Below, piece after piece: positions 1-64,000 of a DNA stretch of 64,000 nt. A program made the translations under genes and the position numbers. The notes beneath the pieces are model-generated. The model was not told the DNA's origin. It was given only the letters and a program-made list of their open reading frames with translations, and did no database searches. The stretch is from Paraphysomonas bandaiensis (lineage: Eukaryota; Protista; Chrysophyceae), in contig CBFFRP010000406.1 of assembly GCA_965644295.1 (NCBI GenBank), positions 1-64,000 of the forward strand, in the 5' to 3' direction. The stretch's first letter is position 1. Every line of letters begins with the position of its first letter.

Positions 1-354
1 TTATCTCAGGCATTCAATAGCTGGGAGGCGTCATAGTACAACACTCAATTGAGGGGGAGTGTTGAGATCTGAAGATTCTATATACTTGCAATTGAGTGCA
101 GTATTATGTGAGATGCAAGGATCGAAAGATATGTATGTAATTAGTACATTATATTGTGTAGTATGAAACTGAAGTAGAAGTGGGTGACTATACAGGATAC
201 GATCACTGAGTGTGTGGTTTGTACACTATAGTAGTAAATGAATGGTGTTGAACACATCGAACACAACTTAGGTTCTTTATCATGTAATGTTTATAATTTC
301 ATCTTATCAGTTGAGAATAGTAAACCTTAGCAAATAATGTCAACTTCTGTTACA
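1..354 (+). mobile_element. 3' end of an LTR retrotransposon (PPT plus 3' LTR), truncated by the window start
   Basis: Polypurine tract GAGGGGGAG (51-59) is immediately followed by TGTTG (60), a typical copia-like PPT/LTR junction. The probable LTR end is ...GTTACA at 354, where a different repeat begins. The partner LTR is outside the window. Confidence 0.55.
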
Positions 355-393
355 GAATACCACGAAAAGGTGCGAGTCTGACTATGTTGAGGG
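355..393 (-). repeat. Terminal fragment of the dispersed CCCTCA-ended repeat family
   Basis: ACCACGAAAAGGTGCGAGTCTGACTATGTTGAGGG matches 29692-29726 and the reverse complement of 19301-19330. Confidence 0.7.
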
Positions 394-807
394 ATTTTAG
401 GTTTCAGGTGGTTATCAGTTATCAGTAACAGTACCAGGGCCAGTCAACAAAATATACTGTTGTACTGTTACAGTACACAGTGTCGACAGTCGCCGTGAGT
501 CATAGGAGACCTTCTTTTGTGGAATATTTCATTTGAAAGGCATGTGAGCAATGGGATGGGAAGGACTTATTTTGCCGACTATATATGTGTGACCATCTAT
601 CGCACTGATCCTGCTCATTTTTCATGTAATATATCATACAGAACTAAACCAACGGCAGCTCTGTACGGAAACATGACAATCGATCAAAGATCAACAACAC
701 CAGGTCATAATTGTATCGAACAAATAGTAGGGAAATAGGTTACGAACAATGTTATTTATAATAAATGTGTTGGCAAATAGTTGAGCACACGCAGTGAGAG
801 CTAGCGA

Positions 808-2059
808 CTACGTTTCTTCAACTTCGTCTTCTCTGTGAACTAGGTACGACTCGTATAAATGCGGATAAAGAGTTGCAAAGTCATGAAGCGAGTGCGAACC
901 AAAGGATACCGTTTCGCCATGTGCCATGGTGAAAAATTGTTGGTTTGACACTCCAGAGGCGGCTCGTGCCCGAGCTAGCTCGAGCGCTGGCTCTGTGTTT
1001 TCTTCCTCAGTGAGCTTGAAGGTGCCCCAATGAATGCCCACAGATTGCTTAGCGCATAAATCCTGATGTATCTTCACAGCCTCTGTCGGGTCACAATGTA
1101 AGTCCTTCATGAACCATCTGGGTAGGTATGCACCAACTGGTATAGCGGCGAGATCGAATGGACCATACATTTCGCCTATCTGTTTGAATACAGAGCAGTA
1201 GGCAGTGTCACCCCCGAAGAAAAAACGTCCATTCTTAGCCAGTACCGCAAACGAACCCCATAGACAGGTTCCATTATCAAATAGTGACCTGCAAGTCCAA
1301 TGTTTGGCGGGTGTGAAGACTATTTCTATTGGCGAACTGCTCTCCATTGTGTCGTCGACAATATGTGACTCCCACCAGTCCAGCTCAACAACATTGTCTA
1401 TATTCAGTTTCCCTAGTAGCTCCTTCACACCTTTCGGTACAATCCACTTGGCCCTGTTGCCTATGCGCCGAGCTGAAGGATAGTCAAAGTGGTCATAGTG
1501 TGTGTGAGACAAGAGAACATAGTCTATCGCGATGTCCTCCAACGGTACTGGGGGACGGATATACCGATAGGGCCCAAATCGGTTAAAAGGGCATGCTCTA
1601 GCGCTCCACATTGGATCTGTAAGAAAGTGTTTACCTCCTAACTGAACATAGCACGAAGAGTGCCCCATCTGCGAAAGGCGTTACAACCAAGACATCGCAG
1701 TACAGGTGACTCACCCATGTAAAGTAACTATTACTCTCAGATGACACAGTTGGAATATCGGCGTCGACAATAGGAATCGGGGGAATGTCTAATGATTGGT
1801 GATATTTAACTTTTCTCCTAAAATTGGAGATCATGAGAGCCATTAAATCACCGATGCTCTTCTCTTTTCGTTTCCATGGGCCAAAATATCTGTTTAACAT
1901 GAATTTCGCCCTTGGCAATATGAGCTTCCGCCCCTTCGAATTCGACTGAAACTGCGAACGTAAATATATTGATTTTGTACTTTCACTTACAGTGCTTTCA
2001 TGGGCACGCAAGGAGTGGGCGTGCAGGCGAACAGATAGGATTCGGCGCTGTCCGAGCAT
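808..2059 (-). CDS. NAPEPLD: N-acyl-phosphatidylethanolamine-hydrolysing phospholipase D-like metallo-beta-lactamase (2 exons; intron 1669-1714)
   Basis: Splicing gives FTW|MGHSS. Motifs LTDPMWS, LSHTHYDHFD (HxHxDH), PAKHW, GGDTAY, PVGAYLPRWFM and GIHWGTF are present. The start codon is uncertain. Confidence 0.85.
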
Positions 2060-2729
2060 ACTTTAGGGCCCTATATGTGAGGAATCACGGCCCGTACACA
2101 CAGTTCCAAAACAGGTCAATTGCCCGGACTGTCATTCACTACCACACTGAATGACTTGTGCTCGATTATATATAGAGTTCGACAGTGACAGTAACCATGC
2201 AACCCTTTCACCTATAGAGCTCTCCACTCCTCCGCATACACACCAACACCCCACACTACACCCACCATACACACACATACACACACTCTGTGCTCTACAC
2301 ACTTCACATCACATCCACTTATACGTACACCCGCCTGTTGCTGTAGTAGAACACAACACACCAACACAACACACCACCACCCATTGGTGTATTTCGACGG
2401 TATTCTCACCTGTAGAGTATCTTTCAAGGGCCACTTCAAGCAGCTAGTATGGTATGTGCAGCGAACATGACTGTTGAGCAATAGATGTTTCATGGAGAAA
2501 GTTATGTCTCTAGCTGTAATGAAACATTCCAATCAACACGTGAAGCTGTTTTCTATCACTCTTGTTATAGAGAAGAATCTAAATATTTAACTGAAGAGTG
2601 AACAACATCATACAATCTTTAGGTTTGTGTGTTTTCGTAATTTGATTCATGAGTATTACGTTTCTACAAACGCAATTGATTTAACCTTTTATAGTAAGAG
2701 AAATTAGTTTTTACTAAGAGAAATTATAC

Positions 2730-2776
2730 TTAACCACGGGTTATAAGGAGGCTATATCGTCCTGCGCTCAAAATTG
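2730..2776 (+). repeat. One arm of the TTAA-bounded palindromic element
   Basis: TTAACCACGGGTTATAAGGAGGCTATATCGTCCTGCGCTCAAAATT closely matches the reverse complement of 56895-56940. Confidence 0.7.
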
Positions 2777-3972
2777 TAATTGATCCCCATGATGTTGAAA
2801 ACCTAATGTATTTGGAATGTATAGATATTTGTAGCTTGCATGCTGTTAGATTAAATAAGTGTTCCCTAAGAGATTAATATTAAGAGAATTTGAAAATGTT
2901 CGAAGTATTGTTTCCATCAATGAAATTGTGATTATACTAGATTATATCAAAACAATAAATCCTTGAATTTCTTTCAATAATAATATCAATACCACTAGAA
3001 CAGAAGGACACTGAAGAAATAATAGCATATAATGTACTTGATAATGAATGTAACAAACAAATAACTATAGTATCACGAGTCTTCTTGTTGTCATTGGCAT
3101 CCACATATATGTACAAGGTACAACCCCTACTGGTGCAACTGCCTCGAATGCTGTGTGTATGGTATGACGCACACAGTCCTCAAAGCATGATGTGACCCAA
3201 GTCTTGAAAGAACTGGATGCCACTGTTCCAAATCCCCATCAACATTATATTTGAAATTAGAACTCTCCAGTAAAATTCTTGAAGTTGTTGTGAAGACCTG
3301 TCCCCCTGAAGATATACCGCTTGCACTGACATTATTTTGATTTTCTATATGACAAAGGATGGAATATAGCTTAGAGTGTTTGATAATATGAGTTGAAAGT
3401 CGATTCATATTTGCGCTTTCCCCAAAATGTAGAACAGCCACATTCAAATAACTACCAAGGTCGTAAATAATATAGAAGACAACTCATTTTCTAGATAGAT
3501 ATAATACTATTTTGGCATACATAATTGTGTCATTTTGAATAAAACTCATCACCAATATAATTCTGATAGAAACCACTGTCGTAAATAGTCATGATGCTTC
3601 AGTTTCACAGCGCGCTATATAGCAATCCAAACTGTTACCACGTAATACCGTTTTAAGCATTGTGTTTAACGAATAGTACAGTTCCCAACAAGCTAACAAT
3701 ATCTCAAGAATTATGTCTCTAACCCTAATATATTCAAATTTTAAGTATTTCGAGTCTATTTCGAAAAAAGAGGTTCACATTTAAAATTATTAATGATGGG
3801 AGAAAGTGGAGTAGTTAACTACTTAAATACCACGAACAATGAATTAAATGGTGAATAGAGCCGTAGTATTTCCTAGTTGTATTATATATTAATTATCATA
3901 CGACTGTGGCATAAAAATACCTTTTGCATAACTGAAAAACAATTTCATCCACGTTAACATTCAATACTACAG

Positions 3973-4408
3973 CTACTTCTTCTTTCCCCTTCCTCGTCCG
4001 GCGGTGGTAGTTGATCCATCTCCAACTGTTTTCGCTCTCATAGCTTGAACCTTCTTAAATATTGGCGCACTTTTTAAAAGTTCTGGTACGACTATAAACT
4101 TAACCTGTCCCCCTCTAAGAAACACTTGTTCCAACCGAGATATACGACCGTTCTTTGCAGTCATTGTCACTAATAAAATAATAAGAACAGTCAATCTCGA
4201 ATCAATTTTATATACGCACCTTCAGTCAATCTACAATTCATTGTATCCTCAGACTCCTCAAGCATTCCCCTGTAAGTTTCACCTGTCTTGAGTTCTACTG
4301 TAACGACATGTCCTTCGGCCTCATGAAGAAGTTTAATAGGAACTCCAACAGCTGAAATAATAATTAAACAATTTTCAATGGAAAATAGTGCTTACTCTTT
4401 GCGGACAT
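3973..4408 (-). CDS. SNRPD3: Small nuclear ribonucleoprotein Sm D3 (3 exons)
   Basis: Spliced product [44 protein letters not shown]...[28 protein letters not shown]...GRGRGKKK has Sm1/Sm2 motifs and an RG tail. Confidence 0.95.
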
Positions 4409-4530
4409 TATAGAATATACGCGAATCAGGCCACTGTCTCTATTCTAATTAGACTGGTGACAATAATCCAACCTACACAGGCAAGCACCAAAGACAATTA
4501 CTTCTGACTACTGTCGGTACACATGCATAA

Positions 4531-4659
4531 ATACATACATACATACATACATACATACATACATACATACATACATACATACATACATACATACATACAT
4601 ACATACATACATACATACATACATACATACATACATACATACATACATACATACATACA

Positions 4660-4691
<32 letters not shown>

Positions 4692-5092
4692 CATACATAC
4701 ATACATACATACATACATACATACATACATACATACATACATACATACATACATACATACATACATACATACATACATACATACATACATACATACATAC
4801 ATACATACATACATACATACATACGTACATACATACATACATACATACATACATACATACATACATACATACATACATACATACATACATACATACATAC
4901 ATACATACATACATACATACATACATACATACATACATACATACATACATACATACATACATACATACATACATACATACATACATACATACATACATAC
5001 ATACATACATACATACATACATACATACATACATACATACATACATACATACATACATACATACATACATACATACATACATACATACATAC
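4531..5092. repeat. (ATAC)n tetranucleotide microsatellite, about 560 bp
   Basis: Near-perfect tandem array with two interruptions (near 4688 and 4825), between divergently transcribed genes. Confidence 0.99.
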
Positions 5093-5289
5093 GCTTCGTG
5101 TAGGATACAATACTACCTGTATACATGGTATACTCTGCCTTCTTCTTGTTTGCGCAATTTTTGTGGCAGTGTGTGTCAGTTCTGCCTATTCCGAGAGTGT
5201 CCAGCGGTTGGGCAAAGATATGTGGCGCAGTCAACAACATGTCACCACAATAACATCACGCCAACATACGGTGTCACATTAAATTTGTA

Positions 5290-5760
5290 ATGGAGTTTGT
5301 ACAGAAGCTAGGCCGAAGGGCTAAAATCCAAGCGTTGAAGTCTGAGAAAGAGGAGCTGAAGTTAAAGTACGAGGAACTTAAGCACCAACATAAGGTTTAC
5401 ATGGCTCTTAAGGGCGACAGAGCTGACATTCAGAAGGTTATTATGGCAAATTCAGTTGCTATTTCTTTGTACGAGGATAAGATCAACAACCCTACACCAG
5501 CAGCTCCCACAGTACAGCTACGCTACAATACTGAAGTGTTGGATACGATTAAACACTGCAAAGATAACTTGACAAATATCTTAGCGAGTATATCACGTGC
5601 TTCTGGAGAAATTACGGAGGAAGTATTAGCGAAAGTTTGTATGCACGTATCGTAATTTACGGAATAGTAATTTTATTCTCAGGAAACACAGGAGTTCCAC
5701 AAGAGCAAAGACAAAATCAAAGCAAAAATTGATAACCTCAAGGAAAAACTTAACAACTGA
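5290..5760 (+). CDS. Small coiled-coil protein of unknown function (intron 5635-5682)
   Basis: ATG-initiated K/E/L-rich helical ORF. A GT-AG intron joins it in frame to ETQEFHKSKDKIKAKIDNLKEKLNN*. Confidence 0.65.
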
Positions 5761-6345
5761 AAATATTGCTGAATATTGAGTTTTTTTTAATACTTTGCGC
5801 AGCATCTAATGTTGATTATGTTGTTGCTAAAATAATTCGATAAGGTTTTCGTAAGATTCCAATGGGCATATGATTACGATCTTATTCTGGGTTCTGGCTA
5901 AGAGAGGTCATAAACTATAAATATATACTCATTGTAATCAACAGTTCGAAACACATAATGTATGTTATACTTTTGTTTCACGAAATAAATCTACGACGTT
6001 CTGATAAATATTATCAAACACAATGATAGACCTCCAGTTGAGCAGTGGGCCCTTCATATACTGACTACAAAAGATGTCCACTGCGATAAATGCATAGTAT
6101 CCAGATATATATGTATACAAAATGACATTTTTTCTAATTCTTATGGTTTTAAAAATCTCTTCTACTCTTGCCAAACGCGTAACAGACAATGTATTGGTCG
6201 GATAAGAAACATCAACATAGAATAGAAAGTAAGAAATGTAATTTCCCATTAATTAACACGGGACGCTGTCAAATCAACAACAAGTACTACAACTTCTACT
6301 ATCCCAAGTGCGGGCCCGCTTCCAGTGCATTACAATAGAATTACA

Positions 6346-8167
6346 CTAGCATAACTCTCTGTTTGAGAACTTCACCTCATCAAACTGCGAAACAAAATAG
6401 CGTGCATTAGCCGACGCACAGTATTTATGATTCGACTTATCACTTACATATCTCGCTACGACAACGCGATCTGCAAATTTCCTTCCTCTGAGCGCGAGAG
6501 CGGCCTTCTTCGCAGACTCTGCATCCCTGAATTCAACGAACACACTTCCTTCCGCAGCCTTGGGGAATCTGTCACACTCACGTGGTATTACCACTTGCAT
6601 AACAGCCCCGTATTGTGAGCATTCCTCCTGGACGTCCTCAAGGATATCGCGGTACTCGGAATCGATCTGCAGCTCATGCGCCTCCACCATATTTTCCAGA
6701 ACCAACACCTGCGAAAACATTACGCATGTATGGTAGTGAGTGGAAGAGCTCACCCTGGTTGGAGTCTCATTAGAAATATCCATATGTTGTTGATAGTGTT
6801 GCTGTGAAGTTATGGCGAGGGGACCACCAGTACCAGCCCCTGCCCCAGGCCCGTATATGCTGGCAATAGTGGCAGCAGAGGCGGAAGAAGGCAGCGTTGG
6901 AGTCGTATGCTGTGTGGCTACTCTCACTGTTAATGTCTTATCACGAATAGAAAGATTGTTCAGCCCAATGCAGGCCACGTTTGTATTTGCAGGGTCCATG
7001 TATTCGCAGAAGGCGTAACCCTTGGAGATGTTGGACCCCGCCTCCTTCACCAAATGAAACGACTTCAGTGGACCAAATGCTCTCAAGAGTTCTTTAATAT
7101 CATCTTCACCCAAATCATAGGGAAGGCCACCCACAAACACCTACAAAGTGTTAGAGAAAGAAGGACACAGTGGGTATACATCAGTATCCTTTACCTTGTT
7201 GGGCCCATCAGCCACAGTGGTGCTAACGATTCCAAGGGCGCTCAGGTCGAGCTGTGGAGTGGGGCCGAGGTGCTTGGGCATCATATCAGGTCGGTAATCG
7301 TTAGGACGGCGGATTCTCAGAGTGTTTCCATTGTACTGCAACCCATCAAGTTGGCAGCAGGCAGTAGTAAGCTCTATGGAAGTCAACTCCACAAAGGCGA
7401 AGCACTTCTCGCGGTTGATGTATACACTCACAACCGGGTCTCGTCCATCTGAGTCAGCTGGGGAGAGAGCACGTTTGATTACATCTCGGAAAAAAACTGA
7501 TATCTCTGCCTCGTTGACCGTGGCAGGAACGCCTCCGACGTAGAGACGTCTCGCGTGTCTGGTTTGCTGCATACTCACACCCAAGCCACCCTCCATAGGT
7601 ATTCCAGGATTGGCCCCCACTCCTCCGATTGGGGGAAGCTCTCCTCCTTCAGGAGGTTTAACATCGAAGTTTGATGGCTTGTTTTTTCTTCTTGAAACCC
7701 ATTTCTTCGGCTGCTCAACTGGAGATGGGGACCGATCGCGGCCCATCTGTCTACTTGTCTCACCGTGGCCTCTCCTGCTACTGCTTCTGTCCCTGTCACG
7801 AGAGCTTCCCCGTCGCCTGGAAGAACGATCACGCGATCGTGATCTGTGCCTCCCTGATTCCCGAGATCTGCGTATATTATATTTTAACCGCACAAGATAA
7901 TTCGCATCGTCTACCAAACCTTGATCGATTCCTGCTACTCCTATGTCTACTTGACCCCGATTTACTTCGCGATCGTTCTCTGCGGTCACTTTTACGGGAA
8001 GACCTGCTAGATCGTTCATAATTCGCATCTGCATAGCGACTATCATAGCCATTCGACTGCTCGCCGGCAGCAGGAGCTGTGGCCGCACTATCCTGAGGAG
8101 GCGGGATCGCATTATTTTCAGCCGTCATCCATGCCGGCATGGTCATCTCTCTTCCCCTACCAGCCAT
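6346..8167 (-). CDS. U2AF2: Splicing factor U2AF large subunit (multi-exon)
   Basis: N-terminal RS domain, RRM1 (TRHARRLYVGG...FAFVE...LRIRRPNDY), RRM2 (FVGGLPY...SKGYAFCEY) and a C-terminal UHM (VLVLENMV...DVQEECSQYG...GRKFADRVV). Canonical short introns. Confidence 0.95.
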
Positions 8168-8635
8168 TGCGAAGTGTTTGTTGAAGTAGTTATAGCAATG
8201 GATGAGTACGAGTTGTTTTAGTCTTGCAAGATGCCGTGCTCGAACTCATATACATATAGTGCTGCGCTGGTTCAGAGTGCATACATATACAGTGCATACA
8301 TATACAGTATATACCATACACAGTGAAGTTCGATACACACCCAATACGACAAGCAAATACAGAAACAGTATACTGCTGAGTCACTACGACAACAGTGAGT
8401 ACAGCAGTTGTTATGTACAGCAATACTGGAATACGAATACACCGATCGTAGTATGCCATACCATGGATACAGTATAGGATTCCTAGCTGCTGTATATGTT
8501 CTCGCGTACATGATTGTATTCTACCGGTGCATCCACACTGCACAGCAATTACATGCATTATATGTTGGAACAAACAACAGACATACTGCACTACACACAC
8601 ATTACCCTCTCAGTGAACAGCCCTCGCAACTAACC

Positions 8636-9302
8636 ATGCCTCCTCCTTTACCCCCTAAGCCCCTTGGAATCAACCTAGGGTCCCCAGCATCACCTGTGAA
8701 GGTGGATGTGTTCATCGACCCCTGCTGTCCATTCTCCAAGAAGATATTCAAACAGCTGATGGACGTTCACTCATGGGCCGAACAAACAGATCCCTCTGCT
8801 CTCAACGTGTGTATTTATCTTTGCCCTCAACCGTGGCATCCTCAAAGTCCAGTGCTGGTGGAGAGTGCGCTGGCTGTGCAGATGATTGACGAGACCAGAG
8901 TCGTTCCTTACCTTGACAAGTATGTTCCGTACAATGATATAGTTACTTACGAACTAACTATAAATTATACATTTTAGATTGTTTGATGTGGTAGAGAATT
9001 TCTATGATATTGTGGCATACACAAAATCAAGAGCCGAGCTTCACCGCGACCTGGCTGAAATAGCCGCGGGCTTCGTTCCGGCGGAAGCATTTCAACAGTT
9101 ACTGGCTTATAAAGAAGTAGAAGGAACAAGGAATAATGGGAATGAAACAACTCAGATGATGAAGTGGCTTGTGAAATACCACCGTTCATGTGGAGTTCAT
9201 GTTACCCCTACTTGCTTTGTGAACAATATTGAGGCGTCACAGATCAGCAGTGGCTGGAGCCTATCCCAGTGGCAAGAGTTTCTAACACCAATGTTCGCTT
9301 AG
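8636..9302 (+). CDS. Thioredoxin-fold/DsbA-like protein (intron about 8920-8977)
   Basis: VDVFIDPCCPFSKK (CxxS-type), PQPWHPQS and a cis-Pro loop GVHVTPTCFVNN. Confidence 0.75.
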
Positions 9303-10962
9303 TGTTAACAACTACAACTCGCTATCAAATGGGCGTTTGTGCAGGGGTTTAACTTAAAATTGTGCTGTTCCTATCTTAATGACTTTGTGCTTCGATATAA
9401 TCGCTTGTATTGTTTCCCACCTATTGTGGCACAAAGCGAATAATCCCGAAGAAATTAAACTAGATAAATTGTGAACGGAGATAAACTAAATGATGATAAG
9501 GTTCCCTACTTGGTAAACAAACGTCTAAACTCTTTCTGTAGGACAACGCAATAATATCTCTACTAGGGAGTATAATTAGGGTGCTGGTAATACAGAGGTG
9601 AAAACGATGTGTACATTTTTGATAGAACAGAGCTTAGATTTCACCATAGAAAATAGATTGATTGACGATGCAATGCAAAGCAAATTGTGAGTTGTTGTGA
9701 GCGGTTCAGCAAAAAAACAATAGTATCGTGCACCCGAAATCGGGTAACTATAGAAGTAGAACGTCAAACAGTAAGTAACAGTTGCATTGTCGAACTTGAA
9801 TACAGACTGTGCACTAGGTACACATCAAATATAGTGCATGAGCACTATAAATAGACTTAAAATTAACATTTCGATTTCTTACAAGACTTTGACGGCATTA
9901 GCTGAGCTATTTAGCTAGGTATTCTAGATTCATGTATAACATGTTCGACATCATTCGTACAACAAAAGAAAGACGAATTAAAGTTTACCCATTCACAAGA
10001 CCAGATTCACATATATCAAAAATATCTCCACGACCCCCCACAATTATCTTCTTGGCTCCGTAATCGACGCCCACGGGTTCTCAAACCTCTTGCCATCAAT
10101 AGAAGCTAGTGAAAGCTGCAACGTTTTGAAACTCTCTACACCCTAACATTCTCTTGACCCACCAATTCTGGGATTATAAGCAAGTACCAGCTTACCGTGT
10201 TAATAAGCTTCCCATCAGTACTATATATCATTGCATGTCCCGCCTCATTTCATTGTACTGGAGTGATATGGATTTCATATCATTGCATGCTCCCTGTATA
10301 ATTAGCACGCTCTACTGGTATTCCACATCGCGCTTGTACACTAGCTCCTCTGCTTCCCGTGTACAGGACAAGTTGCTGCAGTAAGTGTTTCATATTTATA
10401 TGAGAGGCCAGCAGTAAGATCACGTATGAACGTAACAGATCAGCATCACAGAACAATGCAGGAAGTTTCGTGTGGATATATGCATATTCACACACTTCTA
10501 TAGCTCTACAGACAACACTTCGTACGAAGTTATAGTGGTATGTATACAGGTACAGTGGAGGAGATATACAGTGTACCGCAGTTGCATACCATACTACGAC
10601 GTAGTAGCGTACATCATAGTTGGTTGTGTGTGTGGTATGTATATGTATGTAGGTGTGTACAGCAGTAAGTATGCGTATATACGTATATACATATACTCTG
10701 CTCTGTGCCTGCCTGTGTGTATAGTGTATGAGTTTCTTAAATAGAGGTGGATCAAGACACTAATTACCCCATTGGTCACCCGTGTGTCCACCTCATCGAT
10801 TAGTCGTGTGGATTATAACGATCCTGCTCTATGTCACAGGGGCGGTCTGCTTGTGTCTGATATAGTAATCCTATAGATCTCTAGGCCTGTAGCTATACAT
10901 ATATATATACATCTATCTACTTATACAACACACACGTAGACACATATATCTCAGTATATAGG

Positions 10963-13406
10963 ATGAGCATGATAGGTAACTCGTATCGACCCGCTCTGTT
11001 GTTGTGTGTGAGGTGTCTGCAGGCGTCGTCGTGAAGACTATGAATAATGGCGTGTACAATTTTAGTGTTCCTTTTAATATGAATGTTCATGAGCTCAAGA
11101 GCATGGTCAAGGTGTGTGCATGCCTCCTGTCTGGATATAGTCATATCTGTCTGCTACTTCTTTATGAGTATTGTATTTCACTGCTTGTTTAGGAGTCCAC
11201 CTCCATATCTGAAGATCGGCAGCGCCTAATCTATAGAGGTCGTGTTCTTGACGATAGTAATTCTCTTGACGATTACAAGATTGAAGACGGGCAAACGATA
11301 CACATGGTTGCCAAACCTGCAGATTACGAAGAGCTACAGAGTCGGATTGCAAGCCAGGAGACATCTCTTGGTACTAATTTGTCCGAAGAAAGTCTTGAGA
11401 TGCACTCTGTGAGAAATTCTTTACAATCACTTCTCGCCCTCTCATCCCTTGCTGGAGGTGGTCTACCGGCGCAGCTTGCCACCAGACGCCCCCCTGTTGC
11501 GGTACATCCCGAACCTGGTTCCATGGAAATGATTCGGCAGGGGCTTCTCACTATGCACACACTTCTTTCCACACAGGAGGGAGGTTCGAGTGTTGGTAGA
11601 AGGTTCTTCGTAAGTCAGTGGGTTGATGTAAAGGACACTGTGAATCAGTGGCTGGAGGCAACCGTAATGGAAGTGGACGATGAGCAAGAGAGAATATTTG
11701 TCCACTACAATGGGTGGTTAGTTGATGGACGTGTAAGTACGTGTGTATGACCACTTTTCTCATGGTAGGCCCACACGATGGGATGAGTGGCTACCTGCAT
11801 CCTCTCCCCGTGTAGCACCCTTCAGAACGCGAACTACAAACGTTACCATACATAGTAGCTCTCCCGCACCGACCAATACAGTCGCTCATGCCCCCCCTAC
11901 TGGCGCTGACGATCTGCGATTTCTTCTACCGGAGGTCTGCAGAGCAGTGAATATGCTTCAGCCGGCTTTGCAGGAAGCGTCAAGGCTCTGTCGCGAGGTA
12001 TGATGCCTGCTTTGTCTGTACTTGACTTGTCATTTTAAAATGCCACAGAGCACTGCAGGTCGATCAGTGGAAACCCCACTGGGAAGCGGGGAGGAGGAGT
12101 TCGCACGTGGAATGCCATGGGGAGAGGGAGAAGAAACAACAAGCCGGTCTCAGTGGCAAAGGGCGGGGAGAAGTTCACATAGGGGAGATCAGGGACCTGG
12201 ATGCGAAGAGAGACTCAGAGGCGCTGTAGGAGACCTGTGCCCACTACTGGACCGTCTAGGCCGAGCCCTTACAGATACCGCTGCACATATGTACCGTGTC
12301 TCAGGATCTCACAACTCGGAAACTCGTGGAGAAGAGGAGTCACCCCAGGAGCAACTTCAGGAAGAGACTAACAGCACGATGTTGTTAGGAACTACACAAG
12401 GATTAAGACGCAGGTACAGTCGATGCCTTTTTCAGCGCCTAGGTTGAGTTTAATGTTGTGTGCACTTTTGTTGCAGGTCTCCATCACCTCCACCGGAGTC
12501 TCATTACCGTCTCCCTGTCTCCCAGCCAACGAGAGCTGCCCCGGGCTCTCTGCTTGGGGCTGGTAACCATATTGACATTCACATTCACGCCATTCTTACC
12601 CCTCTCAGGTGCTTTTTATCCGTTATTTTCATAGTGGCTGTAGATTAATATAGTTTTTGTTTGTACAGAGCGGGAGCCGGGCAACAGGATGGCTCATCAG
12701 CAACAGAAAGGATTGGCGATTCGACTTCCACTACAGTTGATAGGGCAGAAAGCACACCAGTTGAAATGGCGCATCCTGATTCTCATCCTGCTGAAGCGTT
12801 TGAGGAAGAGAACAGACATAATATGGTTGAAATGAGTGATGCCGATGAGCACGATTCAGTTGCGCGCACGAGTCCCCTGACTGTTTCCAGTGGTACCGGA
12901 CGAGAACCTAGATTGCCTGCGCCGCCGAGATACTCTCCCCCCGATGTGGAAGTTTGTGCCCCGAATCCTACCCCATCTGATAGGAGAACCTGGAGACCAG
13001 AGAGTGCGCGCCCTGTTCCTGCCCCAGCCTCATCTATGCGAGGAACGGGAGCAGTAATGTCGAGTCGAGGCGGTCAGGCACACTTTCGCCAACCAAATTC
13101 TAGGGGTATCTCAGGTGGTAACAGACGGCCAAGGGGCGAAGAATCCAGAAGGCGTAGTTCTGTCAACAGAGAAGACTTCGTTCGACGTCGCCCTCCTTCT
13201 GGTCATGATGTAGTAGCGGAATCAAATATCCCAAGGGAGGAACAGCCGACAGAGCACTCTTTCATACGGCGAGTACGAAGGTGAAATGCTGAAATATAAT
13301 GTTATATGGGTTACATACATTGTTGTGAAGGTGGTCATTGTCTCTTCGCCAGCAGAGTAACTCACCGCAGAGGCATGGACGAGATTTGAATGAAACACAG
13401 GGGTAG
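10963..13406 (+). CDS. Ubiquitin-like-domain protein with a chromo-barrel/Tudor-like domain and BAG6-like segments (multi-exon)
   Basis: Spliced UBL: VVVKTM...RQRLIYRGRVLDDSNSLDDYKIEDGQTIHMV. Then QWVDVKDTVNQWLEATV...FVHYNGW|PTRWDEWL...R.APF, a segment LLDRLGRALTD and IDIHIHAI, and a disordered tail. Confidence 0.7.
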
Positions 13407-14087
13407 ATATTCGATGAAAGAGTGAATGACAACTAATTGTATTCATAACACGACATGCCAGTATAAAGTTTTCTTTTTAATGCTACTGGCTGAATCGTGT
13501 AATGCTATTCATGAATACCAGTGTGATGATCGACTCGTTTTGTATCACGATATATGATAATGAAGTAGAAGATGACTTCTGAAATGTAAATAATTATATG
13601 CGAATGACGAATGACAGATATGGTTGAAATATTAAAATGCAATGAGATTTCTACGATGAAGGATAAAGCAGTGTAATAGTGTGAATTATCTGACATTCTA
13701 ATCGCGAAATACAGTTACAATTTTATTGACACATGTGGTTTCAAAAAGTAGTATGCACCGTCTGTATTTGCTTGTCATCAATAAATAATATAACTACAGT
13801 AGTACATTGATTTAATATAATATTGGATAATCATCTTCTAAAGGTCCTCATATCTTCACTTCCACAACAATTTACCATGGGATTAATTTATTGATTGGTT
13901 GAGCGAAGTTCAGCAGATTAATGTAGCACGTTATATAAAAGATCTGATTATTACATGAGAGAACTTGTTGCATTTGTCTAAGTGTAGCACGTTGATATGA
14001 ATGATGAGAAATAATCACAAGTTTAATTGATTGTTGTGGTTACCGCTTAGGTCAACCACATGTTGATTTCTTGTATGGTACTGAATG

Positions 14088-14394
14088 TATTAATTTACGC
14101 TTTTAGTTAGTGCAATATTGACTGATTGATATTATAGGAGATATAGTAAGTTTATGATGTTGTAGCCCTGTGAGTTAGGAACCACGTCATTCACCAACAT
14201 CAACATTCTGTTCTACAAATCATATCTTTAACAGCTACTATATTTTCAGTTTCTTTGTATACTTGTAATAGCTACTCCTATACTGTAGTCATGTATATTC
14301 TGTATTTCATTGCTACATAGAATACAGGATAACTACTAGCGATTGACTTTACCAAACTTCAAGTACGCACGTAGGAGTTGGTTGTAGTTCAATA
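14088..14394 (-). repeat. 3' LTR
   Basis: Direct repeat of 18960-19266. The sense strand begins TATTG and ends TAATA. Confidence 0.95.
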
Positions 14395-14442
14395 CTCCCA
14401 CTCAATGAACATATCAGAATATACTGTGATGAGCAAGTCTAC

Positions 14443-17400
14443 TTAGTGCGATACCATAGTGTGCACATGCTGATAGTGCAGCTTCTCGGACAAGGCTTTA
14501 GTCATCACGTCTGCTGTCATCTCTGCCGTTGGCACATGATTCAGCCTGACGATACAGCCTCCCACTTGCTCTCGAATCCAATGATACTTGATCCGAATAT
14601 GCTTGGAACGTTTATGATTTACCGGGTTCTGAGCTAGATCAATCGCACTCTTGCTGTCCATATTCAAGATTGTTGGAGACGCATTCTTACTGAGCTCAAA
14701 TCCACGAATTCCGAGCTCTGTCATCACCCCTCGTATCCATACAATCTCCTGAATTGCAGCATATGCAGCCATATATTCAGCTTCCATAGTCGACGTAGCC
14801 ACTGTTGGCTGCAGTCTGGACTGCCATGCAATTGGAGCACCCCACAGATATACGATATACCCTGTAGTGGATCTGCATGTATCCAGATCTCCGGCCCAAT
14901 CTGCATCAGAGTACACACATAGAGGGTCTTCATCTGTGAAATTAGGAAATATGATACCTTGATCAACTGTATTTTCTAAATACAATAAAGTATGCAGAGC
15001 AGCTTGACATGCAGCGTACGTGGGTCTTGTGGTGAACCGGGAGAGAAGATTTACTGTATATGCCATGTCTGGTCTAGTATGCACTGCCAAATACATTAAG
15101 GCACCAATAACAGATTGATAGGGAAATGCATCAACGTATTCTCTCTGTTTTCGAGTTTCTTCCTCTTTTGCATCCTTGGACAACTTTAGGCCAGGTGGTA
15201 GAGGTGTGGTTGCCTTGCACCGTCTCTTCTTTTCTGACAACAAGTGATTGAATCTGGCCACAACATCTTTAGCATATGCAGACTGATGTAACTTAATCTG
15301 GCCATTATGACGCTCAATGGTAAGACCTAAATAATGCTTAAGGTCCCCCATATCTTGCATGGCATATTGAGTCTTAAAGGCGCTGATGACTTCTTCAATA
15401 TGACGGCTGTCAGAGCTGAGCACAATGATATCATCTACATACACAAGTATCATATGTAGGTTATCATCAGTACCCTTGAGTACAAATAAACATGGGTCAA
15501 GAACACATTGTTTATACCCCATCGCCTTTATACTGTCCTTCAGCATTGAATGCCAATTTCGAGGCGCTTGTTTTAGGCCATACAAACTCTTCAGAATCTT
15601 CAAACAACAGCCTTGTGGAATATCTATTCCTGCAGGTGGAGACATAAACACGTCTTCGTCCAGATCTGCATACGGAAATGCCGTTTCTACATCGAGTTGA
15701 CGGAGTTGCAGATTGTATCGCAGAGCCAGTGCTAGTGCTAGCCTAAATGATACACCTTTAGCTACTGGGGAGAATGTCTCATTATAGTCGACTCCTTGTT
15801 CTTGAGTAAACCCTTTCGCCACAAGTCGAACTTTGAACTTCTTAATTTTTCCAAGATGGTCGCGCTTTACTTTAAAGACCAATTTAGATTTTATGATTTT
15901 TCGGTGTTTCGGCCTTCGGACAATCTTCCAGCATGTCCTTCGTTCAAGCTTGTGCACCTCCTTCCTGGTAGCTTCAATCCAGTATGTTCTCTGTGGAGTC
16001 TTCTTTGCTTCTGCCAGCGTCTGTGGCTCTTTAATTGTGCTGTTGGAGGAATCAAGAAACAATGAGACATCGCCGAGGACACCAACGTTAACAATGTGCC
16101 GTTTTTTTCGAGGTCGTTTTTCAGTTCTGGGATTTCGATCTGCCCCACCTGTTGAAGATGCGCCCCGATTTGAGCGGTCAGGAGTCCTCTGTTCATTGTC
16201 ACTGTCATTACAAGTCTGATCCAACTCATTTCGCAAACTATTAAACTTGTCGGTCTGACACTTTGTAGAGTGAGTCATCTTTACTACATCTTTGATATGA
16301 ATTGGAGTTTGCTCCTCGGTAGTATTTCCTTTCATATCTAATCTCCTATATGCAACAATGACTCCTCTTCTCTCTATCACTCTGGTGGTAACATAACACA
16401 GGTGTCCATCAAGATGTCTGAGGCCCACCAGGTACTGATAGTCATTTACACTCTCTGCTGTTTCTGAGGTGTCGATTTGTAGATTATCTATTTCGTCGAA
16501 ATACTCCTGTGAACGCTCTGGAATTGACTCATCAAACTGTGCATTGACTGCAACAATAATAGCATTCAGGTCTGGAATATATATTTGGTGTCCAACAGGT
16601 TGTTGACATTGTCCCATATAGTATCCAGGTTTTCCCTTTTCTTTCCACTCTTTGCGGCGCTGCTCCTTCGGCACAATAGCCCATGCCTTGCAGCCCCAGA
16701 TCTTCAAGTCACTCACATCTGGTGCGGTTCCAGTAATATACTCAAAAGGTGAGATGTATCCTTTCGTTGTCTTCGTAGGTAACCTGTTGATCAGATATAC
16801 AGCATGCAAGACTGCTTTGAACCAAAATACTGATGGCATGCCACTATCGAGCAATATAGCAAGGGCCATCTCCTTCACTGTACGATTAGTGCGTTCCGAT
16901 AGCGAATTCATTTCGGGTGTGTCACGTGGAGTCCAAGTAACCTGTACAGTCCTTGTGCTGGTGGTTTCACGTAAGTACTGCCTGACATGTTGCCCTACTA
17001 GTTCTCCTGCGCCATCTGCATGATATCGTCGTAGTTGCAATCCTTCTTTGACAAGTTGGGTCTCTACCATGTCCTTCATACACTTTAACACTTCACTCCC
17101 AGTCTTGTTTTTCAACCCATAAGCCCATACATGTTTTGCATCACTGTGCTTGAATAGTAACACATGTTTGTAGCCTTCCATCGATGGCGTGTTTAGGACT
17201 TCCATCGTATCTGCACTGAGCACCCCTCTCTCCTTTGGGTTGTTGTCTAAGTTCATCAACTGGCGTGGAGTCCTGAAGTTCTTTCTCGTGAGTTTCGATC
17301 GCATGCAGGTATTACATTTGCATATCGTTTTTTTGTGTTTTTTTCTGAAATATTTCTTGTCCAGATTTATTCCATCAACTAGGCCTCGGCGGTCGGACTC

Positions 17401-18960
17401 AGTCAGTTTATCATAGTTGACATGGCCAAGTCTTTTGTGCCATAGAATTCGCTGGTCATCAAACCCCTGCTCCTCAAGTGCTGCTGAGGATTCTTCTCCA
17501 AGCTGAAGTAAGTCTTCGAGTCGAACTGGATATAATCCATTAACACTTCTCTGTCTAATGAGTGTCTTGTTCGTAGTCTTATTTCGAATGACGACTTCAT
17601 CATTATCGAACGTCACAACACAACCCCTATCTGTGATGCTCTTCATATCTACGAGGTTCTTACTTGCTTCAGGTGCGTAGTACACCTTTTTAAAGCTTCC
17701 TACATCGCCAACACTGTGTATTGACAGTTTACCTTTGTTCGCTGTGGACATCTGCCTATCAGCGCGCTGAAGGTTGGTCATGTGGTTTTTGGAGGTAAGG
17801 ATCATCTTGTTGCACCCGCTGTCTAAATAAATAACATCTGACATGCTCTGTGCTAGATTCACCTCTTCTTCCACACATATCATCGATTCGTATCCCGCTT
17901 CATCTTCTGAATCATGTACAGACACTCGCGGTTTCTTCTTGTTCTTGTAGGGTGCCGTTTCCCTTCTAGAGTCTCGCCCCCGTTTAGAACTGACCACTGC
18001 AGCTTTAGCAGTCTTCAAGTGGAAGCAGTCTTTAGTCTGATGGCCTGGGATGTCACATATCTCACACACAGGTAGCTTTGTTTTGTTATCACCCCTGTTT
18101 CTGTGATCTCTATCTTTTCTCTGTGATCTTGTCCCCTTCATCCTCTTTATGACATGCTCTGGAGTCTTGCACTCCCTAGCAAAGTGGCCAAGTTTCTTGC
18201 ACTTATTGCATCTGCCCTTTCTCTTGTGCTCTTTCCATTTACTGTCATCCACTGCTTGATTGACACTGTCTTCCCCTGAATTTTGCAACGCATGCTTGCC
18301 GAATGATGTGTTTTCATACCCTTTGATTAGGCTGCTTGCTCTTGCGTATGTCACATCGTTTGCTGTATACAGGCTGTGTGCTAGTTGGGAATATCTCTTG
18401 TCTGTGAGACCTTCCTTTAGTCGAGTGAGCTTGTCGTCTTCCGTGACTTCACGACCTAGATTCTCGAGAATCTTGGCCTGGGCTTCAACGCTGTCGACGA
18501 ACTCTGCTCCTGACTGACTTGAGGTAATCTTCATTGAATTGAACTTTGTGACCTCTGCCTGTACTGTATTCTTTTCAACATTGAGAAATCTCTCTTCCAG
18601 TGCCTGTAGTAACCCTTTTGCTGTACTTCCTTCGTAGAGAGCCGCTGTTGTGCCTGCTTTTGGGTGAGCATTGCACACTTCCATCAGGAAGGAGTACGCG
18701 GTCTCGTTCCGGGTGTTCCAGAGTTTCTTCGCTTTGCGTAGTCGCTTCTTCTGTGCATCAGTCATATGAGCTCCCGCTGGGACTGTAGAGTCTAGATCAT
18801 GAATGTGCCTTGGTTTATCCTTTGAGAGGACAAGATGAGCTCGATTGTGTCTCATGAGGAATGAGGTGAAGAACTTCTTGAATTTCTTGAAGTTCAGTTC
18901 CTCGAAGGGAGGTACCTTTGAGCCTGAGGCGACATTCGTGAAATTTCCATCCGCTGCCAT
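14443..18960 (-). CDS. Copia gag-pol polyprotein (1505 aa)
   Basis: Two CCHC knuckles (CNKCKKLGHFAREC, CEICDIPGHQTKDC), protease YLDSGC, integrase (WHKRLGH...C..C; ADGAGE; SERTNRT), RT (KSLYGLKQAPRNW, YVDD) and RNase H (YSDADW, EAEY, ADVMTK), in copia order PR-IN-RT-RH. Confidence 0.97.
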   Translation of the reverse strand: MAADGNFTNVASGSKVPPFEELNFKKFKKFFTSFLMRHNRAHLVLSKDKPRHIHDLDSTVPAGAHMTDAQKKRLRKAKKLWNTRNETAYSFLMEVCNAHPKAGTTAALYEGSTAKGLLQALEERFLNVEKNTVQAEVTKFNSMKITSSQSGAEFVDSVEAQAKILENLGREVTEDDKLTRLKEGLTDKRYSQLAHSLYTANDVTYARASSLIKGYENTSFGKHALQNSGEDSVNQAVDDSKWKEHKRKGRCNKCKKLGHFARECKTPEHVIKRMKGTRSQRKDRDHRNRGDNKTKLPVCEICDIPGHQTKDCFHLKTAKAAVVSSKRGRDSRRETAPYKNKKKPRVSVHDSEDEAGYESMICVEEEVNLAQSMSDVIYLDSGCNKMILTSKNHMTNLQRADRQMSTANKGKLSIHSVGDVGSFKKVYYAPEASKNLVDMKSITDRGCVVTFDNDEVVIRNKTTNKTLIRQRSVNGLYPVRLEDLLQLGEESSAALEEQGFDDQRILWHKRLGHVNYDKLTESDRRGLVDGINLDKKYFRKKHKKTICKCNTCMRSKLTRKNFRTPRQLMNLDNNPKERGVLSADTMEVLNTPSMEGYKHVLLFKHSDAKHVWAYGLKNKTGSEVLKCMKDMVETQLVKEGLQLRRYHADGAGELVGQHVRQYLRETTSTRTVQVTWTPRDTPEMNSLSERTNRTVKEMALAILLDSGMPSVFWFKAVLHAVYLINRLPTKTTKGYISPFEYITGTAPDVSDLKIWGCKAWAIVPKEQRRKEWKEKGKPGYYMGQCQQPVGHQIYIPDLNAIIVAVNAQFDESIPERSQEYFDEIDNLQIDTSETAESVNDYQYLVGLRHLDGHLCYVTTRVIERRGVIVAYRRLDMKGNTTEEQTPIHIKDVVKMTHSTKCQTDKFNSLRNELDQTCNDSDNEQRTPDRSNRGASSTGGADRNPRTEKRPRKKRHIVNVGVLGDVSLFLDSSNSTIKEPQTLAEAKKTPQRTYWIEATRKEVHKLERRTCWKIVRRPKHRKIIKSKLVFKVKRDHLGKIKKFKVRLVAKGFTQEQGVDYNETFSPVAKGVSFRLALALALRYNLQLRQLDVETAFPYADLDEDVFMSPPAGIDIPQGCCLKILKSLYGLKQAPRNWHSMLKDSIKAMGYKQCVLDPCLFVLKGTDDNLHMILVYVDDIIVLSSDSRHIEEVISAFKTQYAMQDMGDLKHYLGLTIERHNGQIKLHQSAYAKDVVARFNHLLSEKKRRCKATTPLPPGLKLSKDAKEEETRKQREYVDAFPYQSVIGALMYLAVHTRPDMAYTVNLLSRFTTRPTYAACQAALHTLLYLENTVDQGIIFPNFTDEDPLCVYSDADWAGDLDTCRSTTGYIVYLWGAPIAWQSRLQPTVATSTMEAEYMAAYAAIQEIVWIRGVMTELGIRGFELSKNASPTILNMDSKSAIDLAQNPVNHKRSKHIRIKYHWIREQVGGCIVRLNHVPTAEMTADVMTKALSEKLHYQHVHTMVSH

Positions 18961-19266
18961 ATTAATTTACGCTTTTAGTTAGTGCAATATTGACTGATTG
19001 ATATTATAGGAGATATAGTAAGTTTATGATGTTGTAGCCCTGTGAGTTAGGAACCACGTCATTCACCAACATCAACATTCTGTTCTACAAATCATATCTT
19101 TAACAGCTACTATATTTTCAGTTTCTTTGTATACTTGTAATAGCTACTCCTATACTGTAGTCATGTATATTCTGTATTTCATTGCTACATAGAATACAGG
19201 ATAACTACTAGCGATTGACTTTACCAAACTTCAAGTACGCACGTAGGAGTTGGTTGTAGTTCAATA
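18960..19266 (-). repeat. 5' LTR
   Basis: Direct repeat of 14088-14394, followed on the sense strand by a TGG-initiated candidate PBS (TGGCAGCGGATGG). Confidence 0.95.
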
Positions 19267-19300
19267 GAATGACAGGCCGGGGTGATATGTGATACTACTA

Positions 19301-19610
19301 CCCTCAACAAAGTCGCACCTTTTCGTGGTGTTCTGGGGGATAAATACTGGAGATAAATCTCCGGGAAACTAACGTGAGCCGCATATATAGTCAGCAGTCA
19401 GCAGAGATCATCCGGGCTAGAGTTCACCTTAAAAAGACAGCAGAGAGGGAAAGTGGTTGCACCTTAATGCTTGTGGTGACGCAGCACAAGCAGCTTTTGT
19501 TGCGCAAAATAGTAGAATATGAGATTTAAGCACTAGTTAATTATCGTATTTTGCTACAGTAGTTCTGACTCTTACACGCCTATTGCTAATAATATGACAT
19601 TCACTACTAT
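19301..19610 (+). mobile_element. Non-autonomous dispersed repeat (CCCTCA-ended family)
   Basis: Homologous, in inverted orientation, to 29271-29726. Shared blocks include AGTTCTGACTCTTACACGCCTATTG and CACCTTTTCGTGGTG. The terminus abuts TA in both copies. Confidence 0.7.
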
Positions 19611-20241
19611 TGAAGTAAAAACGATAGTGTTGGACTTATATTACGCATATCAAGTACTCACTAATAGTACTAATTGTGTCGGCTACAAAAATCAATGAAA
19701 GGGCAAATACTTTTGCAGCCTAAAACGATTATAGTTGTCATGTATGTTGTATGTCAATCATACTTGAAAATCAATTTTAATTAAAAGATGTAAACCAATT
19801 TTATACAGTGCTAGCTACCACATTTCGTAGACGTGATATTTGTGGTCATAGCACACTCTATCATCATCGACTTATAGTAGGTATAACTGATGAATATAGT
19901 TACAAAGGAAGTAAATTCAGTTACTGATGTGTGATTAGTGACTGGTGAACATAGATAATTAGATGTTTCTGAGAACAGACGTTACATGAATATGTTGTGA
20001 AGTGTTGAGATTAATAATTATAATTCTTTCTCTTGAACGAAGTACGTTTTGTGTAACAAAACAAGTTTAAGGTTTACGTGTAGAGTTAGCTTCAGTATAG
20101 TGTCCAATTATAATATCGTATATGGTGTGCAGGTTGACTGCATACATTCCCCGCAGTAAAAACTATTACTATACTTCTAGTGACGTATGACGTATAATTT
20201 TTACGGTTATCGATATCCACAAAAGGTAGAATTTACTTCAG

Positions 20242-22457
20242 CTACTTACATTTATCAAAACAGCTACGGTTTCCTCTTGGAATCTGCAAAATTTTATTGC
20301 AGAGGCGAACAGTACTGTGCACGCTTTCATTAAGCGTTGGAATGTTGTCGTTCGGGGCCTTCAAAAAAGCAACATGTTCAATTTCTTCTACATACGGCAT
20401 CCAATCATTCGAACCATCGGCCCACGACTTCAACTTGTCCTCCAGTTTCTGAGCTACAACTGGTGAAGATGAGGACGTCGCAGTCACGACGTTCAACACT
20501 ATTCTTGGATGCTCCGTATACTGGTGAAGCAGGGAAAGAATTTGTGGTGCACGGGTAGCGGTCGTTGTTAATATCAAAGGCTCTGGAACGGAGATATTGT
20601 AGTCCCTCCTGATTCGCCAATAATACGCCGGTTCCACAATTGTGAGTGGGAAAGAGGAATTCTTTGTATAAACAACGCGAAATCCTGATCGCACAGAACA
20701 TGAGGAATAAAATGATGTAACATTACACTTTACCAGGCCATAACACACTACCACTGTCTGTCTTGTTCAGAAAAGTTGAAAACCTTTCGTCAGAGAGCAC
20801 ATTTGGTACAACGAGGGTTCGTTTGGTTGCAACGGCAAGCCACGTAAGGGCTTTCACCTCCCCGAGCAACTGCAAAGAGCATAAAAGTAAGCGTAAAGCG
20901 AAGTCGTTCAGACTAAAAACCTGGTTCTTATTTTTGTAGAAGAGTCGCATGGTAAGTGTGCGTCGGGCAGGATCATAATAGAAGGGGTTCCAAAATGCAC
21001 CTGCAGCCTGTGCAGAGTTAGATGACATCAAGGTCAACATATATGGTACCTTCAGGGCCTGAACCTTAGATCTGAGTTCATAACAGGTGCCGTGCACCGC
21101 AATGGTATCTCTGTCAAGAGTTTCATTGCTCAGGAGTCTATCAGTTATCTGCAGGCAGCTGATGCCACTAAAATAAAGCTTGTGGATACATACCTCGCCA
21201 CCAAGTTCAATAGTTGTGGACTCGAATTTGAAAATTTTGTCCATAAGAACTACATGTCGGTCTGATAAGAAGTCCCATGTCAGATTATTATGAGCGGTGC
21301 ACCGCCACATGGCACTCTGTACAATGGCCTGGTCTGTTCCAGGCTGGTCGAGACGTTGTGTATGTTTCTGCAAAAGAAGATAACCGAATGTTGCGATCAG
21401 CATATCGATATTACACTCACCGTATACTTGTTCCAGGCAACTTCGAACATATGAGCCACACGCTCATTACCTTTGCACATAAAAAGGCCAAGATTAGGCA
21501 TGGGTCGTGTATACCAGGTACGCCACCCCTCCTTTGTACGGTTCATAATAAACACGAGATCCTTCTACACCACATCACAAGCAATTACGCCCACACAACG
21601 ACGACATACAACATGATACCTGAACCATGATATCATTGTTGCCAGTCATGAAATTGTCTACCAATTTCATGGGGTTCTGTCTGAAGCCCACGTCAAGGTC
21701 CACTATGAACAGAGGTACCTGCAGCAAGTGGGTGAATCAATTTACTCAAGCACCTTACACCGCCTACCCCCCGACCCACGGCCTTCGGAATTTCAAAAAG
21801 CTTCAGCTTGGCAATTTGCTCAAATGTGGAGGTTTTACCTCTGCTACTCTAATAGCAACTGTCAGCAAGATACCCCACATACAGGTGGATAAATACCTTG
21901 TCTTCATAGTTGATACAAGGAAAAGAAGAATCAATACATCGTCTCATACAACTGGGATCAGATATACACACTAATAATGAGCATTCTGCCAGGTCATATT
22001 TGGCCATCGTGTATTCAAAATTTTCTACAAGCTGCCAGTACACTGGGGACCCCACCTTTCCCATTGAAATGAAGAGGGGTTTGTCCCTGCACTTTTCCAG
22101 GCTGTGCATTCGAACCAGTAGCTCCTCCACAGATACTGAGTCGTGATCTTTAATCATACTAAAGTAAGGATGTTGGTTAAGTACTTGTAGAGCATGTGCT
22201 CTAGGATCTTTCACTGCCATTGGATGCTGTGTCACCTCCACGGGCACTGCTACCACTGCAAGACTTTCATTCTTAAATTTATCTTCGACAATCACATCAA
22301 CAATTTTTCGTATATTAATCGTGTACTTCGCATTCTCATCAGCGAGTAGTGAAGAGTGGGTGCTGATATAAAATGTCAAGGCGCAGCATACCCCGATGAA
22401 TAAGCTGATCAACACTACTGAGCTGCGTTTATATCTTTTACTCTTCTGATTCCTCAT
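20242..22457 (-). CDS. Type II membrane nucleotide-diphospho-sugar transferase-like glycosyltransferase (multi-exon)
   Basis: Basic N-terminus plus a TM helix (VVLISLFIGVCCALTFYI), a DxD motif VDLDVGF near 21690-21710, TDQAIV, and CYELRSKVQALK-like segments spread over several ORF pieces joined by short introns. Confidence 0.65.
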
Positions 22458-22485
22458 ATCTCCAGACGAGATGAGAAGAGAGGGG

Positions 22486-22701
22486 CTACTCGTGTTTCCT
22501 TGCAGCAGAGCCCTTGGATAATCCCTTATTCTTGTTGTCGATCTTGCTCTTATCTGTGTTGTTAGTGTATTTGTCGAGGTCAAAGAAGTCTCTCACTAGA
22601 GGGTTACGTTCCAACACTAACTTCCATAAGACTATCCATGCGACAGCTACCACTGCTAGAATAACTGCCAATGCGAGTAATAGAGCAGCCACTTCTTTCA
22701 T
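22486..22701 (-). CDS. 71-aa single-pass membrane protein, SMIM13-like
   Basis: ATG start, a long hydrophobic helix, then WIVLWKLVLERNPLVRDFF, which resembles from memory the W..VW.LFL.....LREL motif of SMIM13. Charged tail. Confidence 0.55.
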   Translation of the reverse strand: MKEVAALLLALAVILAVVAVAWIVLWKLVLERNPLVRDFFDLDKYTNNTDKSKIDNKNKGLSKGSAARKHE

Positions 22702-22796
22702 TGCATGACAGAAAACTCTTCAATGCTGTTTGAAATGAAACACCACCAATGAATTCATACTACTGACTGAGTATGGACACACCCTCCACTGCTATT

Positions 22797-22941
22797 TATG
22801 TATGTATGTATGTATGTATGTATGTATGTATGTATGTATGTATGTATGTATGTATGTATGTATGTATGTATGTATGTATGTATGTATGTATGTATGTATG
22901 TATGTATGTATGTATGTATGTATGTATGTATGTATGTATGT
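22797..22941. repeat. (TATG)n microsatellite, about 145 bp
   Basis: Perfect tandem array in a divergent intergenic region. Confidence 0.99.
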
Positions 22942-22992
22942 AGTACAGAAGGTAGGTACTGCTATAGTGTACGTATGTATGATATAGCTATA

Positions 22993-23142
22993 CTGGGGGT
23001 GCATATCGATTTATTTCATCGAAAAATCATCGTTTTTTCATTAAAAAGTCACTTTTTTTCACTTTTCACTGAAAAACGATAATTTTTCGATGAAATAAAT
23101 GATGAACAAATCGATGAAATCGAATATGCACAACCATCCCCT
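22993..23142. mobile_element. Degenerate MITE-like palindrome
   Basis: Imperfect inverted ends GGGGTGCATATCGATTT ... AAATCGAATATGCAC, and internal inverted arms ATTTATTTCATCGAAAAAT / ATTTTTCGATGAAATAAAT. Confidence 0.55.
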
Positions 23143-23371
23143 GTACATTACTAGTGGAAGTCTAGTGGAAAAGTGTGTGTTTTTGATATCGCTATGGCGT
23201 TTTTTCCCCATGAGAGTGTCGTAACGTACTCTGCTGTATATAGTTGTATGGTGTGTTAATGCGACTCATCCCCACATACATATACAGCCAGCATATATGA
23301 TTGAAGCTGCAATATATTAAATGGGTTTTGGATAGACAGTTATTGTCTAACAGATAGACAGATACACAGAT

Positions 23372-24009
23372 ATGGGCTCAGGAACAGATATGGACGACGA
23401 CGCAAACCCAGATATCAATAGAAATGAAGGCGACCCGAATAAACTGGTGGATGACATCCCGGAAAATGAATCTGTGGAGCGTCAGGAAGTAACTGTGCAT
23501 GAGGGTAACGACAATATCCCCGAGGAACACTTTGATGATCACATTGTTGATGACTTTGATGATGATAGATGTGATGATGACATTATTGAGGAATCTTTGA
23601 GTGATGATATTCAAGAGTCTAAAGAACATGTTGAGATTGATAGTGAAAGTTTCACCCCCAAGGAGTCTCTATTGTCCAAGTTATGTAAGCTTTGTCGTCG
23701 TCCTAAGGTTCATACTCTGGATGATGAGAGTTCAGTTGTATCCGTATTTGAAGCGAAACCTCCACTTCCCGAAAATATGCCATCCAGTGCAGATTTTAGG
23801 GCAAGAATAGAGTACAGAAACCAAAGACTCCAGTATGGAGCACAGAAGATCGAGTTCTATTTGAATGTAAGTATGGGATAAATAAATCGCTTCTTATTAC
23901 TTAATGTGTTGTCTTATTGTATTCGTAGCAAATGGAAAATGGATCTCTCAATATTGACGATCTTATGATGAAGAGTTCGTTTGGAATGCAGTACACAGAA
24001 AAACTGTAA
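23372..24009 (+). CDS. Acidic protein of unknown function (intron 23867-23928; 3' end uncertain)
   Basis: A 165-codon D/E-rich ATG exon ends at a GTAAGT donor. The in-frame second exon is QMENGSLNIDDLMMKSSFGMQYTEKL*. Confidence 0.5.
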
Positions 24010-24704
24010 TTGGAAGTCCCATATGCTTTAGACATTGCGACATTGTATTCGTTGTTTGGAAGTACAACTTCACTGCAAGGAACACCGTGTATATTACCGA
24101 AAGCTGATGACCTGGAGACCATACAGTTACGAAGTATACGAATGTTATACAGCTTTATTCTGTAGTATCTTGCAAAGCCAAATGAGAAAAGTGAGGAGAA
24201 AGGAGTTGAAATGACCGTCATATCTTACAGGCGTTATATGAAGCGTCTTTACGCGATAGCAGTTTATCAGTTATCATACATATGAGACCGTCATGGTGTG
24301 AAATCTGTCAATGTCGTCGTCGCACTATTCTGATTTCATGCTTCCTTTCTCAATGATTCATAAGGCGGTTTGTGTATATAGGCTGTACACTCTACTAAGT
24401 ATCACATATTGTAACGTAAAGTGCCTTCCAATGTAAGTTGTAAAACGTGAATGTTGTGATACCGTAGTGAAGAAAAAATCTGTTGCGACGTATTTTGTAC
24501 TACAGCAAAGTATTTTGAAATAATTATTGTTTATTTCGTATACTTCTTCGTTATTCTATTAGGTCATTGCTCTTCGTGGAAACTAGCTTTCTGAAGATAT
24601 CTTTCATTATTAAGTGATATGATACGGGAGATAAATCTAATAGATTTTTTTGCCTTGTACTAATCATCAGGTTTTATCGTTTTTATTGGACACTTGCTAG
24701 TGCC

Positions 24705-24815
24705 TAATTGATAATTGATGGTATATTTTGATCAATTAATTGAAGTAAGCTAGAGTCAGTTATAATTGCAATTATGACTTGCTGTCATCAATCAATTAAT
24801 TGATACGCAACCCTG
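24705..24815 (+). repeat. Partial copy of the 40648-40937 hAT-type MITE
   Basis: ATCAATTAATTGAAGTAAGCTAGAGTCAGTTATAATTGCAATTATGA and the terminal AATTGATACGCAACCCTG match the right part of 40648-40937. Confidence 0.75.
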
Positions 24816-25126
24816 CTAATTACGTACTGCGTCTGGCTAGCAATCAATTTCATAGTGAAAGTCTTGTGATTGTGAGGAATGACTACTCAAACCATTTAAA
24901 TAAACACGGGAATTATAAATAGCTAGTCAACACTAGCATCACAGGTAGTGTTAAACAATTATTATTTACGCGAAATTGCACACATGAACCTTATGAAAGC
25001 CGCAAGTAACCCAATAACTCACACCAATTCAGGTAATGAAATAAATGAGAAAAATTGTAGGTTAACCGAACAACCAACAACCCGACATTGAAGAGGTATC
25101 ATGCGTCCATTTTGGCACTTCGATAT

Positions 25127-26623
25127 CTACACATCAATGGACTTGTAGCGCATGGAAGTAGTGTCGAACCCTGGCATGGGGAAACTGGTTGCAAAGGTCA
25201 TAACAGTGCGACGCAGAGCTTTCACTTCTTCGCTGGCGACGACAGCTTCTTCGAAGGCCTTGAGTGATTTGCCTGTTGATTTCTGGATTTCGATGGCAAT
25301 GGTGAGGGCCTGATGCAGGAAGTCAGCGACCTGACTGAAGTCCTCTTCCTTCAATCCTCTGGTGGTCAAGGCTGGAGAACCAATACGGACTCCCCCTGGG
25401 GTAAGGGCAGACACATCTCCTGGCACGGTATTCTTGTTTAGAGTAATGGAGCAGTGATCGCAAATGGTCTGCATCTTCGACCCAGTGAGCCCTGTGGGGC
25501 GTAAGTCCCATACAAGTAGGTGGTTCACGGTGCCGCCAGTGGTTAACACGTATCCCTTGTTCATGAGAGCCGAAGCGAGAGCCTTGGCATTGGAGCGAAC
25601 CTGAGCAGCATATTCCTTAAAGGTAGGACTAGCAACTTCCTTCAGCTGGGTGGCGATGGCTGCAATCTGATGCACGTGTGGTCCACCCTGAAGACCAGGA
25701 AAGACTGTCATATTGATCTTTGTCTCGAAGTTGCGAGAGTCTTTGCGGAAAAAAATAACTCCAGCACGGGGGCCCCTGAGGGTTTTGTGCGTTGTGGTGG
25801 TGACAATGTCACAGTACTGGAAGGGGCTCTCGGCCTCTCCAGTAGCGACCAGACCAGAGATGTGCGCCATGTCCATCATCAGCAGGGAGCCATTAGCATC
25901 AGCAATCTTGCGAAAGCGTGCATAATCCAACTCGGCAGGGTATGCGGAATGTCCGCATATAATCATGGCGGGCTTAAAGAGGTTTGCCTGAGCCTCGAGT
26001 GCGTCATAATCGATGAGACCAGTCTCGGGACTGACACGGTAGGGAAGGGATTCAAAGTAGATAGAGGTCGCAGAAACCGCCTTACGAGTACCCTCGGTTT
26101 TGCTGAAGGTGTAAAACCCGTGTGTAAGGTGACCGCCGCTGGGGAGATCAAGGCCCATAATACGATCGTGAGGCTTTAACAATGCCGTAAGTACCTCAAA
26201 ATTGGCGGGGCTACCACTGTAAGGTTGCACATTCACACCCCACTCGTTGGCATCCAGTCCGTAAGCGGCTAGCGCACGATCACGACACATGTTCTCGATT
26301 TGATCAATGTATTCATTACCGCCGTAGTATCGCTTTCCAGGGTATCCTTCAGCGTACTGAATTGAAACAACGAGTAAATAATATGAGAAGAATAAGTCAC
26401 TTGTTGTCTTACTTTGTTCGTCAAGCACGAGCCGAGGCATTCCATGACAGCGCGAGAGGTCAAGTTTTCAGATGCAATAAGCTCGAGACCAGACCACTGC
26501 AGCACTGATTTAGATATCTCACATAAAGTTGATATCACTCACCTGCCTATGCTTCTCACGCTCAATAAGATCGAAGAGCTCAGGGTCATGGTCCAAAAGG
26601 GAAGTCTGGCCAGGAAGTGACAT
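25127..26623 (-). CDS. SHMT: Serine hydroxymethyltransferase, probably cytosolic (3 exons)
   Basis: Spliced [27 protein letters not shown]|[11 protein letters not shown]...LTNK|[16 protein letters not shown] lysine motif [19 protein letters not shown] and [13 protein letters not shown]. No transit peptide. Confidence 0.97.
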
Positions 26624-26777
26624 TTGATATTACTTTTTCAGATATACGGCAGTTAGGCAATTAATGCAGCTATATGTCAAACACTGCAGAGAACTATTTG
26701 TGACCACACACACCATATCCACACCACCACACCGCTCGCAACAGAACAATAAAAAAACAGAACACACCTATGCGTGT

Positions 26778-27187
26778 GTATGTATGTATGTATGTATGTA
26801 TGTATGTATGTATGTATGTATGTATGTATGTATGTATGTATGTATGTATGTATGTATGTATGTATGTATGTATGTATGTATGTATGTATGTATGTATGTA
26901 TGTATGTATGTATGTATGTATGTATGTATGTATGTATGTATGTATGTATGTATGTATGTATGTATGTATGTATGTATGTATGTATGTATGTATGTATGTA
27001 TGTATGTATGTATGTATGTATGTATGTATGTATGTATGTATGTATGTATGTATGTATGTATGTATGTATGTATGTATGTATGTATGTATGTATGTATATA
27101 TGTGTGTATGTATGTATGTATGTATGTATGTATGTATGTATGTATGTATGTATGTATGTATGTATGTATGTATGTATGTATGTATGT
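26778..27187. repeat. (TATG)n microsatellite, about 410 bp
   Basis: Near-perfect array with an interruption near 27098-27105, between divergent SHMT and the lipoyl gene. Confidence 0.99.
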
Positions 27188-27266
27188 GCATTTGTTGTGG
27201 TGTGTTAGTCTTCAGGTTTGAGGGATTAGAGGAATCATATTTCTAATCTACTTCTATATTTCTTAG

Positions 27267-28035
27267 ATGTTGAGTATGTATCGTGGTATCGCTGGGGTTC
27301 TGAGACAGAGGGTTTCTGTTGTCTGCTTCAGAGGATCGTTTCACTCGTCCAGCAGGCTGCTTGATATCGTTACTGTTAATGTGCCTGCTCTCGGCGAGAG
27401 TATAACTGAAGGATCCATTGCAACATGGGAGAAGTCTGTGGGGGATAGTGTTAATGTTGATGACGTCGTCGCTGTTGTTGAAACTGATAAGGTTACAGTT
27501 GATATCAAGTCGCCTTACACAGGAAAGATAGCAGAGCTGATGCATGATGAGGCTGCGACGGTGATGATGATTATTTATATGCATATTTCCTTGTCTGATG
27601 CTGTTTGATTAGATTAATGTTGGTTCTCCGCTGTATAGCGTTGATGTTGATGGCGCAGCCACTGAGACAGCGTCAGCCTCAGGGAGTAACACTGGTGCAG
27701 AAAGTAGCAATCGAGCGGATAGCTCATCCTCATTGTCTCAGAACTCATCTGAAGATCCAAAGGACGCTCATACTATAATTCATCCTTCTGGAAGGAAGTC
27801 TCTGATAAAGTTCTTGGGCAAGCGATCTCGGATTCCTCAAGAGAGGACACATAAGCAATCGTCAACAACTGAGCGTCAGCCTGAGGTACAACAGACAAAG
27901 CCATCGTCCACGAATGAGAAAATATGGAGCCGTGAAGAAATGGAAGGGTACGATGCTGCTTGGTTGGGTCGCCCAAGAGTATCTGATGAAGAGATTGAAG
28001 CTATAGAGAGCGGTGGAGCTACTCTTTTTGGCTGA
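27267..28035 (+). CDS. Mitochondrial lipoyl-domain protein with a KGD4/MRPS36-like C-terminus (intron 27561-27612; about 238 aa)
   Basis: Arg/Ser-rich presequence, then an E2o-type lipoyl domain (VPALGESITEG...VETDKVTVDIKSP..G.I), an S/A-rich linker, SLIKFLGKRS and a terminal SDEEIEAIESGGA. No acyltransferase catalytic domain. Confidence 0.8.
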
Positions 28036-28374
28036 TTGTGATATTTTATTTACGATGAAAGCCTAATCAGACCGACTTAGCTGTAATAATATACTGTATG
28101 AATATGAGAATATGATTCATTTCAGCACCACAGAGATCATTGTGGTAAGGATTCTTTCCCTGCAATTGTCACTATTTAAGTCGTTGTATTTGCTCCTACA
28201 ATCACACGTCATGATATATACTCTTACTGAAATCTGAAATATGCTGTTCGAAAAGTTATCTCAGCTACCTAGCAATACTAGCAATAGCAATGAGTTTTCC
28301 AATTTTGAGTTTTATCGCCTTTTGCTTCGTCCGATTTGCTATAATGATATGAAATTATTACTAGTTTGAAATCT

Positions 28375-28545
28375 CTTCGACAATCCACTCTTCCTCGCTT
28401 TATCTGAAGGTTGAAAAAAGGTGCCAGCAGCCAACAACCCGTAAATACTTCTTGATAGACCCTTCACATGCATGATATGTTGGTGTGTGATTCTTCAATT
28501 GTTGCAACCATTCTGAATCTTTTGCAGTTGTCTGTTGTCTTGATA
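28375..28545 (-). pseudogene. Decayed hAT/BED transposase relic
   Basis: Nucleotide and translated similarity (QPSDKA...EWIVEE) to the ORF at 47509-47859. Confidence 0.55.
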
Positions 28546-28898
28546 GACCTTTCACTCATTACATACACCGTATGTATATCTGACACTAAGTATATATTAT
28601 ATATTATATATATCAAAGTCTGATTATTACATGAGTACGGTTGCGTACAGAAACTAGTTTATGTCTATAGACTAGCTAATAACTAGATTTGCTATATACT
28701 ACTAGTGGCGGGCAACCGTCTCGGGACTGCTTGTGCATCGCTGCGAGCACCATGGTGCAACCTATATTATATATATTAGATTAACAGAAGTACTGTAAAT
28801 GAGCAAGCAATACATAAAAACCAGAAAACAATATTAAAAATGAGCTTTTTCATCGTTGTTTTCTGGATAATATTTACAAACATGGACTTACATATTAA

Positions 28899-29245
28899 GT
28901 CGAGAAATGTATAAAACCTGGTGATTTTGATAATGGTCAGAAAAGGGTATAACTAAGCTCAATAAGTAACTATGAAGATATTAATAGTGTGAAACATTTA
29001 TAATACTTTTTACTACTTTCTCACATATTACTTCAGTTTTACAGCTATAAAAACGAAACAGTGATAATACAAAACACAAGCAGGGGCAACTGGTAACGCA
29101 ATAATACTTCTAATAACAACTATACTGCGACTTTTTCGTTATCTTTAAGCTCTCAGATACAAATTACAGTAAAATAATAATTCAAACTTAGATATGAAAC
29201 CTGGTGAAATTGCCAGGTATTTTTATTGTTGGTATTACCTCGACT
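28899..29245. mobile_element. AGTCGAG-ended MITE
   Basis: Inverted ends TA|AGTCGAG ... CTCGACT|TA with subterminal AAACCTGGTGA. The left half is homologous, inverted, to 45990-46172. Confidence 0.65.
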
Positions 29246-29270
29246 TATTGCTTTCGGTATATAATAATTA

Positions 29271-29726
29271 CTACAGTAGTGAATGTCTTATTATTATCAA
29301 TAGGCGTGTAAGAGTCAGAACTAATGTAGCAAAACAATTTAACTAAAACTAATACTTAACTCTGATATCCTACTATTTAGCGCTACGAAAGCTGCTTGTG
29401 TGTCACCGCAAGCACCAAGGTGCAACCACTTTTGCTCTCTGTCCTGAAAGCAAACGCAGTGAGCAAGAAAAAAGTTGATATACCTGACATCAGAATTTTT
29501 GAGTTCTTAAGGTGAACAGGCAGCCCACTACCCCGGATGCCCATCAGGTGGGCTCATTCCCGGATGTCTGTATTTATTCGTCAAAACCCAAAGACGTCTA
29601 CACAAGTGACACTAATTACTGTCCCTTGTATCACACAAGCAGTTGGCAATGAGTGGGAAGAAATAACTTCGGTACATATATCCTCCAGTACACCACGAAA
29701 AGGTGCGAGCCCGACTTTGCTGAGGG
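29271..29726 (-). mobile_element. Second copy of the CCCTCA-ended dispersed repeat
   Basis: Inverted homologue of 19301-19610, ending ...TTTGCTGAGGG|TA. Confidence 0.7.
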
Positions 29727-30586
29727 TAACAGTTACTATATACTATATACACTGATTGCAACATACTGAGAGTTAGCTTAACAGTAACGATATAGACGGA
29801 ATATTTTGCCGGTCAGCATTCAATGCATTGTTTCCTAGCCCTGCATGAAGTGATAAAGCGTATCTCTGTAAGTAATTGAGTACAATATCAAATATCGGTA
29901 AACACAGTTCTCTATAAAGTATAATTGTGATTAACGTTTCTCTTGCTTTCCCTTCGATCATTACTTTATTTACAATCTCAAAATCCTGCGACCTTATATC
30001 TTATATGTGGTCACCAGTAGAGACTAAGTTGCTTAATTACTGTATTTGCAATCAATAGTAATACACCAAAAAACAGATAGTAGCATTTAGCTGTTCAACT
30101 TTAAACAAAATTAACAATATTTAAATGCATTTTAACATTTTAATTAAAATTTAAAAGTTAATCCTTGACTACACTTACGCAGCATTTCTTCAGTTACGTC
30201 ATAAGTTTGATTCGTGCATTAAATACACACTTAAATCTTACTGTACAGGCATTAATCTCGTAAGGTGTATATCATACTACAAACTAAGAGTGACAAATTG
30301 TGGTGAAGTTGTCCAATGATTACTTCTGTCCACAGACAAAATATCGTTATCACTGTGATATAAGAAAAGATATCATGGCCCGCACTGAACAATAATACAT
30401 ATTTTGATTGTCACAAGCGTCGAGAGAAACATACACATGTTGGTAAGTGCTCTTTACTGAGGACACCAACTTCACTACGAAGAAGTACTCTTCAGCCTTA
30501 GTTTAGAGTGTGCAGTAGGAGTCCTTTGAATTTTCGAAGTCTTAATAGAATTCCTTATCTTGGTTTTCCTTATCGTGGTATTCCTA

Positions 30587-33500
30587 CAAACCTGGTAAAT
30601 CGGGGCCCCCAGAAAAATCGGGGCCCCCACAAACCAAAAAACAGTCCCATATGACCGTCAATAAACCACCTTAACAGACACTAATTCCTTCAATAACTAC
30701 ACACCCAATCAACTAACACATACAACGCCATGTCCCTCGTATGCACGAGTGTTCATATCATAAGGACACCTCTCCGCTCATCCATACTACTGCTGCTTTC
30801 AACCAGCAATGTGAGGTGAACAACTGTGTCGGCAGTGTTCCTGGTGTCCATCCGCTGTGCTCCGTAAAGCCTTCACTTGCACTTTACACTGGTAAGAATG
30901 GAGATAATTAGAGACATTGACTCTATGTGATTTGGTGTGTGTTTTCATATGAAGGCTCGGGAATGTTAATGCTCTGTCTATAATGTATATATTATATATA
31001 TAGCCTCATAATAGCGGACGATTCCTTATGCCATAGAGTGACTCTGGATAGAGAATCTACATCGAAGAGTATTTACTCTCCTCCAATACAGCTTGAGTAA
31101 TCTCTCTGACTTGTTAAAAGTAACCTATTGGCGTATGTTTGTTTCGTTGCGTGCTCTTCGTGGAGTAGAGATATCACTCCACTATCGCCCTATAGGAATT
31201 GCCATTTGATCTCCCTGGCTTTTCCGGAACGCAACACCTCTCACAGAGATCACCACGTTTGCTTGATGACTACGTACCATGTACAGTAGGTTCACGATGC
31301 AACTTGTATATATGTTCGTCCTGCCTTGTATAATATAGGTTCTTGATTGATTATGTAGCTTTTCCATGTGCCTCATGTATAATATCTAATTAAGTTAGTT
31401 TCATCCTGCCGTTGTTTGTATTTAGAAATCAAATATCTACGAATTGAAGAAGAAACACACTATATTCTACCATATTATTATTCCATTATTTGCTTCATAC
31501 TGCAACACGTGTATTACATTACATACCACTGAGAGTATTAACGTCCAATATAGTGAAAAAGCAAATGATCATTAAGTTAAAAATTAATTAGTCAATATCA
31601 CAGGAAAGTAATCAACAAAACGGTAATGAACGTAAAATATAAAAAGATATTCCGAATGTTAAATCATAAGCTACCTCGTAATTGTTAGATTTGATAGTAC
31701 ATGATGCGCATCATTCACTTGTTTCATGCGAACTTCTTCCTTTTCTGCTCTCAAAGTTGTCTTAGCAGCTTGCTTTGCTTTCCTTTCAGCTACCTTTTCT
31801 GCCGCGGATAATAAGGCCAACCGTTGCTTCTCTTTCTCTTTAGCAATGATATTGGCCGCCTTCTTGCGTCTTCTTTCTTCTTGTACTCTTACGGCTTTAG
31901 CACAGCGGTCCTCTTCTCTCATGAGCGTGAGCTCTGCTGCACGCCGTTTTCTTTCAGCAGGATCTCTTGAAGCCATTTCCTCCCGATACCTTGCAACAAC
32001 GCTCTCGTGACTCACTATTTCAGACCAATGACGGATATGGGTCAGGTCGTCTCTGTTGATACTCGTAAGTCCCGGTGATATACCCTGAGCAATCATCTCA
32101 GGGTAAGTAACAGTTCCACGAAGTTTTACAAATTCGGACAACGTCGGAACAGCACGTTTCATTAATTCCATTTGCTCTTCTGAGATGTCCGTGTAACACT
32201 GATACATCATTTTCTCAAAATCTACAGTGACACCGTTTTCATCAGGTGGGCAATCCTGACCACAGCAAGCAAAGCCGGCAGCAACTACATTTCGAGTCAT
32301 GACATTATCAAACGCATGACATAACACTAACAAGCCCTGCACATAGTTGTCTCGAAGACCACATCCAAAAAGAACGGACGGATATGTAGACATGAATCGA
32401 TCAAATGATGCTCGTATACCACTTTCCAGTTGCCTGTTTAATACCACCACGCCTTTGGAAAGGAATGATCGAATAAATCTAGTAACTCCACGAAATGTGT
32501 ACTGACGATCACAAGCATTATGAATACCTGTTAGACCAGCACCCACCCGGCCATAGTCGGTCAGAACAGCATCGAACCATCCACGCACTTCATCCTCATA
32601 GGCATTCGATATAATAATATCTTCTCCATCCGTACTAAAAAAATTTCTCATTGGGGATCCGTCAGCATTAACCGGTTTATGTAAGGCATTCGACTCCTTG
32701 ATTGTCGGTATGACAACTCGGCAAAAATAGTCCTTCCACATTGCCTTGGTTCCACACCTTGTCCTACTGAAGTATATATATCCCTTTGCACCAATGTGGT
32801 TGGATAAAGCTAATCCTAATACCTCTTCGACGTGCCACTCTTCATCACTCATGCCTTTTAAAGCTAATATTACGACAAAGGGTGCTGTCTCGCCGGAAGC
32901 ATTGATCATGTGCATGACTTTAATAGCAAACGGGAGCCTATCAGAAGTGCTACTTTTGGACTTGCCCTTTTGAGTTGCTTTCACTCGGACAGAGTCATCA
33001 GATATATATTCATACTCCTCTGTATGCATCAATCTAATTGTCTTTTTGTGATATTTACCACATGTCGCAGCGTAATCAAAGACAAAGGTCGATGCATCAG
33101 CATTCCACTTACAACAGGCCTGCAATGTAGCTGACAGAGTATAACAAATTAAATACCACATATATGACATCAGAGGACATTTACAGGCTTTTACGCTGGC
33201 ATCCTTGCATGCCTGTTTTGTTCCAACATCTAGCTTATGTCGCTTGATGAACCCATTGGCCACCTCGTGAGATACTAACTTTCCATCGTCTTCAGGATGT
33301 ATAATTCCTCGCTTCCTCTTATCAACGCGATCCTGCTCACTAATTAAATGTCGCAAGTTATTGTAGCTGCACTCATCCAAATTACTTCTCATCACTGTCA
33401 ATTCTTCTTTAATTGCTTTCAATTGACTGGGTTTGGATGCCATTGCCCATCGTCCTCGTTCTTTGGTCGTTCCATTAGCCGTGTATGAATTCTTGTTGTT

Positions 33501-33881
33501 GTAAAAGAAATTCTTATGTAGCTTATATCGGCGAATAAGTCCTTTCTTTGTACATATTTGGTCTTCTCTCAGACCGTTTAACCCTTCGACTTCTCTGAAT
33601 AGCCAATTCTTTTCCTCTGATGAGAGCAGTACCCGCTTGAGGTTTCTGTAGTTGTAGGCAACAGAACTTCTTGTATTTACAGGGCAACCTTGCAACCTCT
33701 CCGGGACTTGATTGGAAGACACGTCAATACTGTTATCTCTATCTACTGCTTCCATGCTACTGGTTTAAAAGGGATATGTCATTGTTCTTCATATCTTTTG
33801 ATCGTTTATTTGATTGTGTAGGACTGTTTTTTGGTTTGTGGGGGCCCCGATTTTTCTGGGGGCCCCGATTTATCAGGTTTG
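30587..33881 (-). mobile_element. Tc1/mariner-pogo-superfamily TIR DNA transposon (3295 bp)
   Basis: 61-bp TIRs (30587-30647 and 33821-33881, one mismatch), each with two AAATCGGGGCCCCCA repeats. TA TSD at 30585-86 and 33882-83. Internal 694-aa ORF. Confidence 0.9.
31671..33755 (-). CDS. Divergent DDE_1 (pogo/Fot1-like) transposase
   Basis: Candidate catalytic blocks KWNADASTF, INASGETAPFVVI, FSTDGED and HNACD..TF, which parallel the N.DETG / LDGH / QPLD..F blocks of DDE_1. K/R-rich tail. Flanked by TIRs. Confidence 0.7.
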   Translation of the reverse strand: MEAVDRDNSIDVSSNQVPERLQGCPVNTRSSVAYNYRNLKRVLLSSEEKNWLFREVEGLNGLREDQICTKKGLIRRYKLHKNFFYNNKNSYTANGTTKERGRWAMASKPSQLKAIKEELTVMRSNLDECSYNNLRHLISEQDRVDKRKRGIIHPEDDGKLVSHEVANGFIKRHKLDVGTKQACKDASVKACKCPLMSYMWYLICYTLSATLQACCKWNADASTFVFDYAATCGKYHKKTIRLMHTEEYEYISDDSVRVKATQKGKSKSSTSDRLPFAIKVMHMINASGETAPFVVILALKGMSDEEWHVEEVLGLALSNHIGAKGYIYFSRTRCGTKAMWKDYFCRVVIPTIKESNALHKPVNADGSPMRNFFSTDGEDIIISNAYEDEVRGWFDAVLTDYGRVGAGLTGIHNACDRQYTFRGVTRFIRSFLSKGVVVLNRQLESGIRASFDRFMSTYPSVLFGCGLRDNYVQGLLVLCHAFDNVMTRNVVAAGFACCGQDCPPDENGVTVDFEKMMYQCYTDISEEQMELMKRAVPTLSEFVKLRGTVTYPEMIAQGISPGLTSINRDDLTHIRHWSEIVSHESVVARYREEMASRDPAERKRRAAELTLMREEDRCAKAVRVQEERRRKKAANIIAKEKEKQRLALLSAAEKVAERKAKQAAKTTLRAEKEEVRMKQVNDAHHVLSNLTITR

Positions 33882-36800
33882 TAGGTATTGTCATTCTTTT
33901 TTCTTGAGGGAAGTGAATCACCAAGGCCACTCTTGCTTCTGCGAATGGTAGCTGAAGCTATTTCTACTCCACCACCCATGGAATCTTCCTCAGTATCCAC
34001 ACTATTGTGTGGGTCAACGGTATCTCGTGGAGCAGACGAAGCTAAAGCTCTTTTTTGTTCATCCAGAAATACCTTCTCAACGCTTTCACCTCGTGCAATC
34101 CTCGCAGACGTAGAATCTACACAAAGTTTATATCACTATATAATATTCAAGTTGGGAGAGAGATTTTACCTGGAGGGGATAATAACTTCATCCATTGCTC
34201 TAAAATAAAGCATCAAGTTACAATATTCACTTACAGGCTATATTCACCTTGTCTACTGTATGCCACCTCAACACCAACCGCTTCATCGTGAATTCTGCTC
34301 CCATTTTCTGTCACGTTGTTATCATCGCAGATAATATCATCTTCCGTTATAGCAACCTACATCACCTTGTCATGCCATGCTGTATTATCATACAGATATA
34401 TACCAAATGAAAAAATGACTTTCGAAGAGAAATATTCGGAGCACACCCATGCAGACCTTTTCCTTCCCCAGAATAATACTCTACATACAAAAACCCTCTG
34501 TGCGGCATGGTGGAATCTGACATCCAACTTTGAGTCAGAACCCAACCGGGAATCTCAGGACGATTGTACTCCCATCTAAAACTTGGGGCTATCCAATTTA
34601 ACCCCGGTTCAATTATTGACATTAAAGCCAATATTTTGGCTACCAATTTTTCCTCTCGTTGCTTAATATCTAAGCAATAACACCCTTCTGGTTTCATTGG
34701 TGACCATATATTTAGTATTCCTAACCGACATGTCGTACATGCTGCCTCCGTAGCGGTGAGAACCTCCAGTATCAGATCAAAGTTATGAATGTCGATGATT
34801 CGAGCATACAGCTGGACTACCAACTCCACCCGATATGAACCAAAATACTTCGTTCGCGGTGCCATACCGTCAGCAAAGTGCTTCAAAATTACTGCAACAT
34901 GCCTCGCACGAATCCAAACCCGATTCAGTATATCTGACACAGCCTTCACGGTGTGTAGAAGTCTAATATTATCTTTTACATCAGCTGCCTTCAACTTGCG
35001 GAAATCTTGGTTTAAATCGAATACGTATTCGGAGGAACTTACGATAGCAGTCTTTCTCAATGGTCGTTCAGTAGGAATATCACTGTCTGACACATCGACT
35101 GGAATGATATTTCTTCCATCAGTAGGAAAGTCATGATTTAGACCAGAATTGCTGGAAATGTCGCTACGCTGTTGCTGCAACAAAGTGCTATATCGTCTAC
35201 CAAATGATCGTACATTACTATCTTCAGGCCTTGTATTAGAAGGTAAATTATCGTCATCAGAAAAGATGTCTGTGTCAGAATCAGAATCTGAATAATCAGA
35301 ATCTACAGCATATACGGTAGGACTCTCATTCGCCAACATATTTGGGTCGACCGATTCGTTTCGAATAGCTTTGAAATGTTGCTTCTCTCTCCGTGGAATC
35401 ATTCTGTAGAACATTAACATACACAACTGTATATCTTCTGCTCTCTGTTTGTCATTCACACCTCGAAATCGTCCATCACCCACAATATCTCTTGCAGTCT
35501 TCCTCTTTAGCTCAACCAAGCTTTCGAGTACACTAGACTTCTCACTCATTTCAATCAGGTTTAAATTGCTCAAGATGTTTATACATCGACTGTCTTGCAT
35601 GATAGCAGTGTTTCTAGGTGGGTGAAATGACCCGCAAAAGTCAAACGATAAAGTTCCACCCTTAGGCATTGGACTAAACATGTCTGTCGTCAATTGTGTT
35701 TGTATTCCATTAAATACAGTATTTCTGAAGCTGGACCAGTCTCCCAATTGACTGCGATCTCCAGTAATTCCTTTATCAAATATACTCTGTTCGATACAGA
35801 CCTTCATTTTCGCTTGACTTTGCTCAAGTAGTCTTCGAAGACACTGCCTGTCATTTTCTAGTGATAAATCCAAATAGTAGTAACCGTTGTAGATACCGAG
35901 AATAGGGCCCAAAGAATTTCCTAATCCTAATTTTAACCTCCGAATATCAACTTTATCATATCCAAAAACCCTAAACACGAAGGACCTTGCATCTGTGGGA
36001 TCGGCAATATTAGGAAGAACATGAATTGCGGCAGCTACTGGGTCTCGCAGTTCAGCAAGTATGGTTTTATGTATACTGAGCGCCTCCTTTTCGCGTAGGC
36101 GAGTGCTAGCCACCCCAAAACTCAGCATCTTGGTGACATTCTCGATTCCTTTTTGCACAAAGTCCATTATACGGGTGTGATTGTAGGCTGACAATACTTT
36201 TCTTGACCCAGCTCGATAAATGTCTGTCACAGATATATACAAATAACCTGAGGTAGGAGGAATGTACTTCGCTTTTCTCTCGCCACAATCTTCTACAATT
36301 ACAGGGTATTCAGTAAGATCCTTTATCCTTGCAGAAGCTTCTTCTTCTTTTGCTCTTAAGAAATCTTGAAACTCTAACCACTCTAGAGCCCCAGTCCCAT
36401 CCACGTCAAACCTAGATCAAATAAGTTGTTGTGATACAGTTGGTCAAATGCATACTCACATAGAAATAGCTTGAAGAACATCGTTTTCAGTAACGCATAC
36501 ACCCAATGTAGTTAACAGAGAGTGTATTTCTTTAGAGTCTAGTGATCCTGAATTGTCGTCGTCAAATTTTTCAAACAGGTGCTTAGCCAAATCTCTGTCT
36601 TTGGCAGCAGCCTCTAATTTCATCAGACTCGCCAATGTAGCGCGCATTTCATCATCAAAATCCGACCAATCGATTTCAACCAAAGTCCTAGCCAGGTTAA
36701 TAGTAGTAGCTGAATCAGGAATCGGCTGAAACCTACACGAATTCTGTGTGGTTCTGGTTCCATAACGATTACGAGCACCGCTCGGAGGGAGGGAAGAAGC

Positions 36801-38978
36801 AGCAAATTGAGAAAAAGTATAGGTTGGTTGTGATGCTACGATTCGAAGCAACTTGAAAGCGACCGCCCGTTCATAAGGATCAGTCATATCAAGAACGTAA
36901 AAATTCGATGGAGAGCTGATATTGAACACCTGATCCTTATCATACTTGACCTCGATATTACACCTCGAAGCTGTGAGTTCAACACGCGATCCAGCCATAA
37001 GTGGGATCTGGGAGAGAATTTTTGCTCCACTCTCACCAACAGGATTTCCATCAAGCACAACACGCCGTAAAGAAGAATTCTCCTCGATACCAACACATAT
37101 GCAAAAGCACGCTGAAGATGTAATATTATTATTGCTGAGCAAAAGCGTCTGTATAGTGCTATTAGAAATAAGTGACCTTCCCAGGAGCTCTCCTCCTTTT
37201 TGACCAAGAGAGTTAAATGACAGGTCCAGATATGTTAGGTGTTCGTTAACCGCTAGTGCAGTCGCTATTGCTATCGCTCCATCTAAACGAATCATGTTCC
37301 ATGACAACTTAAGTGTTTTAAGCCAACATGTGTTCAATTCCAATAATTCTCCCAAAGCTTCTCCACCTGTTGTAAAAGCGGGTTTGACGGTGTTTAAATT
37401 TTCTGACCTACCGATGATATTGTGTGACATATCAAGTTCTTGAAGACTAGTATTATGTGAGAGAGCAGCAACAAACATGTGCGCCTCACTGTCGTCGATA
37501 TCCGCAGACCGCATTATCAAAGTCTGTAATGGACAGCAGGAGGTGCTCAGATAGGCGGCCAGGGCCTTCGCACCATGTCCATCAATCTTGTTCTGAGACA
37601 GATTAACACTGGTGACAGTTGGTATTGATATAATGGCCTGCACTATTGGATTGAGTGAAGCATCGGTGAGATTGTTGTCCATTAAGTTAATTGAGTGCAC
37701 CATCGGAAGTTCACGCAGTGATTCAGCGAATAGAACCCCGAACTTATCTCCCATTCCCCTGTGCTGAAGATCTAGATTGCTGGACACGTGCCGACGAAGA
37801 ATTAAAGATGCCCTTGGGTTTACATCCTCACGAAGGCATCCGTTAATGAACTTCGTTCTAGGCGACACGGACTGATTTTTCTCCACAATAGATTCGCCTA
37901 TGGTAGAAAGATCGAGAGTGGACGCTAACGACCAATCATCGACGGACATGCCTGTCTGACTTACACTATAACACTCATTCAACAACACGCTACATTCCAT
38001 TTCTTCATAGTCCTCCTTATCGCCGTCGTTTCGCCTGGGAGCAAAAGGGAAATCCAGTGCCTGTCTGATTGAAGTAGTAGCGTTGACAGCTCTTCCTATC
38101 ATTTCATCGTCCCCTTTATTTATTGACTGCCGCTTGCGCGAGACATGATGGCATCGATCAAAGAAATCTTTCTTGGCAACATCTCCAAAGTAACGTTCAG
38201 TGCTTATACTGCACTGTTGCTGCAGAGTACTATAAGTTGCCAGAGAAGGACCAGATGATATTGGCCTCCCAGAGGGCTTCCTTTCAGAACTGTGGTCGTA
38301 ACTTACACAGTCCAGATACCCTCCCTGTCGTAACTTCGACTTTTCGACATTCCTTAAGTCTATCTTGTTTTGGACGACACCTACTTTCATATCAAACATC
38401 TGGCTCCTAACTTGTGCATCTTCTCTCCATGCAACGTCTGTTCTATCTTCAGTGCCCATTGCAGTAGACAAGGATGGAAGATATGAACGAGCAAGGTTTT
38501 CAGGTACAAAACTACTGCCATATGAGGGTGATAGCAAGCCTTGTTGAATTTCCTCTGGGGAATGCACGGTATCAATTGAAGGAAGAGGGGACATAGCAGT
38601 TGTTAGACGTGCGGAATTACGGCGTTTGACGTCAGCTGGACGTCTTGCACTTAGCCCGGGTGATACAGGCGTAGTTGTTGAACCGGTTATGTTGTAATCG
38701 CGACTAACAAACACAAGTCGACCGTCACTCGATGTTGAACGATGCGAAGAGGCTCCCTCACTCGCATCGCGAGACACTCTAGACGACTTCGGTTCACTAG
38801 AGAGCTCTCTGGAAGATGGAGATAACTCGCGCAGTATAATCCCACCCGACACAGATCTGTTCTCTCCATACTCTTTGTCGGGATACACTCGCACAGTGTC
38901 TGCGTCTCGACTACACGTCTCTGTATCCACATTAACAGTTATCGAGCTCTGCTGTGATATGCTGTCCACAGATATCAT
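33806..38978 (-). CDS. Large RI-like leucine-rich-repeat and EF-hand protein (5 exons), with a C-terminus extended into the transposon TIR
   Basis: LRRs (LQELDMSHNIIG, LTYLDLSFNSLG) and an EF-hand pair (DDDNSGSLDSKE; DVDGTGALEWLEF across the intron). Terminal exons are traced in frame via introns 34357-34403, about 34200-34247 and about 34117-34169. Confidence 0.8.
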
Positions 38979-39476
38979 TCAGGAGCGATAAAGGGGCGGT
39001 CCTCCCTCCAGACCGACTATGGGTCACATCAGACCTCCTCCGTAGCGTGTGTTGATGTCTGCGTGATGTAACGCCACTTTAAGTCATCAGCTCTGCGCTC
39101 TGTGTGCGTGTCCATATCTTCACACAGCAGAATACAGAAACTACGGTATATTTTTTTCTGTATTTGTACTTTGACGTGCGACTGTGAAGAACGTAGCAAC
39201 ACTGCTGCACACACATACACAGAGCAGCAGATATGTACTGCTGTACCGCTCTATATGAAGAGAGAATGAGAGTACATCTGTACGCATCATCCATACTACA
39301 GTATACCATATGCATTATACATGGGTATACGTCCATGTATACAGTGACCTATCATATCATATGTATGTTATGTTATGGGCTGTGCCGTACACAGCACAGC
39401 ACAGCACAGCACAGCACCTTACACACATAGCAGCAGAGCATCCGTAGATCGAGTTGATTGATATAACTCACTTCCA

Positions 39477-40557
39477 ATGGAGTCAACTGCTTTTACCTCT
39501 CCCAGTGAATTGAGGAGAGCGTGTCGAGACGGCAGGTTCTCTAATCAGACATCAGGTCAGGCTCCAGGATACTCTCAGGCCAATCTCGTCATACTCCCCA
39601 AGAAATACGTAAGACATGAGCAGTCACAGGGACTTGGCATCACATTAGTGTCTCTAGGCCTTTGATTTTTTGTTGTTTTGTCAGAGGAACCCCAAGTCAT
39701 GCCCTCTCCTGTACGTGTTACGTATATTGCTGTATTCTGACTCACTGACCCAACAGAGAAGTGCTTGAGCCTGGGGTGCATGTTACAGCGCAGGTTGCTA
39801 AAGATGCAGATATTCGAACGGACCTTCCAAAGTGAGTTTTAGTTCATGGGACTCTCTGTTTGATGTGCTCGTAGGTATCGGGTATACAGAGATGGCGTGT
39901 TGACAGAAGAAGTTACAGATATAAGCAGTCTATGGCGTGAAGACTTGTGTACATTTATCATCGGATGTTCTTTTTCCTTTGAGGATGCAATGCTTAAAAG
40001 TGGGCTTCCGGTGAGACATGTTCAGGAGGGCCGCAATGTGCCAATGTACAACACCAATATACCGTGTGCATCTGCGGGTATATTTCGGTGAGTAGATATT
40101 TAGTTTTGCTATGCTCACATTGACATAGTGGGAATATGGTGGTATCTATGCGTCCATTTCTTCCAGCCCAGGCTATCCAGGCTGTGCAGGTCACGGCCCG
40201 GTACCCAAGAGTTCACGGTAGTCCGATCCACATTGGCGATCCGGTATATGTCGAGTTGATGTGTGTGGTTTGTTTCTGATTATTTCGCCTGTATATTTTC
40301 ACAGACAGGGATCGGTATAAAAGATATTTCATTGCCTGATTATGGCGATTCTGTCTCGGTTGGAGAAAATGAAGTTCCTGTGTTTTGGGCCTGTGGGGTG
40401 ACTCCGCAAGCCGTAGTCATGGACAGCAGGTGCGAATCCTCAATATAGTGGTTGTCATGTGAGTTACTTTACATTTAGGCCTGAATTTTGTATTACTCAT
40501 TCCCCCGGATACATGTTAGTGCTGGATATGAGAAACGAAGAGCTGTCGTTTAATTAA
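39477..40557 (+). CDS. DUF1445 / D-glutamate cyclase-like (putative hydro-lyase) protein (multi-exon)
   Basis: [88 protein letters not shown] and [10 protein letters not shown]. Confidence 0.9.
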
Positions 40558-40647
40558 CATATTATTGGAATGATAAATGAAATATTTCTGCTCTGCGGAA
40601 GGGCTGGTAGCTGGTATAGAGTATAGACTAGGTGTAGTACAGGAAAC

Positions 40648-40937
40648 CAGGGCTGCGTATTAATTAATTGTCAATTATCGCTAATAAAGTAAATGAATTA
40701 CAATGTGAGATACTCCTATGGATAATATACAGTCTTTCACCAATCTTCGATTTTTTCGTAAAAATTGGATTTTTTCAACAAACAACTTTTTAGCATACAT
40801 AAAAAGGTGGTTTTTAAATATCAATTAATTGAAGCAAGCTGGAGTCAATTACAATTGCAATTATGAATCGATGTCATCCCAATTTCAACAATTGCAATTT
40901 CAATAATTGAAAATCAATCAATTGATACGCAGCCCTG
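40648..40937. mobile_element. hAT-type MITE (290 bp)
   Basis: TIR CAGGGCTGCGTAT... / ...ATACGCAGCCCTG, with a perfect 8-bp TSD CAGGAAAC (40640-47 and 40938-45). Confidence 0.9.
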
Positions 40938-41140
40938 CAGGAAACACGGACCCTCGGGTGATAGTAATGTATTAATTGCTAGGTATTGGTGAACACGTAG
41001 GAATGCTGCAGAATGTAGAACGACATCAACTAGGTAACAATAAGTTTTTGTGCAGCATTAGCACTTAGCACTTACAATCACATATCATTATTACACTACT
41101 ACGATCTATGATAGCAAACAACAACAATCGTAACATCCCA

Positions 41141-43288
41141 TCAAGCTATAGTCATATACCACTGGGATGAAATATCAAATACAGGATGGCACATACTAGA
41201 ACTCTTGACAAGATCAGATTCAGTCTCAGCTAGATTCGTAAGCTTCTTTTCTTCATGAGATTTCGCCGAGTTGTCAAGATATTGTCGTAGTCGCTTGCGT
41301 TTACGCCTTTTCGTGGTACCATCAGAACTCCTTCCATGATCACAATCATGCACTGGAGTATCTCTAGTTACTGCGAGTGTATCACTCCCGTTATCAGTTC
41401 TTAGCGATATATTCGAATGTCCATTTTCACTGCACAAGAGGTATCTGAATGCAAGCTCATCTAGATGGGTCCTCCTTCCCTTCGATGCGCACTCGGACCC
41501 ACAGAATGTGAGTGCATAAGTGACCCGGCATCGATACAGATGCACGCCGTTCCCACCGAATGTTCCGCATACCGAACACCTCCAGGCCATATTATGTTCA
41601 AATATAGAAATTACACTCGATGAGGGCAAATTAGACGGGCTGGGTGTTGGCTTTGCTGGTGCTTTCCACACACTAAGACTATAGCACGTGTCGCACCAGT
41701 TCGGCAAGGGGACTACTTCAACGCAAGAGTACGACCCCTCGAGAAGTTTCTGAAAACTCTTTGTTCCAGTGTCGCCTTTATACTCCCCAACATAACACAC
41801 AGTTTTCCCGCCCGCAGCTGCATACTGTCTCAGGGCTTGGAGCGCCATATCTGAATCGGGTGGTGGATAGCAAAGAAAAAGGGAGAAGGGGCTCGCAAAC
41901 GCAGCTTTCGCCCCAGCGATAGCTTCTGCTGGACCACCTCGTGATAAACTCGTCCATGCCCGCGCTCGTCCATGATAGGAATTTGTTTTCGTGCTACGCG
42001 CAGTGGATGGTGGATCTTTATCATAAGCCAGCACCGAATTGGCCGCCGAAAAGGAAGACCCAGAGTCTTCAGCTTCGGCTTGACTCCGAATCAATGAGGC
42101 CCAGTACCCGGTGCCTGCACCTATCTCAAGCACAGGTCGCAGCGACAGAAGTTTGCTAATTGCTTCCGGTGATGGAGTGGCATAAGCATATAAGTGACAT
42201 GCCCATGTGCGACAGGAGTCATTCCACATTCGTGTGTGTGGAGGAATTAGCGGATCGCCTTTCACTTTAAGGGTGGCGTGAGTTGGTGCACCATGTCCGG
42301 GTAGAGAGGGAAGACGACATGCATTGCGCAGATCATTCTCTGACCGACTCATTCCTCCAGTCGACGCAGACATTTTGCTCAGTAGACATATGCTCTCCCG
42401 CCAACGACAAAAATGTAACTTTAGCAATGGGTTGCTTTCGAAGTGTCTTCCACCCTCAGAACTATTCATGCCCCATACTCGCTGCAAATATTGATGAACA
42501 AATTCGCTGGAGAAATTTTTAATCATAAATGACTGAAGCTGGGTATTCATTGCGTCTTCATCAGATATTTGTACAGAGAAGTGTTCATGCGGTGCAGGTA
42601 TTGGACAGGCAAGAGTGGAGTTTTTCGTTCGCCAATTCAAATCAGCACAGTAATACAGTTTATAATAAAAGTCATCTAATGCACAAATAAACCTGACACG
42701 AAAAGTAAGCTTACGCGCGATACGAATTAAGTCCACGTACCGTAAACGCTCCGCGGGAACAGCGGGATCAATATCATCTAGTATCAGTCCCGCTTCGACT
42801 GCAGCATCCATCGCTTCCACGCGTTGAATTCCACCAATTATTTTTATGGCCTTCTTAAGTTCGTACAGACACTCTGCAACAGTTCCATCACGCAAAAGTG
42901 AGCTTTCAATCGATATGACAACTCGAGCGTTTCTGAGTGCACAATAAGCCGTTACCAAACTATGAAACAGCGACTCCTGACGCTGACGGGATACAGGAGG
43001 AGCAGCAGCATGTACCGCCAGTGCTCCTCTGCAACTGGAGCATGCTCTGGAGACAGAGTCTGCATGTCTCCTGTATGTCTTGCATGATGGTGATGCAAGA
43101 AAGGACCGGCCCACAGACAGAGACAGCGACGCAGGCTCCCTCTTGGACTCCTTGCGCTTTAGATTGGACATGCTGCGTACTAACGACATAACCAAATCAC
43201 TGCATGCGGTCAACGGACGGTGTGTGCTGAGGGTGTGCTGCTTAACACGCTCACTCGACTCGAGCTCACATCCTCCAGATGACTGCAT
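41141..43288 (-). CDS. Class I SAM-dependent methyltransferase-like protein with a MYND-like zinc finger (intronless)
   Basis: YAYATP, VLEIGAGTGYWA (GxGxG), LFLCYPPP and YVGE..GDTG. C-terminal CSVC...YRCRV...FCGSEC...H. Confidence 0.7.
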   Translation of the reverse strand: MQSSGGCELESSERVKQHTLSTHRPLTACSDLVMSLVRSMSNLKRKESKREPASLSLSVGRSFLASPSCKTYRRHADSVSRACSSCRGALAVHAAAPPVSRQRQESLFHSLVTAYCALRNARVVISIESSLLRDGTVAECLYELKKAIKIIGGIQRVEAMDAAVEAGLILDDIDPAVPAERLRYVDLIRIARKLTFRVRFICALDDFYYKLYYCADLNWRTKNSTLACPIPAPHEHFSVQISDEDAMNTQLQSFMIKNFSSEFVHQYLQRVWGMNSSEGGRHFESNPLLKLHFCRWRESICLLSKMSASTGGMSRSENDLRNACRLPSLPGHGAPTHATLKVKGDPLIPPHTRMWNDSCRTWACHLYAYATPSPEAISKLLSLRPVLEIGAGTGYWASLIRSQAEAEDSGSSFSAANSVLAYDKDPPSTARSTKTNSYHGRARAWTSLSRGGPAEAIAGAKAAFASPFSLFLCYPPPDSDMALQALRQYAAAGGKTVCYVGEYKGDTGTKSFQKLLEGSYSCVEVVPLPNWCDTCYSLSVWKAPAKPTPSPSNLPSSSVISIFEHNMAWRCSVCGTFGGNGVHLYRCRVTYALTFCGSECASKGRRTHLDELAFRYLLCSENGHSNISLRTDNGSDTLAVTRDTPVHDCDHGRSSDGTTKRRKRKRLRQYLDNSAKSHEEKKLTNLAETESDLVKSSSMCHPVFDISSQWYMTIA

Positions 43289-45574
43289 ATACACAGACAC
43301 CCACCGCTACCTATCAGAGCTGTATACTGCTGTATACTGCTGTATATTATAGTATATGTCTATAATATTGAGACAATAATTATCTGTATTCCAGCCGTAG
43401 TTGTATTGCAGTAATATGGAGAATATTTGCTTCAATTTATTCCCGAAAAATAAGATGCATACGTGTACAATATCTAGATATGTCGACCTCAGCCTCGTGA
43501 AGGGAGGAGGCAGATAGATAGCCAGATATTGTACAGGTGGGTCAAGCGCATAACGCACCCTGTCCACACACGAACTCATGCATCTTCATTGTATTAGACG
43601 GCATATCCGACAGACCAGCCAATTCGAATTCGGTGGAGTCTTTGGTCCCTATTCGCTGCTTAGTTGACCTACTAAAGACTGTGGCTCCTCCAATTTGTAC
43701 GACGACACCGGTGTGTCCTTTACCGTATTCGTGGGTGGCAAACGACGCGTCGATGAAGCTTTTTACCCGCATTTGTGTTTCAATCTTCAGCTGTAGGTCC
43801 CTTGTTTGCGCGAGATACTTGTTTGCGAGTTTCTGCTGATCTCCTAGTGTTGGGCCCTTAACTTTCGTGGTGAGGTAAGCTATGCTGAGTAAAATATCTG
43901 GTCTAACTCTTATCGCCAGGTGCAGCAACTTAGCCACCACGGAGTGAAAATTGGCAGTCTCTTTTCTGCCCAATTTTTGCTCTGTGCCCTGTGAGAATAA
44001 TGATGATGCCCCTGGAGACGCTGCTCTGCCTGTGACCGCTGCCTCCTCCAGCACCCCGTTCAGGTAGGCCCTCATAGACACTACTGCCTTGTCGTCTATC
44101 ATATACTCGCATGTATACCTAAATACGACATGTCTTGTCATCACAATATTTTTCCTCACCATATTGCTTTTTCAACTGCTCCACCACCCACACTGTATCA
44201 CCCTTGTCCTGTGACATTACTAATAAGTCGTCCACATGTAGGGTCACCGTGCACTGGTTGGCATTAGCCGTCCTGTTGAAAACGCATTGGTCCACCGAGT
44301 CGGCCATGAATCTTATGCTCTCCAGGTAAGCTCTGATTGTATTGTACCAAAGCTTCGCACTTTGAACATATCCATATAGGGCTCTGTCCAGGCGCACCAG
44401 AAGTCTCCCCCTCTCGTCTATATATGGTTGGATGGTGGAGTCCAGTTTCTTCAGTATCGCTCCAGCTCCATGACCACCTCCTCGCCGGTCACCTTTGCAT
44501 TGAGGTAGGCACCACCTATGTCCACTGTTGATACATGTCTCCCCTCTTTAGCCGCTACAGCTAGACATGTGAACACTGTATGTCTACAGTGGGTGATGAC
44601 GTGTTCGCGTGTAGTTTCCTGTCCTGCTGAACTCCATTCGCTACTAATCTGGCCTTTATTTTCTCGAATCTGCCTAGGCCGTCTATTTCGTTTTCAGGCA
44701 AACATCCTGGCTTCTCGTGCTCTCGCGACTTCTACCTTCGAGTACTGTGCTTTACGCTCAGCTACAGTTGTAACGTTTGCGTTAGCGGTCGCCCAGTCGC
44801 GCATGTCGGCCACGTATATCTTGTTCCTCTCCGGTAGAATATGTTAAGTCACTGTCAGGTTGGTGCACAGTGAATGACTCTCCTTGACTGTACGTTACAT
44901 CATAGGACACTTGCCCTTACTTAGCTCATCAGTTGTCTTACAGGTGAAAAATTGATCCAGCTCGCCTACATTCGGCAGTTCCAGTGCGTGTCCTCATAGC
45001 CCTGCTACGGTGCATCCTCTATTCTCTGGTCTCACATTGTTCAGCAGTCTTGGGTGCACTAGTACGGAGACATTCGCCTGGTTGTCAAGCAACACTTCAT
45101 ACCACTGGAATGGCTCACTCCCTGATGCGAAAGCATTCAGCATTGTTTTCGTGCTTTGTTTGCTCTATGTTTCCTGGTTGTTGCCGGGACATTCGTTCAG
45201 CCTGTGGCCTGGTTCACCAAAGCCCCAACAACATATGAGCTGCTTATTTCGCTGTGTCTGTTTGCTGCTGTTCGGTCTTGTGTCATACCTCTGTTGTTGC
45301 TCTGGTACGTTATCCCGATCTGCTGATTTCCTTGCCTTACCGGTGCTAGATTTGCTCAGGAAAGCTGATCCACCTCCAGATTTTGCTGTGCTCTCGTGAC
45401 TCAGGAACTTTAATTCTTTTACGTATATGTCGTTGACGTGTGCTGGAGCAGATTGGGTCCCCATCATGAGATCATTCAAGCAATTTGTCTTGAATTCTCC
45501 ATACCTCGTGAGATCAGGCCCGGTTTTTCCTTTGGCTTGGTTTCTGCCCATCGCGTATGATTTGTCCCATACGT

Positions 45575-45950
45575 AGGTGTATAGTGAAATGGTATATGGG
45601 TGTATAGTGAGATAGTGTAGTGATGTATAGTTAGGTGGTATAGTGGTATACAGTAGATGGTATAGTGGTATAATATAGTGGGATGGTATAGTGATGCATA
45701 GTAATATGGTATGGGTGTATAGTGAGATGGTATATGGGTGTATAGTGAGATGGTATATGGGTGTATAGTGAGATAGTGTAGTGATGTATAGTTAGGTGGT
45801 ATAGTGGCATATGGTGAGATGGTATAGTGGTATAATATAGTGGGATGGTATAGTGATGCATAGTAATATGGTATGGGTGTATAGTGAGATGGTATGTGGG
45901 TGTATTCTGAGATGGTGTAGTGGTGTTTAGTGAGATGGTTATAGTTCATA
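45575..45950. repeat. Complex G/T-rich minisatellite (TATAGTG-based units, higher-order period about 161 bp)
   Basis: Repeated GTATAGTGAGATGGTATATGGG-like units. The block GATAGTGTAGTGATGTATAGTTAGGTGG recurs at 45611 and 45772. Confidence 0.85.
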
Positions 45951-45989
45951 CTTGTGAACTGTATGTAATATATATGTGTAGTCGGTGAC

Positions 45990-46172
45990 TTTTATTGCTG
46001 TAAAACTGAAGTAATATGGAAGAAATTAGTAAAAAATATTATAAATAATACTCTTCACACTGTTATTAACTTCATAGTTACTTATTGTGCATAGTTACAC
46101 CCTTTTCCGACCATCACCAAAAATTTCACCAGGTTTTACATCAAAACCCAGGTTTTGGTATTACCTCGACTT
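45990..46172. repeat. Partial AGTCGAG-family MITE
   Basis: Reverse-complement homology to about 28900-29050, ending GGTATTACCTCGACTT. Confidence 0.7.
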
Positions 46173-47267
46173 TAGGCCCTTGAAGAAATCCATTGCAATG
46201 TCTGACATTTCCATTTCTTCGCTCGCCACATCTTTGTATGCGTCAAAAGTAGATAGTCGAATCTTTCTTTATAACTAACTATGCTTTCATATGGTCCTTG
46301 TTTGGCCTCTTGATATTTCCTTCTTGTCTCGGTTTTTCTCACCGCATCAACGCTAGAATTAGTGACTACCTTATGCCTTATGGGTCGTTTTCATAGCCCG
46401 CCATGGCAACCAAGGGTCCTTATCCTTGTCTATTTGCTCGTATTCATCTAGTAGTTTGATTGCATCCAACGACTCGTTGCTTAAATGTCTGAGCATAATA
46501 TGCTCAGCATATACCCGTAGAATGGCGTTCTGTTGTTTGCCATTGCTTTTATCATTCTCTCTCTGGCCTTGACCTCTCCCTTCAGTAGCTCGAGCGTCTG
46601 CTCTTTTGTCGTAACCATCCCATTCAACTGAATCTGGCTCGTAGTACTTATCCAGTTCCAACAGTCTTGCAAGATTTCCATACTTCGCCATATATCTGCC
46701 ACCACTAGCTTCTGTTTGAACATTGCCAGGTTGCTGTTTGCACCATATCCTAATTTCGGTACAGTATCTGATGTATCTTTGCCTGCCTGCGATGGATATC
46801 TTGCAAATCTCTTTGATTTCTCGTTCGCAGTCTTCTTCATAATTTCCTCTTTCGGAGAGAAAAATACGGTACTCGGTCTACTCGTTAACGGATGCTACAG
46901 ATCGTACACGGACAGAATATACCTCCGTCACCTTTTCGTAGAGTCTACACTACAGGTAGTCAAAAGGTAGGTTCTCTTTGCAGTTGCTACAGAACTCGTT
47001 AGTAAGAGGAAATTATGCTTCTATTCTACAGCAGTACACAAAACACTGCATAACATAACACCATACATAACAAGGTGTCCTATGCGTATCCTATACAGCC
47101 ACTTCAAATACTAAACTGAAAAGGACATCCTCTATCTACTGTCTCATTTCTCTTCGAGGTATATATGTGTGTATACCTGTATGTATACAGGTATATGTAC
47201 AGCGGCTGTGTATGCTGTATGGTACTATGCGCAGTAATTTGGCTGGAGGCGCGCAGCTAGATGTTAC

Positions 47268-48236
47268 CAGGGATAGGGAACAATATATTGCAATACTATT
47301 GTTAGGTAGCGTTCCATCAATAGTATTGATGGATTTTTTAAACCGGCCCTACAATACTATTGCAATATATTGCAATATATTGTACAATATATTGCAATAT
47401 ATTAGTATGACTAATCAGTAAGTAAACACATCCGTAGTTTTCATTTTTAGTACTTGCCATATTTTATAAGGTCTAAGGTCACTTGATAATCAAACCAACT
47501 ACTCTTAACTAATTAAAAGTTTCCTCATACTCATCCTCTGAGACATCATCTGAGAAATTTAATGGAAGATTTTCCTCGACAATCCACTCCACCCACTCAT
47601 AAATTGTTTTCGCCTTGTCTGAAGGCTGCAGAACAAAAGCATCCATGGGACCATTGGTGCAGACAGCCCGTAAATACCTCTTCAATGTCTCCTCCCACAC
47701 ATCATGAGAGAAAGTGTGATCCTTTAGATTGTTGTATCCATTCCGAATATTCTGTTGTCGTTTACGTCCGCAGATTTTACACTCGTGTTTGTTCGGGACA
47801 CCTTCGACCGGACTCCAAAAACAGCGGTAAATGTCCCTACTCTTGTATGCACTCATCATTCAGTTGTCTCTTCTTGTCACTATAGGATATATATACTATA
47901 TTAAGAGAAGTACTGTACATACATGTGGAGAGGTGTAGAGTGCTGTTTGAGCTGGCGATACATAAAAAATAGAAAATAACATCAAAAATAGGCTTTTTTT
48001 CTTATTTTCCGGATATTTGTATACAGAGGCGTATATTTTGCACCATACAGTTGAGGATCTTCTCTTATATGACTATCATAATATTGATTGCAATATATTG
48101 CAATAGTATTGTGAGCTCTATTAACAGAAACACTATTGATGGAATATTTGACCAGTCCACCAATCAATATATTTTACAATATATTGCAATATATTGTACA
48201 ATATATTGCAATACAATATATTGTTCCCTATCCCTG
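47268..48236 (-). mobile_element. Non-autonomous hAT element (969 bp), an internal-deletion derivative
   Basis: Perfect 23-bp TIR CAGGGATAGGGAACAATATATTG, 8-bp TSD GATGTTAC (47260-67 and 48237-44) and subterminal CAATATATTG arrays. Confidence 0.93.
47509..47859 (-). pseudogene. Truncated hAT transposase N-terminus (BED-type zinc finger)
   Basis: CKICG...GYNNLKDHTFSH then WVEWIVEENLPLNF. The catalytic domain is missing. Confidence 0.75.
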
Positions 48237-48659
48237 GATGTTACTGTGTCTATAATATACTAAGACCGAATACCGTGGAATACATTACGTTATGCAAGTG
48301 TTAATTACTATATGGGATTTACGAGATGCGTTAGGTCGACTTGAAATGGTGATAGAGTGATTCAGAATCCCAACTGGAGAAGCCCTTATATCTTAGCATA
48401 CAGAGAGGATCTTATGTATGATATAGGAACCACACTGCTGCTTGCTTGGCAAACACGAGTAGCTAGATACCACAGAAACAAATGGATTGTTGATTAACAG
48501 ATTCTTGAATCAAGCGATCGATATATAGCACATGCGTAAAGACTACACTTTTCAAGGGATACGACCGCGTCCCGCAATAATGGCTAAATCGTCATGATAG
48601 AAATCACACTTGCAGCACATAACTGTGCTGACATAGAAACACGACCTCCGAATAAGATA

Positions 48660-51600
48660 TCATTCAGCAGTAGCATGCGAAAATATTTCTTTGAATGTTT
48701 GTGGAAGTTTATCTACATCTAAAACAACAAATCCACGCCCAAATGGAAGGTTATCAACCAGCCAAGATGCAGCACTTGGTTCGGCAACGAATATACAGTA
48801 GCCTTGACTTCGTCCGTCTCCGCGGAGTGCAGATGCCATTGCAGATGGCGAGACACCATATCTTCCGAGATTGGCATCTGAAAACAAGAATACAATATAG
48901 TCGTCGGCAGGTTCTTGTACAATATCCTGTGTTGCAAATGCCGCTGCTTCAAGAGACTTATCTCCGGAGGGGGCACTGCGAGCATGTGAATACATGGCAT
49001 CAATAACTGCGGCTCGTTCAACAGCAGATTTCGGAGGATTCCCAAAATTGACAAGCGGTAGGGATGATGTAAGTCCGCTATTAGAAAAAGGCATATTATT
49101 TATACACATCTAACAGCACTAACACATACCTATGTCCCACGATAGAGTAGTCAAACTTGTGCTCAAACCCTTGAAGTGCCTCCATGACTAATACGGCACA
49201 AGCGGCCATGCGGTCCAAGCGGCCGTCCCAGGAAGACATGCGGGCCATAGAAGCAGAACAGTCTAACAGGAATGCCAGACGTTTGGGCTTCGACTGGTAC
49301 ATGCCATGCTTTTTGTCAGGTCTACCTCGCCGCCTGTACACTCTGCCATCTCCAGTTATTCCATCCACCAGTTTCTGGTCATCGATGTCACCGCTCAGCT
49401 GGTTTTTTAGCCATTCTCGTTCTCTCTGTTTCGCCTCTGCACTTTCCAAAATAACACGCAGCTGCGTACTAGCACTCTTAACCGATGACAGAAGGGAATC
49501 ATAACGGGTCAGTGAACCCGGGCTTAATTGCACTTGCTGGGTTTCTGAAGTATCCACACGCTGAGAAGATGCTCTCTTCACGTCCTCAGCAGCCTGCTGA
49601 GCCCTCTGGACAAGTGTAACTATGGTTTCTTCGATCGCAATTGTTTGGGCTGCGCTAATCGACTCCATGGCCTTCTTCTGCGAATCAGAATATCCACCCT
49701 TCCCATCAGATGCCAGCGCGCCACCACTCCCTCCTCCACCCCCACCACCAGCTTGACCTCCGCTTCCCCCACCACCGCCACCACCGTACCCCCCACCTCC
49801 CCCGCCACCAGATCCTATCCCACCTCCACTTCCATCAGTGCCTCCCTGCGATCCAACCGTAGCACTGTTTCCCCCTATATCACCTGGGATACTAGGTGCA
49901 CCCACTTCCCCTGCCAATCCACTTTCACTGTTCTCAACAGGTCCTTCGAATCTATCCGATTCATTCCCACTAAATAAACTTACTAACTCGCCACTATCAT
50001 CCTGGATTTTGATGTCCATGACTTCATCTGGGTCGATATCCCCAGCAATGTCATGATACTCACTTGTACGTTTCTCACCAGATGCAGCACCATTACTAGC
50101 GGCATTAAAAGTCCTCACCATACCATTAGAGAACAAGACGCTAACTTCAACCGACCCATCACCATCATGTACGGCTGCATCAGAAACTTCTACTTCAGGG
50201 GAAGGAGACAATTCTGTGCGAGGTACACTCAACAAGTCGGATTCGAGATCTAACGAGTGTACACGGCTGGTTGTAAGATTAATAATATCCAAAGATGATG
50301 GCTCTTTTTTAGCGACCACCAGCATTGAAGTGTACTCATTTTCATATGAAGGCTCGACAAAACAAGTTCTGACAACTTGAGAATTCTTACTCGATCCAGG
50401 TATAGAAACATGAGTTAGCGGTACATTACGACTATTTGCTTCTGCATCAGCACCAGTGCTACTGCCGCACATTCCCTTCGCGATATAGAGCGCGTCATTG
50501 CTGTGAAACAGTATTGATCCCTCAGAATAGAATTCACCAAAAACGCTGGCTTCGGTCGGTAGTATATTGACTGACAATAGTAAATCATTTACCATATATT
50601 CAGGAAATTCAATAAGGCTGCACAGTACCCTTGCATCACTACTCTCTTCACCTGGGATAGGGGGGTGTATATTAACATGCACAAGAGACAGTTTATCACC
50701 AGGTTCGCCTACTTGGAGCACAAAGTCAGTCTTAGAGAGCGCCCAGGAGTTAATGATACTAACCGCAGGCTTCAACCCCATGCGGGAAAAAGTATCGCGA
50801 ACTGAAACTACACAACTCTCATATCTATTTCCCATATGCTGGTTGTACACCACGAACATAGTGCATCCACAGTGACCAATTACTGTTCCATCAATTGACG
50901 AGGCCTGTCCACTAACTACACTTTGGTTGCTTTGTTTTCTCCGACTAGCAACCAGCCAAGCCGCTGACTGAGACGCTTTTCCATATATGACCTCGGGCAT
51001 TTCTATTCTCTGTGCTTCTCCCAGACCAGATGCAGACAAGGAGTGGGCAAATGAACCACTCAATGCATGCAACAGTACTCTATCTATACTCCCAGGGTCT
51101 AAGGTATTATGTACGCTCATATCACACACAGTTGACCCTAACAAGGAACTAATGTCAACAGCAGTACCATTATTCAAATCAGTTCTTTCGTATGAATGTA
51201 AACTGGCGGGTTTCGTCGTGGTTATTAGAACGTTGTCATTCGTGACAGCAATACGGGAGGGTACAGCTCGCTCCGAGTCACTGCCTTCCTCCATTGTACC
51301 AATATTCCAACGCTGAATCTCTTCACTGAAAACTAGTGACCGAGTAGACATAATGCTCTTTGCTGCTACCCCTTTCCGCCGTCCAAACAGAAACGAGGAG
51401 TTGCTTGTATTCAACTTCACCACTTTTGCACTGGTTTCGTATGGGCCTACAACGCGCATTGAAAAAGGCTGTCCACGTACTACGTCGCGGTCAGTAGCAC
51501 GCAAATGATCTTCGTAATTTGTTAAGCATGCTTTAGTGGAACCCGGAAGCAAATCGCTTGAGGCGATTCCATGACGCACCAGAACCGAGCGAATGATGTC

Positions 51601-54600
51601 AGACGAGCTATCAACGCCACTACGGGAGTGTTCCTCATCACCTTTGACTACAGATATCGCGCCAGTTCCGATGCCATCCCAGGAGAGGACATTATCCAGT
51701 GCCGCAGCGACACCATCTTCAGGAAAGTTGTCATGATGTCTAATGACTCCCACCATCTCCCTCATAGAGTATGGGTAAGAAAGCAACCCTTCTTCATATA
51801 GATCGCGGAGGTCGTTGAATGCAGCAGTCAATTTTCTAATTACATGTTCCTTTGCATTCGAATTCTTTGCATAAGCGCGAAGCATCTCTATCTGTGAGTC
51901 AACGGGAGGATTATCTATGATATGAACAGAAAAACAATCTCCAGATTCGCGGAAAAAATCGTTACCCAAAAATGGATAACCCGGCCTGTTCGCCAATACA
52001 AAGACCCTGAAATCAGAATGGATAGGAATATACTTATCACTAATAAATCCATCACACATAGATTCATATTTCTCAGTAGACAATATGCATCTCCCATCCT
52101 CAAGTACAAGCTGTCCATCCTCGAGAAGCCCTTTAAGCACAACCACTATTTCAGTAGGGGCCTTATCCGCTTCATCCTGACAAAAAAGAGTCATCAATTT
52201 AGCAACATATCCACCGCACCATACCAGTACCAACACTCTTCCATGTTTGACCGCTTTCACAACAGGAGAGTCGTCATAGGTGATTACCCCATCACTTAGG
52301 GTCGGGGTGACAGTCAAACTCTGTACCGTCGTGTCCCTATGTAGCTGCATGTACTCGCGCTCCCAACCCACAAGGTGAAGTAGTCGATCAACCAGTTTAT
52401 TCTTTCCGGTTCCTTGATTCCCAATCAATAGTATATTGCGTTCTCCTGCAGCAATATCGTGTGCGATTCGTTGCAAGTACAACATATGCGCCGGTATATC
52501 GATGAAGTGAGTATCGGGTACGAGTTCAGGACGCTGGGGGGTATTTCGAGGAAGCAATACGTCCCCAATACGAACAGACATCGGAGGTGGCTTCGTATTG
52601 TGATCCGAAGACACCTGATAAGGCTTCGACTGAACATCATTCAAACAGTCACTTAAGAGTGTTCTTTGGCCATCCAATATTTCATCGAAGGTTTCGCGCA
52701 GAGTATTCGGCATGAAGGGAACCATAAACATTTGCTGTACCCTCGACTTAATATCTACTACGCTCTCTACACATTGGTCGTTCAAAAGACTGCCATCTGT
52801 CACAGTATTAATTTGTTCACGACATCCTTGCCAAAGGCGCAGTAGCTGTCTACAAGAGGGGGAAAGTGAAGTAGAAGCAGCTGCAACTGACATCTTCGTG
52901 TCTCTACTTGGGTCACTCTGTACTATATCCATTGTTCCACAAAGTCCCCGCAGCGATTGAAGCAATGCACGGTCGGCAAGCGTCTCTGGTGGAATTCGTC
53001 GGGACACAACTTGCATTCTCTCCTCAATGGATAGAGAATGCAGGGTTTCAATAAACGGAAACATACCAAGGACCTCTGCGGACAACCAGGGGTTCTCTCG
53101 ATCAGGTGGAGTGCCCAGTGCAAGAAGACGGAAGGACGGATGAATTCGGAGGGCGTTTTCCAGCTTTCCATTCTGAATCTTAGCTACGATACTGTCATAG
53201 CGGTCATGTCGCAACAACCTTCGCCCATCTGGCAAGTGTAGTTCTCTAAACGAAACTTCAGTTCAAGAGCAAGTCAGTATTCCGTTACCTGTCCCGTATG
53301 AGCTGTGCCAGCACGGAAAGTGCATCGCCTGTGAGTCTATTTACGCCATCCAGCACAGCTATATTTCCCTCAAGTGCAGCGACGACAAGAGGTGAAAATA
53401 CCCACTGTGTATTTCCCGCGTGATCTGTCCTACTCCCTCTATTACGGCACAGAGGAATGTAAACAGAAGACCACTTACCGGCGGCGTTGCAATAGATCTC
53501 TTGAGGTCATGTCTTTATAGCAACATATTATTTCAGGGCGCAGGTAGCCAAGACTCCGTGAAAAGTGATCCGCCAATATGCTTTTGCCGCATCCTTTACT
53601 CCCGACAACGCATATATCATAACCAAGAGCATGAGTTTGCATCATTTGCGTAAGACATTTCTGGTGAGACCCTATAGGTACGTAGGAGGTGTTCAAACGG
53701 TCAGTACCAATCGAGCCAGTCTTCACTGGAACTCGCACCAGGTCGCTATTTCCATTTCCATGCGTCAAAAACTCAACTAGACAATTCTGACACTGATCAG
53801 ATGAAGTCTGTTCTACATACGGAGTCCCCTGAATTCGGTACCCATTCTCTACAACAGGACCACTTGAGGAAGACACGTTATCCATTAACGAGACAAGAGC
53901 TTCCTGCTGCGCAGCATCCAAACCAAAAAGGTGAAATGGATATATGCGCTGAATAAGTGAGATCGTTGACTCCGCTGGGAACATCTGTAGTAGGGAAGCC
54001 ACTTCAACTGTCGCAGATATTGGGGCAGGAAGCACACGTTGTGAGTCTAAAAGGCCTCCCGTAGACCCACGTAGAGCGGACAAAGCACGAAAGAAAGTGT
54101 CAACAGCTTCAGTCGGCGAGAATTTTTGATGCAGTTGAATGAGAGGAGAATGCGTAAATGACACGTATCTGCCTTGAAAACGAGAGCGCAGGGGAGGGTC
54201 AATTGGAAACCCAGGAAACTCGGGTACTGGTAGACCTAATGCGATCACTCGAAATTCAGGAGAAACGCGCACTAAGCCACGACTATGGAGGCTTTCCGCA
54301 GTATGACCACTCTGCACAGAGGACAAAAGAACTACTCTTACGTAACACAATAATATAGTTAGTGGCATTAACCTGTAGAAGAGCGTCAAACCGAGACGGC
54401 GACACCAAGAAACGCCCGTCTGATAATGACATCTCTCTATTTTCCAGAAGGTTGTTTAGAGTGGGTAACACATTTCGTTCTGCTTTTTCGATACCATCTA
54501 CAACCAAGATCCGTCCCTGCGTTCCGATAACTTTAAACAAGTCGCCCATATGAATACACACAACACCTTCAGAGCAGCTCTGACAGGAGCTTGGTCTACG

Positions 54601-54971
54601 AGAAGAGAGCTACCATTGATGATTTCTTTCCTCTGCTTGAGGTCTGACTCAGTCGTATCTTGAGACAGCGTCAGCACCTCAACTTCTCTCTGCGCAAGTT
54701 CACAGTATGACATAACTAATCTGCGCCGTAGAGGACCTGGCGGGCCCATGAGGAAACAGTCCTGCCCCAACCGATCTTTTTGGGCAAGCCAACGCAAGTG
54801 TGCGATGATCTGAGGGCTCTTAATATGCTGTAGGTCCCGAGCATACCCCACAGGAACATTCTGAGGGTCACGGGGGCGGGATACACACACATCCATGTCG
54901 CCGATGCGGAGGGAACGCCGTGCAGTCAACACACGTACTTGTGCTCCTCTAGTAGGCCTCACCCCTATCAT
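48660..54971 (-). CDS. VWA8: von Willebrand factor A domain-containing protein 8 (AAA+ ATPase; multi-exon)
   Basis: WLAQKDRLGQDCFLMGPPG, DTTESDLKQR, ERNVLPTLNNLLENREM, LLIGNQGTGKNKLVDR, YPYSMRE and a Gly-rich linker. C-terminal VWA domain (LLDCSASM, LFSDANLGRYG). Confidence 0.93.
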
Positions 54972-56824
54972 GGTCTATCTATCTATAGGTGTATGTCGCT
55001 ATCGGGTGGTGTATATATACGACGCTGTTGTATTGTGACCACCTACTGCTGGTGACATACGCCTGCAAGCAGAGCACATGACACAGTCAGTGGGATCATA
55101 TTCATTTAGCTCAATATCTACTATACAGTGCTGTTAGATGCTCTGGCTGTGCGTGTTCATAGGCTGCTGTCGCTCATCTCACATATACATATACACCCTC
55201 CTGCAGCAGTATCATATACAGAGTACTTGTACATGGTATGCTACACACGTCCAGAGTGTGTACTGCTGTACATCATGCCACTCGCGATATATCGCGGTTC
55301 CTTCAGCACTATCATCACGCTATATATCGCGATTTTCTTTCACAGACCACATTATCTGTACTATAAAACCCGGGTTTTGTGTATTCCCCAGTGCATCGCT
55401 CAGTCACTCCTTGCATCCTCTTGGATCATATCATTCAGTCAGTCATATCGTGTTAGCAGGTGATGATGTTATATAAGAATTGAATGAACACTGAAGCGTC
55501 GCAAGCCTGAATGCAGGAAGCCACGAACCCTTAAAGAGCAATCAGAGCTATGTGAGAAGTGGAAGGCCTCTAGTGGAAAGAGTTTGGAATGTTGTGCAGA
55601 AACATGGTGTCAAAGATGGAACGATGCGTCGCTGGTTATCTGAAGGACGATCGGAATTCACAACCTCGTTGTTGAGGTTGTGCAGCTACATAGTGTTTTG
55701 TTTATTGAGGGAGCTAAACTGCCTTGACGGGCACTATAGAGGAAAATATATTTATGCATTAATATGTACGTGAATTTAAGCATCTGGCGTATTAATCACT
55801 CACTGCTCTCATACTCGAAGAAGCTTTAACCAACACTCGTTTAATATACAGCAATACCACAGTTGATCTGCTACTTGTACGTGTGCATTCATTGTAGCTG
55901 AATAACCGACCTCACAGACATATCCTCATATATTTTAATTTTTAACTTTTAACAGGATACATTTTTAATGCTACACTATTTGGCTTATAAGCAGTGGAAT
56001 TTCATAGTATAATGGCTATTGTATAAATAATGTCATCATTTAAATAGTCACAATACTATCAACACGCGTAGTCGCTTTCAAAGACTGTATAATTTACTTA
56101 AATTAATTATCCCCATTTTGTCTCAAAAAAAGCTTTTTTTTGACCTGATTTTGTCTCAACAGGGCGCTCATATCAGCACCGGGCAAATATAGACATTCAA
56201 CTTCAATATTGGGTTCAACAGAAGCTCACTTCTATCCTAAGTATGATAATGACAGTCGTATATATGTGATTTCATTATAGTACACACAATTATAGAGAAA
56301 CCACAATCATGAGTTAAACCATTAGACACTCCAAGTTATATTCCATCCTTCGACTGCTGTATAAGATCACAACGATGTCAGTGCAAGTGATCTGTCTTCA
56401 TATCCAGGACTTCGAAACAACTTCAACGACATTACAGGAGAGTTTAAGTACCATATCTGATGCTATATAGGTGGTTAGGAGCAGTGACACCCAGTTCTTT
56501 CAGGGTTTGAGCCATATCGTGCTTCTCATGATATTGTGTGCCTCATATCATACACACATCATTCGATCAGATGCACTTGCAAAGGTAAAGCCTGCTGTAT
56601 ATAAATGTGATGATGATGCTAATTAAGGGAATAAGAAGCCTCTCTTTCACCTTCAACTGTTCACATTCATCATCACACTTACAGTATACATATCATTGAT
56701 TTGAGTTCTCATTTGTGTTCTTAATGTTAATCATGGAACATCTATTTCTTTATACAGCAAGCATGCTACAAATAGCTATACAATGTAATATTAACTTTTC
56801 AACGTCATGAGGATAAGCTACAAT

Positions 56825-56940
56825 TTAACCTAGGGATAAGGAGTATCGTCCCTTGTCAAAATTTTAAAACTCGGGCTTTTCGCCCTCGTTTCAAAATTTT
56901 GAGCGCGGGACGATATAGCCTCCTTATTGACCGTGGTTAA
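56825..56940. mobile_element. 116-bp palindromic TTAA-bounded element
   Basis: TTAACC...GGTTAA ends, arms ATAAGGAG.TATCGTCCC..TCAAAATTTT / AAAATTTTGA..GGGACGATA..CTCCTTAT, and a central GGGC-TTTTC-GCCC hairpin. A partial second copy lies at 2730. Confidence 0.7.
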
Positions 56941-57409
56941 ATATAACTATATCGTTATACTTTATACACAAAGCAGGGTTAGGGGTCAATACTTTGTATT
57001 GCTGGAGTATTTTTTAGGATGCTAGCTTGCTATTAATATATATTACAATATAGTGTCAGCAATCCTATTGGCTTGCAAGTGCTCTGAACTCTGAACTGAC
57101 ACCACTAGCCATACCATATTAATTTTGCATTGATTAGCATGCATGTATTGGTGTGTCGTCGAGCCACTCAAGATTAAGTACTCTTGAATCTGGATACACT
57201 TCACGTGAAAAAAAAAACTAATAACAGGCAAGGTGAATATGCAGATATGCAGCCATACAACTGTATTTCAGCATCTATCGGTCGAATCACAGTGCTTATT
57301 ATACATTCTTCTTTTCGGTTCAGCTAAAAAGCAATAAAATTCCCCCTAGCTCTGCATATAATAGTTACTACCTCATACACAATAGAGCCAGAGTCATACT
57401 ACATTACAC

Positions 57410-60400
57410 TTATTTCAAGGATGATAACACGTCCCTAGTTTTACCACGTTTGCCACGAGTTGTGGTTCGCTTGCAACCGATGGGAAAAGATGAGTCAATC
57501 TTGGTGACTAGACTGGATAAGGAATCAGTTTTAGCATTGGTATTACCACCGCTGGTGTCTGTGGGACATATTTCCAAGGTGTCCCTACAGACCACGTCAC
57601 TACTTTTTAGCCTCTTGGGTGGATTGTCTCCGAGGGTAGAAATGACATCAGTCTCATCTTGCAACGCACTATTACCCACTTTACGTATGCAAGACCTTTG
57701 CCGTAAATCTGAATCGTTCCTTTCAACATTAGCAGCCCCAATACTGTTTTCGGATGATATATCCAGGTCACCAATGCTGACACTCCATCTGATCGACATG
57801 TGAAAGCGGCATTAAAATAACGAGTTATACGTCTCTCGATTTACCTGCGTCTGGATGATACAGTGGAAACAGCATCACCAGCTAAAGAATTTGGTGACGC
57901 CACTGGCGATGCACCAGTCATCAATCGTGTTGAAAAGTCATCAACATCTGTTCCACAGTTGGCAACTCTACAATAACACGTTTTAAGTACTAACACCAAA
58001 ATTAATGATACCTTGTATACCTCGTCGTGCTCGCGCCAATCCTCACGTTCGTTATCCCGGGTGCAGACTGTACAGCTGAACAGGCCCAAAGTTATTAAAA
58101 AATAATATTAAATTATACTATACCTGCTAGTGACTTCTTGATGTTTGCAGAGAGCGGCTTTAACATCGGTGTGCCTCGGGATGTACGACGAGCCTTATCA
58201 CTACTTCCCCTAGTACCACTCACAGCTAATCTGTTGTCAGCGCATTCGCCCGATGTGTAGTCCCGTGTTACAAGCGAATCGCGACCAGTCCGTGACCGCG
58301 AGGTTGCACTATTACATGATGATTTCCGAGCAGTGGAAATCTCTAGCGAGATCACAGCTTTTTCAGCAGAAGCAATTTCTCGTCTCTTTTTCTCAGCTAG
58401 TCTATCCCGCTCAAAAAGCTTTATATCGTACTCTATCTCCTCCTTAAGGGTCGGATCAGACGAGAGGGCTTGTGCAACTTCAGCCTTGTTCGCATTAACC
58501 AGATATACCAAGTATTCCATCAGTGCTCTTTGTGCTGGAGATTTCTTTCCCTCTAACATGTGCTTCAGCGACGACACAACAGGAAGAATATGATCCACCA
58601 TATGCTGTACGGACAATTTCTTTAATACTTTAGTTTTCGCCTTCTGAAATGCTGCTTTGGCAGATGCTCCCTCGCCTGTGCCGCCTTCTATCTCCTCTTC
58701 CTCTTCGTCATCCACCCCGCCATTCCCTCGCCGACTACCAACTCGCAGAAGAGGAGACTTCAGAATCAAGAACGAGTCGACTAGAGCATTTTCAAAAGGT
58801 GTGAACGCCTCCCCACCGTCTGGTCGCCCGACTCTTGAGCTCGATTGCGGAAAATCCAGAGCGTAGGCGAAGATGTCTTGGGCAATATTAGCGGTAACCT
58901 GGATCTTTTGCTCTTCTGATATGTCCTCCATCATAAACTCATAGACTCGCATGCGCTGTGATCGCATTCCAGACCCCGCCAACTCAATTCCTTCCATTGA
59001 CACAGCGCACGAGCCTCCATCAGAACCAATCGAAGCCATCGCCTGATAGGTGGCATGATCCGTACAGCCGTTGAACACAATAATCGACTCAGCAAAATTC
59101 TGAACCATATACCCACTAAACTTAGTCTGCAATGTGCTCTTGAGAACATAACGTGCAAGCTCAGCCATTTCTTCATTTTTGTCTAGAATGGTAGCGAGAA
59201 ATCTGAAGAGCATCATTCCACGCCACTTAATGTAGTCTTGCAGAAGTAATTGAGTCAAAAGCACAAAGGAATGCCGCCTCACCAAGTCGCTTGGGTCCTG
59301 AAGACAAGCTGCCATCGATCCGACATGACGGTCGACCAAATTAGTGAATCGAACGCACAAATCACCTAATACAATCAGAGAATTAGACCGCACGGCGTGC
59401 ATCCCCAACTCATGGGTGGCACTCCCCCCTGAAGTATTGTCACTTATGGCCGATACGCTGTTCTCATTAAGACCGTTCATACTGCGAATATGAGCTGGAG
59501 AAATAGCTTTGAGTTCGCGGAGAAATATGTTGACATGGTTTCTGGCCCTGACCTTGCTCCGAAGACAGAGCTTACCCATTGTAACAAACGCCTGTGCTCG
59601 TACAACAGAAGGAATCTGTCTAGCTCCAGAATACACCCCACTTGACAACACAGAATCGTCCACAATACCACTGGCATTTATGGTACTCTGATCGAAAGTT
59701 GGAAGGGAAATATTACCGTCATTTGAACCAGGTGTCACATGCCCCATCAAGATTTGGACCATGACAACAACTTCCTCTGGAATATTGAATCGAAACGTTC
59801 CAGACGCCTCTGACACAGAGTACGATGGAAGCCCATCAGACTGGTCAGAAACAGACCCCTTGGTCTTGTAGTGGTCCTCATCCTCTTCTACAGAGAATCC
59901 AAGCATCGCGAGCTCGCCTAACATGTAGAGAGCATTGGTGACCGAAGTAGATGCAGGCGGATGATCCATTCCTACAGTATGTAGAGGCAAACGGGGACTG
60001 GTGAAGAGAGGTTCGCCGTCAGCAGTCGGCCACAAGTACTTCCGTAAGACGTAATTAATTGTGTTCAGAACTCGACCACCAAATATCAGAACAGATTCGT
60101 AGGACGAGTTCTCTGAAAAAACAATTCGGCTAGATAAATGTGATTCGCTGTCGCCCCTAGTTTCCCCAATAGAATATAGAAACATTACATTGATAGCAGC
60201 AGATGCAGCCGCTGGCTCAAAGTGCATGGTAGGCGAAGTAAGTATCGGAAACAGCTCGGAGCATACTTTGATCTTCAGCGGATTTTGGACGGCATCATAC
60301 ACTTTTGACATGACGACTAACATTCTCGTATCGAGTTCATCTAAAACACGTGACTTGTTATGTGCACCATGCTTGCACTTGGCTCGTCTTGTTAACCAAC

Positions 60401-63302
60401 ATTTAACAACGAAATCAGCGGAGATAGATGAGTTCGTTGAAAAGGTTGTGCTGCTCTGGGAAACAAGAGCTTCCAGAAGCACCCATCCTCCTCGACTCTT
60501 GACTTCAGGGTCCTGTGAACGAAGAGCTTTCATACTGTCCTCCGGACATTCTGAAGCCTGTGAGAGCACTAGAAATGTATCCTCTGCAACGTCCCCAACA
60601 TCCTCCTCGCTACAGCCGCCTGAAATACATGTATGCACATTGCAAATCAGAGAATAGAAGAAACAATACTAGAGACAAACACACCTGTCAATACATCTGC
60701 GCAGCAGGCATCTTTCACAGCACCCAATATAGATGTTATGCAGTGCTTCCCCCTTTCTGATGCACTCTTGAGCATTCCCTGTCTGCCCATCGTTGCAACC
60801 GCAGACTTAAGAAGGTTCGTGCAACCCAAATCTCCAATTTTTCCGCATATCTCCCACACAGCTTCGCTTGCCGGACTCCCAACTTGCATCACAGTTCCGG
60901 CCAATACTATATCGTACACACTCTGGCAGGCCTTCGACTGAATACTTGACTCTGGATCCAGCACAAGTGGTAACACAAACTCTATCCAGGCTTCCTGCAA
61001 CAGTGAGTCGAGGGGGCGATCCTGTAGTAGTGTAGTTAGTGATACTGCAGCTTGTTTCCTGACTGCCACACTCTGATCGGAACACCTACATATTACCATT
61101 AGACAGAAGCTCTACAGTGACTATTGACGTACCTTTCCGACAAAATGTCAACATCTTCCGCCGACATGAAGAGATGAGACGCTGGATTAGACTGCGAGTT
61201 GTCCGGACTCGGCCATCCAATCAAAAAGACAAGACCATAGGTCTGTATGGCTTTTGCCCTTACAAGTGGTTTCTCGTCGCATACAAGGCACCGAAGTACG
61301 TCCAAAAATGATTTACTGGGAAACTGGTCCTCCTGTAACCGATGCTCACGGTGGTTGCTAGCAGCCATGATAAGCGCATGAAGACGAGACGCAAGTAAAT
61401 GACATGCATTTGACCCTCGCTTGTTATGACTAGAACCAACAGTCTCTAGAAGATCATGAAGCGCTCCTAAGGCGCGCGAGCGTACAGTGGCTGCGACATC
61501 GGCACATCGAGCCACCAACATGCGTATGAAGTTCTCAGCGGCAAGTGGAGCAGACGCCCACACCCATTTCTCCGACAGCAAAGCAGAACCTATGTCCAGG
61601 CAAAGCGACCGGATATTTAGCTGCATCACAATCATTCACGCACAAGCAATCGAAAAACATCAGACCTACCTTTGAGGAACGAGACAACTTAACTACAAAG
61701 GACAAGAGTCTAGAAGTAGCGGCCTCTCGCTGGGAAATTTGACTTTCCCGTCGACCTGTTTGACAGGGTGTATTTGGGGATACGTTTGTACGCCTACCCT
61801 CCCCCTCTTCATCAATATCCTCCCTAGCATCTCTGAGACCAGCCCGGAGGCGAACATTGGCATGGTTTTTCTCTGTACCTGTATGGATCAAAGTTTGATC
61901 AAGAGTAAAAGGCAACCGATAAGAAGCTATACCGACAGCCCCACAAGACTTCACCAAAGCGTAAATTCTGTCCAAGCAATCCCCGCCAGAATGTATGGCA
62001 GTCACAAGACGTACCACAGAAGCTACAAGCTGCTGAGAGAATCACACAAAGAACGTTGTAATTGGGACTATACATACCGTTGTTCTAGGTATGATGCGCT
62101 CCGGGGCCGTCAATATAACGCGCTGTATTGCACCTACGGCGCAGGCGAAAGATACATTCAGGTCGGGCCCATTCTGAGAAGATGAAGAGAGGTGGGGCTC
62201 AGGATGCACCTCAAAAGAGTCCGCCTCATTTGGAGAGGCTTCTATGTGCGCTGGTGATCTGGTCGCTCCAGGAGACAATGGTGTAGGTAACTGCACCGCA
62301 CCGCATGATCCAACTACTGCCTCCATAACCTACCTCATGCAAACGTAATCACACAGCAGGAGTAGCACGAATCCAACAATCTACCTTTAAAGCTGCACTA
62401 TGGCAGAGGACCTTGCTCTTTGGAGCATCAGGGAGTCTACTGTCCCGCCCAAATAGAGTGACAACAGGAAGAATGCTCCGGTAAAAAGCCATGAGACATG
62501 AAACATTCTGAGTTGAGAAAAGCGCAAGTGCAGCACCAGCAACCTGGCCCGCGCCTATGTGATTACACAGTTCACATATGTTATAGGGTACCCAGAAATG
62601 AGAACTGGAGCGACGAACCTGCGTGCTCTGCTATACTTGCACCAAGACACATCAATGACACTAGTGCGTCCGCAATACCATCAAGTACATATACCTCCGT
62701 TCTGCTAACAGTAAACACAAATCATTTAACATTAAAATCCCGCACCTCTGGGCAAATATCGGCACCTGCCACAGTAGGTCCCCTGATAGACCCAACAACT
62801 CCCTCGCCAGATGACTACTTTCCCCTTGCAACTGATATTCATTATCGTCGCCAGTATCGTTTTCATCATCATTTCCTCGTCGCCTCTTTTTTTCAGATAT
62901 ATTCATACCATGAAGAATGTCATGTGCTGCTTTGCTAGCTATACCTGCAATACTGCATAGTACGGTCGCTGTTGATATGCCATATGCGGATGAAACTGGC
63001 ACTGAGCAGATATTCAATAAAAGTCTGTATGCCGTCAACCGTCCTGTCAAATCTGGCCCATCGATGGCATTAGAGTACGATATAGCCGCCAGCTCCATTA
63101 GAGCTGTATTACTCCACTCTTTGTGTTGACAATCATTTGTTTTGAAGATGTTAATCGCTTCATTCAGAGCGGATCGTTCCACAAACAGAAGTGGAAGTGA
63201 TGAGTCGCTATCACCTGAGCGAGACATATAAGACTGACAGTCATCTGAATTAATTTGATCGGCATTTAGCAACCCTCTTATGGACTCAATACGATCATCC
63301 AT
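57410..63302 (-). CDS. NCAPD3: Condensin-2 complex subunit D3 (HEAT repeats, Cnd1 domain; multi-exon)
   Basis: RCADVAATVRSRAL, DQSVAVRKQA, AQAFVTMGKLCL, AVRSNSLIVLGDLCVRFTNLVD and LLLQDYIKWRG, followed by a disordered C-terminal tail. Confidence 0.85.
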
Positions 63303-64000
63303 TTCACTCTACTGCAGACTCAGGCTGCTCGCCTGGATAACACTATAAGATAATGGAACTAGAGAGAGATGCTGTAAGAGTACTCAACAAGGCAGTGTCT
63401 TAATGTGTTGAGTTCGGTAGAGATGCTGCTGAGCTCCACAGCAGGTCCATGTACAGTATAGTGTACACAGCACAGCGTATGCGTATACTGTACATATACA
63501 GCACACAGAGATGTATGTATTCGTTGACACTCTTTTCAAAATATTCCAATCCATTTTGAAATTTCTGTCCTGCTGCTGGTGAGTGTAGTGAGCAGTGGAG
63601 TACCATCACACATGTATACGAGAGTGCGCTGCACTGCTGTGTGCATATATATACACTGTATAATATACAGTATAGTATATCAATATGTCTGGTATACGTA
63701 TAAATACAGCAGTATACAGAGCATGCATCTGTGCAGGAGTGTGCGGAATGAAGAAGCAACAGAAGCGAAGTAAGTGTCTTGCAAATGCATGTGGTAGCTA
63801 TGAGCTATGAGCCTTGTCTACAACACGTCGATAGGCATGGAAGGAAGTGATGATAGTACCGTCTCGAATAACCACGACAGATAAACCCCTCGACTTACAC
63901 TGCATTCATCCTGTTGATGCCTCCCACATCACACGAGATACACTCTGCCTCTGCTGTGTCTCCTCAGCAGGATACCAGTCGAGTTGAATCCGCCTCTTCG

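Follow-up and report, generated by a model that had tools for sequence, protein, structure and literature searches.

A gene of the chrysophyte Paraphysomonas bandaiensis encodes a protein that joins a lipoyl domain, classified with those of the E2 component of 2-oxoglutarate dehydrogenase (OGDH), E2o, to a C-terminal tail assigned to the KGD4/MRPS36 family, and that lacks an acyltransferase domain. Analysis of the 64,000-nucleotide stretch of DNA in which the gene lies (hereafter, the window), of its transcripts and of its homologues suggests that the product is probably a lipoylated, E3-tethering fourth subunit (KGD4/MRPS36, E3BPo) of mitochondrial OGDH, similar in its logic to E3BP. A lipoylated adaptor had been proposed for this locus in an earlier, sequence-only reading of the window. 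This proposal gained support from the match of the tail to PF10937, from transcripts that contain no acyltransferase exon and from the presence of a separate E2o gene devoid of any peripheral-subunit-binding domain (PSBD).

Gene structure and expression

The lipoyl-KGD4 gene occupies positions 27267-28035 of the plus strand and is made up of two ORF pieces in different frames, which form two exons and together yield a product of 238 aa. As delimited by translation, coding exon 1 (27267..27560, +; aa 1-98) carries the presequence and most of the lipoyl domain, its 98-aa product running from a basic presequence into the lipoyl domain as far as ...HDEAAT. Coding exon 2 (27613..28035, +; aa 99-238 and the stop codon at 28033-28035) has a product of 140 aa, in which the last lipoyl strand INVGSPLYSVDV is followed by a Ser-rich linker and then by GRKSLIKFLGKRS and WLGRPRVSDEEIEAIESGGATLFG. 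The exons are separated by a GT..AG intron of 52 nt in phase 0 (27561..27612, +), located before the last lipoyl strand. The presequence, lipoyl domain, linker, two motifs and stop codon that the sequence-only reading had listed are thus all present, to which the intron within the lipoyl domain has now been added.

The same 52 bases were skipped exactly in contigs from four runs belonging to four studies (RNA or probable RNA); one run was a poly-A metatranscriptome, and for the other three an RNA origin was only guessed, one of them being flagged as probably DNA. These contigs started at 27229-27265 and ended at 28035-28108, the widest spliced extent defining a transcribed region of 27229..28108 (+), and the mRNA was taken to end 35-73 nt past the stop codon. 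No contig from the four runs extended downstream of 28108. Since the transcripts end just past the stop codon, no acyltransferase exon follows the lipoyl-KGD4 gene, and splicing of the lipoyl exon to an acyltransferase domain, the finding that would have spoken against an adaptor, was not seen in cDNA that stops by 28108.

The lipoyl-KGD4 gene is expressed. In addition, a word search with exon 2 retrieved P0001, an ORF from an MMETSP transcript (238 aa, 'type:complete') that is identical (100%) to exon 1 plus exon 2. P0001 was used in all full-length analyses, and the window sequence itself was searched exon by exon. A truncated E2o gene or a mis-called gene was ruled out by the transcripts and by conservation across homologues.

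Upstream of the gene, a (TGTA)x103 microsatellite with 99% matches was observed at 26777-27187, ending about 40 nt before the transcript start. It fills the space between a minus-strand serine hydroxymethyltransferase-like gene (ORF 25127-26440) and the plus-strand lipoyl-KGD4 gene.

The N-terminal region carries an E2o-type lipoyl domain

The first 33 residues (27267..27365, +), delimited by composition and alignment, contain five R/K and one D/E and end in R-G-S-F-H-S-S, and homologues keep an F/Y-H-S-S pattern. Because of this basic composition and the conserved pattern, the segment was read as a presumed mitochondrial presequence, with which it is consistent.

The lipoyl domain spans residues 34-109 (27366..27645, +), is interrupted by the intron and was recognised with Pfam, AlphaFold2 (AF2), Foldseek and NCBIfam. 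In line with what the sequence-only reading had claimed for the N-terminus, residues 36-106 of P0001 matched Biotin_lipoyl (PF00364) with 69.7 bits (E 1.9e-19), and the ETDK lysine that it had pointed out corresponds to K75, the presumed lipoyl-lysine within E-T-D-K-V (codon at 27489..27491, +). E72, T73, D74, K75 and V76 were invariant in 47 aligned full-length sequences. AF2, with 47 homologues as input, predicted a beta-barrel over residues 34-109 with pLDDT values of 86-97, and comparison with solved lipoyl domains by Foldseek gave TM scores of 0.77-0.89 and an rmsd of 1.1-1.3 A.

With regard to the type of lipoyl domain, the top NCBIfam models were sucB TIGR01347 (73 bits), NF004309 (69.5 bits) and actinobacterial SucB (62 bits), with lower scores for the E2p models. 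The nearest lipoyl domains in the organism's own genome were the two of the E2o gene on contig C316 (55% and 49% identity), those of the other E2 genes reaching 32-36%. By these comparisons of sequence, the lipoyl domain of the fusion is of the E2o type.

It is conceivable that the lipoyl domain of a KGD4 adaptor is non-catalytic and serves to dock or anchor E1o or E3, or else has a decoy or regulatory role, in which case lipoylation would not be required. Structural 'anchor' roles have been proposed for unloaded lipoyl domains of OGDHc (Skalidis 2023, PMC10203282), and the organism's own E2o already has two lipoyl domains, so that it is not evident why a third would be needed. However, the E-T-D-K-V lysine turn and the residues surrounding it are invariant in the 47 homologues, as would be expected if lipoylation and recognition by E1o and E3 were under selection. 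We therefore regard a non-catalytic role as distinctly unlikely and favour a lipoylated domain.

Neither exon nor P0001 matched PF00198 (2-oxoacid_dh) in Pfam, and the window was not among the PF00198 loci of the genome; PF02817 (PSBD) was likewise absent from the exons and P0001 at E up to 1. Together with the transcript ends at or before 28108, the lack of a PF00198 match bears out the earlier claim that no E2 catalytic domain is present.

The C-terminal tail matches the KGD4/MRPS36 family

A Ser/Ala-rich flexible linker, delimited by AF2 and alignment, connects the lipoyl domain with the tail (aa 110-157; 27646..27789, +). It was predicted without secondary structure (AF2 pLDDT of about 48-57), and both its sequence and its length vary among homologues. 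The extra 13 bits that the sucB model gained over the linker are most simply explained as low-complexity matches.

The tail (aa ~158-238) contains two conserved motifs. Motif 1, GRKSLIKFLGKRS (aa 158-170; 27790..27828, +), was delimited by alignment and is presumed to be an E3-binding motif equivalent to the N-terminal motif of KGD4, a role inferred from yeast Kgd4 (PMC4214781). Within its ..LIKFLGKRS stretch, nearly invariant in the family, I163 and F165 were invariant and G167, K168 and R169 nearly invariant in the 47 sequences. A comparable P-h-I-K/R-F motif is present in human and yeast KGD4, and motif 1 presumably resembles this N-terminal motif of the human and yeast proteins. Scanned alone, motif 1 of P0001 gave no Pfam match, and that of the homologue P0012 aligned weakly to positions 1-28 of PF10937 (15.8 bits, E 0.046). 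The possibility that motif 1 is a relic of a PSBD was rejected, the PF02817 signal being absent at E up to 1.

Motif 2, WLGRPRVSDEEIEAIESGGATLFG (aa 215-238; 27961..28032, +), was delimited with PF10937, alignment and AF2 and is presumed to be a core-binding motif equivalent to the C-terminal motif of KGD4, as published work would suggest (PMC4214781, PMC9974300). G217, R218, P219, E225 and G232 were invariant in the 47 sequences, and a helix was predicted at residues 223-231 (AF2 pLDDT 77-89). The middle of the tail was predicted to be disordered (pLDDT of about 48-57), with moderate confidence at motif 1 (about 71). This pattern of disorder and local confidence fits short linear binding motifs and, since the motifs are short and linear, their function can be read from them with less than certainty.

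The tail alone (P0001:152-238) matched Kgd4-YMR31 (PF10937) with 25.1 bits (E 5.9e-5), above the gathering cut-off of 22 bits, whereas exon 2 and the full protein, with 20.9 and 18.9 bits respectively, fell below it, which makes the match of this single protein a borderline one. The match covers only 21 residues (214-234), which align to positions 96-116 of the 116 positions of PF10937, and it is here that the sequence-only reading had placed a C-terminal KGD4-like motif. The relationship with the MRPS36/Ymr31 family that it had proposed is clearer among the homologues: 81 of 83 homologous tails matched PF10937 at E up to 0.01 (best E 1.6e-10), and no other family recurred. Homologues reached 37-38 bits (37.9), aligned over positions 24-116 or 48-116 of the model. 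Further, the order of the motifs, their C-terminal position and their spacing (36-56 residues) were conserved among homologues. On the basis of this profile evidence, the tail is assigned to the KGD4/MRPS36 family.

A chance or convergent likeness of short motifs to KGD4, the gene then being a paralogue of E2o that has decayed or been truncated and does not act as an adaptor, would be in keeping with the sub-threshold score of the whole protein and with the shortness of the aligned stretch. It is, however, at odds with the recurrent and exclusive PF10937 matches of the family tails, with the longer alignments of the homologues, with the conserved arrangement of the motifs and with the expression and conservation of the gene across ochrophyte classes, and we judge it very unlikely indeed. 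Membership of the tail in the KGD4/MRPS36 family is therefore retained in what follows.

A search of the PDB with the tail profile gave no match at E up to 10, there being no solved KGD4 for comparison, and an ESM Atlas search with the tail alone gave no usable match. To our knowledge, KGD4/MRPS36 is still unresolved in structures.

Distribution of the lipoyl-KGD4 fusion

A profile word search yielded 211 relatives, to which a further word search with the tail of P0132, confined to longer candidates, added almost none. An exhaustive HMMER search with the tail profile returned 402 clusters when E was limited to 1e-3 and 172 when it was limited to 1e-10. Architectures were counted in about 250 retrieved sequences. 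At least 46 of these were complete fusions consisting of presequence, lipoyl domain and tail, and about 80 were fragments of fusions, many of them ORFs that start at the last lipoyl strand. Such ORFs often have a Q before this strand (26 cases), which fits a read-through CAG acceptor. In the L037 contig, which belongs to a distant homologue, a lipoyl ORF and a KGD4 ORF are split by a phase-0 intron with GT..AG ends, whose position matches that of the intron in the window. About 45 sequences were true stand-alone proteins, in which the presequence directly precedes motif 1.

All fusions bearing an organism name were from ochrophytes (diatom-type, chrysophyte, synurophyte, brown alga, xanthophyte, eustigmatophyte and pelagophyte), and none of these named fusions came from outside Ochrophyta. 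They include those of Ochromonas sp. CCMP1393, Mallomonas marina, Pedospumella encystans, 'Chrysophyte H1', Tribonema minus (KAG5187773.1), Nannochloropsis oceanica (GAB5033204.1), Scytosiphon promiscuus, Laminaria digitata (partial) and Chrysophaeum taylorii, as well as that of Durinskia baltica, a dinoflagellate harbouring a diatom endosymbiont. In the ESM Atlas, the window protein falls in a cluster of 154 members, mostly Bacillariophyta. Clusters of short lipoyl proteins from Chlorophyta (283 aa) and Haptophyta (231 aa) also appeared in a whole-protein search of the ESM Atlas and were left out of the fusion counts.

In databases the fusions are labelled 'dihydrolipoamide S-succinyltransferase', 'lipoamide acyltransferase component of BCKDH', 'single hybrid motif-containing protein' or 'lipoyl-binding domain-containing protein', and also as PDH E2; KGD4 was absent from the database names of the fusions.

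Two observations concern individual ochrophyte lineages. Firstly, P0108 from the pelagophyte Aureoumbra lagunensis is a stand-alone KGD4 of 108 aa with its own presequence, whereas its close pelagophyte relatives P0100 (Chrysophaeum taylorii, 206 aa) and P0112 are lipoyl fusions. This difference could reflect the presence of two genes, a lost lipoyl domain or an isoform with an internal start, and both architectures may exist inside Ochrophyta. Secondly, the brown-algal sequences P0099, P0206 and P0213 have in common an additional conserved segment, ..EDA.AGAFMAGADFVPPKK.., located just upstream of motif 1 and absent in other classes.

OGDH components encoded in the genome

The genome searched comprises 62.6 Mb in 669 contigs. 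A profile of the tail family (83 tails) found exactly one locus in it, the gene in the window (81 bits, E 4.7e-21), and given this single match the fusion protein is the organism's only detectable KGD4. The score of the tail against this profile, like that of the lipoyl domain against Biotin_lipoyl, lies well outside chance expectation. A weak six-frame match to PF10937 at C407:167293-167493 was dismissed as spurious, its ORF having neither motif; the search that gave it missed the window gene.

Six E2 loci with a 2-oxoacid_dh domain were detected. Among them is the separate full-length E2o gene whose confirmation the sequence-only reading had called for, located at C316:5944-7771 (945-2778 in L031) and showing the best sucB match of all E2 loci. 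It encodes two lipoyl domains in tandem, then a linker rich in Pro, Lys and Ser, and the catalytic domain. PF02817 was absent at this locus and present at the other five, on contigs C371, C20, C363, C393 and C294. E1o is encoded by an intronless gene at C72:123565-126429 (1022.8 bits, above the cut-off), and several candidate genes for E3 were found.

Several features of these loci were observed in passing. A single lipoyl domain is usual in eukaryotic E2o; in the gene on C316, a contig of only 18.4 kb, each of the two lipoyl domains has an intron directly after ETDKV. Some of the other E2 genes (2-oxoacid_dh, E3_binding and lipoyl) form pairs with near-parallel exon layouts, namely C294:73170-74770 with C393:29012-30653 and C20:140391-141732 with C363:252902-254213, which could be recent paralogues or uncollapsed haplotypes. 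A second E1o-like gene with several introns, at C152:78041-81565, matched TIGR00239 with 391 + 206 + 68 bits and may be a paralogue encoding 2-oxoadipate dehydrogenase (DHTKD1-like).

These components also bear on whether the fusion serves a different system. The protein might be an adaptor or lipoyl carrier for PDH, BCKDH, 2-oxoadipate dehydrogenase or glycine cleavage, or else a free regulatory or redox lipoyl protein, with its KGD4-like motifs directed at another partner. The labelling of homologues as BCKDH or PDH E2 components would fit such a role, as would the second E1o-like gene and a weak Pfam match to GCV_H (20-23 bits). Nevertheless, these labels are automatic and based on the lipoyl domain only, and the GCV_H match is a generic overlap between hybrid motifs. 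The lipoyl domain, moreover, groups with E2o, the tail is the only KGD4 homologue in the genome, and E2o alone among the E2 loci is without a PSBD; the other E2s have E3-binding domains of their own and need no adaptor. Service to another system thus appears unlikely, and OGDH is the preferred partner.

Comparison with known adaptors

In yeast, residues 1-68 of Kgd4 bind E3 and residues 69-123 bind the Kgd1-Kgd2 core, and homologues were reported in fungi and animals (Heublein 2014, PMC4214781). MRPS36 was likewise placed with its N-terminus on E3 and its C-terminus on E2o, and was proposed to replace the PSBD that is missing from eukaryotic E2o generally (Hevler 2023, PMC9974300). The same study, which reported the family from eukaryotes after a BLAST survey with the bovine protein at a required query coverage of >50%, did not find prokaryotic orthologues. 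The orthologue of KGD4 in Chaetomium thermophilum was named E3BPo (Skalidis 2023, PMC10203282).

The tail of the fusion resembles fungal and animal KGD4/Ymr31/MRPS36 in its variable, disordered middle and its acidic ..E.IE.GGA at the extreme C-terminus, and presumably also in its conserved basic N-terminal motif. The fusion also co-occurs with a PSBD-less E2o, the lack that KGD4 was proposed to offset (PMC9974300). It differs in that the KGD4 proteins described are stand-alone, of about 100-135 aa and without any other domain (PMC4214781, PMC10203282), whereas in the fusion, at 238 aa, the tail is preceded by a complete E2o-type lipoyl domain and some 50 residues of linker. A lipoyl-bearing KGD4 is mentioned in none of PMC4214781, PMC9974300 and PMC10203282, and a literature search, whose coverage did not extend to subscription journals, provisionally found no description of one.

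In functional logic the fusion is reminiscent of E3BP (PDHX, protein X), which is non-catalytic and combines an N-terminal lipoyl domain and a flexible linker with E3-binding and core-binding elements, tethering E3 to a core of E2. In contrast with the fusion, E3BP binds E3 via a folded PSBD (PF02817) and joins the core via a catalytic-like 2-oxoacid_dh domain. The fusion has neither of these and carries two short linear motifs instead; it is about half the size of E3BP and is homologous to it only in the lipoyl domain, hence an analogue. With E2o (sucB/DLST/Kgd2) it shares the type of lipoyl domain, the intron position and, frequently, the database label, but not the acyltransferase domain. 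Bacterial proteins of ~200 aa that consist of a lipoyl domain and a PSBD (PF00364 + PF02817), seen as ESM Atlas clusters, are also devoid of a catalytic domain; their E3-binding element is the PSBD rather than KGD4 motifs, and they are noted here as a lead only.

Proposed function

All steps of the following model are inferred, from import and lipoylation to the two binding events and the use of the lipoyl domain in catalysis. Once the protein has been imported and its presequence removed, the disordered tail would behave as it does in yeast and mammals: motif 1 (..LIKFLGKRS) would bind the E3 dimer, and the E1o-E2o core would be the docking site of the C-terminal motif (GRP..S.EEIEAIESGGA). 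The tail could in this way stand in for the PSBD missing from the organism's own E2o. The lipoyl domain, carried on its flexible linker of about 50 residues and presumably lipoylated at K75, would provide an extra swinging arm held beside the tethered E3. This arm would receive the succinyl group from E1o, give it up at E2o and be reoxidised by E3, a role equal to that of the E3BP lipoyl domain in the PDH complex.

Origin of the fusion

The position of the phase-0 intron is common to the fusion, to lipoyl domain 1 of the organism's own E2o gene and to the homologue L037. This shared position and phase argue that the exon structure of the lipoyl domain derives from an E2o gene that was duplicated at the DNA level. 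E3BP arose from E2p, and the lipoyl-KGD4 protein may, in a similar manner, represent the older state of the family, KGD4/MRPS36 having originated when an E2o duplicate lost its catalytic domain, and opisthokont KGD4 being a remnant left after loss of the lipoyl domain. The E2o-type lipoyl domain, the shared intron, the presence of the fusion as sole KGD4 in the genome and its spread over at least six ochrophyte classes are consistent with such a history. Weighing on it are the restriction of all named fusions to ochrophytes and the existence of stand-alone forms with their own presequence, and we consider it possible but rather doubtful.

Implications

Recognition of KGD4/MRPS36 as an OGDH subunit dates only from 2014, and the lipoyl-KGD4 fusion offers a first lead on the origin of KGD4/MRPS36. 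Dozens of proteins that databases call E2 succinyl- or acyl-transferases or "single hybrid motif" proteins have no catalytic domain, and their annotation can be corrected. The proposed function also provides an experimental handle, given that the protein should be detectable by anti-lipoate blot and mutable at one lysine. If the model is true, the OGDH of a major group of marine primary producers would resemble PDH with its E3BP.
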